DNA of 64,000 nt from the NCBI GenBank assembly GCA_038065395.1, contig JBBTRB010000002.1, positions 50,647 through 114,646 of the forward strand, read 5' to 3'. The translations under genes were made by a program, and so were the position numbers. The stretch comes from Patescibacteria group bacterium. GTDB taxonomy: Bacteria > Patescibacteriota > Minisyncoccia > Phycocordibacterales > PALSA-1337. Under the pieces are notes generated by a model. It saw nothing but the letters and a program-made list of their open reading frames with translations. It did not search any database and was not told the DNA's origin. Each line of letters starts with the position of its first letter. Positions within the stretch are counted from its first letter, which is position 1. Below are positions 1 to 64,000 of this stretch, piece after piece.

Positions 1-93
1 ACCAATATGCCATAGTCGCATTATAACCAGTAAGGCCTACCCTTGCTACCCCGACAATGTTAGAGTAGTCCGCAGAACCTAGACGCTCTTCAT

Positions 94-453
94 ATGCCTA
101 CACTCTACATCCTCTCGATCGGCTTGTTCGTCGCATGCATCGTCTTTGGGATCTCAGGCTACTATGCCTACAGATGCCTGGTGATACATGACGCATTCCT
201 ATTGGTGAAAAAAGTATTCGGAACAGATGCGAGGCGTGACAGCGATATTTGCGCAGCTTTGCACCAAGCGGGCATCAAACTCTCAAACCACGAGTTCACA
301 TGGTTTCTCCGCAAGCTCATCGAGACCGACCGGGTACACATTGACGTATCTGAACCTCGAGAGTATGTTGTGTTTTCTTCAGGCGAGAAATGGTATCGCC
401 TCGGAGAAAGGCGTGCTCGTGCAAAAAGAATGTACGACCACAATACGACATAG
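94..453 (+). CDS. small membrane-anchored protein with C-terminal winged-helix-like domain (paralog 1 of 3)
   Basis: N-terminal hydrophobic helix (LYILSIGLFVACIVFGISGYYAY) then about 90-aa soluble domain ending W-YRL. Same architecture as the next two ORFs. A weak hairpin plus T-run lies near 480-515. Confidence 0.4.
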   Translation: MPTLYILSIGLFVACIVFGISGYYAYRCLVIHDAFLLVKKVFGTDARRDSDICAALHQAGIKLSNHEFTWFLRKLIETDRVHIDVSEPREYVVFSSGEKWYRLGERRARAKRMYDHNTT

Positions 454-591
454 CCTGTGACACTCTTCTCACTGACCCCCACAACCCACCCTAACCGGTG
501 CGGTTTTTTATTGCTCTTTTCCAAGGTTGACCTCATCCCCTATTCGTTATAGATTGCACCTAGCTTAGTTCACTTACAACTCAATAACGTT

Positions 592-951
592 ATGTCACCC
601 AAACTATCACTCGCACTCATCGGTCTGGCGTTGATCATTCCACTTCTCGTAGGCGCTTGGTGCGTCGGGAGAAAGTACATGATCCAAAGGAAGAAAGATC
701 TGGTCACACACATCATTATCGAATCACTCAGAGGAGACGGAGAGCTTATCGAGCCCTACTTGGTAAATTATGTCGTACAACTCAAAACTGGCGTGGATTC
801 CCGAGAGGCAAAAAGTCTTCTTGACGAACTGGAAAATGCAGGAACCATAGTAAGCCGAGACGTTCGAGGAGATCCTTTGGGTCCCTGGAAAGCTTACAGC
901 CTTGCCGAGACTCAAACAAAACAACCTGTCGAACGTATAACGAAGGCTTAA
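592..951 (+). CDS. small membrane-anchored winged-helix-like protein (paralog 2 of 3)
   Basis: N-terminal TM (LSLALIGLALIIPLLVGAW) plus soluble domain. The stop is 3 nt before the next ORF's start. Confidence 0.4.
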   Translation: MSPKLSLALIGLALIIPLLVGAWCVGRKYMIQRKKDLVTHIIIESLRGDGELIEPYLVNYVVQLKTGVDSREAKSLLDELENAGTIVSRDVRGDPLGPWKAYSLAETQTKQPVERITKA

Positions 952-953
952 CT

Positions 954-1268
954 ATGGATCTTATTTATCTCCTTTGTTCGATCTTCGTAGCCTGCGCTTT
1001 TGGAGCCTTCGCCACATGGAGAGGTAACAAAGAGAAGAATCGTAGGGCTCGCCTGTTCATCGGTCGTTACCTGGATGAGAGGCATGAAGTATCTGCGCAA
1101 GAATTACACTTCAGACTCAACGAGGAAGGACTTACTTTCTCCGTTCGCGCATTCGAGGTTTTCATGGGTCAACTCGTAGCAGAAGGTTTGATCTCCTATG
1201 AAAATCAGCCGGGGGGTGCGAGACTCTACCGACTCCCTTCGGGCAATTCTATGCGAGAGATGGTTTGA
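954..1268 (+). CDS. small membrane-anchored winged-helix-like protein (paralog 3 of 3)
   Basis: N-terminal TM (LIYLLCSIFVACAFGAFATW). C-terminal ...GLISYENQPGGARLYRL resembles a wHTH wing. Confidence 0.45.
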   Translation: MDLIYLLCSIFVACAFGAFATWRGNKEKNRRARLFIGRYLDERHEVSAQELHFRLNEEGLTFSVRAFEVFMGQLVAEGLISYENQPGGARLYRLPSGNSMREMV

Positions 1269-1330
1269 GAATACGTTTCTCCCCACATTCCCCACGTTCA
1301 CAGGAACATGGGGAATTTTTTTACCTCAAC

Positions 1331-2854
1331 TTACTTCCCCAAATCCAACACTTCATCGATACGGATCTGTTCGACGAACTCTGGTACGTGAGAGACGAGG
1401 ATCATGGCACCTTCGTATTCATCGAGTGCCTTTGCGATCACAGGGATATGACGGAAGTTGATATGGTTGGTCGGTTCATCGAGGATCAGGAGTCCGGGAC
1501 GGAGCAAGACGAGACGTGCAAACGCAACCAATCCCTTCTGCCCTTCAGAGAGACTACCGATCTTGGTATGGATCGCATCAGCACCGATCAGGAAGCTTGC
1601 GGCAACGGCGCGGAGCTCGGTTTCGATGAGACGTCCATCGACAGCACGGATGATCTTCTCGAGTGACTGATACACCGTGTCATTGAAATCCATCATAGAA
1701 AAATCCTGACGATAATATCCGACACGAACACCTGGTGAGATCGTAGTACCATCGACACCATTTACAATCTTCTCCAAGAGAGTACTTTTGCCGATACCAT
1801 TTGGCCCAGAAAGTATCAGGTGGTTTTTCTTGCGCAGGGTCACATCACAGGTACGTTTGACGATCTTATGAGTCGTCGGACTGACGATCGAATAGGAAGA
1901 AATCTTGATGATGTCACCGATGAGATCTGGCTGACTCGGTATCGTGAACGGCTTGATCGTACGATCCTCTTTGCGCACGTCGACTTTCTCTTCTTCGAGT
2001 TCTTCGGCACGCTCGCGCATGCGCTTTGCGACCAGACGCATCTGACCTCCCTTCATCGCAAAGAAGTTCGCCTTGTCTTTGTTCTCTTGGATCTCTTTGG
2101 CGAGCTGCGCATTCTTCATATTCTCCTTTTCGATACGTGCAGAGATCTGCTCTACCACTGCAAAATAGTTACCGACGTATTGTTCGATCTTGCGAGTATA
2201 CACATCGAGATACAACACCCCATGGGTGAACGCATTGAGGAACTCCGCATCGTGAGAGATCACCAGACACGTCTTCTTGTAGTTGATCAGAAACTGGGTC
2301 AGATGTTCGATACCTGCCTTGTCGAGGTTGTTGGTCGGCTCGTCGAGGAGCAAGATGTCCGGATCCTGGATCAGAGCCGAAGCCAGGAGCAGTCTCGCCT
2401 GTTGACCGCCAGAGAAACTTTTGACCAAGCGATCCTTGATGTTGGTGCCGTCTTTGACCGTGGTGAGGTTGACCACTTCGAGCACTTCATCGATACGGGG
2501 GTCGATGTCGTATTTCTTTTCTTTGAAACAGGTTTGGAAAAAGTCTCGCACCGAGAGTTCGAGCTTGTCGCGAGGGATGACCTGACGCGCGGTCGCGATC
2601 GTAGTTCCCTGTGGCAGATGGATCGTACCTGATTCGGGAGAATGATCCCCTAGAAGGAGTCCGAAGAGTGTCGTCTTGCCTGCGCCGTTCTGGCCCATGA
2701 TGGTAACCTTGGTACCACGTCGTACGGTAAAGTTGACCTCATCGAGGATCGGTTTGTTGTGACCGTATTCGAAAGACACATCTTCGAAGCGGATCACCGT
2801 CTCTCCCCCAAAGGCTTTGGCGGCTGACTCTGACTGTTGAGTGCGTTTTGACAT
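1331..2854 (-). CDS. ABC-F family ATPase (two tandem ABC ATPase domains, no TMD; EttA/Uup-like)
   Basis: Two Walker A motifs ([18 protein letters not shown]), two ABC signatures ([18 protein letters not shown]) and two Walker B motifs ([16 protein letters not shown]). Confidence 0.85.
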
Positions 2855-2943
2855 GAACGTATAGAGTACAACAGTTTGGTCTGATTGACAATTACTTTCA
2901 AGAGAGTAGTGTTATTGTCAGAACCTCAACCAAACCTTGCTCT

Positions 2944-3411
2944 ATGGCAACATTGATAACATTCAGAGAATTGTACGGTCAACTGAACGTCGACATATGG
3001 AACTATCCCGTGGAGATCTATGATGAAAAATCTGGATATGTAACACGTGGCAAGTGTGCCGAAATCCATATCTGGGATAACGGCAGCATCAAACGCATCG
3101 CCCTTTCAGGCGTAATCGTATGGAACCATTCACGAAAATCCTGGGAATCCAGAGAGGCCCAACTCAAAAGAAAGGGACCGATAGTGGCATCCTTCAACTT
3201 CAACTACAGACACACAGAATTCATGGAAGGACCTTTTGTCACTAACACCAAGGAAATCACCTTCACCTCTCTACATGAAGTTGATCGGCGCTTCGTCACC
3301 TTCTTCCCTGCCGGTTGTCGAGTCCCCAAAAGACCCTGCGCGTACGACAAGCATCAAGAGTGCCTTCATCTCATCTCATCTAAATCGAAACCAACTCCCC
3401 GTCGCCCTTAG
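2944..3411 (+). CDS. hypothetical protein
   Basis: 155-aa ORF with no recognisable motifs. A T-run follows the stop. Confidence 0.35.
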   Translation: MATLITFRELYGQLNVDIWNYPVEIYDEKSGYVTRGKCAEIHIWDNGSIKRIALSGVIVWNHSRKSWESREAQLKRKGPIVASFNFNYRHTEFMEGPFVTNTKEITFTSLHEVDRRFVTFFPAGCRVPKRPCAYDKHQECLHLISSKSKPTPRRP

Positions 3412-3586
3412 TGGTTGCGGGATTTTTTATACAAAAAAGGGCTCCACCGATCTCACCCGGCGGAGCTTGAAGTAGGGAACAAAACAACCCTACTAGATGA
3501 CATGGCTACCCAACCTCTCATCTGTGTATAAGTATAGAATTATTACCCCAAAAAGAAAATCCCGTCCCGAAGTGAATTGAGATAAG

Positions 3587-3605
3587 CCTAGGACAGACCT
3601 AGGCC
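3587..3605. repeat. CCTAGG-N7-CCTAGG palindromic intergenic element
   Basis: cctaggacagacctaggcc. Confidence 0.6.
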
Positions 3606-3644
3606 TTGTAAAATATAAGAATTAATGTTATAATTATACCCTCT

Positions 3645-4940
3645 ATGTCCGATACTAAGACTACACATACTACCTACGACGTCGCCGTGATCGGTGGTGG
3701 ACCAGCTGGGATGATGGCCGCGGGACGTGCTGCAGAACGTGGTCTCTCTGTAGTACTCGTCGAGAAGAACGACTCTCTCGGCAAGAAGCTCCTCATCACT
3801 GGTGGAGGTCGCTCCAACATCACCAATGCCGAGTTCGACGAACGTGTCTTCTTGGACAAATTCAAGAACAATGCCAAATTCCTCTTTTCGGCTTTTTCGC
3901 AACACAACGTCGAGAAAAGTCTGACATTCTTCCATGATCACAACATGCCTACCAAGACAGAGGCCGAGAAGCGCGTCTTCCCTACCAGCAACAAGGCTCA
4001 GTCAGTATGGGATGTCCTCGTCGCCTACATGAAGAAGGGCAACGTCACCATCCTTTCCAACACCGAAGTTGGCGCTTTCAACACCGCAGAAAAAGACGGC
4101 ACGACCACGATCGAAAGTCTTCGCCTCAAAAAGAATCCTCACGGTCTCAAAGAGCTCCGTGCCAAGTCTTTCATACTCGCAACCGGTGGTACATCAAGAC
4201 CAGAGACAGGCTCAACAGGTGATGCACTCCCTTGGCTGACCAAGCTCGGCCATACTGTCGTACCTCCATCAGTATCACTCGTACCCGTCTATATTCGTGA
4301 ACCATGGGTCAAGCGCCTCCAAGGTGTCACCGTCAAAGACGTCAAACTCTCACTGATCTCTGACGACAAGAAGATAGAGAGTCATATGGGCAAGATCCTC
4401 TTTACCCACTTTGGTATCAGTGGTCCGACCATACTCAACATGAGTAGTGATATCCGTGAACTCCTCTCGTACGGCAAGGCATACGTGTCACTCGACCTCC
4501 TCCCCAAACACGACTATTCGACACTCAACACAGCTCTCCAAGACCTCTTCAAAAAAGATCACAACAAAAAGATCAAAAACGTCCTCGACGCCCTGATACC
4601 GAGTGCGCTCGTACCTGTTGTGATCGAGATCTCCAAGATCAACCCCGACACCAAGACCAACAGTATCACTCGCGAAGAACGTCTCCATCTCGTCCAGCTT
4701 CTGAAGGATATTCGCATGGAAGCAACAGGACTTCTCGGTACCGACAAAGCCATCGTCACCTCTGGTGGCGTACGACTCCATGAGATCGACTGGAAGACCA
4801 TGTGTTCACGCAAGGTCCCCAACCTCCATATCATCGGTGATGTCCTCGATATCGACCGACCGTCGGGCGGATATAGTCTGCAACTCTGTTGGACGACCGG
4901 GTTTGTGGCTGGAAATTCTGTAGGGAAAAGTGGCAACTAG
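3645..4940 (+). CDS. HI0933/BaiN-like FAD-dependent flavoprotein (aminoacetone-oxidase family oxidoreductase)
   Basis: N-terminal Rossmann dinucleotide motif YDVAVIGGGPAGMMAAGRAAERG. The HI0933-family hallmark LLITGGGRSNITN is present. Confidence 0.8.
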   Translation: MSDTKTTHTTYDVAVIGGGPAGMMAAGRAAERGLSVVLVEKNDSLGKKLLITGGGRSNITNAEFDERVFLDKFKNNAKFLFSAFSQHNVEKSLTFFHDHNMPTKTEAEKRVFPTSNKAQSVWDVLVAYMKKGNVTILSNTEVGAFNTAEKDGTTTIESLRLKKNPHGLKELRAKSFILATGGTSRPETGSTGDALPWLTKLGHTVVPPSVSLVPVYIREPWVKRLQGVTVKDVKLSLISDDKKIESHMGKILFTHFGISGPTILNMSSDIRELLSYGKAYVSLDLLPKHDYSTLNTALQDLFKKDHNKKIKNVLDALIPSALVPVVIEISKINPDTKTNSITREERLHLVQLLKDIRMEATGLLGTDKAIVTSGGVRLHEIDWKTMCSRKVPNLHIIGDVLDIDRPSGGYSLQLCWTTGFVAGNSVGKSGN

Positions 4941-4983
4941 AAAATCACATTGACTTCTCTCATTACTAGTTACCAATTACTGA

Positions 4984-5376
4984 CTACTTAATCGGCAGAC
5001 TCTTCAACATTGCTCTGATCCTCTTGTACTCGGGCACCACCTCTGCGACCAGTTTCCAGAATGCCGGTGAATGGTTGAACTGACCGAGGTGACAAAGTTC
5101 ATGCACGACGACATAGTCACGGATCTCCTCGGGCAGGAATGCCAGACGATAATTGAAACTCAAGCCGCCTCGACGCGAACAACTCCCCCAGCGTGTCTTT
5201 TGATTCTTCACTGAGACCCGAGTATATACGAACCGATAGTGTTGGTTGAAATGCACAACTCGCTCACGAATGATCCGCAACGCCTCGTTCTTATGTGCCA
5301 GGAAGTCGCGTCGTCCCGTCGAGACAACCGATGCGATCTTGCGTCTATATATCCTCCGGAAAAGCCACATGTCCAC
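4984..5376 (-). CDS. YgjP/DUF45-like zinc metallohydrolase
   Basis: HEXXH motif (VVHELCHL) in a context typical of the YgjP/SprT-like WLM fold. Length 130 aa. Confidence 0.65.
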   Translation of the reverse strand: MDMWLFRRIYRRKIASVVSTGRRDFLAHKNEALRIIRERVVHFNQHYRFVYTRVSVKNQKTRWGSCSRRGGLSFNYRLAFLPEEIRDYVVVHELCHLGQFNHSPAFWKLVAEVVPEYKRIRAMLKSLPIK

Positions 5377-5711
5377 AGTATTGCATATTATCTATGCAGT
5401 GCTAAAGTATCCCCTGGTCACGGTCAATATGGAAATTGGTCGTGTATGCACCCGAGCCGGTCGGCCTACCGGTAAAAACAAAACAAAAAAAACAAACGGT
5501 TATGAGTCAACGTTCCAGACCGCCCATTCGGCAACAAACGAGGAACAGCAATCAGTGGAGATTGCCAGCGCCTACCACAAGAAAGTCCCCCGGGATTTTC
5601 GGGGCATTCCATCAGGGGCTCGGCAACTTGGCACGACTTGCCAAGTAACCAAACTCATTCACACATGCAAGCGCGGCAAACCTTCGGTTTGCCGCGCTCT
5701 TCTATTTCAAC

Positions 5712-7115
5712 CTAATCATTCTTACGAAAATCCCTACCCTTATTCCCACCTCTGTCTTCTCGATCTTTCTTTTGGATTTGGATCTTGCCACTAGATTGCT
5801 TTTTGTTTTTCTCGAGACTTTTGACCGCAGAACCCGTGAGAGATTTTGAGTCTACCTTACTCACAGACTCCTTTGTAGAACTTTGTGATCCGGATTTCTT
5901 CGACTTCACACCTTCCTTGAACAAGAGCTCAGCCTCCTTTGCGGCACGTTCTGCTTCGAGGATCTGTGTACGAGCCTCGTCATCTTGGCCACGATCTTGA
6001 TACTCTTCGGCTTGGCGAATATATGCTCGTGCCTCGTCGAGATTGCGCGTCGTCGTATCGAACAGTTTGCCCTGCAATGAACCCGGGGCAACTTTTGTTT
6101 TGGTGATACGTGCGGTTATATCGGCGATCATCTTGTCTGTCGATGCTTTGCGACGAGTGTATGTTGCAGGATCTTTCTGGGAGACTGACTTTTTGGATTG
6201 CACAGAAGACGTAGGAGTCACTTGAGGTTGTGGCGCGATAGGTGCAACAGATGCATCAGAAACGTTGCCAGCCTCATTGGCAGTAGGTGCGGACTCGATC
6301 GACATCATCATCGACATCGTAGCCGCTACAGGGACTTCGGCCACCGAACCCGAACTGCGACTGCCTCGTAGAGACTCGGCACGTGAACGTGCCAGAGATG
6401 CCACCACAATCCTCTTGTCTTGTTTGTCCTCGTCATCCTCCGTGGGTGCCTGTCGTGCGGATCGTGAAGCATCATCCTCAACACTCTTCATCGAACGTGC
6501 TTGCAGAGTGATGCGCGGTGCGTCATTCTCCGCGATCACTTCCAGTACCTGCGCACGAGCACCGAGACCCGCCTGGAATGCCACACTGATCTCGTCAGCG
6601 CGATCTTCGGCACCCTCCTCTCTCACACGCTGCAGAGCACGGTCAAAGTCACGAGTGTGCTGATCTAGACGTGTCTCTATCTCTGCCTGTGTAGTGTCGT
6701 CGAGCTTGCCTGTGGTCGCCAGCACACTTGCTTCTTCGATACGTCGCTCGGCTTTCTCTGCATTCCAGTTCGCCTGTCCCTCCGACGAGACCGTGAGGGT
6801 GTCACGGAGAGGTTCGACGATGTCCACCTTGATCGGGTACAGGACACTTCCTGGCAAAGCTCTCTCTGCCGCAGAGACGACTCCACCACTACCGATGATG
6901 ATGACGAGTGCGAGACTTGCTACTACCCATCGCTGCTGGGTGACCCAGGTATTGAAGGTATATACACTCCATGGACTCTTCACGTGTCGAGGAGTGGCCT
7001 CAGACTGTGCAACAGGCATAGCCACGATACGTGCACGCATCGCGTTTTTCTCTGTATCCGTCATGCGGATATGTTTGAGATCTTCTATTGCTTTGTTGAA
7101 TCTGTTGTCTTTCAT
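5712..7115 (-). CDS. putative membrane-spanning anti-sigma factor / sigma-factor-associated protein
   Basis: Immediately downstream of the ECF sigma gene with a 4-bp overlap. One TM helix near residues 60-80 (VVASLALVIIIGSGGVVSAA). Long charged, low-complexity extracytoplasmic C-terminal region. Confidence 0.45.
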   Translation of the reverse strand: MKDNRFNKAIEDLKHIRMTDTEKNAMRARIVAMPVAQSEATPRHVKSPWSVYTFNTWVTQQRWVVASLALVIIIGSGGVVSAAERALPGSVLYPIKVDIVEPLRDTLTVSSEGQANWNAEKAERRIEEASVLATTGKLDDTTQAEIETRLDQHTRDFDRALQRVREEGAEDRADEISVAFQAGLGARAQVLEVIAENDAPRITLQARSMKSVEDDASRSARQAPTEDDEDKQDKRIVVASLARSRAESLRGSRSSGSVAEVPVAATMSMMMSIESAPTANEAGNVSDASVAPIAPQPQVTPTSSVQSKKSVSQKDPATYTRRKASTDKMIADITARITKTKVAPGSLQGKLFDTTTRNLDEARAYIRQAEEYQDRGQDDEARTQILEAERAAKEAELLFKEGVKSKKSGSQSSTKESVSKVDSKSLTGSAVKSLEKNKKQSSGKIQIQKKDREDRGGNKGRDFRKND

Positions 7116-7666
7116 ATGTGTGATGGCTCGCTCTCCTCTATCGTATATCCACTGATCCGCCGAAGCTCTTCGAGTCCTCTGTTGATGCGTACCGATGCCG
7201 CGTTGGCTGATATATTCAAAATCTCTCCGATCTCCCCTGGTGACAGCCCTTCGACATAGCGGAGATATACTGGTTGTCGATACGAGGAGCTCAGTTTGGA
7301 TATCGACTGTACGAGGAATCGACCCTCTGACTCCATCTCGATATCCATCTTGGCGTTTTCTTGTGGAGGCTCGAAACTCTCTTCGTCATCTGGTCCCGAG
7401 AGACCCTCGAGTGAAACGGCCTTCTTCTTGCGATACCAGTCGATGATCAGACGATGTGCGATAGTAAAAAGGAAGGATCGTGCATGAGTCATCTCTTGGC
7501 CACGACCGAGACTTTGCCACAAACGAGTGAATGTCTCTTGGGTAATATCGAGTGCAATATCTCGATCTGACACTCGAAGTATACAAAAGCGGAATATGGC
7601 ATCAGAATACTCGGAATACAGGCTCTCGAACGTCTTCGTATGGGTAGTGTGCTGTGTCTGTGACAT
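7112..7666 (-). CDS. ECF-subfamily RNA polymerase sigma-70 factor
   Basis: Region 2 (FRFCILRVSDRDIALDITQETFTRLW) and region 4 HTH (LSPGEIGEILNISANAASVRINRGLEELR). Length 184 aa. Confidence 0.85.
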   Translation of the reverse strand: MSQTQHTTHTKTFESLYSEYSDAIFRFCILRVSDRDIALDITQETFTRLWQSLGRGQEMTHARSFLFTIAHRLIIDWYRKKKAVSLEGLSGPDDEESFEPPQENAKMDIEMESEGRFLVQSISKLSSSYRQPVYLRYVEGLSPGEIGEILNISANAASVRINRGLEELRRISGYTIEESEPSHI

Positions 7667-7728
7667 ATAACGATAGAGATGGGCTTTTCTTTCTATAAAA
7701 CATATAACAAAAAAGGGGTATTGTCCAT

Positions 7729-7755
7729 GTAACCTTTGGGCACCCGTGACGTTAT
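7729..7755 (+). promoter_or_regulatory. candidate ECF-type promoter (GTAACC-N16-CGTTAT) upstream of the Fn3-repeat protein gene
   Basis: AAC-N16-CGT spacing matches the sigE/sigW-type consensus. Located in the divergent intergenic region between the ECF sigma gene and 7812..9083. Confidence 0.25.
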
Positions 7756-7811
7756 ACCTCTTGTGAGCGCGTTCGGGCGCTCTTACCGTTTTACGAATTA
7801 ACTCACCTTAT

Positions 7812-9083
7812 ATGAATACTCACTTCAAGGCCTCTATTGGATTCCTCATCGTCGCACTCCTGCTCGCATCTCCCGCAGTCGGATTGGCGAGAGAGAACGA
7901 ATCGAAAGGCAAAGACAAGAAGCAAGAAACTCACAAAGTAGAAAAGAAAGATTCCTCATCGAAAAAACAATCCGATGACGATGATAAGGATGACAAGAAA
8001 AAGAAAGATGGTCGCAAGGATTCGAACTCAAAGACATGTCTCCGTGCATGGGGTCATATCTTCGCCCCAGGTTGGCTCAAGAAGAATGCCGACGTTGCTC
8101 GAGACGGCACTTGCCACCTTCCCTTCGGTATAGGGAAGAAGTTCCGTGGACACAATGCCACAACAACCCCGGACACAACCGCACCTGTCATAAGCTCGAT
8201 CTCATCGAAGCCCGCCAAGACTCAGGCCGAGATCCGTTGGACAACCAACGAGAAGTCCGATAGTACGGTCTTTTGGAGTCTGACCTCTCCGGTAGATGTC
8301 TCGGCTTCTGCTACCAAGTCTGTTACTCAGAAGGCATTGGTCAAAGACCATCAGGTCATCGTGAAGAACCTTGCAACAAGTACAACTTATTACATCGTTG
8401 TCCGATCTCGTGATGCAGCGGGCAACACAACTACTTCAGAAACCCGCTCCTTCACGACCAAAGCCCCTTCTACAGATACTGGCGCACCGACGATCGGTAA
8501 TGTCGCCACGATCATCAGTACCAGTACTGTCAGAGTCGGTTGGACTAACAACGAGAACGCAACTGGCAGAGTCTTCTATTCCACCACTCTCCCGGTAGCA
8601 CTCTCTGGTTCTGGTGCACAGTTCATCAACAGTGCCTCAACCAGCAAGAGTCACTCGGTCATTCTGACCAGTCTCACTCCGAATACGACCTACTACATGG
8701 TCGTCGAGTCCACTGACACCTCTGGCAATGTATCGACTTCAGCAACATTCTCAGCCAAAACTGCAGACCATGTTGTCTCGGATACAACTGTCCCTGTTAT
8801 CAGTGCTGTAGCCACTTCGGCAGGCACCTCGACCGCCACAGTCACCTGGACTACCAACGAGTCTGCAGACTCCAAGGTCTTCTGGAGCGCTACGAGTCCG
8901 GTCAACCTTTCATCTGTCTCTACCCCTTCGGTGAGCGAGACAAGTCTCGTAACCAGTCACTCGCTCTCATTGAGTAGCCTCGCTACGAGTACACAGTATT
9001 ACCTCGTCATCAGATCCAAAGATGCCGCAGGCAATACCACAACCTCGAACGAATTCTCATTCACTACTGGTTCTGGATTGTAA
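7812..9083 (+). CDS. secreted protein with K/D-rich low-complexity linker and three tandem fibronectin-III-like ~100-aa repeats
   Basis: Signal peptide (LIVALLLASPAVGLA). KKDSSSKKQSDDDDKDDKKKKDGRKD stretch. Three repeats, each with ...RV/IRWTTNE...VFWS...TTYY.VVRS.DAAGNTTTS.... Confidence 0.7.
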   Translation: MNTHFKASIGFLIVALLLASPAVGLARENESKGKDKKQETHKVEKKDSSSKKQSDDDDKDDKKKKDGRKDSNSKTCLRAWGHIFAPGWLKKNADVARDGTCHLPFGIGKKFRGHNATTTPDTTAPVISSISSKPAKTQAEIRWTTNEKSDSTVFWSLTSPVDVSASATKSVTQKALVKDHQVIVKNLATSTTYYIVVRSRDAAGNTTTSETRSFTTKAPSTDTGAPTIGNVATIISTSTVRVGWTNNENATGRVFYSTTLPVALSGSGAQFINSASTSKSHSVILTSLTPNTTYYMVVESTDTSGNVSTSATFSAKTADHVVSDTTVPVISAVATSAGTSTATVTWTTNESADSKVFWSATSPVNLSSVSTPSVSETSLVTSHSLSLSSLATSTQYYLVIRSKDAAGNTTTSNEFSFTTGSGL

Positions 9084-9109
9084 AATATAACTTATCTTCT
9101 CTGAAAAAA

Positions 9110-9137
9110 GAGCCCAGGTCTATCCTGGGTTCTTTTG
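9110..9137 (+). terminator. rho-independent terminator (CCCAGGTCTATCCTGGG hairpin + T-run)
   Basis: Perfect inverted repeat cccagg/cctggg followed by ttcttttgtat, 27 nt after the stop of 7812..9083. Confidence 0.5.
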
Positions 9138-9140
9138 TAT

Positions 9141-9176
9141 ATTAAAAAAGCCCGCCTCGATACCCTATCGAAGAGG
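9141..9176 (-). terminator. rho-independent terminator for the minus-strand gene 9185..9673
   Basis: On the minus strand: gccctcttcgata-ggg-tatcgaggcgggc hairpin followed by tttttt. Confidence 0.45.
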
Positions 9177-9184
9177 GCTACTCA

Positions 9185-9673
9185 TCACCGCCAAAACGTT
9201 GCATGTCGCGGAGTCAGGCGATACTTGAGCCAGTACCAGACGATCACCGGTTGCTGTCCGGCGATATTCTGGATCACAGGCACAAACTGATTGCCATGAT
9301 TATCATACGCTGTTGATGCCCAGAGTAAGACTTGCCAATCTCCACACTTCTCTCGGAGGAGTCCTGCATCGATGAGCCGGTGCGCGTCACCTAGGCCGAG
9401 ACAATATACGAGCTGTCCCACACCGACGATCCTCTCGAGCAACTCTTCGGCGACAGCATCTTTCCCTAAACCGAAGTTATAGTCATCAAGAGGATCATGG
9501 GTAGCGATGTCTCTCGGTATTTCGAGACGATTACTGTTGAGTCGATACAATATCAGCTTCGCAATATCCGAACCCAAGTATCCCTTCAGACCAGGATATA
9601 CGAAGTCGACCATCGAATCTGGCAACTCATCAGGACGAACGACCAAACCAACAAGCGGTTGCTGTAATGTCAT
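9185..9673 (-). CDS. hypothetical protein
   Basis: 162-aa ORF with its own terminator. No family recognised. Confidence 0.4.
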   Translation of the reverse strand: MTLQQPLVGLVVRPDELPDSMVDFVYPGLKGYLGSDIAKLILYRLNSNRLEIPRDIATHDPLDDYNFGLGKDAVAEELLERIVGVGQLVYCLGLGDAHRLIDAGLLREKCGDWQVLLWASTAYDNHGNQFVPVIQNIAGQQPVIVWYWLKYRLTPRHATFWR

Positions 9674-9804
9674 AGTTCATTCTCTTTCACACGTACAGAG
9701 GTTATCTAAAAGCTTATAATGGCATGGAGTTGGGACAAAAAGCAACATTTGACTAATAAGAAAGGTGGGTATATCGTGAGTTCAGAAAGGTTTGAAAACA
9801 CGCT

Positions 9805-10707
9805 ATGAAAAATATGATATACCATCGTGTCCCAAGGAAGTACCATCTACACTGGGATTGCCTCAGATACTCGATCGTTGTTTCGGTACACAATGACTGC
9901 ATTCGAACATTCAAAACAATCCCGATGACTTCTCCATGGGTGCAAGGCATCAGAGAAGCGCACTGTCCCGATCCGTTATTCTGTACGTTCCACCCTGATC
10001 TACAGGGTGAATTCTTTGGATTCGGCTCATGTATCCGCAAGACACATGTCCATAGAGACTACACCGAATTCATCATCGCTCTTCCACAGATACGAAAAGA
10101 TACTGGTCTTACCTGCCAGGAATGTGGTGGCACTGGTGAACACGATGTGCCACTTCGTAACTGCATCCATTGCCACGGGACTGGCAAAAAGATCAAGGAT
10201 GACTGGGACACTGCCTACCTCATCACATCGAATCTCAGCCTGATGCTCAACACGATTGAGGCATGTGAAGAGACTTCAACAACAGAGAGTCAACTAGCGA
10301 CTCTATCCGCTCTTTCACAACGATGCGAAAAAGGTAGTTCAGTAAGTGGAGTATTTGGAGCCGACCTCATGGATGTGCTCCGTACCGATCCCAAAATGGT
10401 GAGCCTCATGCTATTACCCAACGTCACAGATGCCATGATAACTGCAAACCAGCACATGATGGGTCCACGATGGGAAATGGGTCTGATAGGCACATCTCTC
10501 GAAGAAGGTCATCTTGCCTTCAACTCTGGATCAGAGGGACGCGGACTCAACCTATCAGGCACCATCGATGAGCCTGGTCGCGGCTGTAGGTTCAGTAGTC
10601 ACAATATCGACACCCCCGCCCAAGCCCTGACGATCATCGCTGGCATCGCTTCACTCGTTGGACAACTCACTATTCATGCCTCGGGACAAACAGCTGCCAC
10701 TTCGTGA
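9805..10707 (+). CDS. hypothetical Cys/His-rich protein with DnaJ-type CxxCxGxG zinc-finger pair
   Basis: CQECGGTGE...CIHCHGTGKK motif. Many additional Cys/His in the N-terminal 120 aa. Terminator downstream. Start codon uncertain. Confidence 0.4.
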   Translation: MKNMIYHRVPRKYHLHWDCLRYSIVVSVHNDCIRTFKTIPMTSPWVQGIREAHCPDPLFCTFHPDLQGEFFGFGSCIRKTHVHRDYTEFIIALPQIRKDTGLTCQECGGTGEHDVPLRNCIHCHGTGKKIKDDWDTAYLITSNLSLMLNTIEACEETSTTESQLATLSALSQRCEKGSSVSGVFGADLMDVLRTDPKMVSLMLLPNVTDAMITANQHMMGPRWEMGLIGTSLEEGHLAFNSGSEGRGLNLSGTIDEPGRGCRFSSHNIDTPAQALTIIAGIASLVGQLTIHASGQTAATS

Positions 10708-10760
10708 AAGCATAACTCTCTCACCTCGCACTCCTCTGTGCGAGTTTTTTAATGCAACAA

Positions 10761-10792
10761 AACCCTAAGTCTACCCTAGGGTCTTGTTTTTT
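10761..10792 (+). terminator. terminator hairpin (CCTAGG-family element) + T-run
   Basis: aaccctaagtctaccctagggtc followed by ttgttttttc. Confidence 0.4.
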
Positions 10793-10826
10793 CTAATTTC
10801 TAATTACCAATCTCTACTTTCGCTTC

Positions 10827-11390
10827 TTACTTCTTCCCTTTCTTGTCGTCTTCTTTCTTGAGTGGTAGACCGATGTGTTCGAGGAGAGCGAGAGTGTTCT
10901 TCTTGGAACGAGAGGTAGTGACGATCGTGATACTCATACCGAATACGTCCTTGAGATCTTCGTCGGAAGTCTCTGCGAAGATGGTGTGTTCCTTGATACC
11001 GATAGTGTAGTTGCCCATATCGTCGACAGAGTTGCGAGAGAGACCACGGAAGTCTTTGGTGCGAGGAAGAGCGATGTTGATCAGACGATCGAGGAATTCG
11101 TTCATGCGCTTGCCGCGGAGTGTGACCTGGTATCCGACAGGATCACCGACACGAGTCTTGAAGCTTGCGATAGCCTTCTTGGTAGCACGCATAGCTGGCT
11201 TCTGACCAGTGATACGAGCGAGACGATCTGCGATGAGCTCGATCTTCTTTTTGTCTTTGACAGAGCCGAAGCCACTCGAAATAACCACCTTGGAAAGCTG
11301 TGGAGCTTGCATCGGGTTCTTGATCGCAAGAGTATCCTTGAGCACCTTGAAAGAATCTTTATTGAGTTCGTATGTAGTCTTGTGAGTCAT
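10827..11390 (-). CDS. rplE: 50S ribosomal protein L5
   Basis: Full-length match to the uL5 pattern. Position after rplX. Confidence 0.95.
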   Translation of the reverse strand: MTHKTTYELNKDSFKVLKDTLAIKNPMQAPQLSKVVISSGFGSVKDKKKIELIADRLARITGQKPAMRATKKAIASFKTRVGDPVGYQVTLRGKRMNEFLDRLINIALPRTKDFRGLSRNSVDDMGNYTIGIKEHTIFAETSDEDLKDVFGMSITIVTTSRSKKNTLALLEHIGLPLKKEDDKKGKK

Positions 11391-11395
11391 GGGAT

Positions 11396-11641
11396 TTATT
11401 TAGCTTTCTTGGTCTTCTTGACCGCGTCTGTCTTGGCGACCTTGGATGCATAGAAAGGCATAGGACGGTCGACGACTTGACCTTTTTGGCCTTGTTTGCG
11501 AGGACGTTCATGCTTCTTGACGGTATTGATACCATCGATCAGGATCTTGCCCTCACGAGGGAAAGCTTCGGTGATAACGCCGGTCTTGCCTTTGTCATCG
11601 CCTGAGAGTATGAGAACTGTGTCGCCTTTCTTTACATGCAT
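11396..11641 (-). CDS. rplX: 50S ribosomal protein L24
   Basis: KOW motif: MHVKKGDTVLILSGDDKGKTG. Confidence 0.95.
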   Translation of the reverse strand: MHVKKGDTVLILSGDDKGKTGVITEAFPREGKILIDGINTVKKHERPRKQGQKGQVVDRPMPFYASKVAKTDAVKKTKKAK

Positions 11642-11658
11642 GGTAGTTATTGAAATTA

Positions 11659-12030
11659 TTATACGATCTCTGCCGCCTTTGAGGCGATAGTCTTGAAGCC
11701 TGCTTCGCCGATCTCGCGTGGGATCGGTCCGAAGATACGTCCTGCCATAGGCTCTTTCTTGCCCTTTTCGAGGATCACGACTGCATTCTCATCGAAACGG
11801 ATATACGAACCATCTTTGCGACGAACTGCCTTGGTCTGACGTACAACGACCGCATGGAGAACGTCTTTCTTTTTGACAGACTTGCGAGGCTCGGCCTTTT
11901 GGACTGACAATACCACGAGCTCACCGATCTCAGCATAACGCTTATGAGATGCGCCGAGTACTTTGAAAATACGGCCGATCTTTGCGCCGGAGTTGTCTGC
12001 TATGTTAACGATTGAGCGTGGTTGTATCAT
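11659..12030 (-). CDS. rplN: 50S ribosomal protein L14
   Basis: MIQPRSIVNIADNSGAK... is canonical uL14. Confidence 0.95.
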   Translation of the reverse strand: MIQPRSIVNIADNSGAKIGRIFKVLGASHKRYAEIGELVVLSVQKAEPRKSVKKKDVLHAVVVRQTKAVRRKDGSYIRFDENAVVILEKGKKEPMAGRIFGPIPREIGEAGFKTIASKAAEIV

Positions 12031-12039
12031 ATGAGTATA

Positions 12040-12303
12040 TTATGAAATGATCTTGAAAGCCTTGCGCTTTGAGATAGGTCGGCATGCCTGTACGGTAGCA
12101 GAGTCACCGATCTTCTTGGTGTTACCTGGATCATGAGCGAGGATCTTGAGACGCTTGGTCATGAACTTCTGGTACTTTGGGTGCTTGACGTATCGTGAGA
12201 TCATCACAACTGTGGTGTCCTTCATTTTGTCAGAAACAACCTTGCCCACAAAGGTTTGTGGCTTCTTGGTCTCGACTTTTGGTTGTGTTGTGGTGGATGC
12301 CAT
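12040..12303 (-). CDS. rpsQ: 30S ribosomal protein S17
   Basis: FVGKVVSDKMKDTTVVMISRYVKHPKY matches uS17. Operon position. Confidence 0.9.
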   Translation of the reverse strand: MASTTTQPKVETKKPQTFVGKVVSDKMKDTTVVMISRYVKHPKYQKFMTKRLKILAHDPGNTKKIGDSATVQACRPISKRKAFKIIS

Positions 12304-12339
12304 GTGAATGCTGATACTACTTGAGTTTAGCTATTTTGT

Positions 12340-12546
12340 CTATGCCTGTGCCTGCTTTTCTCTCTTTTGTGCAGAGAGGACAGTCATCATGCGAGCAATA
12401 TCCTTGCGGATAGTTCTGCCCTCTTTGACGTTCTTGGCCTTGGCGCCGACAGAGCCGAAGCGGAATGTTCTCAATGCCTCCTTTTTCTCAGCGATGAGCT
12501 GCTTGAGACTTTCTGGAGTTTTGGTTGTAAGTTCTTTCATGTTCAT
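12340..12546 (-). CDS. rpmC: 50S ribosomal protein L29
   Basis: 68-aa helical protein between rplP and rpsQ. Confidence 0.9.
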
Positions 12547-12557
12547 AATAGTAGGTA

Positions 12558-12983
12558 TTATATGCGACTGACGATCTTGGTTTTGACCGGGAGTTTGGTG
12601 CCCGCCTTGCGGAGCGCCTCTACAGCGATCTTTGGTTCGACACCGTCAATCTCGAACATGATGCGTCCTGGACGAACTTCTGCGATAAAGCCAACAGGAT
12701 CTCCCTTGCCTTTACCCATTTTTACTTCGGCTGGCTTTTGAGTGAAAGGATGATCTGGGAAAATACGGATCCAGACTTTGCCAGACTTGGTCGCATATCG
12801 GGACATGACTTTGCGGGCAGCTTCGATCTGGTTCGAAGTGATACGTGAATACGCCATAGCCTTGATACCATAAGAACCAAAGGCAATATCAACACCGCGA
12901 GTCTCGTGTTTCTCGGCTTCCTTGACTGGGTGCTTGCGCTTGGTAAAACGCTTGCGATATTTTATTTTCTTAGGGAAAAGCAT
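12558..12983 (-). CDS. rplP: 50S ribosomal protein L16
   Basis: [13 protein letters not shown]...GKGKGDP matches uL16. Confidence 0.95.
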
Positions 12984-13004
12984 GGTATTTCTAATTATGA
13001 AAAA

Positions 13005-13673
13005 TTATTTTTGGTCTTTCTTGAAGATCTCACCCTTGTATATCCAGACCTTGATACCGATATCACCGTAAGTCATGTGAGCACGTTCACGGGCAAAGTC
13101 GATATCTGCACGGAGTGTCTGGAGTGGAATACGACCTTTCTTGAGAGACTCGGAACGAGCGATCTCCGCACCGCCGAGACGACCTCCCAGATAGATGCGC
13201 ACTCCCTGGACCTCTTTGTTGGCCATGACCTTTTCGATGGTTTGCTTCATAACACGGCGGAAAGGTAGACGCTTCTCGAGTGCCTCGGCGACCATCATAG
13301 CTGCAATAGCGGCATTGGACTCTGGGTTGCGGACTTCTTCGATGTCCACCTTGAAATCCTGGCCAACGAGCTCGACTTTGTTCTTGCGCAAAAGAGCGAG
13401 GAGCTTGGCACGGAGCTTGACGACTCCATCACCTGCCTTGCCGATGAGCATACCTGGACGTGAGGTCTTGATGATCACACGGAGAACCTTCTGAGTTCGT
13501 TCGATGTCGATACCACCGACGTAGTTGGCACGAAGAGCCTCCTGGAGATATTCACGGATCAGGATGTCAGCCTTGAGAGATGTGCGGTAGTTCTTGTGAA
13601 CACCGAACCAGCGACTCCTCCAATCACGGATGATGCCCAGGCGATGTGAATATGGATGTACGGTGTGTGACAT
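13005..13673 (-). CDS. rpsC: 30S ribosomal protein S3
   Basis: KH domain plus the uS3 C-terminal domain (GHPYSHRLGI..., GRLGGAEIARSE). Confidence 0.95.
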   Translation of the reverse strand: MSHTVHPYSHRLGIIRDWRSRWFGVHKNYRTSLKADILIREYLQEALRANYVGGIDIERTQKVLRVIIKTSRPGMLIGKAGDGVVKLRAKLLALLRKNKVELVGQDFKVDIEEVRNPESNAAIAAMMVAEALEKRLPFRRVMKQTIEKVMANKEVQGVRIYLGGRLGGAEIARSESLKKGRIPLQTLRADIDFARERAHMTYGDIGIKVWIYKGEIFKKDQK

Positions 13674-13681
13674 GGTATTGA

Positions 13682-14041
13682 TTAAATCTTAGCCTTCTTT
13701 GTAGCCTTTGGTTCTTTGACGGCCAAGGTCAGATGCACATGACTGGTGCGCTTCTTGATCGGATGAGCCGAACCTCGAGATACTGGCATAGAACGCTTGA
13801 GAACGAAGCCTTGGTTGACCATGATCTCTTTGACATAGAGAGAACTCTTGTCGATATTAAAATTGTTCTTGGCATTGGCAACTGCAGAATCGAGCAGATC
13901 ACCGAGTGGTGACTTGGCCTTCTTGACTACGAAGGTGAGGATGGCTTCGGCATCAGTGACCTTTTTGCCACGGATCATATCTGCGACCAGACGTACCTTA
14001 CGTGGAGTGATACGATAATTTTTGAGAGATGCCGTAATCAT
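13682..14041 (-). CDS. rplV: 50S ribosomal protein L22
   Basis: uL22 pattern. Operon position. Confidence 0.9.
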   Translation of the reverse strand: MITASLKNYRITPRKVRLVADMIRGKKVTDAEAILTFVVKKAKSPLGDLLDSAVANAKNNFNIDKSSLYVKEIMVNQGFVLKRSMPVSRGSAHPIKKRTSHVHLTLAVKEPKATKKAKI

Positions 14042-14046
14042 GGGAG

Positions 14047-14394
14047 TTATTTTGCAGAGGCAGTTGTAGCAGCTTCCTTGGCGGATTTTGCAGCAGCGAC
14101 TTCTGCTTCTTTGGCTTTGAGTTCGAGGTCCTTTTGCATCTTACCGCCATGGCGTACGAACTTGCGTGTCGGGGAGAATTCACCAAGACGATGTCCTACC
14201 ATGTCCTCGGTAGCGAGCACATCGATATGCATGCGGCCATTGTATACGCCGAACGTGAATCCGACCATCTCTGGTGAGATCTGAGAGCGACGTGACCAGG
14301 TCTTGATGACACCAGTCTCTGACGGCTTTTTGCCAGAAATCTTCTTGAGAAGATTCTCGTCGATATATGGTCCTTTCTTGAGTGATCGTGACAT
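14047..14394 (-). CDS. rpsS: 30S ribosomal protein S19 with about 25-aa K/A/E-rich C-terminal extension
   Basis: [12 protein letters not shown]...GHRLGEF matches uS19. The extension is [28 protein letters not shown]. Confidence 0.9.
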
Positions 14395-14568
14395 AAAAAT
14401 GGCTCAAACGAGCGTCCAGGCATGTTAACAGGATCGGTATTAGAAGTCAAGAAATATAAGGGGTTCCTATCTGCGCATACCCAGTTTATTGACACATACA
14501 TATAATTGTATTAGTGTATTTATTGAATCTCATCGTTCGTTAACAAACCTTCAACCAAAAGGAATAGT

Positions 14569-15033
14569 ATGACTGGTAGAACTAAGGATATTATTTGGAC
14601 GAGTCTTTCGGGACTTGGCATCGTGACAATCACCGTTATCGCGAGATGGTTCGCGTTATTCTCCGAGTCAAAATTATTCACCACTTCATCACTAGGAGGC
14701 GTCGCTTTCTTGACATTCTTCTACTGGACCCTCTTGATTATCGTGATGTCGGCGATCATTTATGTCAATGGACGAAAGATCGGCGTAGGTAGACCAATGG
14801 ATCTGAGCTATCTGCGTGACCGTGAAGTGATACTGGTGCTAGCGAAATGTCGTACCGACGTCACTTACATCACCGCCAGGACAGAGCGAGACGAAGTAGT
14901 CCTGCTTTACAATGAGGGTCCCGACAAGTTCGGTGCTGTCCGATCAGGATACTCCTATCGGTATACCAATGGGGAATTGGAACTTATAACGAGTCGTGAT
15001 GCCAAAGTTGCAACTGCCTCGGTCGCCGATTGA
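14569..15033 (+). CDS. hypothetical membrane protein (3 TM) with soluble C-terminal domain
   Basis: Hydrophobic helices in the first 90 aa. The stop overlaps the start of the downstream histidine kinase (ATGA). Confidence 0.45.
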   Translation: MTGRTKDIIWTSLSGLGIVTITVIARWFALFSESKLFTTSSLGGVAFLTFFYWTLLIIVMSAIIYVNGRKIGVGRPMDLSYLRDREVILVLAKCRTDVTYITARTERDEVVLLYNEGPDKFGAVRSGYSYRYTNGELELITSRDAKVATASVAD

Positions 15034-15920
15034 GCCTCCTCACCACCTCCGTCCCCTGCCTCGCGCTCGGGACGGATTTTTATATTATAGGATTTATATA
15101 TATGAATGATATAATAAAGTACACACATACCATGAACATCCCTTTTACTATTCTCGCAGTGTCAGTCGGTATTCTGATCGGTCTCCTCATCAGATACCTC
15201 GGCAGAGCTGTCTCACACAAGATCAACGAGACCGAGAACCTCAAATACGAATTCATCACGATCATCGCTCACAAGTTCCGCACACCACTCACGCAGATCA
15301 AGTGGCTCTCTGAGGCACTTGTCGCCGAAGAGCAGGATTCCTATAAGAAACAGAGCCTACAAGAAGTCGGCCGTTCGACTCAGCAGCTCATCGACCTTAC
15401 GGGTACACTGGTTGAGCTCACTGACTCTGACAGCGACTCCCAGGCATCGTATACCTTCGAACGTACCAACGTCTGTGACCTGGTGCGGTCTGTTGCTGAC
15501 ACCTTCAAGAACACCTTCCATGAAAAGAATCTTTTCCTTGCCATCAACTGCGCCAACCCTGACCTCTTCGCCAATATCGACAAGCCGCGCATGGAATTCG
15601 TCATACAGACTCTGCTACAAAATTCCGTCACCTATTCCCCACCAGGCAGGAATGTCGAGGTGACTATATCTGCAGATAGTAGTCGTGTCGTCATCACCGT
15701 CCATGACAACGGCATCGGCATCGAAGCCAAAGACATCCCGAAGATCTTCACCAAATTCTTCCGCACCCCGATCGCAAAACAAACAGATACCGAGGGCTTC
15801 GGTGTAGGCCTCTATCTCGTCCGAGCCATCGTCCGTCGTCACAAAGGCTCCATCGAAGTCGCTTCTCCTGGCCTCGCCAAAGGCGCCACCTTCCAGATCA
15901 CGATACCAGAGGTGAAGTAG
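15030..15920 (+). CDS. sensor histidine kinase (single TM, HisKA + HATPase_c)
   Basis: H-box IIAHKFRTPLTQI. G-boxes VHDNGIGI and GFGVGLYLV. No response regulator adjacent. Confidence 0.8.
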   Translation: MSLLTTSVPCLALGTDFYIIGFIYMNDIIKYTHTMNIPFTILAVSVGILIGLLIRYLGRAVSHKINETENLKYEFITIIAHKFRTPLTQIKWLSEALVAEEQDSYKKQSLQEVGRSTQQLIDLTGTLVELTDSDSDSQASYTFERTNVCDLVRSVADTFKNTFHEKNLFLAINCANPDLFANIDKPRMEFVIQTLLQNSVTYSPPGRNVEVTISADSSRVVITVHDNGIGIEAKDIPKIFTKFFRTPIAKQTDTEGFGVGLYLVRAIVRRHKGSIEVASPGLAKGATFQITIPEVK

Positions 15921-15925
15921 TCGAA

Positions 15926-17287
15926 TTAACTAGAGATCGTAATAGTCTTGATAAATTCATCGAGTGGTTGTATCTGCCCAGAACCAGTGATATTAACTTT
16001 GAGAAATACGTTGTCAGGCATTGCGATGATATATGTTCTCCATCGGGACACGCCCGTAAATACTGGGACGATATCGCTGATCATAAAGAGGGGGTGTGCT
16101 TCTGAAGCTGTTTGACTCTGTGAACGTTCGTCGCCTCCAATCTGCATCCATTTACCAGACACATCGTTGAATGCATAAGTAATACTGCCAAATTTAGCAT
16201 CAATATCCGTATAACTATAACTCTTTGTATAATCAAGAGTGATCCGATCTCCCGAAGAACTTTGAGTCAGCACGACCTGACTATCGATATTGTTGGTCAT
16301 AGTCCATCCTGTAGGAATCTGGAACGATATTCCCCAGTCGTCTTTATGAAATGATATTGATGGGGATATATTTATGAGAGCATCACCAGGAGGTAATTTG
16401 GGAATCGAGATTGCCGAAAGAATTTGTTCTTCTGTCTTTTTTGAATTCTCCGTTAGAGCCACAGACATGACAGTGAAGTCGTATACGCAGTCTGTTCTAT
16501 AATACGCATCAGCAAAACCAACTGTCCATATGCCATCGGTACTAGGATCACAAGCAGATCGCTTAATAATAGCTACCCCGTCTCGAGGATGATCTGTATC
16601 TTGTGTCACTTTCTGAGTATTGTCCCTAAGTTGCACGAACCAAGCCTGACTCATATCTTTCAGATCGTGACCTTCTTCAAATTGCCAATCTGATGGATAT
16701 TTAACCGTAACACCCTGATGAGGGTTTGTGTATGTCTTCCAATCATTTGATGATTGACTTTGAGTCAAAGCCGTAGCCACAGGATCAAAATATCCATCTA
16801 ACCCTCCCACAAAAGCATCCCCTGTAGTGAGATTTACTTTGACTTTCGGAAGTGCTGGTGCAGAACCCTGTTCACCCTTGCACCCATTTCCGAACTTCCT
16901 ACTCACGGCATAGGTGACAAATCCTCCTTCACGGATACCGTCGAAATCAAGACATTCTGCTGTTGAAAAATCTTTCAAGTCTACAAGAATGACCCTTTGT
17001 GCAACTTCAAGTGTCTGTTTTTCAGAGAGGTATCCGAGTGTATTCTCATTCCCTGTCGTCTTCGAATAGTAATATCCCCCACCAAGTAACAATACGCCGA
17101 TAATAGCAATAATTGCAGGTGTTCCGAATCCTCTCTGATACTGCATGTTTGTATTCATGTCCATAATAGTATCTCTGCGTGCCCATTTACACAATGTACA
17201 GGCAAGTAGCATACAAAAATCCCTCCCGCTTTGGTGCAGGAGGGATTTTTGATTTTCTAGTCTGGCAATACTTTGTGGATGAACCAC
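15926..17287 (-). CDS. hypothetical secreted/membrane-anchored protein (453 aa)
   Basis: Single N-terminal TM (AIIAIIGVLLLGGGYYY). Lies between rplB and the HK on the opposite strand. Confidence 0.5.
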   Translation of the reverse strand: MVHPQSIARLENQKSLLHQSGRDFCMLLACTLCKWARRDTIMDMNTNMQYQRGFGTPAIIAIIGVLLLGGGYYYSKTTGNENTLGYLSEKQTLEVAQRVILVDLKDFSTAECLDFDGIREGGFVTYAVSRKFGNGCKGEQGSAPALPKVKVNLTTGDAFVGGLDGYFDPVATALTQSQSSNDWKTYTNPHQGVTVKYPSDWQFEEGHDLKDMSQAWFVQLRDNTQKVTQDTDHPRDGVAIIKRSACDPSTDGIWTVGFADAYYRTDCVYDFTVMSVALTENSKKTEEQILSAISIPKLPPGDALINISPSISFHKDDWGISFQIPTGWTMTNNIDSQVVLTQSSSGDRITLDYTKSYSYTDIDAKFGSITYAFNDVSGKWMQIGGDERSQSQTASEAHPLFMISDIVPVFTGVSRWRTYIIAMPDNVFLKVNITGSGQIQPLDEFIKTITISS

Positions 17288-17333
17288 TCTACAATATTCT
17301 TGATCAGGATTTTGATATTCCTTAACATGAAGA

Positions 17334-18188
17334 CTATGTCCTACTGGTCATGTTCTTGCCTGGCTGACGGCGAGAGACGATGAAGACGTTGGAGTATTTC
17401 TTCGGAGTACGAGTCTTCTGGCCTTTGCCGGCTGGCTTGCCCCAACGAGTCTTGAGACGGCGGAGACCTCGGCCTTGGCGTTGTTCACCTCCACCGTATG
17501 GGTGGTCAACTGGGTTCTGAGCGGTACCGCGAACTGTTGGGCGGATACCCATCCAGCGACTGCGACCGGCTTTGCCGATGTTGACGAGGCGGTTCTCTTC
17601 GTTCGAGACTGCACCGATACTTGCCCATGCATCTTCATGAATCTTGCGCACTTCGGTCGAAGGGAGCTTGATATGAGTGTAACCAGCATCGTTTGCGATA
17701 ACCTGAGCGAAGGATCCTCCGGAACGAACGAGTTTACTGCCACTGCCTGGCTTGATCTCGAGATTGTAAACGAAAGCACCAACAGGGATTTTCTTGAGTG
17801 GAAGACGGTTACCAGTCTCGATAGGGGCGTTCTCAGATACCATGAATGAGTTGCCGACTTTCATGGTCTTCGGGAGAAGTACGTAGCGCTTCTCACCGTC
17901 CTTGTAGGCAACGAGTGCGATGTAGCCAGTACGGAAAGGATCGTACTCGACAGTTTTGACCGTTGCACGGATATCACGCTTGTCGTACATGAAGTCGATC
18001 ATGCGATAGAGCTTCTGGTGTCCACCACCCTTGTGACGAACCGTGATACGGCCGAACGCATTGCGTCCCATATCGCGCTTGAAACCGAAGGTCAACGGCT
18101 TGTATGGCTCTGTAGCGGTCACATACTGCTTGAACGGCAGCGTGGTCATGTGGCGGCGTGATTTACTTGTTGGTCGGTATGATTTCAT
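17334..18188 (-). CDS. rplB: 50S ribosomal protein L2
   Basis: Canonical uL2 (GRNAFGRITVRHKGGGHQ..., NPVDHPYGGGE). Confidence 0.95.
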   Translation of the reverse strand: MKSYRPTSKSRRHMTTLPFKQYVTATEPYKPLTFGFKRDMGRNAFGRITVRHKGGGHQKLYRMIDFMYDKRDIRATVKTVEYDPFRTGYIALVAYKDGEKRYVLLPKTMKVGNSFMVSENAPIETGNRLPLKKIPVGAFVYNLEIKPGSGSKLVRSGGSFAQVIANDAGYTHIKLPSTEVRKIHEDAWASIGAVSNEENRLVNIGKAGRSRWMGIRPTVRGTAQNPVDHPYGGGEQRQGRGLRRLKTRWGKPAGKGQKTRTPKKYSNVFIVSRRQPGKNMTSRT

Positions 18189-18206
18189 GATGGTAATAAA
18201 ATGTCG

Positions 18207-18614
18207 TTATACAAAATTGATCGTCTCGCCTTTCTTGAGAGTGACGATGGCCTTGCGCACACCTGGCACAACACCGCGGCGACCACGGACGAATACGTTG
18301 CGAGATGGCTGGTTGAGAACAGTGACATGCACAGGAACCACCTTGTAGAGGGCCTGTACAGCCAATGAGATGGACTGCTTGTTCGCATCACGTGCAACCT
18401 GGAAGGTGTACTTACCACTCTGACTGAGGAGGCCTGACTTCTCGGTAACATGAGGGCGCAAGATAACATGAGTAGGGCCTGTTGTTACGGGAGCCTTGGT
18501 AGTTACAACTACTGCAACCTCCTTTTTCTCCTTCTTTGCACGAGGAGCCTTTGCAACCTTTGGGGTAGCTGCCTTCTTTTCTGTTGATTTCTTTGTTGTG
18601 CCGAATAATGCCAT
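18207..18614 (-). CDS. rplW: 50S ribosomal protein L23 with about 40-aa K/A-rich N-terminal extension
   Basis: The uL23 core begins near HVILRPHVTEKSG. The upstream extension has no internal Met. Confidence 0.9.
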   Translation of the reverse strand: MALFGTTKKSTEKKAATPKVAKAPRAKKEKKEVAVVVTTKAPVTTGPTHVILRPHVTEKSGLLSQSGKYTFQVARDANKQSISLAVQALYKVVPVHVTVLNQPSRNVFVRGRRGVVPGVRKAIVTLKKGETINFV

Positions 18615-18628
18615 GGTAGTGATTGAAA

Positions 18629-19297
18629 TTATGAAGTCTTGACCTTACCAGTAAGGGCCTTGAGCGACTCTGCTGGGTTGGCGATGACGAGATACTTGTG
18701 GTTCATGATCGAAACAGGGTTGATGTTGCGGAATTCTTCGACAGAAATATTGCCAAAGTTACGGAAACTCTTGGTGACTGCATCCTGCTTCTTGTCCATA
18801 GCGATCAGCGCAACGTTGGCTGGCTTGGTAGCGAGCTTTTCGTAACCTTTGATCTTGGAAAGAGACATGAGGATATTCTTGGCTTCCTGGGTCTTTGGTG
18901 CAGAGAATGTGACAGTATCAAGGAACAGGATCTCGCCATCTTTGAATTTGCGTGAAAGGACGGTGAAGAGGGCTTTGGTGCGAGTCTTTTTGTTGATCTT
19001 ACGAGAATAGTTCTGCGTATTGCGTGGTCCATGAGCAACGCCTCCACCAACCCAGATAGGAGAACGACTAGAACCGTGACGAGCGCGACCAGTACCCTTT
19101 TGTTTCCATGGCTTCTTACCTCCACCACGAACTTCTCCACGAGTCTTGGTATGAGCGATGTTGGTACGAGAGTTCGAGTTCATGAGACGGATGACTTCGT
19201 GAACGAGGTCGGCATTCCATGGCATATCGAAGATACCTGCAGGGAGAGTGAACTTGCCCGCTGATGTTCCCTTCTGATTGTAGAGTGTAGTTTCCAT
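18629..19297 (-). CDS. rplD: 50S ribosomal protein L4
   Basis: uL4 pattern. Between rplC and rplW. Confidence 0.9.
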   Translation of the reverse strand: METTLYNQKGTSAGKFTLPAGIFDMPWNADLVHEVIRLMNSNSRTNIAHTKTRGEVRGGGKKPWKQKGTGRARHGSSRSPIWVGGGVAHGPRNTQNYSRKINKKTRTKALFTVLSRKFKDGEILFLDTVTFSAPKTQEAKNILMSLSKIKGYEKLATKPANVALIAMDKKQDAVTKSFRNFGNISVEEFRNINPVSIMNHKYLVIANPAESLKALTGKVKTS

Positions 19298-19307
19298 GAA
19301 GATGATA

Positions 19308-19913
19308 TTATCCGACGATCTCTACCAAAGTTCCACGACGTCCTGGGACAGCCCCAGAAACATACATGATATTCTCGATAGGGTCAATATGAACGACCTT
19401 GAGATTCTTGACGGTGATGCGATCTGAACCCATGCGACCCGCCATGCGCATACCGACTGGTACACGAGTACGCAGACCTCCACCGATCGAACCCGGTTCG
19501 CGCTCGGAGTGCTTCTGACCGTGAGTGCGAGGTCCGCCGCCGAAACCGTGACGCTTGACGACACCTTGGAAGCCCTTACCTTTGGAAGTGGCACTGACAG
19601 TCACCATATCTCCAGAGTTGAACTGGGAGAGCTCGATCTTGTCGCCAACCTTCTGAGTTGGGTTGTCGATACGAAACTCGGTAACTGCAGCAAATCCACC
19701 AAGGTCTCTGAAGTGGCCCTTTTGTGCTTTGGATATACGTTCTACTTTGCGTGAGCCTTCTCCGATCTGCAGAGCTTCGTAACCGTCTTTGTCCTTGGTA
19801 CGAACCTGGGTGATCGTGTTAGCACGTACAGAAACCGCTGTTACAGGAACAGCCGCACCTTCTGGAGTGAAGATCTGTGTCATATTGAGTTTTCTTCCGA
19901 GAATGAATTTCAT
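19308..19913 (-). CDS. rplC: 50S ribosomal protein L3
   Basis: Canonical uL3 (GVVKRHGFGGGPRTHGQ). Confidence 0.95.
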   Translation of the reverse strand: MKFILGRKLNMTQIFTPEGAAVPVTAVSVRANTITQVRTKDKDGYEALQIGEGSRKVERISKAQKGHFRDLGGFAAVTEFRIDNPTQKVGDKIELSQFNSGDMVTVSATSKGKGFQGVVKRHGFGGGPRTHGQKHSEREPGSIGGGLRTRVPVGMRMAGRMGSDRITVKNLKVVHIDPIENIMYVSGAVPGRRGTLVEIVG

Positions 19914-19941
19914 GGTAGTTTTGGTTTCTGTCGTTCCTGCA

Positions 19942-20247
19942 TTACATCATCTTTACATCGATATTAACTCCTGACGGGAGGCTCAGGTTCGTGAGAGCCT
20001 CAATAACCTTTGCATTTGGGTTGATGATATCGATCAAACGCTTGTGGACACGCATCTCGAACTGCTCACGGGAATTCTTGTCTATGAACGACGAGCGGTT
20101 GACCGTGTACTTCTTGATCTCTGTCGGCAACGGCACTGGACCATGTACCTCGGCATCATAGCGGGCTGCTGTGTCCATGATCTGCCTGAGCGAGGCATCA
20201 AGAATCTTGTGCTCGTATGCTCGGACGCGGATGCGGAGCTGTGACAT
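19942..20247 (-). CDS. rpsJ: 30S ribosomal protein S10
   Basis: uS10 core MSQLRIRVRAYEH.... The internal ATG at 20245-20247 is preceded by GGAG 5 nt upstream. The longer ORF to 20373 would add a 42-aa K/A/T-rich N-terminal extension. Confidence 0.85.
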   Translation of the reverse strand: MSQLRIRVRAYEHKILDASLRQIMDTAARYDAEVHGPVPLPTEIKKYTVNRSSFIDKNSREQFEMRVHKRLIDIINPNAKVIEALTNLSLPSGVNIDVKMM

Positions 20248-20465
20248 TTCTCCAGTCCCACCAGTCGTCGAACGTGCTGCCTTTCGAGTACGAGCAGGTT
20301 TCGCGGTCGACGATTTTGCAGTCTGAGCGGGTTCATGTTTGTTCACGTGAGTTGTATCTTTGGAAGTAGCCATGTGGTTTAGTTTATAAAGTTTGAAAGT
20401 TCTTAAAGTTTGTAAAGTGGAGTTTTCTTTATGAACTTATAACTTTGTACTTTATGAACTGATTT

Positions 20466-21650
20466 TTATGCGACGATCTTCGTTATAACTCCAGCGCCTA
20501 CTGTCTTGCCTCCTTCACGAACAGCGAAACGCTGCTGTGCTTCGAGCGCAACTGGTGCTACGAGTTTGACTTTGAAGGTCAAGGTGTCTCCTGGCATAAC
20601 CATCTCTTGAGAGAGAGTTACTTCGCCAGTGACGTCTGTAGTACGGATATAGAACTGAGGCTTGTATCCAGTGAAGAATGGTGTGTGACGTCCTCCCTCT
20701 TCTTTCTTGAGGATGTATACTTCTGCCTCGAACTCTGTGTGAGGCTTGACTGAACCTGGCTTGGCGAGGACCTGACCGCGAGATACGCCATCCTTGGCGG
20801 TACCACGGAGGAGGAGTCCTGCATTGTCTCCAGCCATGCCCTCCTTGAGCTGCTTGTTGAACATTTCGATACCAGTGATGACGGTCTTTGTGGTGTCTTT
20901 GAAACCGATGATCTCGACTTCTTCACCAACCTTGACCATACCACGCTCGATACGACCAGTAACTACTGTGCCGCGACCTTCGATAGAGAAGATGTCCTCG
21001 ATAGGCATGAGGAATGGCTTGTCTGTTTCGCGAACTGGCTCTGGGATGAAGGTGTCGAGAGCATTCATGAGTTCGTCGATCTTTGCTGACCATACTGGGT
21101 CGCCTTCGAGAGCCTTGAGGCCTGAACCACGGATAACAGGGGCTACTTTGCCATCGAAACCGTTCTTGGTGAGGAGTTCACGCACTTCTTCTTCGACGAG
21201 GTCGAGAAGGTCTGCTTCGGCGACTGCATCACACTTGTTGAGGAAGACGAGAACACGTGGAACACCAACCTGCTTTGCAAGGAGGATGTGCTCGCGTGTC
21301 TGTGGCATAACACCGTCAAGAGCAGAAACCACGAGGATAGCACCGTCCATTTGGGCGGCACCGGTGATCATGTTCTTGATGTAGTCGGCGTGACCTGGAG
21401 CGTCGATGTGAGCATAGTGACGCTTGTCTGACTCGTATTCTACGTGAGCAAGAGAGATAGTAACGATCTTGGATGCATCACGAACAGTACCGCCCTTTGC
21501 GATATCTGAGTAAGCCTTTGCATTGGCAAGACCCTTCTTTGCCTGAACGGCAAGGATAGATGCTGTCAATGTTGTCTTGCCGTGGTCAACGTGACCGATA
21601 GTACCCACGTTTACATGGGGCTTTGTACGATTGAATTCTGCTGCTGCCAT
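20466..21650 (-). CDS. tuf: elongation factor Tu
   Basis: [22 protein letters not shown]. Length 394 aa. Confidence 0.97.
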
Positions 21651-21899
21651 AATATTGTTTTAGTGCCCTGATAGTTTGAACCGTATCGTTCGAGTGAGTG
21701 CGTATGCCGCCCAAACGACGAGGTTCAAACTTATCCGGGATAAATTATTAGTAGTTTTTAAAACGCCCTGCATACGAACATACAGGTAGGTGCGTAAGAA
21801 CGATCTTAGCACGATGGTGAATAAAGTCAACTTCTGTGGCTTTTTATCCTTTCTTGAGACTAAATTCATAGGAAATTCATCTCAGGCTGGTAGGCTCTG

Positions 21900-22256
21900 A
21901 TGATGCCACGAGAAAATCGGAGAGAGATTCTCCAAAGATACCATGATATGTACTACAGGATCAGGAAGGTTGCCTGCCCTGCTTTCTCGAAGGAGTTTGT
22001 TCATTTTAATAGACATGGGTTTAATCACCTCATTCGAAAAGGAAGAAAACTAAGGAAATTTGAAGATCAAATCAGACGCCTTAGATTATTGCCCAAAGCA
22101 GTAAGCATTCTAATGCGAGTTGACCAAATTATATCCTGCAAAACAATCCGAGAAGGTACTCGTGTGATAGATTTTTGGGAAATTGAGAGTGATAATGTCC
22201 ACGTCATTATTCGTAAGGTAAATAATGGTTCACTTCACTTTTTTAGTATTTTTTGA
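21900..22256 (+). CDS. hypothetical protein
   Basis: 118-aa basic ORF inside the fusA-tuf insert. No motifs recognised. Confidence 0.3.
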   Translation: MMPRENRREILQRYHDMYYRIRKVACPAFSKEFVHFNRHGFNHLIRKGRKLRKFEDQIRRLRLLPKAVSILMRVDQIISCKTIREGTRVIDFWEIESDNVHVIIRKVNNGSLHFFSIF

Positions 22257-22402
22257 GACAAAAAAGCCTCCGAAGAGGCTTTTAAGCGTTCGCCACCAGC
22301 TTTAGCCGATAGCACCTTCTTGGGATTCCTCCCAAAGGCACGCGAACAACGTACATAGACTATGTTAGCAAAAATTTTGAGTTCGTCAATCCTCTTCCAA
22401 GA

Positions 22403-25400
22403 CTACTGCCCCATAAAGTAACCTCTCACCGCCTCCCAGATCGAAGCCCTAGTATTGGCCTGACTTGTTGGTGATGGAGTAGGTGTCGGTGTAGCTGAGG
22501 TGCTCTGTTTGACGGTTGATGCAGGGACCGTAGCTGTCAACGTAGAACCATCATCGAAGGTTACCGTGAGTGTTCCGCCTGAGAATGTGGTCGACTCTGC
22601 TTGACCGTAGAGATCGAGAGATGTGGCTCCTGCATTGACTGCAATCGAGGCATTGTAACTTGAGTTCATAGAGACTCCATTCAAGAACACTGCGACCGGA
22701 TAATAACTGTTACTTGTCGAGGACCACATTTCATTCCTGTGTTGTAGCTGTATGCCTTTGATCGTACGTCCTGTCGGAAGAGTGAGCTTCGCTACCCAAT
22801 GCCAATCATTCGCATTCCTATTGACCATACCTGCACCAGGAGCAAATCCTGTGCCGACTTTGTCAGATGAGGCATCGACGAGGGTGGCGGAGAGTGAGGC
22901 TGTTGTTGGAGTGGTCGGAGTTACCGGAGTCACTGTGTAACATGTATAGTCTGAAGGACAACTCGTTACAGCCACTGGAGTACAAACATAACCGGCTGAA
23001 CATGAAGGATTGTTTCCTGGAGGGACACACATGTAACCTGCAGGACAGACAACAGGGGTCGGAGTCTGCGGCTTGATCGTCAACACTCCCTTCGCAACTG
23101 CGACTGAGTTTGAATATGCCATCACTGTGTATGTTCCTGGAGTGAGTGCTTGCGTGACTTTCGTTGACCAGCGGTTATTAACTACCGCGATGTCACCACT
23201 TCCCCAGACTTTATCTCCGCTCGCACTCGCAATATTTATACCAAATGGTGCTACGGTGTTGTACGCATATCCAGATATGGTAGGTGATATGGAAGTACTG
23301 ACCAAAGATGCGGAATCAATTGTTGCCGAAGGGTACGTAACCGCATCCACCCTCACGGTCGAACTTGTCTGCGCCTTTTGACCCGCAGCGTCAGTAACAG
23401 TTACTTTGACGGTGTAGGTGCCTGGATTTAAGTAAGAGTGAGTAAAGGTTGATGTCTGAACGAATGGTATTGATGCTGCGGTGATCATTCCCGGTTTCGT
23501 TGCTGTGTCACCCCAATCTATAGAATAACTGAGGGATCCATTTTCTGGGTCAGAGGCCATGATCTTCCATGTACCAACTTCCTTTGTCTTGAGGACTGTT
23601 GGGGCTGTGACGCCGTTGATGACGGGTGGGAGGTTGGTGGTTGGTGGTGCTATGATAGTTATATAACCGTCACTAAAATCACCCGCACCAGGTATCCCAC
23701 TTACACTTGTTATTTCTGCACGATACCTACCAAGCGGCATATCGGGTATATATACGGATTCTGCCCCATCATTCGCAGTACGGACGATATTTCTCGCAAT
23801 ACCATCATCACCATCAAAATAAATTTGCATTAATTCCGTACTCGGAACATTCACTGAATTCCAACGAATGGTATATGATTTCCCTACAGTAAACACTTCT
23901 CCTCCATTTGGACTCAGGACGGTGATGGAAGGTTGGGATACGGTCGAGGATGCGATACTGAATGTCGAACTTCTACCATAAATTCTACCGTCTGGGTCAT
24001 TTGCGACATCATGGATATCAATCTGATTATTCAAGGAGGCAACTCTTGGTATCCATCCGTAGATACATGTTCCACCGGAACATGCTGTCGTTGCGGATAC
24101 GGTGGCAATATTTTCATAACCAAAAGTCCCTCCGAGATTTATGGCATACAAAGGAGTTAATCCTTTTTCACGAGTGTCAGTCCAAATAATCTTGTACTGG
24201 AAGTTAGTCTGCAACACCTCACCAATTTTTGGATTTGTGACGGTGATGGCAGGGGTAGTTGTCGTAGCGACCACATTGACTATGACGGTACTAGTCGCGG
24301 CACTGGCAGAACCAACACTACTCCTATAGCAGGTCAAAGAATATCTGAATGTTCCCGCAGAAGCTGGGGCAACGATACTCAGCAAGCCGCTCGTTGTCCG
24401 ACTGGTATACATATTCCAATTCGGAACCTGGTTAGAGGTATAACACGTATCTGCGTTACTTGATGTCCACGAGAGATTCAGTGGTGACAACGTGTTGACA
24501 TTAAGTGGACCAGATGAGCCGTTGATGGTGAGGTTTACCGAGGCAGGGGTAGAAGTAGGCACGCTCCCTGTTCCATTCATAAATACATAATTCGTCATCC
24601 AATCAAATTCTCCCATATAGGTATTTTTGTCTCCACTAGAGCCACTCCAGTTAAAAGATTCGAGCTTCACGGCATAGTTACCAGCTACATGCTGAGAAGA
24701 TGACGCTGCAAATAGGTTCCACACTTGAAAAGTACTAGTATCCCCTTCTTCAATAGTATATGACCCGTCCACATTCCAACTTGCATTAGAGATACTACTA
24801 TAGCTTGTCACGAATTCCACAGCATCACTCTTTTGAGGATATATCCTTGTACCTGAACGATATAGACCGACACTAAACGCATTAGCAGGAATGGTTATAT
24901 CGGAACCTGATGCGGTTATTTTAATAGTAAATACTGATGACAACTGACTACTGCGTGGATTTTCATATGAGTACACCTCAGAAGTCTTCGAAACTAATGC
25001 TACTGCCATCTCAGAAGTTGGCCTCGTCACTTCACTCAAAGTAACGCTTCGATGATCATCATTTACAGAAATACCTAGGATTCCTTCGTTCCCGAACACA
25101 CCACCACGCAACTCAAACATATTCATCAAATAATCACCTGGGTTTGTGTTAAGATATAGTCCTATACCATTTGATGGTAATGGGGGGATATTCAAGTCAC
25201 CTTTTTCGGTGACAATGTCAGCAAAGAATGTACCTATGTAACCATCACCTTCCTCAACAACCGCTTTGATGCGACCGTTTTCTGCAGAGAGAGTATACTT
25301 GTCTGGCTTAGCTAACCCATTTTCAATGACATGATCTATGACATATCTTGTGCTTGAAGCGTAAACTCGCGCAGTGATGCTCTCGGTGCCCCACTTCACA

Positions 25401-26008
25401 TCTGCATAATAGTTACCCGTTGGTATATTAGGAAAATTGAATGTATCTATAGGAACAATGGAACCAAATTCATTACGAAGCGTGAGTGTTCCCTGATCTT
25501 TTATAGAACCAGAGTCCTCACGTACTTTGAAGTACATAACACCTGGTACTGGTGTTGTAAGAACACACGCATTCAAACTCGCTCTCGTCACTGGCCCAAA
25601 ATACCCCGTGGCTTCAATACCAACACTAGTCTGATATTTCTTGAGAGCCTGAGAAGTTTCGACTCCATAATAGCCGTATGGGTAGAATCCGACTTGCAAA
25701 GACGGGAGACTGAATCCTTTTGATATCAAAAGCTTTTGCAACGCGGTCACATCGTCACCTCGAGAACCGATAGTGAGATTGGTAGTGAAGGTGTAGCAAG
25801 GAACTGGAGTAGGATTGCTACTACCTCCTCCACCACCGTTACTTGGAGATGTTTGAGCTTGCGTCTGTGAGATGAATACAACAAAAAGCATCGCCACGAC
25901 GAGAAGCGATGCTTTTGTTACGAATGATACAAATTTGTTCATATAAAGGATGGTAAGTTGGATAATATCTATAGTATAGATACCCCGCATTATATCACCC
26001 CCCCCCAC
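22403..26008 (-). CDS. large secreted cell-surface protein: signal peptide, PG_binding_1-like domain, multiple Ig/PKD-like beta domains, Cys-rich C-proximal module
   Basis: Probable start at the internal Met (MNKFVSFVTKASLLVVAMLFVVFISQTQAQT; coordinate about 25942). Peptidoglycan-binding-like DDVTALQKLLISKGF...GYFGPVTRASL. PKD-like YSIDWGDTA...HSYLNPGTYTVKVTVTDAAGQ. CPAGYMCVPPGNNPSCSAGYVCTP. Confidence 0.8.
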   Translation of the reverse strand: MGGGDIMRGIYTIDIIQLTILYMNKFVSFVTKASLLVVAMLFVVFISQTQAQTSPSNGGGGGSSNPTPVPCYTFTTNLTIGSRGDDVTALQKLLISKGFSLPSLQVGFYPYGYYGVETSQALKKYQTSVGIEATGYFGPVTRASLNACVLTTPVPGVMYFKVREDSGSIKDQGTLTLRNEFGSIVPIDTFNFPNIPTGNYYADVKWGTESITARVYASSTRYVIDHVIENGLAKPDKYTLSAENGRIKAVVEEGDGYIGTFFADIVTEKGDLNIPPLPSNGIGLYLNTNPGDYLMNMFELRGGVFGNEGILGISVNDDHRSVTLSEVTRPTSEMAVALVSKTSEVYSYENPRSSQLSSVFTIKITASGSDITIPANAFSVGLYRSGTRIYPQKSDAVEFVTSYSSISNASWNVDGSYTIEEGDTSTFQVWNLFAASSSQHVAGNYAVKLESFNWSGSSGDKNTYMGEFDWMTNYVFMNGTGSVPTSTPASVNLTINGSSGPLNVNTLSPLNLSWTSSNADTCYTSNQVPNWNMYTSRTTSGLLSIVAPASAGTFRYSLTCYRSSVGSASAATSTVIVNVVATTTTPAITVTNPKIGEVLQTNFQYKIIWTDTREKGLTPLYAINLGGTFGYENIATVSATTACSGGTCIYGWIPRVASLNNQIDIHDVANDPDGRIYGRSSTFSIASSTVSQPSITVLSPNGGEVFTVGKSYTIRWNSVNVPSTELMQIYFDGDDGIARNIVRTANDGAESVYIPDMPLGRYRAEITSVSGIPGAGDFSDGYITIIAPPTTNLPPVINGVTAPTVLKTKEVGTWKIMASDPENGSLSYSIDWGDTATKPGMITAASIPFVQTSTFTHSYLNPGTYTVKVTVTDAAGQKAQTSSTVRVDAVTYPSATIDSASLVSTSISPTISGYAYNTVAPFGINIASASGDKVWGSGDIAVVNNRWSTKVTQALTPGTYTVMAYSNSVAVAKGVLTIKPQTPTPVVCPAGYMCVPPGNNPSCSAGYVCTPVAVTSCPSDYTCYTVTPVTPTTPTTASLSATLVDASSDKVGTGFAPGAGMVNRNANDWHWVAKLTLPTGRTIKGIQLQHRNEMWSSTSNSYYPVAVFLNGVSMNSSYNASIAVNAGATSLDLYGQAESTTFSGGTLTVTFDDGSTLTATVPASTVKQSTSATPTPTPSPTSQANTRASIWEAVRGYFMGQ

Positions 26009-26036
26009 TTAAAATACATTTTACAGGTGGATAAAA

Positions 26037-26064
26037 CGCAGATCCCCGCATTCGCGGGGATGAC
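26037..26064. repeat. 28-nt palindromic hairpin repeat (family GTCATCCCCGCG-N4-CGGGGATCTGCG), copy 1
   Basis: cgcagatccccgcattcgcggggatgac (reverse orientation). Confidence 0.8.
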
Positions 26065-26100
26065 TGCTACGTTATGATGTTGTGATGACAACGGACCTAA

Positions 26101-28245
26101 TTATTTTCGTTTTTCCGCGATCTCCTTCTCAACGTTCGCTGGTACTACTTCGTAGTGGTCGAATTCCATCATGGCACTGCCCTGACCGGAAGTCATAGAG
26201 CGTAGAGCTGTGGTGTAACCGAACATTTCTGATAGAGGCACCTTGGCATGGATAGCGATAGCCTGACCACGTGGTTCAGAACCTTCGACTTGACCGCGCT
26301 TGGAAGCGATGGAGCCGTTGACGTCACCCATGAATTTCTCTGGAGTGATGACCTCAAGCTTCATGATAGGCTCGAGGATCACAGGCTTTGCACGTCGAGC
26401 GGCTTCTTGGAAGGCCTGAGATGCAGCGATCTTGTAGGCGATTTCGGATGAGTCAACGTCGTGATATGAACCGTAGGTGAGCTCGCAAGAGACATTCACC
26501 AGTCTGAAACCGGCAACAATACCGCGGTCCATGGCTTCATGTACACCCTTTTCAACTGCAGGGATGAATTCTCCTGGGATAACACCTCCTTTGATCGAGT
26601 TGATGAATTCGAAGTCATCATAGCGCTTGATATGCTTGGGGATCTTCTCACCTTCTGGCCATGGTTCCATAGGCTTGATAGTGATCTTGACGTGACCGTA
26701 CTGACCTTTACCTCCAGTTTGCTTGATATATTTGTGTTCCGCCTCGGCAGTGCCCATGATCGTCTCACGATAGGCTACCTGAGGAGCACCGACGTTGGCT
26801 TCTACGCCGAACTCACGCTTCATACGGTCGATCATGATCTCGAGGTGCAGTTCTCCCATACCAGAGATGATCGTCTCACCTGTTTCTTGGTTAGAAGATA
26901 CACGGAATGTTGGATCTTCGTTACCGAGCTTCTTGAGTGCAAGACCCATCTTTTCTTGGTCGGCCTTGGTCTTTGGCTCAATACGGAGAGAGACCACTGG
27001 TTCCATGAACTTGATAGTTTCGAGGACGATCGGCTTGGTTTCGTCACAGAAGGTATGTGATGTCAGCGCGTCTTTGAGACCTACCGCAGCAGCGATCTCA
27101 CCTGCGAAGACTTTTTTGACCTCTTCACGCTTGTCAGCTTGGAGGCGGACGATGCGACCGAGGCGCTCTTTCTTGCCCGTAGTGGAGTTGTAGATATAGG
27201 TACCAGACTCGATAGATCCAGAATATACACGGAAGAAGGTCAATGCTCCGACGAATGGGTCGTTCTGGAGTTTGAAAGCCAATGCAGAGAACGGTTCTGT
27301 ATCAGATGGACCACGGAATACTTCTTCGCCTGTTTCTGGGTTGATACCTCTAACTGGTGGGATATCGAGTGGAGATGGGAGATAGTCGACAACCGCATCG
27401 AGAACGAGTTGTACGCCGACATTCTTGAGAGCAGATCCGGTGAATACCGGGAAGATCTTGTTGGCAATCACGGCCTTGCGAGTCAACGTCTTGAGTTCAT
27501 CCATAGTGAACTCTGCCCCTTCGAGGAAGCGGTTCATGGCAGCATCATCGGTCTCGACGATCTTTTCGATCATGATAGCGCGATATTTCTTGGCGTCAGC
27601 GAGCATATCTGCAGGGATTTCTTGTTCATTGATGACAATACCCTTCTCACCACTGAAGGTATATGCCTTCATGCGCATCAGGTCGACAACGCCGTTGTGG
27701 TCACCTTCGAGACCGATCGGGAGTTGGAAACGAACGGCGTTCTTGTTGAGACGTTCGAGTATCGAGGCATATGAACGCTCGAATGAGGCGCCGGTACGGT
27801 CCATCTTGTTGATGAAGCACAGACGTGGCACGTTACTCTCGTCAGCATAGCGCCAGTTGGTCTCGGACTGTGGTTCTACACCGGCTACACCGTCGAATAC
27901 GACTACCGCTCCGTCGAGTACGCGGAGCGAGCGCTTTACCTCTACGGTGAAGTCGATGTGCCCTGGAGTGTCGATAATGTTAAAACGGACTTTCTTGGAT
28001 ACATCTGTCGCTGGCATATAGGTCGGATTCCAGAAACAGGTGATGGCAGCCGCAGTGATCGTGATACCACGTTCGCGCTCTTGTTCCATCCAGTCGGTGG
28101 TTGTTTCACCTTCATGCACCTCGCCAATCTTGTGGATCATACCTGTGTAGTACAGGATACGCTCTGAAGTTGTGGTTTTGCCAGCATCGATGTGAGCAAT
28201 GATGCCGAAGTTACGCATTCTCTCGAGTGGGTAGTCGCGGTTCAT
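26101..28245 (-). CDS. fusA: elongation factor G
   Basis: AHIDAGKTTT, DTPGHIDF, NKMD. Length 714 aa. Confidence 0.97.
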   Translation of the reverse strand: MNRDYPLERMRNFGIIAHIDAGKTTTSERILYYTGMIHKIGEVHEGETTTDWMEQERERGITITAAAITCFWNPTYMPATDVSKKVRFNIIDTPGHIDFTVEVKRSLRVLDGAVVVFDGVAGVEPQSETNWRYADESNVPRLCFINKMDRTGASFERSYASILERLNKNAVRFQLPIGLEGDHNGVVDLMRMKAYTFSGEKGIVINEQEIPADMLADAKKYRAIMIEKIVETDDAAMNRFLEGAEFTMDELKTLTRKAVIANKIFPVFTGSALKNVGVQLVLDAVVDYLPSPLDIPPVRGINPETGEEVFRGPSDTEPFSALAFKLQNDPFVGALTFFRVYSGSIESGTYIYNSTTGKKERLGRIVRLQADKREEVKKVFAGEIAAAVGLKDALTSHTFCDETKPIVLETIKFMEPVVSLRIEPKTKADQEKMGLALKKLGNEDPTFRVSSNQETGETIISGMGELHLEIMIDRMKREFGVEANVGAPQVAYRETIMGTAEAEHKYIKQTGGKGQYGHVKITIKPMEPWPEGEKIPKHIKRYDDFEFINSIKGGVIPGEFIPAVEKGVHEAMDRGIVAGFRLVNVSCELTYGSYHDVDSSEIAYKIAASQAFQEAARRAKPVILEPIMKLEVITPEKFMGDVNGSIASKRGQVEGSEPRGQAIAIHAKVPLSEMFGYTTALRSMTSGQGSAMMEFDHYEVVPANVEKEIAEKRK

Positions 28246-28279
28246 AAAAATCTTAAAAATTAAATCTTAAATTTCAAAT

Positions 28280-28636
28280 CTATTTAGTAATATTTCTCTT
28301 CATGGTGATGATACTTGCCCCTAAGATGTCTGCTATTTCGTGAGTCTCCTTTAATAGTGGATCGGCTATTATTTTTTGTATCTTTCCCGTATCACGAGCT
28401 AGTCCGATCCACATCTTTGACTCATTGGCCGATTTGAGACTATACATATAGAAGTTTATATAATCTTTTCTAGAACTTGCCCCTTTAGCTTCAACAATGT
28501 TTGCCACCACAGAAGTACCGCTCCTCACTAATTGCTTTGCGATAACCTGAGCCGAAGTATCTCCAGTGAACCTGTCGACACATTTTACGATATTTATGGC
28601 GTATTTGTACAATCTCTGATCAAAATCTTTTTTCAT
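28280..28636 (-). CDS. four-helix-bundle protein (TIGR02436 / 23S-rRNA-intervening-sequence protein family)
   Basis: About 118 aa with ...VANIVEAKGASSRKDYINFYMYSLKSANES... resembling the family core. A paralog lies at 44985..45329. Confidence 0.75.
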   Translation of the reverse strand: MKKDFDQRLYKYAINIVKCVDRFTGDTSAQVIAKQLVRSGTSVVANIVEAKGASSRKDYINFYMYSLKSANESKMWIGLARDTGKIQKIIADPLLKETHEIADILGASIITMKRNITK

Positions 28637-28672
28637 CTTTAAGATTTGATTTTTAATCTTTTAGATTAAAAC

Positions 28673-29143
28673 TTACCACGCAAAGTGAGCAAAAGCCTTG
28701 TTGGCCTCGGCCATCTTGTGGACGTTTTCGCGTTTCTTGACGGCTTCGCCTTCATTCTTGGAAGCAGCAATGATCTCGTCAGCGAGTTTCTCGGCGATCG
28801 GCTTGCCCTTTTTGGAGCGAGCGGCTTCGACGATCCACTTCATAGAGAGAGACTGTTTGCGCTCTGGGCGAACCTCGCGAGGGACCTGATAGTTGGCACC
28901 ACCGACACGGCGGGAGCGCACTTCCATCTGAGGTGAGGTGTTCTTGAGAGCAGCTTCGAAAACCTCTATCGGATTCTCGACTTTGGCCTTCTCCTTGATG
29001 ACGTTCATACAGTCATAGACTGCGGTACGTGCAGTGTTTTTCTTGCCAGATTCCATCACATAGTTGATGAACTTTGAGATCTTGAGAGACTCGTAGGCTG
29101 CATCTGGATTGAGGGTGCGTTTTATATTGAGTTTACGTCGCAT
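28673..29143 (-). CDS. rpsG: 30S ribosomal protein S7
   Basis: Canonical uS7. Confidence 0.95.
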   Translation of the reverse strand: MRRKLNIKRTLNPDAAYESLKISKFINYVMESGKKNTARTAVYDCMNVIKEKAKVENPIEVFEAALKNTSPQMEVRSRRVGGANYQVPREVRPERKQSLSMKWIVEAARSKKGKPIAEKLADEIIAASKNEGEAVKKRENVHKMAEANKAFAHFAW

Positions 29144-29153
29144 AGTAGTTTAA

Positions 29154-29573
29154 TTATACTTTCGCTGCTTTAGGCTTCTTGTTGCCGTATTGACTACGAC
29201 CTTTGCGGCGCTTTTCGACACCAGCGCAGTCCAACACTCCACGAACGACAGAATAACGGAGACCTACATCCTTCACACGACCTCCACGAAGGAGAACCAC
29301 TGAGTGCTCTTGGAGGTTATGACCTTCGCCTGGAACATAGGCGGTCACTTCGACACCGTTGGAAAGGCGTACACGAGCGATCTTGCGGACAGCTGAGTTT
29401 GGCTTCTTTGGTGTCTTGGTGGTGACTTTGACACATACACCACGCTTGAATGGTGATGGGAAGAACACGGGCTGGTTCTTGATATGGTTGAACGTACGGG
29501 TCAAAGCAATAGACTTTGACTTGCGCTTGAACAACGTTCGATTTCTCTTGGTGAGCTGATTGATTGTTGGCAT
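29154..29573 (-). CDS. rpsL: 30S ribosomal protein S12
   Basis: MPTINQL...[26 protein letters not shown]. Confidence 0.95.
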
Positions 29574-29775
29574 TCTAATTACTAATTACCTTATTCTAGT
29601 TACTCCTTGTGGCAATCCTGAATTATTCACCGCTTTTGGTCTGAGATCCTCGAAATAATTCCGAGATACCGAGGCGATTACTCATTCTTGCCTTAATAAT
29701 GGCTATTTCCAAGGGATGTACCCATGGAGACAGTGATGTGTAACTTACCATAAGGGTCTGAAAGTGGCAATGTTT

Positions 29776-29796
29776 GGCCCAGGTCTGTCCTAGGCC
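29776..29796. repeat. CCTAGG-family element (reverse orientation, one CCCAGG half)
   Basis: ggcccaggtctgtcctaggcc. Confidence 0.6.
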
Positions 29797-30127
29797 GAGG
29801 CATGAAAAAGCGACCTCGAAAGGTCGCTTGAATACGAAAGGTGAAGGGTTGTCTTAGCGCACAACTCCCTGACGAGTATGGTGCCCTGGCTTCAAATGTG
29901 TCGTCAAACCATGAGCGAGGATAATCCTCGAAGGTCGATCCTCTGAATCGTGATCACCGAGCTTACGTTTAGCGCGCGCACTTGCAAGCCGCGCTTTATT
30001 CGAAGAACCATTTCGTGCCATACGTTAATCTCCTATAACAGATATGTGGTTTGTTTTCGTGGACAAGAAACAACGTCCATATACAAAAATATCAAATATT
30101 ACTAGTGTGTCAACTGGGTATAGCCAG

Positions 30128-30167
30128 CCCAGGTCTACCCTAGGTCATACCTAGGATAGACCTAGGG
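30128..30167. repeat. two head-to-head CCTAGG-family elements
   Basis: cccaggtctaccctagg-tcata-cctaggatagacctaggg. Confidence 0.6.
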
Positions 30168-30821
30168 TCACATCCCTAACCCTGTAAACAACCTGAATAC
30201 AAAAGGTACGAGTGGTGAGACCACTTGCCACAAGAAAAAGACAACCAGGAGTACGAAGATCGGTGCATACATCTCGAGCATGGCACGAACGTGTGCATAT
30301 CGGCGTGGCAAAATAGCAAAAAGGATTTTGGAGCCATCGAGTGGTGGCAGTGGGATGAGGTTAAAGATCGCCAGGATGATATTGATCGTGACGATATATG
30401 CCGACAGTTCGATGAACGCTATCGAAGCGACCGAATGCATCGATACGGCAAATCGTATGACCATACTGAAGACAAAGGCAATGAGAAGGTTCGATGCCGG
30501 ACCCGCCAATGCAATGAGGAGTTCGCCGCTGCGTCTATTCTTGAGATTATGCGGGTTGTATTCTACAGGTCGCGCCCAACCGAAGGTAAACCCGAGGAGT
30601 GACGTGACGAGTGGCACAATAACAGATCCTACTGGGTCCAGATGTCGAACCGGGTTCAGAGTCAGTCTCCCCTGCCGACGCGCTGTCGAGTCGCCGAGCC
30701 AGTCAGCCATATAGCCATGGGCAAGCTCGTGTACTACTACCGACATGATCAATATGACGATAGAGAGGATGATGAGCATCGTTTGATTATTGTAACCTGC
30801 CCATATCTTATTGCAATACAA
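30168..30821 (-). CDS. site-2 protease family (M50) zinc metalloprotease
   Basis: HELAHG in the first TM region. Multi-TM. LDGS-like LPPLDGSKI. The likely start is the internal Met at about 30779. Confidence 0.75.
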   Translation of the reverse strand: MYCNKIWAGYNNQTMLIILSIVILIMSVVVHELAHGYMADWLGDSTARRQGRLTLNPVRHLDPVGSVIVPLVTSLLGFTFGWARPVEYNPHNLKNRRSGELLIALAGPASNLLIAFVFSMVIRFAVSMHSVASIAFIELSAYIVTINIILAIFNLIPLPPLDGSKILFAILPRRYAHVRAMLEMYAPIFVLLVVFFLWQVVSPLVPFVFRLFTGLGM

Positions 30822-30856
30822 AATAAATAGTGTTACTATCGTTCTTACTTACTTTC

Positions 30857-31099
30857 ATGGCCAAAATCTGCGAAATAACAAAGAGAGGCTCAGTTGTTGG
30901 CGGTCGCTACTCCAACGCTACTCGTGCTACCCAGTTCAACCCTTGTGGCAAGATCCGTCGCCATGTGAACCTCCAGAAGAAGCGCATTTATGTCCCTGAG
31001 CTCAAGAAGACTGTCGTAGTCACCATCTCTACTCGCGCATTCCGCACTATCCAGAAGAACGGCGCGTTCCCTACCCTCAAGAAAGCCGGTCTCATATAA
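30857..31099 (+). CDS. rpmB: 50S ribosomal protein L28
   Basis: MAKICEITKRG...RRHVNLQKKRIY..TIS.RAFRTIQKNG fits the bL28 pattern. The ORF track starts 27 nt earlier. Confidence 0.7.
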   Translation: MAKICEITKRGSVVGGRYSNATRATQFNPCGKIRRHVNLQKKRIYVPELKKTVVVTISTRAFRTIQKNGAFPTLKKAGLI

Positions 31100-31221
31100 G
31101 AGAGCTGTTCCAGGATCTCCATCTGCTTCGTTATCTTCTTCACTCAGACTCTCACCGTATGCTCGATACGGCTCGAGTCTTCGCTCGAAGCTGCCTCGCA
31201 TATGAAGATCCTGGATACGCT

Positions 31222-32112
31222 CTAATTATCGACCCTCTCGATATCGACAGATGAACCATCAGAGACAATCTTGATGGTTTTTTCTTTGGTGTTGAATCTT
31301 CTTTCATAAGGTACGACAGCGTTGCCAGACGACCGCGACACTGACTGACTGTAGACTAGATACTCCGGATCGAGCATATCCAAAAAATCCTGGTTAAAAT
31401 GATCTGCCGATGCGCTATGCGAGACGATCAGTACGTCCACTGACCCAGTAGAGGAGGAATGCCCCATGATATGTCGCTGAATCTTCGGCGTTATATCCCC
31501 AGCCACTACGATCTGCGTCGAACTGTACAGTAGGTCGAGTACGATACTGGGCGGACTGGCTTTGGAATATACGAACTCTGCTTGAGATGCCGGGAACATG
31601 ATGCTGGCATATATCTTCACACCATCCTGATCTTGTCCCAAGACTAGGGACTCACCAGATACAACTTCTCGGATAGGTACGCGTGCCCGACGGAGCGTGC
31701 GGAGGAATTCTGTATATGTAGCGTCGGTCGAAGTTGCAAAGCCGAGAGTTTCGAGTGTCACCGCAGGTACCACAGCCTCTCCGATATCATATCGACCCGA
31801 CAGATCCGCAAGTCCTCCGGTATTCTTTTTTTGTGTATCGGTAGCAATGACCATGTCGATCCTCCGAGAATAGAACGGCAACACCGCTCCGATATGTCTG
31901 ACTATCTCCGCATTGCCACCACCGTTGATGAGAACACGTCTATCATCCGGAGTTCGGATCAATATGGCATTGCCCTGCTTCATCGAGAATACATACATCT
32001 CGAGGAGTGGTGGGCGATGTTCTTGTACCCACACATATCCTCCCACACCCGTAGCGACCAGCACTCCGGATAGTCCCCATATGACTGGTTTTGAGAATAT
32101 CAATGACTTCAT
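31222..32112 (-). CDS. ComEC/Rec2 C-terminal-type metallo-beta-lactamase-fold domain protein (separate gene; His motif degenerate)
   Basis: N-terminal TM plus MKQGNAILIRTPDDRRVLINGGG (MBL beta-strand and Gly loop). The HxHxDH motif is replaced by TDTQKKNTGG. Confidence 0.6.
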   Translation of the reverse strand: MKSLIFSKPVIWGLSGVLVATGVGGYVWVQEHRPPLLEMYVFSMKQGNAILIRTPDDRRVLINGGGNAEIVRHIGAVLPFYSRRIDMVIATDTQKKNTGGLADLSGRYDIGEAVVPAVTLETLGFATSTDATYTEFLRTLRRARVPIREVVSGESLVLGQDQDGVKIYASIMFPASQAEFVYSKASPPSIVLDLLYSSTQIVVAGDITPKIQRHIMGHSSSTGSVDVLIVSHSASADHFNQDFLDMLDPEYLVYSQSVSRSSGNAVVPYERRFNTKEKTIKIVSDGSSVDIERVDN

Positions 32113-32145
32113 GTCCTCAGCCTAATACACCGGTATGAAGAAACC

Positions 32146-32172
32146 ATGAATTTTGTCTCAAGAAACGATAAA
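32146..32172. repeat. 27-bp direct repeat, copy 1 (ATGAATTTTGTCTCAAGAAACGATAAA)
   Basis: Exact 27/27 match to 34291..34317. Confidence 0.85.
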
Positions 32173-32772
32173 TTTTGTTATAATAAGCCCATGAAATCAT
32201 TCACCGAAAAAACATTCACCCTACCGAAGCTCACCGGTATTTCTGAACAGACGATCACCGAGCATCTCAAGCTCTATGCAGGGTATGTCAAACATGCCAA
32301 CCTGATCCAAGAGAAGATCGTCGAACTCAAAGCAGACAGCGAGAAAAACGCCTATGCTCTGGCCGAGGTCAACCGTCGCTTCGGCTTCGAATACAACGGC
32401 ATGCGCAACCACGAGGTGTATTTCGCCAGTCTCGAAGGTGGCGCGCAGTCACTCCCTCCAGAGTCCCCTCTTTTCAAAAAGATTGTTGAGACCTGGGGTT
32501 CTTATGAAGCCTGGCTCGCAGAATTCAAAGCCATCGCACTGACTCGTGGCATCGGCTGGGCGATGCTCTACCATGACCGTCGCGAAGGTCGCCTCCTCAA
32601 TGCCTGGATCGACGAACAACATCTCGGCCAACTCCAAGACTGCACTCTAGTACTGGCACTCGATATGTGGGAGCACTCATATGTTGCAGACTATCAACCT
32701 TCTGGCAAGAAAAAGTATGTGGAAGATTTTTTCGCCAACCTCAACTGGAGTGTAATTGCGGGAAATTTATAG
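32146..32772 (+). CDS. Fe/Mn-family superoxide dismutase
   Basis: NHEVYF, DMWEHSYV and other SOD_Fe N/C motifs. The likely start is the internal Met at 32191. The N-terminal HHxKHH region is divergent (EHLKLYAGYV). Confidence 0.85.
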   Translation: MNFVSRNDKFCYNKPMKSFTEKTFTLPKLTGISEQTITEHLKLYAGYVKHANLIQEKIVELKADSEKNAYALAEVNRRFGFEYNGMRNHEVYFASLEGGAQSLPPESPLFKKIVETWGSYEAWLAEFKAIALTRGIGWAMLYHDRREGRLLNAWIDEQHLGQLQDCTLVLALDMWEHSYVADYQPSGKKKYVEDFFANLNWSVIAGNL

Positions 32773-32913
32773 ACAAGTAAATTACACTTTGATACGCTAC
32801 TTTTAGCTCAGCACTTCTTGTGGCCGTCCTCAATAGGTTTCCATCGGCCCTTCATATTGTTGAGCGACCTGCTGATACAGGGGGAGCTCGTAACTTCGGT
32901 TGCGAGCTCTTTT

Positions 32914-34257
32914 TTACCTCTTCCCCTTCTCCAAAAAGAAGATACCCACTCCATACACTACATATATACCCGCCACTACCCATCCAGAGAACAACGGAAA
33001 GTCTATAGATGCATAGGGTATGTCTGCACTGTACTCGACGATCATGAGCTCGTATGACAGGAGAACATGTGTGACCCAACCGAGTGCAATCGAAACTGGT
33101 GGTAGAATAAATCCAAACATTCCCGTCAGGAATACGAGCAACATCGTCAGTGGCACGAACGGCAAAACGAGGATATTCGATACGAACCCGACCACCGAGA
33201 CGCTACCCATCATGTAGACGATATAAGGTGACACGAATATCTGTGTGGCCAGACTCGATGCTACGATCCCTCGGATACCTCCCTTCTCGGTGATGAACCC
33301 GAGTCGATCTTCGATCGGTTGCGACAATGCCACCAGTCCGAAAGTTGCCATGAAGGAGAGTTGGAATGACGGGTCATGGAACAAGATCCGCGGATTTTGA
33401 ATGATCATCAGAAGCCCAGCGAAGAACATCCCTCGATAGACACTGTAGTCACGTCGCGCAAGATCTGCACCGAGTGCAACTGCTGACATACAACACGAGC
33501 GTACTACTGTAGCACCCCCTCCCACCAGTGTGCCGAACAATGCGATACCGACACCACCTGCACATATCCCCCATACGCGCGGCAAAAAACCGAGCAGCCG
33601 ACGCAACACATCAGCAACGATGGTGATATTGTATCCGGACAGCACCACGATATGGATGAGTCCTGCCACACGAAAGTCGTCGATGAGCTCGCTCCCCAAC
33701 GCACTCTTCTCTCCGACCAAGAGTCCCGAGGCCAGTGCCGAGTGTGGCTCTCCCAAAACTTTTTCGAGATTGCGTACGAAGCCTCTCTTGAATGCAAAGA
33801 GTGTCGACCTCAATCCCGTCTTGCCCGACTCTCGATACTCGACCGCACCACTTTTGATCTCATAGAAGACGTCGTCTTTGGCGAGGTAGCCTTCATAGTC
33901 GAACTCTCTGCCAGTATCACTACGGAAGTTGAAGGGTTTTGATATTTTCCCCTGGAATGAAACCGCATCTCCATACGTCATGCGTGGATACAATGGCACT
34001 TTGATGCGAACAAAGATACCTGCGGGACACGTGGATGTTCCTGCAAGCAAATCCAACACCGGACTCCATTCTTGGGCTTCTATGACGAACACTTGGCCAT
34101 TTTCTCTACGTTCAGGTTCGGTGACGATCGTACCGAGACCTTGTACCACCTGCCCGGCACACCTACCGATATCTGGCACAGCAATATCGAGAGACAGCAT
34201 CACACGCACAGCCGCCACGACGACCAACACACTCCAAAATACAAAAACTCCGCGCAT
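32914..34257 (-). CDS. ComEC/Rec2 DNA-uptake channel, N-terminal (OB/DUF4131 + competence multi-TM) part
   Basis: GLIHIVVLSGYNITIV competence-domain signature. At least 10 TM helices. No MBL domain. Confidence 0.7.
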   Translation of the reverse strand: MRGVFVFWSVLVVVAAVRVMLSLDIAVPDIGRCAGQVVQGLGTIVTEPERRENGQVFVIEAQEWSPVLDLLAGTSTCPAGIFVRIKVPLYPRMTYGDAVSFQGKISKPFNFRSDTGREFDYEGYLAKDDVFYEIKSGAVEYRESGKTGLRSTLFAFKRGFVRNLEKVLGEPHSALASGLLVGEKSALGSELIDDFRVAGLIHIVVLSGYNITIVADVLRRLLGFLPRVWGICAGGVGIALFGTLVGGGATVVRSCCMSAVALGADLARRDYSVYRGMFFAGLLMIIQNPRILFHDPSFQLSFMATFGLVALSQPIEDRLGFITEKGGIRGIVASSLATQIFVSPYIVYMMGSVSVVGFVSNILVLPFVPLTMLLVFLTGMFGFILPPVSIALGWVTHVLLSYELMIVEYSADIPYASIDFPLFSGWVVAGIYVVYGVGIFFLEKGKR

Positions 34258-34290
34258 ACTCGGAGCATACAGTCTCGAGATAAAATCCGT

Positions 34291-34317
34291 ATGAATTTTG
34301 TCTCAAGAAACGATAAA
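34291..34317. repeat. 27-bp direct repeat, copy 2
   Basis: Exact match to copy 1. Together they bracket the sod + comEC-N segment. Confidence 0.85.
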
Positions 34318-34358
34318 ATTCCTGACCTACTGGCAAGGTCAGGCCTTGCCAACTTTTC

Positions 34359-35081
34359 CTAGGAACTGAACTCTCGCATAATCTCACCCTCTTCTTCTTT
34401 ATTCAGCGCCTTTTTGAACCGAGCTTTGACACCTTTGACCCTTTTCTCACATTCGGCCCAGGTTGGATGAGTCTCTATCTTGCCTCCGACCAGACTGACG
34501 TATGAATATGCTTTGGCACCAGATCGCGATGAGCTAGATTTCTTGGAGGCCACCTTCTCGGTATCGGCGGAGATAGTGAGGATGCCAGGGATAGAATAGC
34601 CCTCAAGAGATCCGGAATAGAGATCGATCTTGGCATCATCAGCAAAGGCAGTCGCAATCTCGTCACAGCGTTCATTGCCTGCGATACCGATATGACCACC
34701 GACGTATTTCCAACTGATATCCTTGCCCTGAATAACCTCATCGAGCCCCATCCAGACGTCTTTGTTGGCGACATCTTCTTTGGTTTGTGTCATCCATCCG
34801 TTGCGCTTCCAGCCTTTGATCCACTGAGTGATGCCTTTGATGAGATATGACGAGTCGGTATAGACGATGATCGTACCTCCCGAGCCTGCATGTCGTAACC
34901 CCTGCAATGCCGCCATCAACTCCATCTTGTTGTTGGTCGTTCTCTCTTCTCTGCCGCCAAGCTCTTTCACCTGAGCTTCATTTTGCTTCTTGCTTCTTGC
35001 TTCTTGGATCACAACACTCCCCCACCCTCCTGGTCCAGGGTTACCTCGTGAAGATCCGTCAGTGAAGATGATGGTTTCCAT
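34359..35081 (-). CDS. rnhA: ribonuclease HI with C-terminal hybrid-binding-domain-like tail
   Basis: RNase H fold (IFTDGSSRGNPGPGGWG, ...TDSSYLIKGI...). C-terminal KAYSYVSLVGGKIETHPTWAECEKRVKGVKARFKK resembles the RNase H1 / caulimovirus HBD. Confidence 0.8.
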   Translation of the reverse strand: METIIFTDGSSRGNPGPGGWGSVVIQEARSKKQNEAQVKELGGREERTTNNKMELMAALQGLRHAGSGGTIIVYTDSSYLIKGITQWIKGWKRNGWMTQTKEDVANKDVWMGLDEVIQGKDISWKYVGGHIGIAGNERCDEIATAFADDAKIDLYSGSLEGYSIPGILTISADTEKVASKKSSSSRSGAKAYSYVSLVGGKIETHPTWAECEKRVKGVKARFKKALNKEEEGEIMREFSS

Positions 35082-35116
35082 AGTTTTCTATAGTAGCATA
35101 TTGTGATATATTTTCT

Positions 35117-35326
35117 GTGGAAAGAATATGTATGAGTAAAAAGAAGGAAAAAATGACGAAGAGACAGCGAGAGGCTTTACGGAGGATTCGACGAACTCTC
35201 AAAAGTATCGACTGGCCACAATTCTGGGCCGAAGTAATGGAAAAGGTTCGTCCCAAGATTGAAGCGAACGAGAGGTGTCGACAATTGTCTTACGCCGCCG
35301 CTCTCAAAAATCCGAAACGATACTGA
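35117..35326 (+). CDS. small basic hypothetical protein
   Basis: 69-aa K/R-rich ORF with its own terminator. Confidence 0.35.
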   Translation: MERICMSKKKEKMTKRQREALRRIRRTLKSIDWPQFWAEVMEKVRPKIEANERCRQLSYAAALKNPKRY

Positions 35327-35407
35327 ACAAACCATTCAACAATAAACTCTAAAAATAGAGTGGCGAGAAAGGATCTTATGGGAGACTTATAACACCCAAA
35401 CGAACAA

Positions 35408-35430
35408 CCAGGAACCTTCCTGGTTTTTTT
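35408..35430 (+). terminator. rho-independent terminator
   Basis: ccaggaaccttcctgg followed by ttttttt. Confidence 0.6.
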
Positions 35431-35472
35431 AATACAAAAAATCCCCTCGCCACATGTGATAGTGGCGAGGGG
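35431..35472 (-). terminator. rho-independent terminator for 35486..36187
   Basis: On the minus strand: cccctcgccacTATCACATgtggcgagggg followed by T-run. Confidence 0.6.
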
Positions 35473-35485
35473 TGATGTGAAAAAA

Positions 35486-36187
35486 TTATCCTTTTGGCGC
35501 ATCTTCCGAGGGCACGAGGAACGGTTTCCTTTCCAGTAACGTGTCCTGGAAGATTCCCAGAGCTTGGATGTTTTTCTCGCGAGATTTTATCGAACTCTCT
35601 GACCAAGAGTACACGGCTCTCCAAAAGACTTCGTGGAAAGATTCTGCAAATCCTTTTTTCCAGGTTTTACACGGCAACTCATCGATCGTCTCGTAAAATT
35701 TCTCGTCACTGGAGACCTGTTCAACATCTGACCTCTCCAACTTGAAAAGGATCTGGGATGTGTACGGTACGAACACGGCATGTTCAAGATAAAAGTAAAG
35801 GTTCGGTGCTTCACTTCCGGTGCCGATCGTATTTGGAGACATCAGCAGACGGAGCAAATGGATCCTTCTGATGTGTAAACCTCCAACTTCCATAGAATGC
35901 AAAGAATACAAGTGCACACGGATAGGATACACAAGTGGCGGATCATCTACGAATGAAAGTGGCACGTGCGTATTACTAGAACTATACCTTGTAAGTGTAC
36001 GGTTCACTCCACGAATCATTGCCTCATCATCACCCATCACGTCCCTCAATTGCTTGAATGACAGACTGCGAACGTATGGACGGATCATTGACACTGCGTC
36101 CTCGATAGAGAACGGCTTTACTGAATCTGAGTTGTTGGACATATCCAATTCCTCTGGTTTATTGTTGTGATTGAACTCTTGCGCCAC
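35486..36187 (-). CDS. hypothetical protein
   Basis: 233-aa ORF with terminator. No family recognised. Confidence 0.45.
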   Translation of the reverse strand: MAQEFNHNNKPEELDMSNNSDSVKPFSIEDAVSMIRPYVRSLSFKQLRDVMGDDEAMIRGVNRTLTRYSSSNTHVPLSFVDDPPLVYPIRVHLYSLHSMEVGGLHIRRIHLLRLLMSPNTIGTGSEAPNLYFYLEHAVFVPYTSQILFKLERSDVEQVSSDEKFYETIDELPCKTWKKGFAESFHEVFWRAVYSWSESSIKSREKNIQALGIFQDTLLERKPFLVPSEDAPKG

Positions 36188-36255
36188 GGGACGTATCCCG
36201 CTACACAGAACCTAGATATCACACTACTCTCGCCGCCGACTCTGGTCAAGGAGTC

Positions 36256-36274
36256 TAGCGAGGTCGGACCTTGC
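36256..36274. repeat. 19-nt repeat TAGCGAGGTCGGACCTTGC (hairpin-capable) at recJ 3' end
   Basis: Identical 19-mer at 38886..38904. Confidence 0.7.
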
Positions 36275-36276
36275 CA

Positions 36277-38019
36277 CTACACAACATCCACCACCCTCAA
36301 CCTCAACTCCGTCTTGCCTGCAAAATACGACTTCTCGATAGAAGCGACGAGGTCTAGAGAGACACCTTCGCTCACGGTATCTGCCCAAGGTTCTCCGACA
36401 CCAAAAAAGGCGATGGCTGAGAGTTTGTTGCCATTGGTCTTCTTGAAGACAAGCTCGATATGATCTTTGGCCTTGCCGAACTTGCGCACACTGACGGGAG
36501 TTACTTTTCGCAACAGGAAGAGCGGCTTGGGGTTGCCAGTACCAAAAGGCGAGAGACGGGCGATCTCTTGTTGGAGATGCCAGTCGACCATATCGAGAGT
36601 GAGCTCCATATCGACTATCTGTTTTCCATGTTCACTTTCTCCTTGCACCTTTTCCCTCGCCCCTTCCCTCTCTTTTGCCTCATTGAGATGTGCATCGAGA
36701 ACATGGATCATCTCATTGGCCACTGCAAACCCTCCCGAATGTGCATGTCCGCCAAAATGAGTGAACACCTCCGATGGCACCGCGCGCATCAGTTCGACGA
36801 TGTTAGTCTTGCCTTCGGATCTACATGAACCTTTGATGACATTGTCACCATCACGCCCCCAGAGGAAGACGGGTCGATCGAGTTCCTGTGCACATGAGTT
36901 TGCCACGAGCCCGAGGAGCGACGGTCGCCACAGCGGGTTGCCGAGGACGATGACCGACGGGATATGTTCGGCATAGCGTTCACGAAGTATTTTGTTCACC
37001 TCTTTGACGAGTGACGCCACCATGCCTTTGCGTTCGTTGTTGACCTCTTCAATACGAGTGACATGGACTTGGGCCTCAACTTCATCTTCGGTTGCAAGCA
37101 GGTTGAATGCGTCCATCGGCACTCCCATGCGCGATGCGGCATTGATACGCGGAGTGACCATGAAGGCGATATCGTCTTCACTGAGCGTCTTCTGAGCGAT
37201 CGAGAGCTTGGACAGGAGTCGCATCAGACCCTTGCGCGGACTCTTACGCAGAACTGCCAGACCGTAGTGCGCCAATGCCCTGTTCTCTCCGACCAGTGGC
37301 ACCATGTCCGAGAGTGTGGCGATGCCGACCATGTCGAGGAGCCATTTCTCATGGCCTTCTTTGAGACCTCGACGATCTTTCGCCAAGATGGCCTGGACGA
37401 GTTTGTAGGCAGTACCGGAACCACAGAGATTCTTGTCGGGATACATGCAGTCTTTCTGTTTGTGATTGATGATGGCATAGGCGGGAGGCACGACCAGTGG
37501 TGGTTCGTGATGGTCGGTGATGATCACGTCGATACCGAGATCACGCGCCCGAGTCACTGGCACTACGTCGGTCGAACCACAGTCGATCGTGATCATGAGC
37601 GTCACTCCCTGCCTTGCCAATTCTTCTACCGCATCGGTATGCACGCCAAATCCTTCGTCATGTCGATGAGGAATATAGACGATGAAGTTGGAGAAGTTGA
37701 TCCTCCGCAGGAAGTCCGCGAACATCACCGCCCCAGGGATACCGTCAGCATCATAGTCAGAATAAATCGCGATCTTCTCGCCCCTCTCTATGGCATGAAT
37801 GATCCTCGTAGCGGCTTTGTCTGCATCTTTCGACAAGAGCGGGTCATGCACATCGCGATCATAGTCGGGTGCGAGGAATCTCTGACCTTCGTGGTTATTC
37901 TTGACCCCTCGATGGAACAAGAGTTGTGCCGTCAGTTCAGAAAAAGCATTGAGTGGTTCACGCTCGGTCGACGAGAGTTGTGGTCGGATGGCGTAGGAGG
38001 AGGTGGGCATGGGGTGCAT
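36277..38019 (-). CDS. recJ: single-stranded-DNA-specific exonuclease RecJ
   Basis: DHH motifs (DYDADGI, ITDHHEP) plus DHHA1 and a C-terminal OB-like region. Confidence 0.9.
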   Translation of the reverse strand: MHPMPTSSYAIRPQLSSTEREPLNAFSELTAQLLFHRGVKNNHEGQRFLAPDYDRDVHDPLLSKDADKAATRIIHAIERGEKIAIYSDYDADGIPGAVMFADFLRRINFSNFIVYIPHRHDEGFGVHTDAVEELARQGVTLMITIDCGSTDVVPVTRARDLGIDVIITDHHEPPLVVPPAYAIINHKQKDCMYPDKNLCGSGTAYKLVQAILAKDRRGLKEGHEKWLLDMVGIATLSDMVPLVGENRALAHYGLAVLRKSPRKGLMRLLSKLSIAQKTLSEDDIAFMVTPRINAASRMGVPMDAFNLLATEDEVEAQVHVTRIEEVNNERKGMVASLVKEVNKILRERYAEHIPSVIVLGNPLWRPSLLGLVANSCAQELDRPVFLWGRDGDNVIKGSCRSEGKTNIVELMRAVPSEVFTHFGGHAHSGGFAVANEMIHVLDAHLNEAKEREGAREKVQGESEHGKQIVDMELTLDMVDWHLQQEIARLSPFGTGNPKPLFLLRKVTPVSVRKFGKAKDHIELVFKKTNGNKLSAIAFFGVGEPWADTVSEGVSLDLVASIEKSYFAGKTELRLRVVDVV

Positions 38020-38038
38020 TATACCTTATGTATTTTTT

Positions 38039-38066
38039 GTCATCCCCGCGCAGGCGGGGATCTGCG
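38039..38066. repeat. hairpin repeat copy 2
   Basis: gtcatccccgcgcaggcggggatctgcg, 20 nt upstream of the recJ start. Confidence 0.8.
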
Positions 38067-38434
38067 ATCTAGACCTTGAAATAAGGGAAAGATGAGGTAC
38101 TTGACAAATGTAATGAGTGTGCCATGATACTTGTGTCGACGATGTACCAATCGCGTCGATATCTAGGGAATAAACTTTATCTTCCTAGATGGTACGGCGT
38201 TCCTACTCCCTCCTTTCCAGGTTCGTCTGGAAAAAGGATTCGCCCGAAATAGTGAGGGTGCAGTACATACAAAAAGTGGTGCAGGCCATCGGGAACACAG
38301 GTTCCGGCTCGGGGTATCCATTCCCCATAAACAGCCATCCCGGCCGACAAAATAGGACACTTGGCACAGACGCAAGAGTCCTCCAACAATGATTCGCAAT
38401 TATCTTGTTGTAGATTAGCTATCCAATTGCGTCT

Positions 38435-38466
38435 GGCGTCGATCTCCGTGATCGACGCCTTTTTTC
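38435..38466 (+). terminator. rho-independent terminator closing a GC-rich non-coding region
   Basis: ggcgtcgatctccgtgatcgacgcc followed by tttttt, 40 nt upstream of the HIT gene start. Confidence 0.55.
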
Positions 38467-38506
38467 TTGTTCAAAATGACTAGGTTCGCGTGATATACTT
38501 TCACCC

Positions 38507-38884
38507 ATGACCCCCTGCATCTTCTGCAAAATCGTATCGAAAGAAATCCCTGCGCACGTAGTGTACGAAGACGACAACTTCCTGGCATTCCTGGATATCC
38601 ACCCGCAGTCACCTGGCCATACCCAGGTCATCCCCAAGCATCACTATCGTTGGGTCTGGGATCTACCCTCTTCTGGTGACGGAGCAACCATCGGCCGATA
38701 TTTCGAAGTTGCACAAAAAGTCGCGCTTGCTCAACAAAAAGCTTTTGCCACAGACTGGATCCTGAGCAAGATCGTCGGTGACGAAGTCCCTCATGCACAT
38801 ATCTGGGTGTTTCCGAATGACAAAGTAGAGGGAGATCCAATGGATTTTGAAACGAATGCAAAAAAGATTGTAGAAAATCTGTGA
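38507..38884 (+). CDS. HIT-family (histidine triad) nucleotide hydrolase
   Basis: HAHIWVFP histidine triad. N-terminal CIFCKI. Confidence 0.85.
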   Translation: MTPCIFCKIVSKEIPAHVVYEDDNFLAFLDIHPQSPGHTQVIPKHHYRWVWDLPSSGDGATIGRYFEVAQKVALAQQKAFATDWILSKIVGDEVPHAHIWVFPNDKVEGDPMDFETNAKKIVENL

Positions 38885-38885
38885 G

Positions 38886-38904
38886 TAGCGAGGTCGGACC
38901 TTGC
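38886..38904. repeat. 19-nt repeat TAGCGAGGTCGGACCTTGC between convergent stops of the HIT gene and pgk
   Basis: Identical to 36256..36274. A related ggcaaggtcaggccttgcc hairpin lies at about 34331-34349, after the rnhA stop. Confidence 0.7.
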
Positions 38905-40022
38905 TACTTCAACACCTCTACCCCCGGCAAAGTACCCGTACCCAAAAAGTCCAACATTGCACCACCACCCGTAGAGATAAAGTGGAACTTATCTTCGATA
39001 CCGAGCTCAGCTATAGCAGCCAGAGTGTCTCCGCCACCGACGATCGTCTCTGCGCCACGCGCAGTAGCTTCGCCGATCATACGTGCAAGCTCATGAGTCG
39101 GTTCGCGATAGCCGTCTTCGTAGAGACCCAAGGGACCATTCCAAAGGATGAACTCTGCTGTAGAGATCTTGTCTCGGAGAAGCTCGAGAGTCTGAGGTCC
39201 TGCGTCGAGAATCTTGTCGGTAGGTAGCACTCCAGTGGCAGGACGGATCTCTTTGCCTTCGGTCACGATATCGAGAGGAGTAAGGACTTTTGGATTGGCA
39301 ATAAACGCCGAGAGATCGATCTGCTTTTTCGAAACTAGAGAGGTGCCGATCTCGTAGCCTTTTTGTTTGTAGATGTCGTTGGCAAGAGCTCCCCCGACGA
39401 ACAACGTATCAGCAGTCTCGATGAATCGATGCAGGAGTGGGAGTTTGGTATCGAACTTGGCACCACCAAGTATAAAGAGGAACGGATGTCGTGGAGTAAA
39501 AGACTTGGAGAGATAGTCGATCTCTTTTTGTAGCTGGAGGCCTGCATACCCAGGAATGAGTGTAGGCACACCGACAACAGATGCATGCTCACGATGCGAT
39601 ACCGAAAAGGCATCATTGATGTACATATCTCCCAGAGATGCGAGTTCTTTGGCGAATTGCGGATCATTGATCTTCTCACCGTCATTGAACCGAAGGTTCT
39701 CAAGCAAGATACAGGAGCCGTTTTGTAGCTTGTCTATCTCGACTCGCGCGTTCTTGATATTTTTCACAAAGGTAACTGGTACGCCGAGTGATGCAAGAGT
39801 CGGAACAACTGGTTCAAGGGATTCATTCTCACCACTTACGGACTCGAGATGGCTCATGAGTACTATTCGTGCACCTCGTTCTCGGAGCCACATGATCGTC
39901 GGGAGCGCTGTGCGAATACGATAGTCCTCAACGACTTTGCCGTCTTTGAGGGGAACATTGAAGTCCACACGGACCAAGACGATCACTCCTTCTATATGTT
40001 CAATATCAGTAATCGTTTTCAT
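38904..40022 (-). CDS. pgk: phosphoglycerate kinase
   Basis: Canonical Pgk N- and C-domain motifs. Confidence 0.95.
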   Translation of the reverse strand: MKTITDIEHIEGVIVLVRVDFNVPLKDGKVVEDYRIRTALPTIMWLRERGARIVLMSHLESVSGENESLEPVVPTLASLGVPVTFVKNIKNARVEIDKLQNGSCILLENLRFNDGEKINDPQFAKELASLGDMYINDAFSVSHREHASVVGVPTLIPGYAGLQLQKEIDYLSKSFTPRHPFLFILGGAKFDTKLPLLHRFIETADTLFVGGALANDIYKQKGYEIGTSLVSKKQIDLSAFIANPKVLTPLDIVTEGKEIRPATGVLPTDKILDAGPQTLELLRDKISTAEFILWNGPLGLYEDGYREPTHELARMIGEATARGAETIVGGGDTLAAIAELGIEDKFHFISTGGGAMLDFLGTGTLPGVEVLK

Positions 40023-40060
40023 GAGGGATATTATAGCAGATGAAGATAGCGGACTGGCTC

Positions 40061-40825
40061 TTATATCACATCTACCGCCCGGAGTAATTCTACAAAACCA
40101 TCTATATGCACACTTTCTCTGCCCACCAGAAGCCCGTCGACTTTGCCGATAGTGATGATAGATGAGGCATTCTCAGCATTGACGGCACCACCATAGAGGA
40201 CTTTGATCTTGAGTGCGATCTCTGGTCCGAATATATCTGCGCAGATTTTCTTCACGAAGATACTCATTTCGCAGACTTGTTCTGGATTCATCGCTTCGGT
40301 AGCTCCGATCGCCCAGATCGGTTCGTAAGCGATAACGAGATTTTTGGCATGTTTTGCCTCGATCCCTGCCAGAGAACTACGGATCTGTTGCGTGAGTGTC
40401 TCGAGATATGTACCCGCATCGTCTCTCTGTCGTTCGCCAACACAAACGATCGCCATCATACCTTCATGTACGATAGCTGAGACACTTTTTGATACTTCTT
40501 CGTCGCTCACCCCGCGTGAACGTTCTTCAGAATGACCCGTGATGACATATTCAACCTTGAGATCACGGAGCATATGGACTCCCACTTCACCGGTATGAGG
40601 ACCCTCCTGGGTATAGGGCGATACCGACTGAACTCCGAGATACATATGTGGTGCCTCCGTCGAGGTATTGAAGCTCGAAATGAAAACAAATGGTGGACAT
40701 ACCACCACATCAGTATGGGCAAGTTCGCTTGCAGCTTGTCGTGTTTTGCGGACGATCACCTTGGCTTCATCGAGCGTAGCGGGATTCATCTTCCAATTAC
40801 CGACGACCAGTGTACGTTTTGACAT
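40061..40825 (-). CDS. tpiA: triosephosphate isomerase
   Basis: VVGNWKMN, GHSERR, AYEPIWAIG. Confidence 0.95.
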   Translation of the reverse strand: MSKRTLVVGNWKMNPATLDEAKVIVRKTRQAASELAHTDVVVCPPFVFISSFNTSTEAPHMYLGVQSVSPYTQEGPHTGEVGVHMLRDLKVEYVITGHSEERSRGVSDEEVSKSVSAIVHEGMMAIVCVGERQRDDAGTYLETLTQQIRSSLAGIEAKHAKNLVIAYEPIWAIGATEAMNPEQVCEMSIFVKKICADIFGPEIALKIKVLYGGAVNAENASSIITIGKVDGLLVGRESVHIDGFVELLRAVDVI

Positions 40826-40890
40826 GAGGGTATTTTAGCATAAACAGAAACGTGAAACTTTGCATAGTATTTATCATTCTTGCCTCTTTT

Positions 40891-40918
40891 GTCATCCCCG
40901 CGAAAGCGGGGATCCAGG
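40891..40918. repeat. hairpin repeat copy 3 (variant ...GATCCAGG)
   Basis: gtcatccccgcgaaagcggggatccagg. Forms an inverted pair with copy 4. Confidence 0.8.
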
Positions 40919-41047
40919 AGCAAGGGAGTGGCTACTTACTCAGATCTATATCATCACCAACCATTAGGAACTATCCCTGTAATTACATGCCGAACCTATC
41001 ATGTTCATTGTTTGTATAATCTAAGTCGACTATATACTTGAAGTGAT

Positions 41048-41075
41048 CCTGGATCCCCGCTTTCGCGGGGATGAC
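41048..41075. repeat. hairpin repeat copy 4 (inverted orientation of copy 3)
   Basis: cctggatccccgctttcgcggggatgac is the exact reverse complement of copy 3. Separated from it by a 129-bp AT-rich spacer. Confidence 0.8.
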
Positions 41076-41087
41076 ACCCTACAATTT

Positions 41088-42527
41088 TTACTGTACCTCC
41101 TGCCAAGAAATCGTTTGATACTGACTCGACGTCAATGGGAATGAAGGTGGTGGACCATAGAGTAGGTTGGTATCGTAGGTGATATTGCGTATATCATAGC
41201 CTGTGCCGTTGGTATATGCGAAACCATAACGTTGGTTGGTAGCAATCATGCCATAGAGGGTCAGAACATCGCGTTCATAGTATTCTGTTCCGCCAGATTC
41301 GCAGTCATCGTCATAGTAATAACGCCCCACACGACCATTCTGCGCCACCAGTGCCGCATCAATACGCAGATCATCTTGACTCCACATGCCGACATTGAAG
41401 TTACCTTGGGCGATGAGCGCGAGCACATCGGTACCGTCATATCTGGTATAGAGCACGTCGTCATTGACCGTGATACTCGTACGCGTAGAGGCATTATCAG
41501 GGAAACGTCCCGAGGCGATCGTGAGTCTGGCCCCATCTATTCTACCCTCGACCCAGACATGGTCTTCGACAAAGATGATACCGTTGCCCGGAAATGGGAA
41601 GTTGCCCAAAGATGTCTGGTTGTTGATACTCCATGTCCCCCACCCATCTTGGCTGGCAGAGTTGGTACAGCCGCTCGGTGCTGAGCGTAGTGAATTGACA
41701 CGATACAGATCGAACGTGTCATTGGTATTGAGACGAATACGATATCCTTGTGACCCAGATGCAGCGATATATCTACCACTAGCCTGAGCATCGGCTTTCA
41801 TTTGTGCCAAGTCGAAGGTCAACCCTGCGAAGTCAAAAGATTGCACCGGGAACTGTCTCCCTGCGATGAAGACGTCTGGTCGACTCGGTACAGCCGCAGG
41901 CGGGTTGGGGTCCACGGGCGAGACGGTCGTATACACACCGAACTTTTGTTGTGAATTGCCATCATCAGGATCGTCATATGTTACCTGGGAACTCGTCACC
42001 AGGTTATGTGCCACACCCTCGAAACGCACACCACCGTTGGAATGCACAGGACCAAAGATCTCGGTACCAGAACCAAAACGCATGTTGTTATTGGCAACTA
42101 CGGCAAACTTGGCCAGAGATGGTATCGCCAGTCGTGCCTGGATCTTGCGATAGATGGTCGGATTGGACTCGAGGACGCCTTTGGACAATACACCAACGAT
42201 CGTTGAACCGATCGGTGGTGGAGTGATCGTGAGTTCGAACTGTCCGATGACGGTGCCACCTGTATCTGTCACATCGTGAATATACGGACCAGGTACACCA
42301 GTACCATCGGTATAGTCGGTGGCCGCATGAGCTAGATGCCAGCGATAATATTCGACTCCGGCTTCGGCGAGTTGGAATGCCTGTTCTCGATCCGAGAGCG
42401 TGCGCGTCGTCTTGAGCACTGTGGCGCCCCAGTTGGTCAGGCCAATCGTGACCGTGATCGCAATCGATGCGAATACGAGTGCATTGATCAGGATCATACC
42501 CTTTCTATATATAGATGGAGTGGTCAT
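41088..42527 (-). CDS. pilus-associated protein with pilin-like hydrophobic N-terminus (minor pilin/PilX-like; lacks Glu5)
   Basis: KGMILINALVFASIAI N-terminus. 4-bp overlap with the upstream prepilin gene. Confidence 0.45.
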   Translation of the reverse strand: MTTPSIYRKGMILINALVFASIAITVTIGLTNWGATVLKTTRTLSDREQAFQLAEAGVEYYRWHLAHAATDYTDGTGVPGPYIHDVTDTGGTVIGQFELTITPPPIGSTIVGVLSKGVLESNPTIYRKIQARLAIPSLAKFAVVANNNMRFGSGTEIFGPVHSNGGVRFEGVAHNLVTSSQVTYDDPDDGNSQQKFGVYTTVSPVDPNPPAAVPSRPDVFIAGRQFPVQSFDFAGLTFDLAQMKADAQASGRYIAASGSQGYRIRLNTNDTFDLYRVNSLRSAPSGCTNSASQDGWGTWSINNQTSLGNFPFPGNGIIFVEDHVWVEGRIDGARLTIASGRFPDNASTRTSITVNDDVLYTRYDGTDVLALIAQGNFNVGMWSQDDLRIDAALVAQNGRVGRYYYDDDCESGGTEYYERDVLTLYGMIATNQRYGFAYTNGTGYDIRNITYDTNLLYGPPPSFPLTSSQYQTISWQEVQ

Positions 42528-43171
42528 AGATTGTCTTTGAGATTACGAAGTGACACCTGTGTCGAGAATGTTCGTGCTACCGGTGACCGGTTGGGATCAG
42601 AATCGAGGGTGATATTGGCCTTGATCAGACGGATCGAGGTGAGTACGAGTGGATATGTCATAGCTGCCGTCGTGCCATCATAGGCACTGAGATAGTATTC
42701 GAAAAGCGGCGTCGAGGACGAGTTGCGTATGCCGGTGGCCACAACTTTGACACTTTCCGCACCGGTATAGACTGCTGGTGACCCTGTCGGTAGTCTCACT
42801 CCCCTATAGAGAGTAGTCGTAGCGATGTAGTATCGGATTCGTTCGGTCACAGCATCACTATTGGTATCAGCAAAAAAGATGATTGTACTCGTACCTGCCG
42901 ACTCGATCGGATACGAACCATTGGCAGAGGGCGACATCGAGCGGAGTTCGCGAGCCATGATCTTCATGATATTCGAAGCTTCTTGCACATTGGTCAGTCT
43001 AACCTGTGTCGAACGGTTGTTACTGATCACATTGAACTGAAATGTTCCTACCGCGACCATGACTACAATGACGATCGATACGGAGACGAGTATCTCGGCG
43101 AGTGTCATTCCTTTTGAATGACGTCTGTGTCTTTTTGAAAGGCGCAGTGACATGGGTATATTGTAACGCAT
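42524..43171 (-). CDS. prepilin-type N-terminal cleavage/methylation domain protein (minor pilin)
   Basis: Class III signal KGMTLAEILVSVSIVIV. Confidence 0.65.
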   Translation of the reverse strand: MRYNIPMSLRLSKRHRRHSKGMTLAEILVSVSIVIVVMVAVGTFQFNVISNNRSTQVRLTNVQEASNIMKIMARELRSMSPSANGSYPIESAGTSTIIFFADTNSDAVTERIRYYIATTTLYRGVRLPTGSPAVYTGAESVKVVATGIRNSSSTPLFEYYLSAYDGTTAAMTYPLVLTSIRLIKANITLDSDPNRSPVARTFSTQVSLRNLKDNL

Positions 43172-44988
43172 TATGGTGCTAAGAGAACTTGATGTTCACT
43201 CCATGCATCTGTAATAGGTATGTCGACTGTATATGTGGCATACCCTGACTTTGAAACAGTCAGTGTATATGTTTCATTGTCGAGCAGATCAGCGAAGATC
43301 ACTTGTCCTGGTGGTACACAGTCCGAAGTATACGTGAATGACACATCCGACACATTGGGAGTAAAAGCGGGGTCGGCAGTTGCGAGATAGAGTCGATACC
43401 GTGCATATTGATGGTCCGCATGAATAGCACTTAACGATGAGTTCGATGAGGTGTAATACGTGGCAGCAGTTCCGTCTGGACCAACGAAGTTCCATGGTCC
43501 AGTGGGTGATGTACTGGCAGCGGTTGCGAACTGCATACGGACACTCTCTGCCCCTGTTTCTGCTGGCTGGTCGGTCGGTGACCAGATCAAAGAATAGAAG
43601 TTACTGTCAGATCCCGTATCGAACGTCGAGGATTCGAGCCACCCCGCTGGGTTATATGCCCCGAATATATTCCGAAGCATCACCTGCCCTGTCGAAGTCG
43701 CTACGTCAACATTAGTATCGTCAGCGAAATAGCGAGTCGCATCAGTGAAGGTGCTTTGTCCTGATCCACCCACCCAATTGGTTTGATTGATATACCCACG
43801 CCCCGTCTCGAACGTCTCGTCGTATCCGCCCACACCCGTGAGTTGCACAGTTACATCGGAGAGAGGTAGCTGAGTAGCACTGTCTTTGACAGTAACAAGG
43901 AGGCTCTGAGGATCCTTGGGTGCAACGATGAGCTGGAGCTGCATATCGGTGTCTGGGTTGACCGTGAATGGATTGAGCGGATTGATACCGATGAGGTCAT
44001 ATGCGGTATCGATAGCTGCAAACGTATATATATCCCATTCGAGTCCCGAGAGAGTGAGTGTGCCACTGCCATCAGTGGCATGATTGGAACCATATTTCGG
44101 CATTCCTGGACCATTCTCTTTGCCACTGGTCAGAGAAAAGTCAAAACTCGGGATCACCGAACAGGTCGGCGTGACACTACTGATGTGTACTGTACTGATC
44201 CTATCGATCGCAAAGCTGACCTGGGTCACCTGTTGTACCAAAACGGTTGCATCAGGTTTCGGGGGGATCGGGTTCGAAGTATCTGGAGGATAGGTACGAT
44301 CGGTCGAATATCCTGACTTGGTGACAGTGATACGGTACGCATTGACATCGGGCGGCACATCGACAAGCTGGAGGAGACCGTTAGCATCAGTGACGTCATT
44401 GATCTCGATCGTCGTCGTAGTGGTCGCAATGTTCTCTACGTTGACGGATACATTCTGGAGTGGCTGACCGTTGGCATCGAATACCCGGATGAAGAGTGCC
44501 CCGTTGGCCGATGCGGTCTCGAGATTCTTGGGTGCCACCTGGCCAACAAGCGTGATCGGCTGCATACCTCGACAGCCGTCACACGAGACAGTGATCTGTA
44601 CTTTCTTGTTATCCGCAGGAGAAAGATCGTTCGGCGTACCACCGATCGTCCCATCGAATAGGAGATCCACGTTACGTACGGTAGCAGTGACGGTAAAAGG
44701 TGTTCCCCCTCGAGTCAATGTTTGGATATGAGGTATTTTGCCCGGAGGGATACTGCCCTGAACGCCAACATCACTATACGGCAGGTTACGAGCGATCTCG
44801 AACTGTTCATTGGCAAGTGCCGTAGCAAGCACTCGATACTGACTCAGGTCAACGAGCTTAAAGAGACTCACGTATGCGTTATATGAAGCCAGCGCGATCG
44901 TCAAAAACACTGCAGTTCCCACGATCGCTTCAACCAAAGTGAAACCGCGACAATCAGTTTTTAAAGTTAGAAAGTTTTTAAAGTTCAT
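43171..44988 (-). CDS. large (605-aa) prepilin-type protein with beta-rich extracellular domains
   Basis: RGFTLVEAIVGTAVFL prepilin N-terminus. Carboxypeptidase-regulatory-like repeats (TVTKSGYSTDRTYP, TVSKSGYATYTVDIP). Confidence 0.65.
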   Translation of the reverse strand: MNFKNFLTLKTDCRGFTLVEAIVGTAVFLTIALASYNAYVSLFKLVDLSQYRVLATALANEQFEIARNLPYSDVGVQGSIPPGKIPHIQTLTRGGTPFTVTATVRNVDLLFDGTIGGTPNDLSPADNKKVQITVSCDGCRGMQPITLVGQVAPKNLETASANGALFIRVFDANGQPLQNVSVNVENIATTTTTIEINDVTDANGLLQLVDVPPDVNAYRITVTKSGYSTDRTYPPDTSNPIPPKPDATVLVQQVTQVSFAIDRISTVHISSVTPTCSVIPSFDFSLTSGKENGPGMPKYGSNHATDGSGTLTLSGLEWDIYTFAAIDTAYDLIGINPLNPFTVNPDTDMQLQLIVAPKDPQSLLVTVKDSATQLPLSDVTVQLTGVGGYDETFETGRGYINQTNWVGGSGQSTFTDATRYFADDTNVDVATSTGQVMLRNIFGAYNPAGWLESSTFDTGSDSNFYSLIWSPTDQPAETGAESVRMQFATAASTSPTGPWNFVGPDGTAATYYTSSNSSLSAIHADHQYARYRLYLATADPAFTPNVSDVSFTYTSDCVPPGQVIFADLLDNETYTLTVSKSGYATYTVDIPITDAWSEHQVLLAP

Positions 44989-45329
44989 AAAGTTTTTATA
45001 AATCCTGAAAGCATTTTTGAAATCTCAAGAGAAAGACCATATGTCTTTTCAAAATCTTTAGCATTTATACTTTTAAGATCCAGGGCCAGATACAACATAG
45101 ACCTAACTTCAGCACATGATCCTTTTGATATATAAAGAAACCTTCTCAGCTCTACATTTCCACTCCTTTCAAATCCTTCTGCAATATTATTCATAATAGA
45201 AACAGAAGCAGACTGAATTTGATCCCGAAATTTAAAATCTCTTGAATCTTTAAACAGTTCATACGTAAGCAAGGTAAGTTCTCTCGCCTTTTGCCATGCT
45301 TTGATATCTTCGAATCTTTTAATTTGCAT
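44985..45329 (-). CDS. four-helix-bundle protein (TIGR02436 / 23S rRNA IVS protein family)
   Basis: IMNNIAEGFERSGNVELRRFLYISKGSCAEVRSMLYLA is a strong match to the family core. Embedded inside the pilus operon. Confidence 0.85.
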   Translation of the reverse strand: MQIKRFEDIKAWQKARELTLLTYELFKDSRDFKFRDQIQSASVSIMNNIAEGFERSGNVELRRFLYISKGSCAEVRSMLYLALDLKSINAKDFEKTYGLSLEISKMLSGFIKTL

Positions 45330-45375
45330 ATCTTTTTAGGCTTTATGAACTTTAAAAACCTTCTAACTTTATGAA

Positions 45376-46593
45376 CTAAATTGCATTTACCAACGAATAC
45401 ATCGGGGAGATCATCGAGATCGCAAAGAATCCAACCGCCGCACCGATCACGATCATCAAGAACGGCTCTATGATCGTCGACATGTCTTTGGTCTTTTGTT
45501 CGACATCATTCTCGTAGTAGTGTGCAACCCCGAGCAACATCTCCCCCATCTTACCGGTCTCTTCACCAACACTCATCATCTCCGAGAAAAATACAGGGTA
45601 CAGGTTGGTCGACTCACCGAATGTCTTGGACATGACGTCACCTTTTTTGATCGCTTCTTTGGCCTTGTCCAACACTGCCCGAAAATGCACGTTCTGGACA
45701 ACCGCAGAGGTGATCGAGATCGACTCGACGACATCGACACCGGACGTGATCAGAGATGACAATGTGCGAGCAGTACGAGCGGCGTTGACTTCTTGGACGA
45801 GCGCACCGATGACGGGGATCTTGAGGAGTGTGGCATGGATCGTCTTTTTGCCCGAAACAGTTTTCTTCCACCAGGAGAAGATGATAGCGAGGACGATGAC
45901 TCCGAGAATGACCCAGAGCCCTTGATGTTGGATGATGTTACTGAGAGTTAGGATGAACTGTGTACTTGCGGGGAGTTCGACTTTGAGTTCAATGAACGTG
46001 GCCATGAGTGTCGGGATCACGAAGATGAACATGAGAATAGCAATGATGATCATGGCCGCCACGATAACTGCCGGATACATCATCGCCCCACGAATACGAC
46101 GCTCAAGCGCATACGAGCTATCCATCTGAATACCGATCGCCTTGAGTGACTGTGCCAATGTTCCACTTTGTTCACCTGCATGAACCATCGAGATGAAAAG
46201 CTCAGGGAAGATCTTGTCATGGCGCTTGAGTGCATCGGTGAACGTATTACCTTTGTTGATCTCAGCGATCACATCGGTCAAGACTTTTTTGAAACCGGCC
46301 TTTTTGGACTGACGTTCGAGCACAGTCAATGCTCGCGAGAGCGCGAGTCCTGCTTCGAGCATCGCTCCGAGGTTGCGAGCGAAGTTGATCTTGTCGATCG
46401 TCTTGATACCACGCGTGCCTTTGCCAAAAGAGATCAGAGCCCCCAACTTCATAGGCTTCTTTTCTTCGGCAGAGATCATCTCATCTCCTGTCTCACGGAC
46501 GAGTTTGTAGAGCTCATAGCGATCTGCAGCATCCCGCTCGGCGGTGTATGTTTCGCCGGTGGCCTTTTTTGCTTTGAATCGAAAATGAGACAT
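45376..46593 (-). CDS. pilC: type IV pilus / T2SS platform protein PilC/GspF
   Basis: Two T2SSF domains. Three TM segments. Confidence 0.85.
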   Translation of the reverse strand: MSHFRFKAKKATGETYTAERDAADRYELYKLVRETGDEMISAEEKKPMKLGALISFGKGTRGIKTIDKINFARNLGAMLEAGLALSRALTVLERQSKKAGFKKVLTDVIAEINKGNTFTDALKRHDKIFPELFISMVHAGEQSGTLAQSLKAIGIQMDSSYALERRIRGAMMYPAVIVAAMIIIAILMFIFVIPTLMATFIELKVELPASTQFILTLSNIIQHQGLWVILGVIVLAIIFSWWKKTVSGKKTIHATLLKIPVIGALVQEVNAARTARTLSSLITSGVDVVESISITSAVVQNVHFRAVLDKAKEAIKKGDVMSKTFGESTNLYPVFFSEMMSVGEETGKMGEMLLGVAHYYENDVEQKTKDMSTIIEPFLMIVIGAAVGFFAISMISPMYSLVNAI

Positions 46594-46618
46594 ATTTTAT
46601 CCTATAAGTATACTACGG

Positions 46619-48406
46619 CTACTCCGAAACGACGCGAAGTACCTCCTCTATCGTTGTGATACCGGTGACACATTTGTATATACCGTCTTCGAGCATACTG
46701 AGCATGCCTTCTTTCTTGGCTTGGGCCTCGAGTTCGACCGACGTTGCTCCTTTCATGATCAGATCCTTGATCGCCTGAGAAACACGAAATATCTCGTGGA
46801 TGCCAACACGACCCTTGAAACTCTCTTCTTCGGTTGCACCGCCAGCTTTCCAAAATGAGATGTCTTTCCAGGTATCAGTAGGCTTGATAACCTTGTCATC
46901 CTTGAGTGCTGTCAGTACCCGCTCAAGATCCACGGTCTTTTCGAGTTGGGTAAACTCGTCTTTACTCAGTTTGTACTGTTGTTTACTATCGGTCAGTTTG
47001 CGCACCAAACGCTGTCCGATGATGACGTTGATCGTCGACACCAGGAGGAACGGCTCTACCTTCATATCCAAAAGACGCGGAATGGCTCCGGCGGCGGAGT
47101 TCGTATGCAACGTCGAGAGCACCACGTGACCAGTGAGCGCAGCATTGACCGCAAGCGCGGCAGTTTCGTTGTCGCGGATCTCTCCAACCATGATGATGTC
47201 TGGATCCTGACGAACGAGGGTACGTATACCCTGTGCGAATGAAAATCCGATCTCTGGATGTACCTGAGTTTGGTTGATACGTGCCATCTGATATTCGATC
47301 GGGTCTTCGATGGTCGAAATATTCACATCAGGAGTATTGAGAATATCGAGCATCGTATAGAGGGTGGTGGTTTTACCGGAACCTGTTGGACCGGTGGTGA
47401 GGATGAGGCCAGTGGTTTGTTTGAGAGCCTTGTATATGCGCTCGAGTCCTTCCCCGTGGAAGTTGAGGAATTCGAGAGTAAAACCAGAAATACTTTCTCG
47501 CAACAGACGCATCACGGTTTTCTCTCCATAGTAGGTAGGGAGGATCGACACACGGAATGAAACTTTCTCGTTGTTCATATCTACCTTGAAACGACCGTCC
47601 TGAGGCAGACGCTTTTCGTCGAGCTTGAGGTTGGAGAGGACTTTGATACGTGCCGTGATTGAGGGTCCTGCCTGTTTTGGGAGCACCATCGCATCATGGA
47701 GCAGTCCGTCGATGCGATAACGCACCAAAACTTGGTTGTCCATCGGCTCGATATGGATATCAGAGGCATCCTGGAGGATGGCATGCTTGACCAAGGTGTC
47801 GACGATACGCACGACTGGCAGTCCTTCGGCGATCTTCTTGAGGTCGCCTTCACTGGTTGCATCACTCCCCTTCTCGTCAGAGATCATCTTCAGAGCGTCG
47901 GTCTCCTTTTGGATAATATCGCCGAACTCAGCTTTGAGACTCTTCTGATATTGGACGAGAGTCTCCTTGATAGAGTCGGAGTCTGTGAGGCGCGGAAGGA
48001 TCTTGAGGTTGACCTTCTTCTTGATAAAGTCGATCGCAGACAAGTCGTTGACATCGAGCATCGCCACCTCGAGCGAGGTATCTGCCTTTTTGAAGGCCAC
48101 GATGTTATGTGCACGAGCGATCGGCTCGGGTATGAGTGAGAGCGTCTCGAAAGCTATCTTCTTGCCTTTGAGGTCTACGAAAGGGATACCGAGCATGTAC
48201 GCCTGCATCCTTCGTAGGTTGTCGGTCGTCATTTTGCCCGTTGAGACGAGTACTGAACCGAGAGATTTGTTGTTTTTCTCGGCTTCAGTGCGGGCAGCCT
48301 CAAGATCTTCTTTGCTTACGAGGCCAGAGTCCAGGATGAATTTGTAGAGCTGAGCATCTTCGACGAGCATATTGCATATATTGTACCAAATACCCCACCA
48401 ACTCAC
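46619..48406 (-). CDS. pilB: type IV pilus assembly ATPase PilB/GspE
   Basis: GPTGSGKTTT Walker A, DPIEY, GEIRD. N-terminal T2SSE_N domains. Confidence 0.9.
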   Translation of the reverse strand: MSWWGIWYNICNMLVEDAQLYKFILDSGLVSKEDLEAARTEAEKNNKSLGSVLVSTGKMTTDNLRRMQAYMLGIPFVDLKGKKIAFETLSLIPEPIARAHNIVAFKKADTSLEVAMLDVNDLSAIDFIKKKVNLKILPRLTDSDSIKETLVQYQKSLKAEFGDIIQKETDALKMISDEKGSDATSEGDLKKIAEGLPVVRIVDTLVKHAILQDASDIHIEPMDNQVLVRYRIDGLLHDAMVLPKQAGPSITARIKVLSNLKLDEKRLPQDGRFKVDMNNEKVSFRVSILPTYYGEKTVMRLLRESISGFTLEFLNFHGEGLERIYKALKQTTGLILTTGPTGSGKTTTLYTMLDILNTPDVNISTIEDPIEYQMARINQTQVHPEIGFSFAQGIRTLVRQDPDIIMVGEIRDNETAALAVNAALTGHVVLSTLHTNSAAGAIPRLLDMKVEPFLLVSTINVIIGQRLVRKLTDSKQQYKLSKDEFTQLEKTVDLERVLTALKDDKVIKPTDTWKDISFWKAGGATEEESFKGRVGIHEIFRVSQAIKDLIMKGATSVELEAQAKKEGMLSMLEDGIYKCVTGITTIEEVLRVVSE

Positions 48407-48433
48407 ATGGGAAAACTATGCCTTTGAACAGAG

Positions 48434-48928
48434 GTGCATTTGCACGCATCTTCTGGTAGGCTCTCTTACAGAAAAGTCGTTCGGTTCAATAAACTCAGCA
48501 AACACACTACACACAAGAAAGGATCTATGAGCGCACAACTGCATATTTTGGTGGTTGATGATTCAGATACAGAGAGAAAAGTGACTGTTGAACTCCTCAC
48601 AAAAGAGGCGTACCTCGTAACTACAGCAAGATCAGTCCGGCAGGCGAAGGATGTCTTGCGGGCATATAATTCAGCCCATGCTCTAGACAGCATTCGAGTA
48701 GTTGTCTTGGAAAGTGATTTGGGTGGGGTAGACGCTATCGAAGATCTCCTCCCCATCTCAGAGGAAAAACTGAAAGTTTCACCTCAAGTAATCCTCCTTA
48801 ACAGAGACAGCTTACATCCTGGGCGCCACAGAAAAGCAATCGGCCGTGGAGCATATCTGATCTTGCACAAAGCACACACTTTGGATCGACTTGTTCCGAC
48901 CATTCAACAACTGTTCGACCTGAAGTAA
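48434..48928 (+). CDS. stand-alone response-regulator receiver (CheY-like) domain protein
   Basis: ILVVDDSDTERKVTVELL...VVLESDLGG. The likely start is the internal Met at 48527. Divergent from pilB. Confidence 0.55.
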   Translation: MHLHASSGRLSYRKVVRFNKLSKHTTHKKGSMSAQLHILVVDDSDTERKVTVELLTKEAYLVTTARSVRQAKDVLRAYNSAHALDSIRVVVLESDLGGVDAIEDLLPISEEKLKVSPQVILLNRDSLHPGRHRKAIGRGAYLILHKAHTLDRLVPTIQQLFDLK

Positions 48929-48965
48929 ACCACTCACCATCCCAGATTCGAACCACAAGCCATCC

Positions 48966-49733
48966 TTATGGCTTTTTTTGTACTTCCACATACAAAAACA
49001 TCGGGATCTCTTTCCTCATACGATCTTCCTCTGCGGAACGAGCGCCGGTCTGACTTTTTTTGTGAGAGATCCATTCTTCGAGACGGGTGACTGCAAAACC
49101 AGCTTTGGTACAGGCTTTGAAATACACCTGAAGTGGTCGGTGGAATGAAACGGTGGTCTTTTTCTTGGTCGAGTCCTTCTCACCAGGAGTCATATCGATC
49201 TCGGAGGTCTTCTCGGACATATACCCGTCGAGTCTACGATATTGTTTGCTCGAAGCTTCGTCCCATGCCCAACTCGAGTTCCCTGGTATACGGAATGCAG
49301 GATGATTGAGGACAATATGGAGACGCGCCCCCGGTTTCAAAACTCTGGCCGCTTCTGCCAAAGTTTCCTGGAGACGTTCGATATTCTGGAGTGCCAAGAC
49401 GATAACCGCCTTGTTGAAAGATGCATTCTGGGCAAAGCCAAGCTTATCGGCCGGAGTTGCGTGATACTGGATCGATGCGGGCGAGTTCTTTTGGGCGAAG
49501 GTTATGAGCTCCTGTGCGATATCGGCACCAGTGACCTCTGCCCCTTTCTCGGCGAAAGCCCGTGCAAAATACCCCTGACCACAGGCGATCTCGATGATCA
49601 TATCGCCTTTTTGTGGTGCAACCAGACGAAGGAGGTTCGGAAGGATGACTTCTTTCTGATATGTCCCCTCGCCGTTCTCGAGGAGATCGTCGTACCAACC
49701 TGCCACAGAGCCCCATGATGTGTCTTTGTTCAT
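48966..49733 (-). CDS. class I SAM-dependent methyltransferase
   Basis: Motif I IIEIACGQGYFARAFAEKGAEVTGADIA. Confidence 0.8.
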   Translation of the reverse strand: MNKDTSWGSVAGWYDDLLENGEGTYQKEVILPNLLRLVAPQKGDMIIEIACGQGYFARAFAEKGAEVTGADIAQELITFAQKNSPASIQYHATPADKLGFAQNASFNKAVIVLALQNIERLQETLAEAARVLKPGARLHIVLNHPAFRIPGNSSWAWDEASSKQYRRLDGYMSEKTSEIDMTPGEKDSTKKKTTVSFHRPLQVYFKACTKAGFAVTRLEEWISHKKSQTGARSAEEDRMRKEIPMFLYVEVQKKP

Positions 49734-49761
49734 ATAAAATGTACCCTTAGTATACCTGAAG

Positions 49762-49779
49762 GCCTAGGGTAGACCTAGG
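49762..49779. repeat. CCTAGG-family element
   Basis: gcctagggtagacctagg. Confidence 0.6.
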
Positions 49780-49819
49780 CTCACCAAATCCCTGGTATAC
49801 TATCTACGTGCACAGCATT

Positions 49820-49894
49820 CCACCCTACTATCGGGCTAGCTCCGTGCAATACCAGCCGAAAGGCCGGAAAGAAGCTAGCCCGGTACTAAGGTGG
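49820..49894 (+). ncRNA. candidate structured RNA element (nested stems with GNRA tetraloop)
   Basis: P1 ccacc/ggtgg. P2 cgggctagc/gctagcccg (9 bp). P3 tccg/cgga. P4 gcc-GAAA-ggc. No family assigned. Confidence 0.2.
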
Positions 49895-50084
49895 AATATA
49901 TGACCGTTTTCAAGTCCCAGCCTAATATGGATACTTATTTCTGGCAACATAGACAGGTTCCAGACACTCTCTACATCATATAACGTCGGAAAGAAATTTT
50001 TGTTACAGGAAGCACAGGAGAGAATATTACCTGGGGACAATTGACACCTTGTAAAGAAATTAGGTGTGATAAAATTATCTCATT

Positions 50085-50462
50085 ATGCAAAACACAATAT
50101 TTTTAGCGCAGTTTTGGGGATGGCTTCTTATTATCCTTGGCCTGCTATTCTTCTTCAAGAGAAATGGCTACTTGGCAAAAATGATCGGCCTATCAGAAGA
50201 CAAAGAGTTCACTTTGCTTTCTGGCTACCTTGCGATCGTCATCGGTCTCGCTACGGTACTTCTTCACAACCTTTGGGTCAATGACTTCCGTGTGACGATC
50301 ACCGTCCTCGGTTGGCTCACTTTGGCGAAAGGGATCCTGCGCATCGCCCTCCCTTCTGTCTCGCATGGTGTTATCCGTATCATAAAGAGCAACGTCATCT
50401 TCTTCCGTGCCATCCTCTTGGTGATGGTGATCATCGGTTTCATGCTTATACGGATGAGTTAG
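50085..50462 (+). CDS. hypothetical membrane protein (4 TM)
   Basis: Hydrophobic throughout. 125 aa. Confidence 0.45.
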   Translation: MQNTIFLAQFWGWLLIILGLLFFFKRNGYLAKMIGLSEDKEFTLLSGYLAIVIGLATVLLHNLWVNDFRVTITVLGWLTLAKGILRIALPSVSHGVIRIIKSNVIFFRAILLVMVIIGFMLIRMS

Positions 50463-50577
50463 TCGCGAATTATAAAAGATAATGAAAAACCGTGGACATG
50501 AATCCGCGGTTTTTTGTTTTCTTTACTTATCTTCACAAATCCTATATTCTCGATCCTAGACAAAACCCACTAGATCT

Positions 50578-50901
50578 ATGCAAAAGACAACAGTTGCAGG
50601 ACCTCTCAATCTTTCAGGAGAATGGATCGGCCATTATCGTGGTCACTTCGACCAAGTAGTGAAGATCACCCACCTCGGCGATGAAGTCATTGCCGTCAAA
50701 ATCACCGGTGACGACCATGTACCAGGCGGTCAGGTAACATTTTGCGCCAATGTGAAAACCGGCGTAGGCAAGGGTCAAGTATCTGAGAAGGAATTCCGAA
50801 ATGCACAGTTTGTACCAGGAAAACTCACCATCCTGAGTCCAGAACGCATTGTGTTCACCTGGCAAGAATGTGGCAAAGTCGAGTTCCGCAAAGACGACTA
50901 A
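50578..50901 (+). CDS. hypothetical small protein
   Basis: 107-aa ORF followed by a canonical terminator. Confidence 0.45.
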   Translation: MQKTTVAGPLNLSGEWIGHYRGHFDQVVKITHLGDEVIAVKITGDDHVPGGQVTFCANVKTGVGKGQVSEKEFRNAQFVPGKLTILSPERIVFTWQECGKVEFRKDD

Positions 50902-50904
50902 CAA

Positions 50905-50928
50905 CGAGATGAGGATCTCGTTTTTTTA
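50905..50928 (+). terminator. rho-independent terminator
   Basis: cgagatgaggatctcg followed by ttttttt. Confidence 0.6.
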
Positions 50929-51194
50929 TTGATTGTTGTATAAAAAAGACCCACACCTCCGAAGAGTGCGGGCCTGCGTGACACAATCATCCTCATTCTC
51001 GATATTGGCAACAGTTGTGATACTCACCCCTATCCGTTAAGCCATGGCTCGCAGAGTCATCCCGAGATCCATCCGTGTACGGAACAAGGGTGCAGCCAGA
51101 ATTCACTCGGTGACACATTTAGATTTGAGTTTCCTTTTTTTCGGCTGAAGTGACTTTAATACATCAGCCTCAACCACCAAAACCCTGGAGAGCT

Positions 51195-51830
51195 TCAGAA
51201 CATAGAGTCACTCTCTGCAAGAGAAATTACTCCGAGTTCAATATAACTCATCCAGGCCCGATTCCGTCCAACTTTACGCGCAAGCATATGACAACTCAAT
51301 CCAAGCCCCTTCCGCCGAGTACGGATAAATGTACCCAGTGGACTATTTGTATCTTTAAGAGATCGTTCTGCCAGGAACTTACCCAGAACGCTCATGTCGA
51401 GACGAAGTACTTTGACCAATTTTTGCAACGTCTTGTAACCAACAACTTGCACATCGGACTCGAGACGTTTTGCATGATACATCCTCAGACCTACTCGAGA
51501 GATGAATTTTCCGAACGACATATTCAATGCCGTGCGTCGATCATAAACGAGCGTTCCCAGTTCTGTACGTGGACAATTGACTGGTTGCACAGGAACCCGA
51601 TCTTGCAGGTCCTGAACTGTACACTTGAGCACTTTTGCCAAACGGGCAGATTGCGGGGGTTTGAGAGACCTTTGTGATCCCATTTCCAACATCGAAATAG
51701 TATTCTGTTGAACGGAGGATAATTTTGCCAATTCAGGCTGACTCAAACCAAGCTTCAGACGACGAGTTCGAATGAAAGCCCCGAGCATTGTTTTGCTCGG
51801 AACCATGCCGACACCAATATTTCCACTCAT
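51195..51830 (-). CDS. tandem-XRE (two Cro/C1-type HTH domains) transcriptional regulator
   Basis: LGAFIRTRRLKLGLSQPELAKLSSVQQNTISMLEMG and LGTFIRTRRKGLGLSCHMLARKVGRNRAWMSYIELG. Confidence 0.7.
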   Translation of the reverse strand: MSGNIGVGMVPSKTMLGAFIRTRRLKLGLSQPELAKLSSVQQNTISMLEMGSQRSLKPPQSARLAKVLKCTVQDLQDRVPVQPVNCPRTELGTLVYDRRTALNMSFGKFISRVGLRMYHAKRLESDVQVVGYKTLQKLVKVLRLDMSVLGKFLAERSLKDTNSPLGTFIRTRRKGLGLSCHMLARKVGRNRAWMSYIELGVISLAESDSMF

Positions 51831-52009
51831 GAATTTCCTTTCTTGTAAAAATTCGTTGCGTGGGACTAAGCCCTTTGTCTAAGCCATTATTAACATGAAT
51901 TTATACTACTTGTCAAATGGTATCTGGACACATCGACCCTGTAGTAGCTTGCATTCCCCCACCAATATGGTATGATACTGTCATTACCAAGTTCGCCTGA
52001 CCGGCGGAC

Positions 52010-53275
52010 TTGTTTGTTAGAAGAAAGGTCTTTTCTAACAATTTATACAATTCAATAACAACTACATATATGTTTGATCTTAAAGTTATAAATTCCGTCG
52101 TTCAGCAGCTCGAAGAAGAACGAGGAATCCCAAAGGAAAAAAGTCTCGAAGCTATCGCCATGTCATTGGCGACAGCCTACAAGAAAGAATATGGCAAGAA
52201 AGGCCAGATCGTCCGTGCATCATTCGACCAGAGTAGTGGTGGAGTAGAGTTTTGGCAGGTCAAGATCGTCGTCGACCGCAACCAGGTCACCATGGAAGGC
52301 GAAGAAGAGGCTACCCATGAAGAACTCAAAGACGTAGCGACCGAAGATATCAAGATTCGCTTCAACCCAGAACAACACATGCTCCTCGAAGATGCCAAGC
52401 GCATCAAGCGCGACGTCGAGATCGGTGACGAACTCGTATTCCCTCTCGAAGCCAAGAGTGACTTCGGTCGCATCGCAGCTCAGACCGCAAAGCAGGTCAT
52501 CATCCAAAAGATCCGTGAAGCAGAGAAGGTCTCTGTCATGGGTGAATACGGCCAGAAAGAAGGCGAGATCGTCTCTGGTACCGTAGAGCGCATCGAACGT
52601 GGCACTGTGTTCATCGACATGGGACGCGCCGTCGGTGTTATCCCTTACGAAGAACAGATCCCGAGCGAACGCTGGAAGACCGGTGACCGCATCCGCGCAT
52701 ATCTCTATGCCGTAGAAGAGAGTCCTCGGGGCATCATCCTCAAGCTCTCCCGTGCACACCCAAAGCTCCTTGTGAAGCTCTTCGAGACCGAAGCTCCTGA
52801 GATCGCTCAGGGCATCGTCGAGATCAAGGCTATCGCCCGCGAAGCCGGCGCACGCTCCAAGCTCGCTGTTATATCTCACGATCCACACATTGACCCGATC
52901 GGCTCTCTCGTTGGTCAGCGCGGCGTCCGCGTAGGCACCGTCACCAGCGAACTTTCTGGTGAGAAGATAGACATCATCGAGTGGAATGAGAACCCGGCTC
53001 TCTTCGTCGAAGAGGCCCTCTCACCTGCCGAAGTAGTCTCTATCGAACTCGACGAACAGGCTCATCGTGCCATCGTCACTGTCACCGAAGACGAACAGTC
53101 TCTCGCGATCGGCAAAGGTGGCCAGAACGTCCGTCTTGCAGCCAAACTCACCGGCTGGAAGATCGATATCAAGTCAGCTACTCCTGCAAAAACAGAAGAA
53201 TCTGAAGATGAAGATGAGACCGAGGAACCTACAGCAGAAAAAACCGAGGTTACTCCAGAAGAAAAGACCGCATAA
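52010..53275 (+). CDS. nusA: transcription termination/antitermination factor NusA
   Basis: NusA N domain, S1 and two KH domains. Acidic C-terminal tail. The likely start is Met at 52070. Confidence 0.9.
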   Translation: MFVRRKVFSNNLYNSITTTYMFDLKVINSVVQQLEEERGIPKEKSLEAIAMSLATAYKKEYGKKGQIVRASFDQSSGGVEFWQVKIVVDRNQVTMEGEEEATHEELKDVATEDIKIRFNPEQHMLLEDAKRIKRDVEIGDELVFPLEAKSDFGRIAAQTAKQVIIQKIREAEKVSVMGEYGQKEGEIVSGTVERIERGTVFIDMGRAVGVIPYEEQIPSERWKTGDRIRAYLYAVEESPRGIILKLSRAHPKLLVKLFETEAPEIAQGIVEIKAIAREAGARSKLAVISHDPHIDPIGSLVGQRGVRVGTVTSELSGEKIDIIEWNENPALFVEEALSPAEVVSIELDEQAHRAIVTVTEDEQSLAIGKGGQNVRLAAKLTGWKIDIKSATPAKTEESEDEDETEEPTAEKTEVTPEEKTA

Positions 53276-53390
53276 TATAGAAAAGTTTCCAAAAACAAAA
53301 GCGCCCCGATGTTATGTCAGGGCGTTTTTTGCATATCACGAGAGAGCCAGGGCAAGTAGCTTGCCTTATTATTCACAAACGAGACTAGTC

Positions 53391-53612
53391 CTAGAAATCC
53401 AAGAGATCCTTGATATGTACACCGAGAGTATCTGCGAATTTCCTGAGGTTATGGATAGTGATGTTCTTCTCACCACGCTCGATCATACCTACATAGGTGC
53501 GATGAACCTTGGCCTTATGGCCGAACTGTTCTTGCGAAACACCCATCTTCTCGCGTTCAGCACGGATCCTCTTGCCCAAAAATATAAGAAATTGTTTGTT
53601 TGAATGAGACAT
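53391..53612 (-). CDS. XRE-family HTH transcriptional regulator
   Basis: Single Cro/C1 HTH (LGKRIRAEREKMGVSQEQFGHKAKVHRTYVGMIERG). Confidence 0.75.
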   Translation of the reverse strand: MSHSNKQFLIFLGKRIRAEREKMGVSQEQFGHKAKVHRTYVGMIERGEKNITIHNLRKFADTLGVHIKDLLDF

Positions 53613-53792
53613 ATGTGTAAATCAAGTCTACCTAGGGATGAGATTTGACTCTACATACTAAAGATAGCGTAGTCAATAGCCACCCGCACAATATCCCTGT
53701 TTTCCTTGCTTATTCGGCCTTTTTTTACTAGAATGCTCGCATCGTCACAGGTGTCTGTTTTATAAAAAGTAAGCTATATATTCGCACATATT

Positions 53793-55811
53793 ATGAATTC
53801 TTACGTTATTTTCGCTCTTATCAGTTCAGTTGCAGCTATTGCCTATGGATTCTTCTTGATCTCCTGGATCATGAAAAAGCCCGCTGGTAATGCTCGTATG
53901 CAAGAGATCGCAGCCGCTATCCAGGCTGGCGCAAAAGCATACCTCAACCGCCAGTATCGTACTATTACTATCATTGCAGTCGTTTTGTTCGTTATTCTTG
54001 GCCTCGCATTGGGATGGACTATCGCCATCGGGTTCGTGGTAGGTGCAGTTCTCTCTGCGCTGGCTGGATATATCGGCATGAACGTCTCCGTCCGTACCAA
54101 CGTCCGTACGACCGAAGCGGCACGCAACGGCCTCGCTTCTGCCCTTTCGTTGGCATTCAACGGTGGTGCAGTTACCGGACTTCTCGTAGTCGGTCTCGCC
54201 CTCCTCGGTGTTACGGTCTTTTATGCGATCACCCAGGACGTCAGCTCTCTCATCGGTCTTGCCTTCGGTTCGAGTTTGATCTCAGTTTTCGCCCGTTTGG
54301 GTGGAGGCATCTTCACCAAAGCTGCTGATGTCGGTACTGACCTTGTAGGAAAGGTTGAGGCTGGTATTCCTGAGGACGATCCTCGTAATCCTGGTGTTAT
54401 CGCCGACAACGTAGGAGACAACGTAGGAGACTGTGCAGGTATGGCAGCAGACCTCTTCGAAACATACGCCGTTACCACTATTGCGGCCATGATGCTCGGA
54501 GTCTCTACGTTCACAGACACATTCACGACTGCTACAGGGGTTGTCACCGGCACCTTCGCCAACGCCCCTCTCTATCCGCTCGCACTCGGTGGTATCGCTA
54601 TCTTTGCCTCTATCATCGGCACCTGGTTCGTCCGTCTCGGCAAGTCCCAAAACATCATGGGAGCCCTCTACAAAGGCCTGATCGCCGCTGGCGTTATCTC
54701 TGCAGTTGCGTTCTACCCTATCACCAACATGATGATGGCCAATAACGGCAAGTACAGTGTGATGAACCTCTTCTTGTGTGCTATCGTCGGACTCGTCGTG
54801 ACAGCCCTTCTGGTCTGGATCACCGAATACTTCACATCTACTGCGTATAAACCTGTTCGTTCTATCGCTCAAGCCTCACTCTCTGGTCATGGCACCAACA
54901 TCATCCAGGGTCTCGCCATATCCATGAAGTCGACCGCATGGCCACTTCTGACCATCGTTGCAGGTATCTTGGTCTCTTACAACTTCGCTGGCCTCTACGG
55001 TATCGCGATCGCCGCTATGTCGATGCTCTCTATGGCTGGTATCATCGTTGCGATCGATGCCTATGGTCCGATCACTGACAATGCAGGTGGTATCGCCGAG
55101 ATGTCCGACCTTCCGAAGGAGGTTCGTGATGTTACCGATCCGCTCGATGCAGTCGGCAACACTACCAAGGCCGTTACCAAGGGTTACGCTATCGGTTCTG
55201 CCGGTCTTGCCGCTCTGGTACTCTTCTCAGAATACACACACCTCATCCCGGGTACCCTCTTTGACCTTTCCAACCCACTCGTTATCGTTGGACTCTTCAT
55301 CGGAGGCCTCCTCCCTTACTATTTTGCAGCGCTTTCCATGGAAGCTGTGGGCAAAGCCGCTGGCAAAGTCGTCGATGAAGTCCGTCGTCAGTTCCGCGAG
55401 ATCCCAGGTATCATGCAAGGCACCGCCAAGCCTGACTATGCACGCTGTGTCGATATTGTGACTTCAGCCGCTATCAAAGAGATGATCATCCCTGCTCTCA
55501 TCCCGGTATTGACCCCGATCGTTGTCGGATTCACCTTGGGACCAGTAGCGCTCGGAGGACTTCTCGTCGGATCTATCATTACCGGGCTTTTCGTGGCTAT
55601 ATCTATGACTTCCGGTGGAGGTGCATGGGACAATGCCAAGAAATACATCGAGCTCGGCAACCATGGTGGCAAGGGCTCAGATGCTCACAAGGCCGCTGTT
55701 ACTGGTGACACTGTTGGTGATCCTTACAAGGATACCGCTGGTCCTGCGATCAACCCAATGATCAAGATCTTGAACATTGTGGCGCTTCTGATCGTGGCAT
55801 TCTTGGTATAG
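53793..55811 (+). CDS. hppA: membrane-bound H+/Na+-translocating pyrophosphatase
   Basis: [22 protein letters not shown] and other M-PPase signatures. About 16 TM. Length 672 aa. Confidence 0.95.
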
Positions 55812-55995
55812 AACCTCAGAGATTTATGGGAAGGGTTCGGGATATATATCCCGAACCATCAACAAAGAATCGCCTTGACTATGTTCAAGGCGGTTTTTGT
55901 TGTACAAGACAGACGACTTATTCCCCTATGATATACTGTACGTGCTATAGATCTTCTATAGCTTTTTACTTAATTAATCATTCCTTATTCTATTT

Positions 55996-56769
55996 ATGAA
56001 AAAACTTTTAACTATTGCGCTCTGCGCCGTGATACTCTCGACTTCAACAGTCGTAGCGGCTCGCGAAGGCGAAGAAGCGGGAGTTCCTGTACGTGCCGAG
56101 GCTTCGATCCGCACACAGCTCCGTGGACCAGAAGACAAGCCGGGTATGCCTCTCGGTGGACGTCTCATGAGCTCGACTACTCGTGCCGAGATCAAAGACA
56201 TACGTGTCGAAAACCGTGAGAAAGTCGGCGATATGCGCGTCGATGCTCGAGTACAGATGAAGGGTGCCTCTTCTTCTCAAGAAAGAAAAGACATTCGTTC
56301 CGGTCTCCGCAAAGACATCTTCAAGGCTCATCAGGCACGCCTGACTGCCCAGTTGACGCTCGCCCTCGATAACCTCAAGCAGATCCGAGCTCGTATCGCA
56401 GCTCGTATCGACAAAGCAGAGGCTAGTGGCCGTACTATGACCGATGCCAAGGCTCTGCTCGTTACTGCAGATGCCAAGATCACGCTCGCGGCGCAACAGA
56501 TCGATATCCTCGCCTCGTTCACTCCGCCAGTGGCAACGTCAACTGACACTTCTGCCGCAGCTGATGCCTCTGTCGAAGTAGAGCTCGAAAAGCCTCGCCA
56601 GGTCGCAGAGAATGCAATCAAAGCCGTGAAAGATGCCCGCAAGGCATTGGTCGAAGTTACTATCGCAGTAGCCAAGAACATGGGTATCCGATGTAACACC
56701 GAAGGTGAAGCTCTCAAGTGTCAGGCAACTACAGACACAACTATTAACGCCACCACTACAACTCCTTAG
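55996..56769 (+). CDS. secreted alpha-helical hypothetical protein
   Basis: Signal peptide (LLTIALCAVILSTSTVVAA). Helical A/R/K-rich body. Confidence 0.5.
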   Translation: MKKLLTIALCAVILSTSTVVAAREGEEAGVPVRAEASIRTQLRGPEDKPGMPLGGRLMSSTTRAEIKDIRVENREKVGDMRVDARVQMKGASSSQERKDIRSGLRKDIFKAHQARLTAQLTLALDNLKQIRARIAARIDKAEASGRTMTDAKALLVTADAKITLAAQQIDILASFTPPVATSTDTSAAADASVEVELEKPRQVAENAIKAVKDARKALVEVTIAVAKNMGIRCNTEGEALKCQATTDTTINATTTTP

Positions 56770-56786
56770 TATTTATTCATCCCACT

Positions 56787-57044
56787 ATGAATCCTCAACA
56801 ATCACCTGCAACAGAAACTTCCAAGACCAAGCCGATGATGATGCTCCTCACAGGCATCCTCGTCCTTATCATCGTCGTATTGTATATCTTCGCATCTCGA
56901 ACCCCATCGTCATCTCTCCCGAACGAGAACTTGACGACCGAGACCACCGAAGTCCAACCTGTCACCAATAGCTCTGACGACGTATCTTCGATCGAAGCAG
57001 ACCTCAATACTTCCATCACCGGACTCGACGAACAGAACTTCTAG
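56787..57044 (+). CDS. small membrane protein
   Basis: One TM (MMMLLTGILVLIIVVLYIFA). Terminator follows. Confidence 0.4.
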   Translation: MNPQQSPATETSKTKPMMMLLTGILVLIIVVLYIFASRTPSSSLPNENLTTETTEVQPVTNSSDDVSSIEADLNTSITGLDEQNF

Positions 57045-57071
57045 TATATTCTTCTCGAAACCGTACACGAA

Positions 57072-57095
57072 AGAGGGTTACGCCCTCTTTTTTGT
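57072..57095 (+). terminator. rho-independent terminator
   Basis: agagggttacgccctct followed by ttttttg. Confidence 0.6.
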
Positions 57096-57241
57096 TTCCT
57101 CTTGTCGTCTTGGTTTGATGAAAGGGCAAAATCGGAATAGTACATCTTGATGACACGGATATTTTTCTGCTGAAAAATTCCTAGTGCTCGCGCCAGTCGC
57201 GCTCGCAATGTCCTCAAAATGTACTATTCCAATTTTGCGGT

Positions 57242-58375
57242 GTGTACCTGAACATGTCTTGCAAATGTATGGCATATTCATGTAGACTGCTTTTCATGTC
57301 AAAAAACACAAAAACCTACACCTCCGCTGAGGTAAAAAGTCTCGACGCTTCACGCATCGAGATCACCGGAACAATCGCACCCGAAGTCTGGACGAAGCAT
57401 CGTGCTGCCGCCCTCAAACATATCAATGACTCCGTCACGATCGACGGCTTCCGCAAGGGCATGATCCCCGAGAACATCCTCGTTTCCAAAGTCGGTGAAG
57501 CCGCTGTCCTCGAAGAGATGGCCGAACTCGCTATTTCGAAAGCCTACATCGATATCATCGTCGACAACACGATCGACGCCATCGGTCGCCCAGAGATCCA
57601 GGTCACCAAACTCGCCCTCGACAACCCGCTCGAGTTCACTGCAACTACTGCTGTCATGCCGAACATTCTTCTTCCTGATTACAAAAAGATTGCTACAGAA
57701 GAAATAGCAAAAACTTCTGGTGAAGAAGTTGTCGTCACCGACGTAGAAGTCGACGAGGCCATCGTACGCATCCGCAAATCTCGCGTCTCACACGAAGGTC
57801 ACGATCATGGCACCATGACTCCCGAAGAGCACGACAAGATGGTCACTGACTCTATGCCAGAGCTCACCGATGCATTCGTAAAAAGTCTCGGCAAATTCGC
57901 CGACGTTGCTGACTTCAAGAAAAAGATTTCCGAAATGGTTCTCGAGGAGAAGAAGAACGCGGCCAACGAAAAGCGTCGCATCCGTATCGCCGACGCCATC
58001 TCTCTTGCAACCAAGATCGAACTACCGACCATCATGATCGACAGCGAACTTTCTCGTACCGAAGCACAATTCAAAAGTGACATCGAACGCATGGGAGTGA
58101 CTCTCGAGGACTATCTCAAGCATGCAAAAAAGACGATCGAGGATCTCCGTACCGAGTGGCGTCCTCATGCAGAGAAGAAAGCAAAGTTGCAACTGATCCT
58201 CAACGAGATCGCCAAGATCGAAAAGCTCTCCCCTTCTGCCCAAGAGATCGAAACCGAAGTCGGTCACATCGTCGAACACTACAAAGATGCTGACCGTGAA
58301 CGTGCCACCGTCTACGCCGAAACCGTTCTCACCAACGAAAAAGTTTTTGCTTTTTTGGAAGGTACGAAGAAGTAA
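57242..58375 (+). CDS. tig: trigger factor (short form)
   Basis: The ribosome-binding signature GFRKGMIP is present and the C-terminal chaperone arm is recognisable. The PPIase domain appears reduced or absent. The likely start is Met at 57296. Confidence 0.8.
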   Translation: MYLNMSCKCMAYSCRLLFMSKNTKTYTSAEVKSLDASRIEITGTIAPEVWTKHRAAALKHINDSVTIDGFRKGMIPENILVSKVGEAAVLEEMAELAISKAYIDIIVDNTIDAIGRPEIQVTKLALDNPLEFTATTAVMPNILLPDYKKIATEEIAKTSGEEVVVTDVEVDEAIVRIRKSRVSHEGHDHGTMTPEEHDKMVTDSMPELTDAFVKSLGKFADVADFKKKISEMVLEEKKNAANEKRRIRIADAISLATKIELPTIMIDSELSRTEAQFKSDIERMGVTLEDYLKHAKKTIEDLRTEWRPHAEKKAKLQLILNEIAKIEKLSPSAQEIETEVGHIVEHYKDADRERATVYAETVLTNEKVFAFLEGTKK

Positions 58376-58472
58376 GTCAGTTACATTTCATACATAAAAT
58401 ACTCTCTCGACTATGCAGCCGAGAGAGTATTTTCTTTGTGTGTGAAACATATACAAAAAACTCTCACCAGTA

Positions 58473-58673
58473 TTAGTGAGAGCGACTCCAACAACGTGCA
58501 CACATACCACCGGACTGACCTTCGTCTTTGTGAAACAGTTGATCACATTTACCGCATCTACCCTCCTCAACTCTTTGATCAAACAGAGAATTTGTAGATG
58601 GATATATTTTCACAGGAACAGGTGTAAGCGTAAGCCGCATGATCACCTGTCGAATCGTTGATATAAAACTCAT
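58473..58673 (-). CDS. possible small zinc-ribbon protein
   Basis: CGKCDQ...CARC. A minus-strand terminator hairpin (58455-58481) overlaps the stop. Confidence 0.25.
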   Translation of the reverse strand: MSFISTIRQVIMRLTLTPVPVKIYPSTNSLFDQRVEEGRCGKCDQLFHKDEGQSGGMCARCWSRSH

Positions 58674-58760
58674 TCTAAACTGATACTATCACTCCCTGTG
58701 ATATATGCAATGCATCGAAACATGTTTCACCACCGTCACGTCGTGTTCCCTAGTGAAACT

Positions 58761-59543
58761 TTACTTTGGAGCGAATACCACCAACGATAGGGCAGCAACA
58801 ACGGCGGTTTCTGTGCGTAGAATCTGCGAACCAAGACACTTCACTGGGATATTGTGTGTGTGAAACATCTCTATCTCCTGTGGTGACCATCCACCTTCTG
58901 GTCCTATGAAACAGGCAAGGTCAGCCTTTTGTGTCGTGTAACTTGAGAGATCTTCTCTCTTGAGTAGTTCTCCTTCGGTGTGAAACGCGATCTTCTGGAT
59001 GTTGGATGAGGTTGGTGAGGCAGGACCTTGCTGGAGCAAATCCTCCACGTCCAACAAGCCCATGATGGGATGCACCATAGGTATAGTGTCGCGACCGGAC
59101 TGTTCGCTCGCCTCAATTGCGATTTTATTCAAGCGCACAGCATTCAAAGATTTCTTCTCACTACGTTCGGCCATGACAGGGATAATATCTGTCACACCGA
59201 GTTCGGTTGCCTTTTCGACAATCCATTCGAAGGTATCTTTTTTGGTAATTGCTGCACACAAAAATAATTTCTGTTGAGTTGATGAACGACTCCGTTCCAT
59301 CGCAGTCACGCGCAGGCGTATGCTGTTGTCGCTAACTATAATACTCCCTGTATCAGAATCGTCAATCTTACATATGTAGTCAAAATGTGTTCCATTGAAG
59401 AGGATGATCGAGTCGCCTTTCTTGAGACGAAAAACTCGACGAACCTGGTGTACCAGTTCAGCCGAGTCTATCGTGAAAACATGTTCTGTATCTATTTTTT
59501 CAGTTGTGTAAAAACGATGGAGACGCATATATTGCAATTGCAC
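58761..59543 (-). CDS. rsmE: 16S rRNA (uracil1498-N3)-methyltransferase RsmE
   Basis: MRLHRFY..., GPEGGWS, LGSQILRTETA. The likely start is at 59528. Confidence 0.85.
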   Translation of the reverse strand: MQLQYMRLHRFYTTEKIDTEHVFTIDSAELVHQVRRVFRLKKGDSIILFNGTHFDYICKIDDSDTGSIIVSDNSIRLRVTAMERSRSSTQQKLFLCAAITKKDTFEWIVEKATELGVTDIIPVMAERSEKKSLNAVRLNKIAIEASEQSGRDTIPMVHPIMGLLDVEDLLQQGPASPTSSNIQKIAFHTEGELLKREDLSSYTTQKADLACFIGPEGGWSPQEIEMFHTHNIPVKCLGSQILRTETAVVAALSLVVFAPK

Positions 59544-59610
59544 TATTTAACCATTCAACAATTACTCCTACACTTTAATCTTTCAATGGTTTAATTGTTC
59601 AATGGTTGAA

Positions 59611-60192
59611 TTATTTCTTCACTGCCATGACCTGGTCGACGATGCCGTACTTCTTGGCTTCATCTGCATCCATGAAGAAATCTCGATCGACATCCTTCTC
59701 AACCTTCGAGAGAGACTGTCCGGTATTCTTGGCCAACATTTTGTTGAGACTGGCACGGATCTTGAGGATGTGTTTTGCGCTGATCTCGATATCAGATGCC
59801 TGACCTTCACTACCTCCATGTGGCTGATGGATCATCACTTCAGAATTCGGCAGTGCGTATCTCTTGCCTTTGGTACCAGCAGAGAGGATGACTGCCGCCA
59901 TCGATGCTGCCATACCGACGCAGACGGTCGAGATGTCGTTCTTGATATGCTGCATGGTGTCGATGATCGCCATACCTGCATGCACCTGTCCCCCACCGGA
60001 GTTGATGTAGAGTGAGATCTCTTTCTTGGGATCTTCGGACTGTAGGAAGAGAAGCTGTGCGATCACGAGGTTCGCCACATGATCATCGATAGGACCCCCG
60101 AGGAAGACGATACCATCTCTCAAAAGGCGTGAGTATATATCGTACGCACGTTCGCCGAAACTGGATTTTTCTATAACGGTTGGGATAAGCAT
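59611..60192 (-). CDS. clpP: ATP-dependent Clp protease proteolytic subunit
   Basis: Catalytic Ser context [11 protein letters not shown], His MIHQPHGG. Length 193 aa. Confidence 0.95.
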
Positions 60193-60201
60193 ATTATTTG
60201 T

Positions 60202-60229
60202 GTCATCCCCGCGCAGGCGGGGATCTGCG
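60202..60229. repeat. hairpin repeat copy 5
   Basis: gtcatccccgcgcaggcggggatctgcg, 10 nt upstream of the clpP start. 32/34 identical to copy 2 including flanks. Confidence 0.8.
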
Positions 60230-60344
60230 GTCTGGATAATTAAAATAAAAAGGTGAAGCTACGTGCTGAATATAACATGAATGCACACCTCTAGTAATTG
60301 ACACAATATATACTATATGGTACTTTTTTGCAAGAGGTTTATAT

Positions 60345-60722
60345 ATGGAACGTCCAATTCGAAAAGCTAGCAGCAGTAATGATAGTCCTACAAACAATTC
60401 GGAGAGTGCTAGAGTTTTTTATGGAATACAAGCAAAACTCAAGCTTCATAAAAGAGGTACTCACGAAAGCAGAGAAGCTCGGCGTAGAGAAGCCTTGAGG
60501 CTTGAACATCTCGAATACTTGAAGTTGATAAGTAACGAGAGGTGCGACACGAGCCAGGAACACCCTTTTGTACTCATCAACTACCGCAATGGAAACAAGA
60601 GGATTCTGTATCAGATGTTAACTCATCAGCAAACTCGGGAGAGAAATAAATTCCTAGCTGGTACGGGAAAAGCTTGGGCAAAGATAGATCCAAGCAAATT
60701 CCCGAAGCATGCACTCAGATAG
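60345..60722 (+). CDS. hypothetical protein (R/E-rich)
   Basis: 125-aa ORF with a canonical terminator downstream. Lower-GC region. Confidence 0.4.
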   Translation: MERPIRKASSSNDSPTNNSESARVFYGIQAKLKLHKRGTHESREARRREALRLEHLEYLKLISNERCDTSQEHPFVLINYRNGNKRILYQMLTHQQTRERNKFLAGTGKAWAKIDPSKFPKHALR

Positions 60723-60740
60723 GGTTCCTCCGCCCTCAAA

Positions 60741-60766
60741 CGACCACTCACCTGGTCGCTTTTTTA
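60741..60766 (+). terminator. rho-independent terminator
   Basis: cgaccactcacctggtcg followed by ctttttt. Confidence 0.55.
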
Positions 60767-60776
60767 TATGAATACA

Positions 60777-61601
60777 TTATTCATGATTGATTTTTTCGAT
60801 GATATTCTTAATGTATTCTTCTTGATTAACTTTCCTTCCATATCCTCGCGCAAGATCAAAAAGTTCCTTCAGAAAATGAAGCATGTCTTTATTCTTTATC
60901 TCCAAAGCAACTTCGTCCTTCCAATTGATAAGAAAGGCCACATCTCTGAACATCATCAATTCAGTTTCCGCATTTAAATACTCGTTCGATACGAATACCA
61001 TGTCGGTAGTACGACCGATGAAGCTTTTCAGAATCTCCTCTTTTTGAACAGGATCCTTCACAAGCGAGGTGAGTGTCGGATAGTAGTCCTCCCGAAGCAG
61101 ACCTTCCACGATAATCTTATTATTGCGAATACTGTCTTGTATCGGCTGAAGATTCTTCCAAGAAATGCCCCTGAGAACATTTTTTAATGAAGCTGTTGGC
61201 TGAATACCGATCAACCTCTCATCCTTGTGACCCTGGGCAATTCTTTCAAAAATAGAAAAAAGGCTCGGTAGACCACGCAAAACTGCAAAGCCTGTTGAAT
61301 CATCGTGAGTTATTTCGACTCGCTCTTCTGAGTCATGTGCCAGCTTTGCAGTAGAAATAAGTATATCCGATAGCTCTTTGTCTGATATTCGAAGCCAAAA
61401 CCGTCTTTTCCCCTTTATTTTTGAATAGATGATACCTCGGGACTTGAGGGCAGCTAATGCCAAATAGGCACTCATCCGTGGTATTTTGGCCTTTTTTGAA
61501 GTGTCGCTTACAGAAAATGGCTCTTTGGTGTCTAAGACAGTAAAAATTTTCTCTTCATGAGAAGTTAGATTTAAGAGCTTTGATATGTTTTCCATGACCA
61601 A
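60777..61601 (-). CDS. winged-HTH (TrmB/MarR-like N-terminus) putative transcriptional regulator
   Basis: The N-terminal 70 aa read as a wHTH (EKIFTVLDTKEPFSVSDTSKKAKIPRMSAYLALAALKSRGIIY). The remaining 200 aa are unassigned. Divergent from the radical SAM gene. Confidence 0.5.
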   Translation of the reverse strand: MVMENISKLLNLTSHEEKIFTVLDTKEPFSVSDTSKKAKIPRMSAYLALAALKSRGIIYSKIKGKRRFWLRISDKELSDILISTAKLAHDSEERVEITHDDSTGFAVLRGLPSLFSIFERIAQGHKDERLIGIQPTASLKNVLRGISWKNLQPIQDSIRNNKIIVEGLLREDYYPTLTSLVKDPVQKEEILKSFIGRTTDMVFVSNEYLNAETELMMFRDVAFLINWKDEVALEIKNKDMLHFLKELFDLARGYGRKVNQEEYIKNIIEKINHE

Positions 61602-61749
61602 ATCATATCAAATGACAATAAAACTAGCAAACTGTATGTACGTAATATGGCTCTATATAATAATAAAATAGATAAAATGTAGCTTTGAGTGAAAAAAGTA
61701 TTTAAATATTTCTTTATAACATATTCTTTGATCAGTAAAGATCTTTACA

Positions 61750-62709
61750 ATGAAACCAATAGAAAAATGGCTCAACCAAAGCCTCACCAAAATAGAACCA
61801 ATGCGAATCATCGCTACCACAGAAGCTCGGTGTAACCTTGCCTGTGAACATTGCTACTGGGCTCATGATATGAGTTCGGCACCAATAAGCGACTGGCGAC
61901 CAGCGGCCAGGAAAATTGCTAACCTCGGTGTGCCTGTATTTTTTGCAGGCCGAATCCTCACTCCAAATGGAGCTTTCTTCCTGAAACACTGTATTAGTGA
62001 AGGGATCAAAGAGATTGGTATTGTCGATAATGGCTATACCATTCTCACCGAACCAAATCTACTTCCCCACTACACATCTATCAACATTTCCATTGATGGT
62101 TGGCGTGAAAAGCACGACCAACAAAGAGGAAAAGTCGGCGCCTTTGACAAGGCATGGTCTACCGTGATGGAACTCAAAAAACAAGGATACGACCCTATCA
62201 TCTCCTCTGCATTGTCTCCAATCACACTCAATGAGTGGGAAAGGTTCGAAAACCTTCTTGCAGAAAATGATGTACCAGTCAGTTCCACTTTGGTCTGGGC
62301 ACTACCCAACACCGCAAAGCGCGGCACGGCAGTCTTTGCCGAAAAGGAAATGTGTGTAGCTTTCGAGAAACTCATGGGAGGTATTCCAAAGCTCATTAAC
62401 ATTTACTCATTCGAGCATGCGCAAACACTCTGGCCAATCTTGTCACAGCTTCACTGGAACCTGGATACAGAGTTTGGTGATTGCTTGACCGCAACACTCT
62501 CTTCTGGAGTCACTATTGTATATCGTCCCGCGAGCCTGGTATCTGTTTTCGAACTTTCTTTGCAGTGGGATGGGGTTTTCTACACCCCGTTTACCTATGG
62601 CAAAGGCGTACCCGAAGACGAAGTCGACACCTCTTATCTTGAATGGGCACGTAAAACAAACACAACAGAACTTGAATTGTGGTCGTCCATTCTGAAAGGA
62701 GGTGATTAA
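61750..62709 (+). CDS. radical SAM enzyme (single N-terminal CxxxCxxC cluster; no SPASM-like C-terminal Cys cluster)
   Basis: RIIATTEARCNLACEHCYW. Glycine-rich FFAGRILT. TIM-barrel-length protein (319 aa). Confidence 0.8.
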   Translation: MKPIEKWLNQSLTKIEPMRIIATTEARCNLACEHCYWAHDMSSAPISDWRPAARKIANLGVPVFFAGRILTPNGAFFLKHCISEGIKEIGIVDNGYTILTEPNLLPHYTSINISIDGWREKHDQQRGKVGAFDKAWSTVMELKKQGYDPIISSALSPITLNEWERFENLLAENDVPVSSTLVWALPNTAKRGTAVFAEKEMCVAFEKLMGGIPKLINIYSFEHAQTLWPILSQLHWNLDTEFGDCLTATLSSGVTIVYRPASLVSVFELSLQWDGVFYTPFTYGKGVPEDEVDTSYLEWARKTNTTELELWSSILKGGD

Positions 62710-62710
62710 T

Positions 62711-62776
62711 ATGCCCGTCATTGCAGGATCCAAAGGACGCAAAACACCGCGTCCGAAACAGAAAGGTGGTGATTAG
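62711..62776 (+). CDS. short basic peptide gene 1 (MPVIAGSKGRKTPRPKQKGGD); candidate substrate peptide or small basic protein
   Basis: ATG 2 nt after the rSAM stop. Perfect SD AAAGGAGGTGAT embedded in the rSAM 3' end. Near-identical to peptide 2. Confidence 0.5.
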   Translation: MPVIAGSKGRKTPRPKQKGGD

Positions 62777-62777
62777 T

Positions 62778-62837
62778 ATGGCAGTTATTGCCGGATCGAA
62801 GGGGCGCAAGGCTCCTCGTCCAAAACGTAAGAGTTAG
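62778..62837 (+). CDS. short basic peptide gene 2 (MAVIAGSKGRKAPRPKRKS)
   Basis: ATG 2 nt after the peptide-1 stop. SD AAAGGTGGTGAT embedded in the peptide-1 3' end. Terminator follows. Confidence 0.5.
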   Translation: MAVIAGSKGRKAPRPKRKS

Positions 62838-62844
62838 TAACACA

Positions 62845-62876
62845 CCGGCTTCCACAAGGAGGCCGGTCTTTTTATT
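62845..62876 (+). terminator. rho-independent terminator
   Basis: ccggcttccacaaggaggccgg followed by tctttttattt. Confidence 0.6.
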
Positions 62877-62890
62877 TCAATGCTATTGTG

Positions 62891-62908
62891 CCTAGGACAG
62901 ACCTGAGC
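62891..62908. repeat. CCTAGG-family element (degenerate second half)
   Basis: cctaggacagacctgagc. Confidence 0.45.
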
Positions 62909-63165
62909 TACCATAACGCTAGACATCCTATATATATTATTATATGATGCTAATGTTAGTAATTTTAATTTTGATTCACTTTACGGAAGTTACGATATCG
63001 AACATATGACCACTTTACTCATTCAGCCTTACATCCTCGACATTCCCGCTCCGACAGCAATTCCCCTTTCATTTCCTGACTATTCCCCCATTCCCCTGCC
63101 AAGGCAAGTAAAACCTCATACGTCTCTTTCGCCCTAAATTCCGAGAAGCGGATCCATTCCGCATA

Positions 63166-64000
63166 TGTCCCTCAAATTAGTAGCCCTATTCCTCTCGATA
63201 GCAGGACTCGCCGGTATTACCATCGGGTATTATTTGCGCTTGATCATTTCCTTGGGCAAAAAAGGCTCAATGGAGATCGAGATCAAAGAAATGCTCCTTG
63301 CCGCCAAAGAAGAGGCCAAGAAGATCACTGTCGACGCCGAAGATCGTGCCACCAAAGCCAAAGACAACGCCCGCCAAGAGATCAAAGAGAGAGAGGACAA
63401 GATCCGTCATACCGAAGAACGCCTGATCAAGAAAGAAGACTTGCTCGACCGACGCCAGTCCGATATCGACAAAGAAGTCGAAATGATCAAGCAAAAGGTC
63501 CAAGAGATCAAGACAATCCGCGAAAAGTCCGAGCAGCTCGAGACCAAACGTCAGCAAGAACTCGAGAGGATCGCTCGTTTGTCCTCCGATGAGGCCAAAC
63601 AAGAGCTTTTTGCATTCATTGAGAAGAAACATGGTGAAGACATGCTCGTCCGTATCAATAAGCTCGAAAGTCAGGGTGAAGAGATGCTCGATCGCAAAGC
63701 ACGAGATATCTTGGCCGTATCGATCCAGCGTCTGGCTTCATCAGTAGCATCCGACGCCATGTCGACCACCGTCGAGATCCCGAGTGACGATGTCAAAGGC
63801 AAGATCATCGGCAAAGAAGGCCGCAATATCAAGGCTTTCGAACGCATGAGTGGTGTAGAAGTCATGGTTGACGATACTCCAGGTGCCATCACTATCTCAT
63901 CATTCGACCCTGTTCGACGTCATATTGCAGCTACAGCGCTCCGAGAACTGATCAAGGACGGCCGTATTCAGCCTGCCAAGATCGAACAAACCATCGAAAA
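63166..64000 (+). CDS. rny: ribonuclease Y (3'-truncated by the window end)
   Basis: N-terminal TM (LVALFLSIAGLAGITIGYYL), long coiled-coil, KH domain GKIIGKEGRNIKAFE. The HD domain would lie beyond the window. Confidence 0.8.

Follow-up and report, generated by a model that had tools for sequence, protein, structure and literature searches.

The window, i.e., the whole stretch of 64,000 nucleotides that was analysed, carries near its end a short cassette in which a radical SAM gene is followed on the same strand by two very small peptide genes and an intrinsic terminator, with a transcription regulator encoded divergently upstream:

60777-61601, minus strand: TrmB-type transcription regulator, 274 aa from a TTG start (272 aa according to NCBI), with an N-terminal wHTH and a PLD-fold effector-like domain without the HKD motif
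61610-61631, no strand assigned: candidate operator, aaaTGACAataaaacTAGCAaa, a degenerate copy of the palindrome AAATGACA-N7-TGTCAATT
61750-62709, plus strand: radical SAM gene, 319 aa, with the cluster motif C28-N-L-A-C32-E-H-C35-Y and the C-terminus KGGD-TAA
62694-62709, plus strand: Shine-Dalgarno block 1, GAAAGGAGGTGATTAA, inside the last codons and the stop of the radical SAM gene (the longer block, GAAAGGAGGTGATTAATATG, spans 62694-62713)
62711-62776, plus strand: peptide gene 1, MPVIAGSKGRKTPRPKQKGGD-TAG, 21 aa, one A-G-S-K-G-x3-P-R-P unit
62761-62776, plus strand: Shine-Dalgarno block 2, GAAAGGTGGTGATTAG, inside the last codons and the stop of peptide gene 1 (the longer block, GAAAGGTGGTGATTAGTATG, spans 62761-62780)
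62778-62837, plus strand: peptide gene 2, MAVIAGSKGRKAPRPKRKS-TAG, 19 aa, one unit
62844-62877, plus strand: intrinsic terminator of the radical SAM-peptide operon, a 10-bp stem with 7 GC pairs and a 4-nt loop (62844-62867), then the T-run CTTTTTATTT

Gene arrangement and the divergent regulator

An earlier, sequence-only reading of this DNA had located the 319-aa radical SAM gene with its CNLACEHCY cluster and KGGD-TAA end, the two peptide genes, the strong terminator behind them and the Shine-Dalgarno blocks inside the ends of the upstream ORFs, and all of these are indeed present where it placed them. It gave the spacers between stop and ATG as 2 nt, however, and the sequence reads 1 nt in both cases (TAA-t-ATG and TAG-t-ATG). 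It also called the two peptide genes near-identical, which holds for the peptides but not for the DNA, because eight third positions differ synonymously over the 19 shared codons, and the local fall in GC content that it noted is real (0.33-0.47 in the cassette) but only modest when compared with the value of about 0.50 on either side. Since the three ORFs occupy different frames, and their stops are TAA and TAG, an origin of the peptides by read-through or recoding is ruled out. A strong Shine-Dalgarno sequence stands in front of every peptide-gene copy examined, and the C-termini of the orthologous enzymes (KGGD, KGGE, RGGD or KGGG) are as expected from its being embedded in the 3' end of the radical SAM gene. 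Hairpins equivalent to the terminator of the window follow the last peptide gene in the orthologous loci L001, L003, L004, L006, L011, L013 and L014, and an Rfam search of the window locus returned nothing relevant.

The wHTH regulator that had been seen upstream is of the TrmB type: its wHTH matches PF01978 with 30 bits (cut-off 25.6) and is accompanied by a TrmB-like effector domain. A divergent regulator of this kind is found in most orthologous loci, with a perfect TGACA-N7-TGTCA palindrome in L002, L003, L013, L161 and L165, TGACG-N7-TGTCA in L163 and GTGACG-N7-CGTCAC in L004, always at the same position, beside the start codon of the regulator. We take this palindrome to be the putative operator of the regulator; the candidate copy in the window overlaps a promoter-like site of the minus strand (61630-61602). 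The idea that the upstream wHTH protein could be an RRE-like peptide chaperone was rejected in view of its full TrmB architecture, the palindrome in its own promoter and its paralogues, which form divergent pairs with genes for LivJ-like solute-binding proteins with no radical SAM gene nearby. The regulator is a generic TrmB-type protein and no RiPP-specific component.

The peptide family and its linkage to the enzyme

The peptides of the window are members of a family of 16-26 aa that shares, from residue 5 onwards, the unit A-G-[S/P]-K-G-x3-P-[R]-P. G6, K8, P13 and P15 are invariant in the peptide alignment and, numbered from the basic residue, the conserved positions of the unit are G(-2), K/R(0), G(+1), P(+5) and P(+7), while positions +2 to +4 and the tail vary from unit to unit. 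The strict form of the motif, AG[SP]KG...P.P, occurs 27 times when 169 kb of orthologous loci are translated in six frames, but not once in 836 kb of control loci around unrelated radical SAM genes, nor in the remaining 61 kb of the window, so that its recurrence is beyond chance. Furthermore, the unit occurs in 41 distinct DNA versions that, with the amino acids fixed, draw on every Gly, Pro and Ala codon, on six codons for Arg and on the two codon families of Ser, which argues for translation of the peptides and for selection on the small ORFs as coding sequence. This codon pattern, together with copy numbers of one to four, supports the earlier proposal of real, translated genes arisen by tandem duplication.

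Could the small ORFs be, instead, chance ORFs or untranslated remnants left 3' of the radical SAM gene? A collection of 15 billion proteins contains neither window peptide as an exact sequence, and none of the annotation pipelines represented in it has called their genes, which is what chance ORFs would look like. Against this stand the motif and codon counts, by which this explanation is effectively refuted, as well as the strong Shine-Dalgarno sequence at every copy and the ten further two-unit peptides recovered by a peptide-profile search, which are called as genes elsewhere; we regard its probability as practically nil. Two of these ten lie on contigs that agree in length and source with those bearing the radical SAM homologues P0043 and P0046. 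None of the curated families in Pfam and NCBIfam matches the peptides, including their relatives of 41-83 aa with two or three units.

The linkage between peptide and enzyme is just as regular. Small ORFs with the motif adjoin the radical SAM gene, on the same strand, in all 22 orthologous loci that could be assessed, i.e., the recurrence that the earlier reading had proposed as a check and the adjacency of precursor and modifying enzyme that is expected of RiPPs. There are one to four peptide genes per locus, or two to three units per ORF, and the genes usually lie downstream of the enzyme gene, the exceptions being L009, L015 and the second pair of L008, where they lie upstream. The distant enzymes of L014 and L016 are paired with [ST][KR]G-H-x-[IV]-PRP peptides and those of L011, L013, L161 and L163 with multi-unit PP[RV]P peptides; judging by these pairings, the peptide variants track the enzyme subclades. 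The flanking genes differ between loci, no third gene is conserved beyond the TrmB-type regulator in the loci compared, and 18 loci revealed no conserved protease, transporter/exporter or immunity gene. Neither Pfam nor NCBIfam has a model for the enzyme-peptide system, and a full-text literature search found no paper on a radical SAM-AGSKG peptide system.

In composition, the peptides are rich in Lys, Arg and Pro, with a pI of 11-12 and a net charge of +5 to +7. This would suit peptides that work unmodified, as polycationic binders of nucleic acids or ribosomes or as antimicrobial-like agents, and that share an operon with an unrelated enzyme; their PRP motifs recall proline-rich antimicrobials and the L016 peptide has a hexapeptide, YIPRPR, that also occurs in Api137. 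Nevertheless, we consider such a role quite improbable, given a linkage that stays strict over 22 loci despite varying gene order and flanking genes, some 22 enzyme clusters that are not seen without peptides, and a conserved part that is a spaced motif, G-x-K-G-x3-P-x-P, beyond mere charge.

As regards the chemistry that such peptides would allow, those of the window contain no Cys, Trp or Tyr and the invariant positions of the family are G, K, P and P, so the exclusion of cross-link classes that depend on Cys, Trp or another aromatic residue in the core (sacti- and ranthipeptides, streptide, darobactin, triceptides) stands. The epimerisation of Val/Ile that had been left as conceivable is, in contrast, not favoured: where the window peptides have V-I, other members have G, L, F, A or P, and the enzyme has no conserved Cys outside the cluster. 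No architecture of leader or follower plus core, with an RRE or another leader-binding element, was recognised, although the basic C-terminal tail of the peptides could serve as a follower.

The radical SAM enzyme

By the criterion of a partial TIM-barrel core or the PF04055 model, the enzyme belongs to the radical SAM superfamily, its score against the Pfam Radical_SAM model (24 bits) falling short of the gathering cut-off (29.5). Within it, the enzyme stands in a small orphan clade with sharp limits: of 1.84 billion representatives, about 22 clusters (50% identity) belong to it, almost every member coming from a Patescibacteria MAG, and the clade is present in 17 of the 185,579 GTDB species representatives. 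C28, C32 and C35 (CX3CX2C) are the only Cys kept in 35 of 35 family sequences, other Cys being variable (position 81 is Cys in 19 of the 35 and position 245 in 13), so that the lack of a second Cys-rich or SPASM region, first read from the single window protein, is true of the whole family; the SPASM-family models cover the N-terminal core only. There is no RRE domain in the enzyme, nor any N-terminal domain ahead of the cluster loop, which begins at residue 28. With a median net charge of -8, the enzymes of the family are acidic, and they contain much Trp (about 11 residues in 320 aa), features that complement peptides of +5 to +7.

Curated families (Pfam, NCBIfam, PADLOC) give weak, core-level matches and do not assign the enzyme, no NCBIfam-type score exceeding 31 bits where the cut-offs lie at 170-850 (300-850 for the maturase models); the PqqE and MftC models are absent among the best 25 curated matches listed, all of at most 31 bits. 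A profile search of the PDB places SkfB nearest (E 4e-14), followed by BlsE (7e-8), YydG (a weak match, E 9e-4, over residues 16-111 only) and anSME, and the nearest structures by fold comparison are SkfB, SuiB, viperin, anSME, ChlB, BlsE and CteB. Membership of the anSME/AslB family was not found: the model TIGR03942 scores 18.5 bits against a cut-off of 349, and the anSME substrate motif (C/S)-x-P-x-R is absent from the peptides, in which Ser(-1) precedes K-G, some units having P, T, N or C in its place. The label "AslB" that JGI gives to some homologues is a generic COG label. The enzyme is an orphan clade of the SPASM/twitch-type group that lacks the auxiliary-cluster Cys and the RRE. It falls into no non-peptide family and has SkfB as nearest solved relative by profile, which lends support to the earlier reading of a RiPP-like locus.

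Two further explanations have to be weighed against these data. Like viperin or BlsE, the enzyme might act on a small molecule (a nucleotide, a sugar or an amino acid, for example), with the peptides as a co-expressed partner, e.g., a carrier, an acceptor of the product, an activator or a cationic delivery vehicle. In the SPASM-type group, going without auxiliary clusters is typical of enzymes with small-molecule substrates, such as these two, more than of peptide-modifying ones; both are also among the best fold matches, and besides the BlsE match the PADLOC pVip HMM gives 25 bits, over the radical SAM core alone. The regulator would fit as well, since known TrmB members sense sugars, its fold matches the sugar-binding domain of TrmB and its paralogues adjoin solute-binding-protein genes. 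However, the viperin model NF038283 reaches only 17.1 bits (cut-off 180) and viperin is not among the PDB profile matches at E<=0.01, and on these two results a viperin-like defence enzyme was rejected as a family assignment and retained as a mechanistic rival. Nor is any nucleotide- or sugar-handling gene conserved in the cassette, and a precise 11-residue unit that is conserved, repeated within ORFs and always located beside the enzyme would be left unexplained. Altogether, we hold a small-molecule substrate to be fairly unlikely.

Alternatively, the peptide may be consumed as the scaffold from which a small cofactor or metabolite is made, as in PQQ or mycofactocin, so that the end product would not be a peptide. 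The precursors are indeed very short and leaderless, no RiPP protease or exporter goes with them, and few residues are invariant (K, P, P and Gly), as is the case for the Glu and Tyr of PqqA, whose gene is itself multi-copy in some cases. Nonetheless, tailoring enzymes, genes resembling PqqB/C/D or MftB/D/E and an RRE chaperone are all missing from the conserved part of the cassette, the spotty, accessory distribution of the family is unlike that of a core cofactor, and the variable residues within the unit, as well as the two to three units per ORF, look like diversification of a product. These points make a scaffold role very unlikely.

Proposed mechanism and comparison with known systems

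The reading that we favour, and judge to be rather probable from the sequence comparisons, is that of an undescribed cassette, almost wholly restricted to Patescibacteria, that makes radical-SAM-modified short peptides, i.e., a leaderless RiPP-like system of a new type. The data show the genes with their conservation and linkage, the selection on the coding sequence, and the fold and cluster motif of the enzyme; from these we infer that the peptide is the substrate, where in it the enzyme attacks, which site is the operator and how the operon is regulated. The divergently made TrmB-type regulator would bind the TGACA-N7-TGTCA-type palindrome in the shared promoter region and control the operon in response to a ligand. 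A single mRNA would span the radical SAM and peptide genes and stop at the terminator, and the peptides would be made in step with the enzyme, or in excess of it, because a near-perfect Shine-Dalgarno sequence sits inside each preceding ORF. The enzyme is predicted to hold one [4Fe-4S] cluster on C28, C32 and C35 and to cleave SAM into the 5'-deoxyadenosyl radical. Lacking an RRE, and faced with leaderless peptides, it would recognise each A-G-[S/P]-K-G-x3-P-[R]-P unit directly, with two to three units in some precursors, and might abstract a hydrogen atom at or beside the glycine-flanked invariant Lys/Arg. The lack of an auxiliary cluster and of a conserved extra Cys makes a redox-neutral or RS-cluster-recycled outcome (possibly an epimerisation, a rearrangement or the formation of an aliphatic C-C or C-N bond with the PxP segment) more likely than an oxidative cross-link of the sacti-, ranthi- or cyclophane type. 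We know of no radical SAM peptide chemistry that fits a Lys/Gly/Pro motif, and the reaction therefore cannot be named. The product would be a short, polycationic, Pro-rich peptide of about 2 kDa.

The one to four genes, the two to three units per ORF and the variable positions resemble multi-core RiPP precursors and would speak for this leaderless RiPP-like reading; the absence of a leader and of a conserved protease, exporter or immunity gene is atypical for RiPPs and speaks against it, and so do the missing auxiliary clusters, the Pfam score below the cut-off and the want of a known radical SAM peptide chemistry for such a motif. In a bolder version, a leader-independent maturase without an auxiliary cluster would perform a new chemistry on the aliphatic Lys/Arg or the Gly/Pro backbone of G-x-K-G-x3-P-x-P, defining a new RiPP class confined to Patescibacteria, whose PRP peptides would act on the ribosome or a chaperone like proline-rich antimicrobials and be used by episymbiotic CPR bacteria on hosts or competitors; as a whole, this version must be called unlikely.

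No other enzymes have yielded as much new peptide chemistry as the radical SAM enzymes and, to our knowledge, almost every known case relies on Cys or aromatic residues, on auxiliary clusters and on a leader peptide. As this family lacks all four, any modification here would probably be a new reaction or a new mode of recognition, and that in a simple system of one 319-aa enzyme and a 19-21-mer peptide. Patescibacteria have tiny genomes and very little known secondary metabolism, and a conserved, regulated, multi-copy peptide cassette could bear on the episymbiont-host interaction in CPR. The invisibility of the window peptide genes to current annotation also exposes a blind spot of gene calling.

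Among known systems, the SPASM/twitch RiPP maturases (SkfB, SuiB, CteB, AlbA, ChlB) share with the window enzyme the motifs CNLxCxHCY, xDNG, ISxDG and HDxQRG, and an enzyme gene adjoining tandem short precursor genes. They differ in having the auxiliary [4Fe-4S] Cys and N-terminal RRE that are missing here (the cluster loop starts at residue 28), in acting on substrates with a leader and with the Cys, Trp or Tyr that the window peptides lack, and in the low score of the enzyme against every curated maturase model (at most 31 bits, with cut-offs of 300-850). The epimerases YydG/EpeE of epipeptides and PoyD/OspD of proteusins are alike in their redox-neutral action on aliphatic peptide residues, and PoyD has no SPASM domain either. 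YydG and PoyD, however, use a non-cluster Cys as hydrogen-atom donor, and the window family conserves none for re-donation; their precursors YydF and PoyA carry long leaders, and the hydrophobic residues (V-I in the window) vary across our peptide family. The family similarity, auxiliary cluster and catalytic Cys that mark YydG/EpeE were not found.

PQQ (PqqA/PqqE/PqqD) and mycofactocin (MftA/B/C) also combine an encoded peptide of about 20-30 aa with a radical SAM enzyme of the same broad clade. In contrast to them, the cassette has no PqqD/MftB chaperone, auxiliary clusters or downstream tailoring genes, its peptides lack the Glu/Tyr pair and the C-terminal Val-Tyr, and the peptide gene usually follows that of the enzyme; neither model scores nor an RRE partner nor a Glu...Tyr or GVY motif point to membership. 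Viperin and BlsE are relatives that lack auxiliary clusters and act on small molecules but, unlike the window family, have no dedicated peptide genes. The likeness to the proline-rich antimicrobials (oncocin, apidaecin/Api137, Bac7) is compositional: about 18-20 aa, polycationic, with PRP motifs. These are eukaryotic peptides (of insects and mammals), cut from larger precursors with no radical SAM modification, and have no counterpart of the conserved AGSKG half. As for the regulator, it shares with the TrmB of P. furiosus the PF01978 wHTH followed by a PLD-fold effector domain, and the palindromic site in its own promoter region; it differs in being bacterial (CPR) and shorter (about 270 aa), a length that suggests the loss of the C-terminal beta-sheet subdomain of the sugar-binding domain.

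Finally, the precursors with repeated motifs, i.e., those of triceptides (3-CyFE) and of PapB ranthipeptides, need an aromatic residue or Cys in the motif and a SPASM enzyme with leader and RRE, whereas the motif of the window family is G-x-K-G-x3-P-x-P. As here, they present a motif of fixed spacing one to three times per precursor and are encoded by tandem genes, and in both cases the enzyme presumably acts once per motif.

Layout of the cassette and its peptide unit

The arrangement described in the sequence-only reading, i.e., a radical SAM gene (rSAM), two short peptide genes (pep1 and pep2), each preceded by a Shine-Dalgarno (SD) sequence, and a terminator, is present in the window as follows.

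Features of the cassette in the window
61750-62709, + strand: rSAM gene, 319 aa, motif C28-NLA-C32-EH-C35-Y, C-terminus ...LKGGD-TAA
ATG 62711, stop 62774-62776, + strand: pep1 gene, product MPVIAGSKGRKTPRPKQKGGD, read from the sequence
ATG 62778, stop 62835-62837, + strand: pep2 gene, product MAVIAGSKGRKAPRPKRKS, read from the sequence
62844-62877, + strand: hairpin of 10 bp (7 GC) and then a T-run, directly 3' of the peptide genes

As also proposed there, the SD is embedded in the final codons of the preceding ORF, within a block GAAAGG(A/T)GGTGATTA(A/G)TATG that stands before both peptide genes, and GC content drops locally, though modestly (0.33-0.47 over the cassette vs ~0.50 on either side). 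The spacers, given as 2 nt, are actually of 1 nt, both from rSAM to pep1 and from pep1 to pep2. Each of the three ORFs has its own frame and a TAA or TAG stop, which makes them separate genes, and an origin of the peptides by read-through or recoding was ruled out on the same grounds. Over their 19 shared codons, pep1 and pep2 show eight synonymous third-position differences; the duplication thus happened long enough ago for silent changes to accumulate while the peptide was kept. An Rfam scan of the window locus gave no relevant match.

Orthologous loci were collected from genomes (L001-L017), from metagenomes (L081-L084) and by exact-protein look-up (L161-L165), and linkage was counted over those with sequence beside the rSAM gene, leaving out L010, L081 and L084, which run off their contigs. 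In all 22 of the 22 assessable loci, adjacent same-strand small ORFs bear the unit A-G-[S/P]-K-G-x3-P-[R]-P (numbered here from its K/R as position 0), which is the recurrence beside orthologous rSAM genes that was to be looked for. Adjacency thus holds throughout, but the expected place immediately 3' of the enzyme does not, the peptide being 5' in L009, L015 and the second pair of L008. The number of units also varies: there are four peptide genes in L001 (MPVLAGSKGRKIPRPKTIRGGD, MAVVAGSKGRIPPRPKR, MALVAGSKGRRIPRPKNKP and MAVIAGSKGRKIPRPQKR), two in L002, and ORFs with two or three units in L003, L004, L011, L013, L161, L163 and L165, and the most distant enzymes are paired with diverged units (...GAVSRGHYIPRP... 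in L014 and L016, MPAPATCKGSSVPRPRKK in L164, MPSCGGNKFKKVPAPKK in L017). The contig L008, from one MAG, carries three paralogous rSAM genes (1312-2724, 4001-4963 and 5671-6837), of which one encodes 470 aa and is extended by 90 aa at the N-terminus. Two separate motif peptides lie on the same contig, the first 3' of the 320-aa enzyme and the second immediately 5' of a 388-aa ORF, so that a genome can contain two or more enzyme-peptide pairs.

Where a peptide has a single unit, this begins at residue 5, and residue 2 is invariably one of the small residues P, A, G or S; in the peptide alignment G6, K8, P13 and P15 are invariant, and A5, G9 and R14 nearly so. Of the 41 units, 38 have K and three have R at position 0, all (41/41) have P(+5) and P(+7), and +2 to +4 and the tail vary. 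The strict motif AG[SP]KG...P.P has 27 occurrences in the family loci (169 kb), vs none either in 836 kb of unrelated rSAM loci from the same scans or in the rest of the window (61 kb). No two of the 41 units share a DNA sequence: Gly, Pro and Ala each appear with all four of their codons, Arg with all six and Ser with both codon families, a pattern that marks selection acting on a translated product. Chance ORFs are excluded by the motif count together with this synonymous codon use. According to another explanation, the products would be unmodified cationic peptides that merely share a transcript with rSAM, against which stand the strictness of the linkage and the precise spacing of the motif.

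A two-unit-peptide profile retrieved ten more unnamed members of 36-52 aa from a set of 5.8 billion proteins, two of them on contigs that match in length and source those of the rSAM homologues P0043 and P0046. No Pfam or NCBIfam model matched the window peptides or their two- and three-unit relatives, and the pep1 and pep2 ORFs (62711-62837), in any start-codon version, are absent from a collection of 15 billion proteins; hence no pipeline has called them, and standard gene callers miss both genes.

The rSAM family

The curated libraries searched (Pfam, NCBIfam and PADLOC) offer no family assignment for rSAM. It scores 24 bits against Pfam Radical_SAM, under the gathering cut-off of 29.5, 25 bits against the PADLOC pVip model and at most 31 bits in NCBIfam, vs cut-offs of 170-850, so that the suggested profile placement reached no family; the NCBIfam matches span only the N-terminal core of SPASM-type enzymes (GeoRSP, NirJ, AlbA, SkfB, DynA and PapB). 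Among 5.8 billion proteins, a word-indexed search picked out 51 homologues (36-100% identity, all of 277-353 aa); the few named ones bear the labels "hypothetical", generic "radical SAM" or COG-style "AslB", and those with taxonomy come from MAGs of Patescibacteria, Moranbacteria, Nomurabacteria or Paceibacterota. When 1.84 billion representatives at 50% identity were searched exhaustively with an HMM, just 22 family proteins reached E<=1e-30, the scores falling from ~118 bits to under 100 bits, where generic SPASM-type enzymes begin. On these scores the family is small and discrete, and it is present in 17 of 185,579 genomes (GTDB species representatives).

In an alignment of 35 rSAM sequences, the residues invariant beyond the cluster Cys include H34, H39, R68, D93-N94-G95, S114-x-D116-G117, H122, Q125-R126, W163, W236, Y258-x-P260 and E307. 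No non-cluster Cys is conserved in it (position 81 is Cys in 19/35 and position 245 in 13/35), in agreement with the lack of a second Cys-rich/SPASM region noticed before. Family members are acidic, with a median net charge of -8, and have unusually many Trp (~11 per protein), and since the cluster loop starts at residue 28, there is no N-terminal RRE domain. The AlphaFold2 model is very confident (pLDDT 95, pTM 0.91), and a profile search of PDB sequences gave SkfB (4e-14), BlsE (7e-8), YydG (9e-4) and anSME (5e-3). By these comparisons rSAM is an orphan offshoot of the SPASM/twitch-type group without auxiliary-cluster ligands. Less probably, rSAM would act on a small molecule and the peptide would be a partner or acceptor. 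The missing auxiliary clusters, the matches of the modelled fold to viperin and BlsE, and the TrmB-type regulator described below favour this reading; the family-model scores and the precise, repeated motif speak against it.

Probable regulator, candidate RNA elements and possible mobility

All-against-all clustering of neighbouring ORFs (18 loci and the window) left a divergent gene for a ~270-aa protein as the sole other conserved gene (15/18 loci), with no conserved protease, transporter or immunity gene. The flanking genes vary, except that P0002, the closest relative, has the window's ClpP...RNase Y neighbourhood. Between clpP and the divergent gene, a 125-aa ORF (60345-60722, + strand) has no family match and, in the same clustering, no conservation in other loci; P0002 has a 102-aa ORF without Pfam match at the equivalent position. 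A peptide-derived cofactor, as another possible product, is at odds with the absence of tailoring genes and with the accessory distribution.

The divergent gene had been read as a wHTH regulator, and its product is indeed a TrmB wHTH protein whose AF2 model (pLDDT 90) matches full-length TrmB, the TrmB sugar-binding domain and PLD-fold nucleases; its alignment has no invariant His or Lys, and it thus lacks the HKD catalytic motif. A palindrome AAATGACA-N7-TGTCAATT, probably the operator of this protein, adjoins the TrmB-type start codon in L002, L003, L013, L161, L163 and L165, ~150-190 nt upstream of the rSAM start; L004 has GTGACG-N7-CGTCAC, and in the window (61610-61631) one half-site is degenerate (TGACA-N7-TAGCA). 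In other CPR genomes (contigs L166 and L167), paralogues with 40-45% identity form tandem arrays, each divergent to a LivJ-type (Peripla_BP_6) solute-binding-protein gene and without rSAM; these look like a family of regulator-transporter modules specific to CPR. Due to the TrmB match, the missing HKD motif, the palindrome and the rSAM-free paralogues, the gene is taken to encode a ligand-responsive regulator whose type is generic among CPR bacteria; the TrmB architecture, palindrome and paralogues argue against a RiPP recognition protein. Enzyme and peptide make up the minimal functional pair.

Other loci show further elements. In one subclade, a ~60-nt hairpin with the invariant loop AGUACU lies just 5' of the rSAM start (L007 1285-1355; L008, L009 and L010 ~3926-3996), with compensatory changes at 6 of 23 predicted pairs in only four sequences. 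This candidate cis-regulatory RNA of the operon matches no Rfam family and does not occur in the window. L005 alone has a type III hammerhead ribozyme match (5068-5122, + strand; 43.4 bits, below the gathering 48.5; E 2.8e-6; core CUGAUGAG...CGAAAC, very short stem II) between the rSAM stop (4948) and the peptide ATG (5201), which, if active, would sever the peptide mRNA from that of the enzyme. Two further conserved non-coding stretches belong to loci with long rSAM-peptide spacers: "ggcataaRagaccgaaMccc...tcaRagcttcattggtagatacgc", 3' of the rSAM stop (~55-165 nt in L008 and L010, ~125-230 nt in L009), and a "GCGTGGCAACA" box just 3' of the peptide stop (L005, L007, L008 and L012). A phage-type integrase directly 3' of the cassette in L161 (4206-5129, - strand) and a Bro-N domain gene near it in L163 (4740-5600, + strand) hint that the cassette may travel on mobile elements; the window has no comparable neighbour. 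The most divergent member, L017 (3989-7524, peptide MPSCGGNKFKKVPAPKKNKK), comes from a MAG labelled Colwellia, outside the CPR labelling, and has no TrmB-type neighbour. Its next two genes encode a PEP-utiliser mobile-domain protein (493 aa) and a PPDK_N ATP-binding protein (288 aa), together a split PEP-synthase-like kinase, which could be an extra tailoring step or unrelated.

Proposed working and comparison with known systems

The idea of a candidate undescribed RiPP-like locus gains support from comparative genomics. We find it fairly probable that the units are rSAM substrates, because the linkage is strict and tolerates rearrangement, the unit is repeated, the genes are amplified in tandem and the enzyme has affinity to peptide maturases. 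With neither leader nor RRE present, rSAM would recognise the unit itself; the glycine-flanked invariant Lys/Arg would be the most plausible residue to enter the active site, and the PxP segment probably docks the peptide. The tolerance of Arg for Lys suggests chemistry on shared aliphatic carbons or backbone, or else a pure anchoring role. Without an auxiliary cluster or a conserved H-donor Cys, thioether/cyclophane-type oxidative cross-links are disfavoured, and the YydG/PoyD-like epimerisation considered before is weakened as well, although Tyr258 could stand in as H-donor. The strong SDs and the coupling suggest peptide synthesis at a stoichiometric level or above, and the product is expected to be proline-rich and polycationic, with a mass of ~2 kDa. 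Its PRP motifs and the hexapeptide YIPRPR of the L016 peptide, which also occurs in Api137, make a resemblance to proline-rich antimicrobial peptides a lead, not a result. The mechanism is inferred throughout.

No published description or curated model of the cassette was found in the literature and curated families searched. It lies outside the SPASM/twitch subfamily and the anSME, viperin, YydG and PQQ/mycofactocin systems, and also outside the sacti-, ranthi-, streptide- and triceptide-type classes, each of which the sequence-only reading had excluded. In its working it most resembles an rSAM-dependent RiPP pathway, but canonical RiPPs use a leader/RRE logic that the cassette does without; what is new here, as far as sequence comparison tells, is an orphan enzyme clade together with its precursor family.
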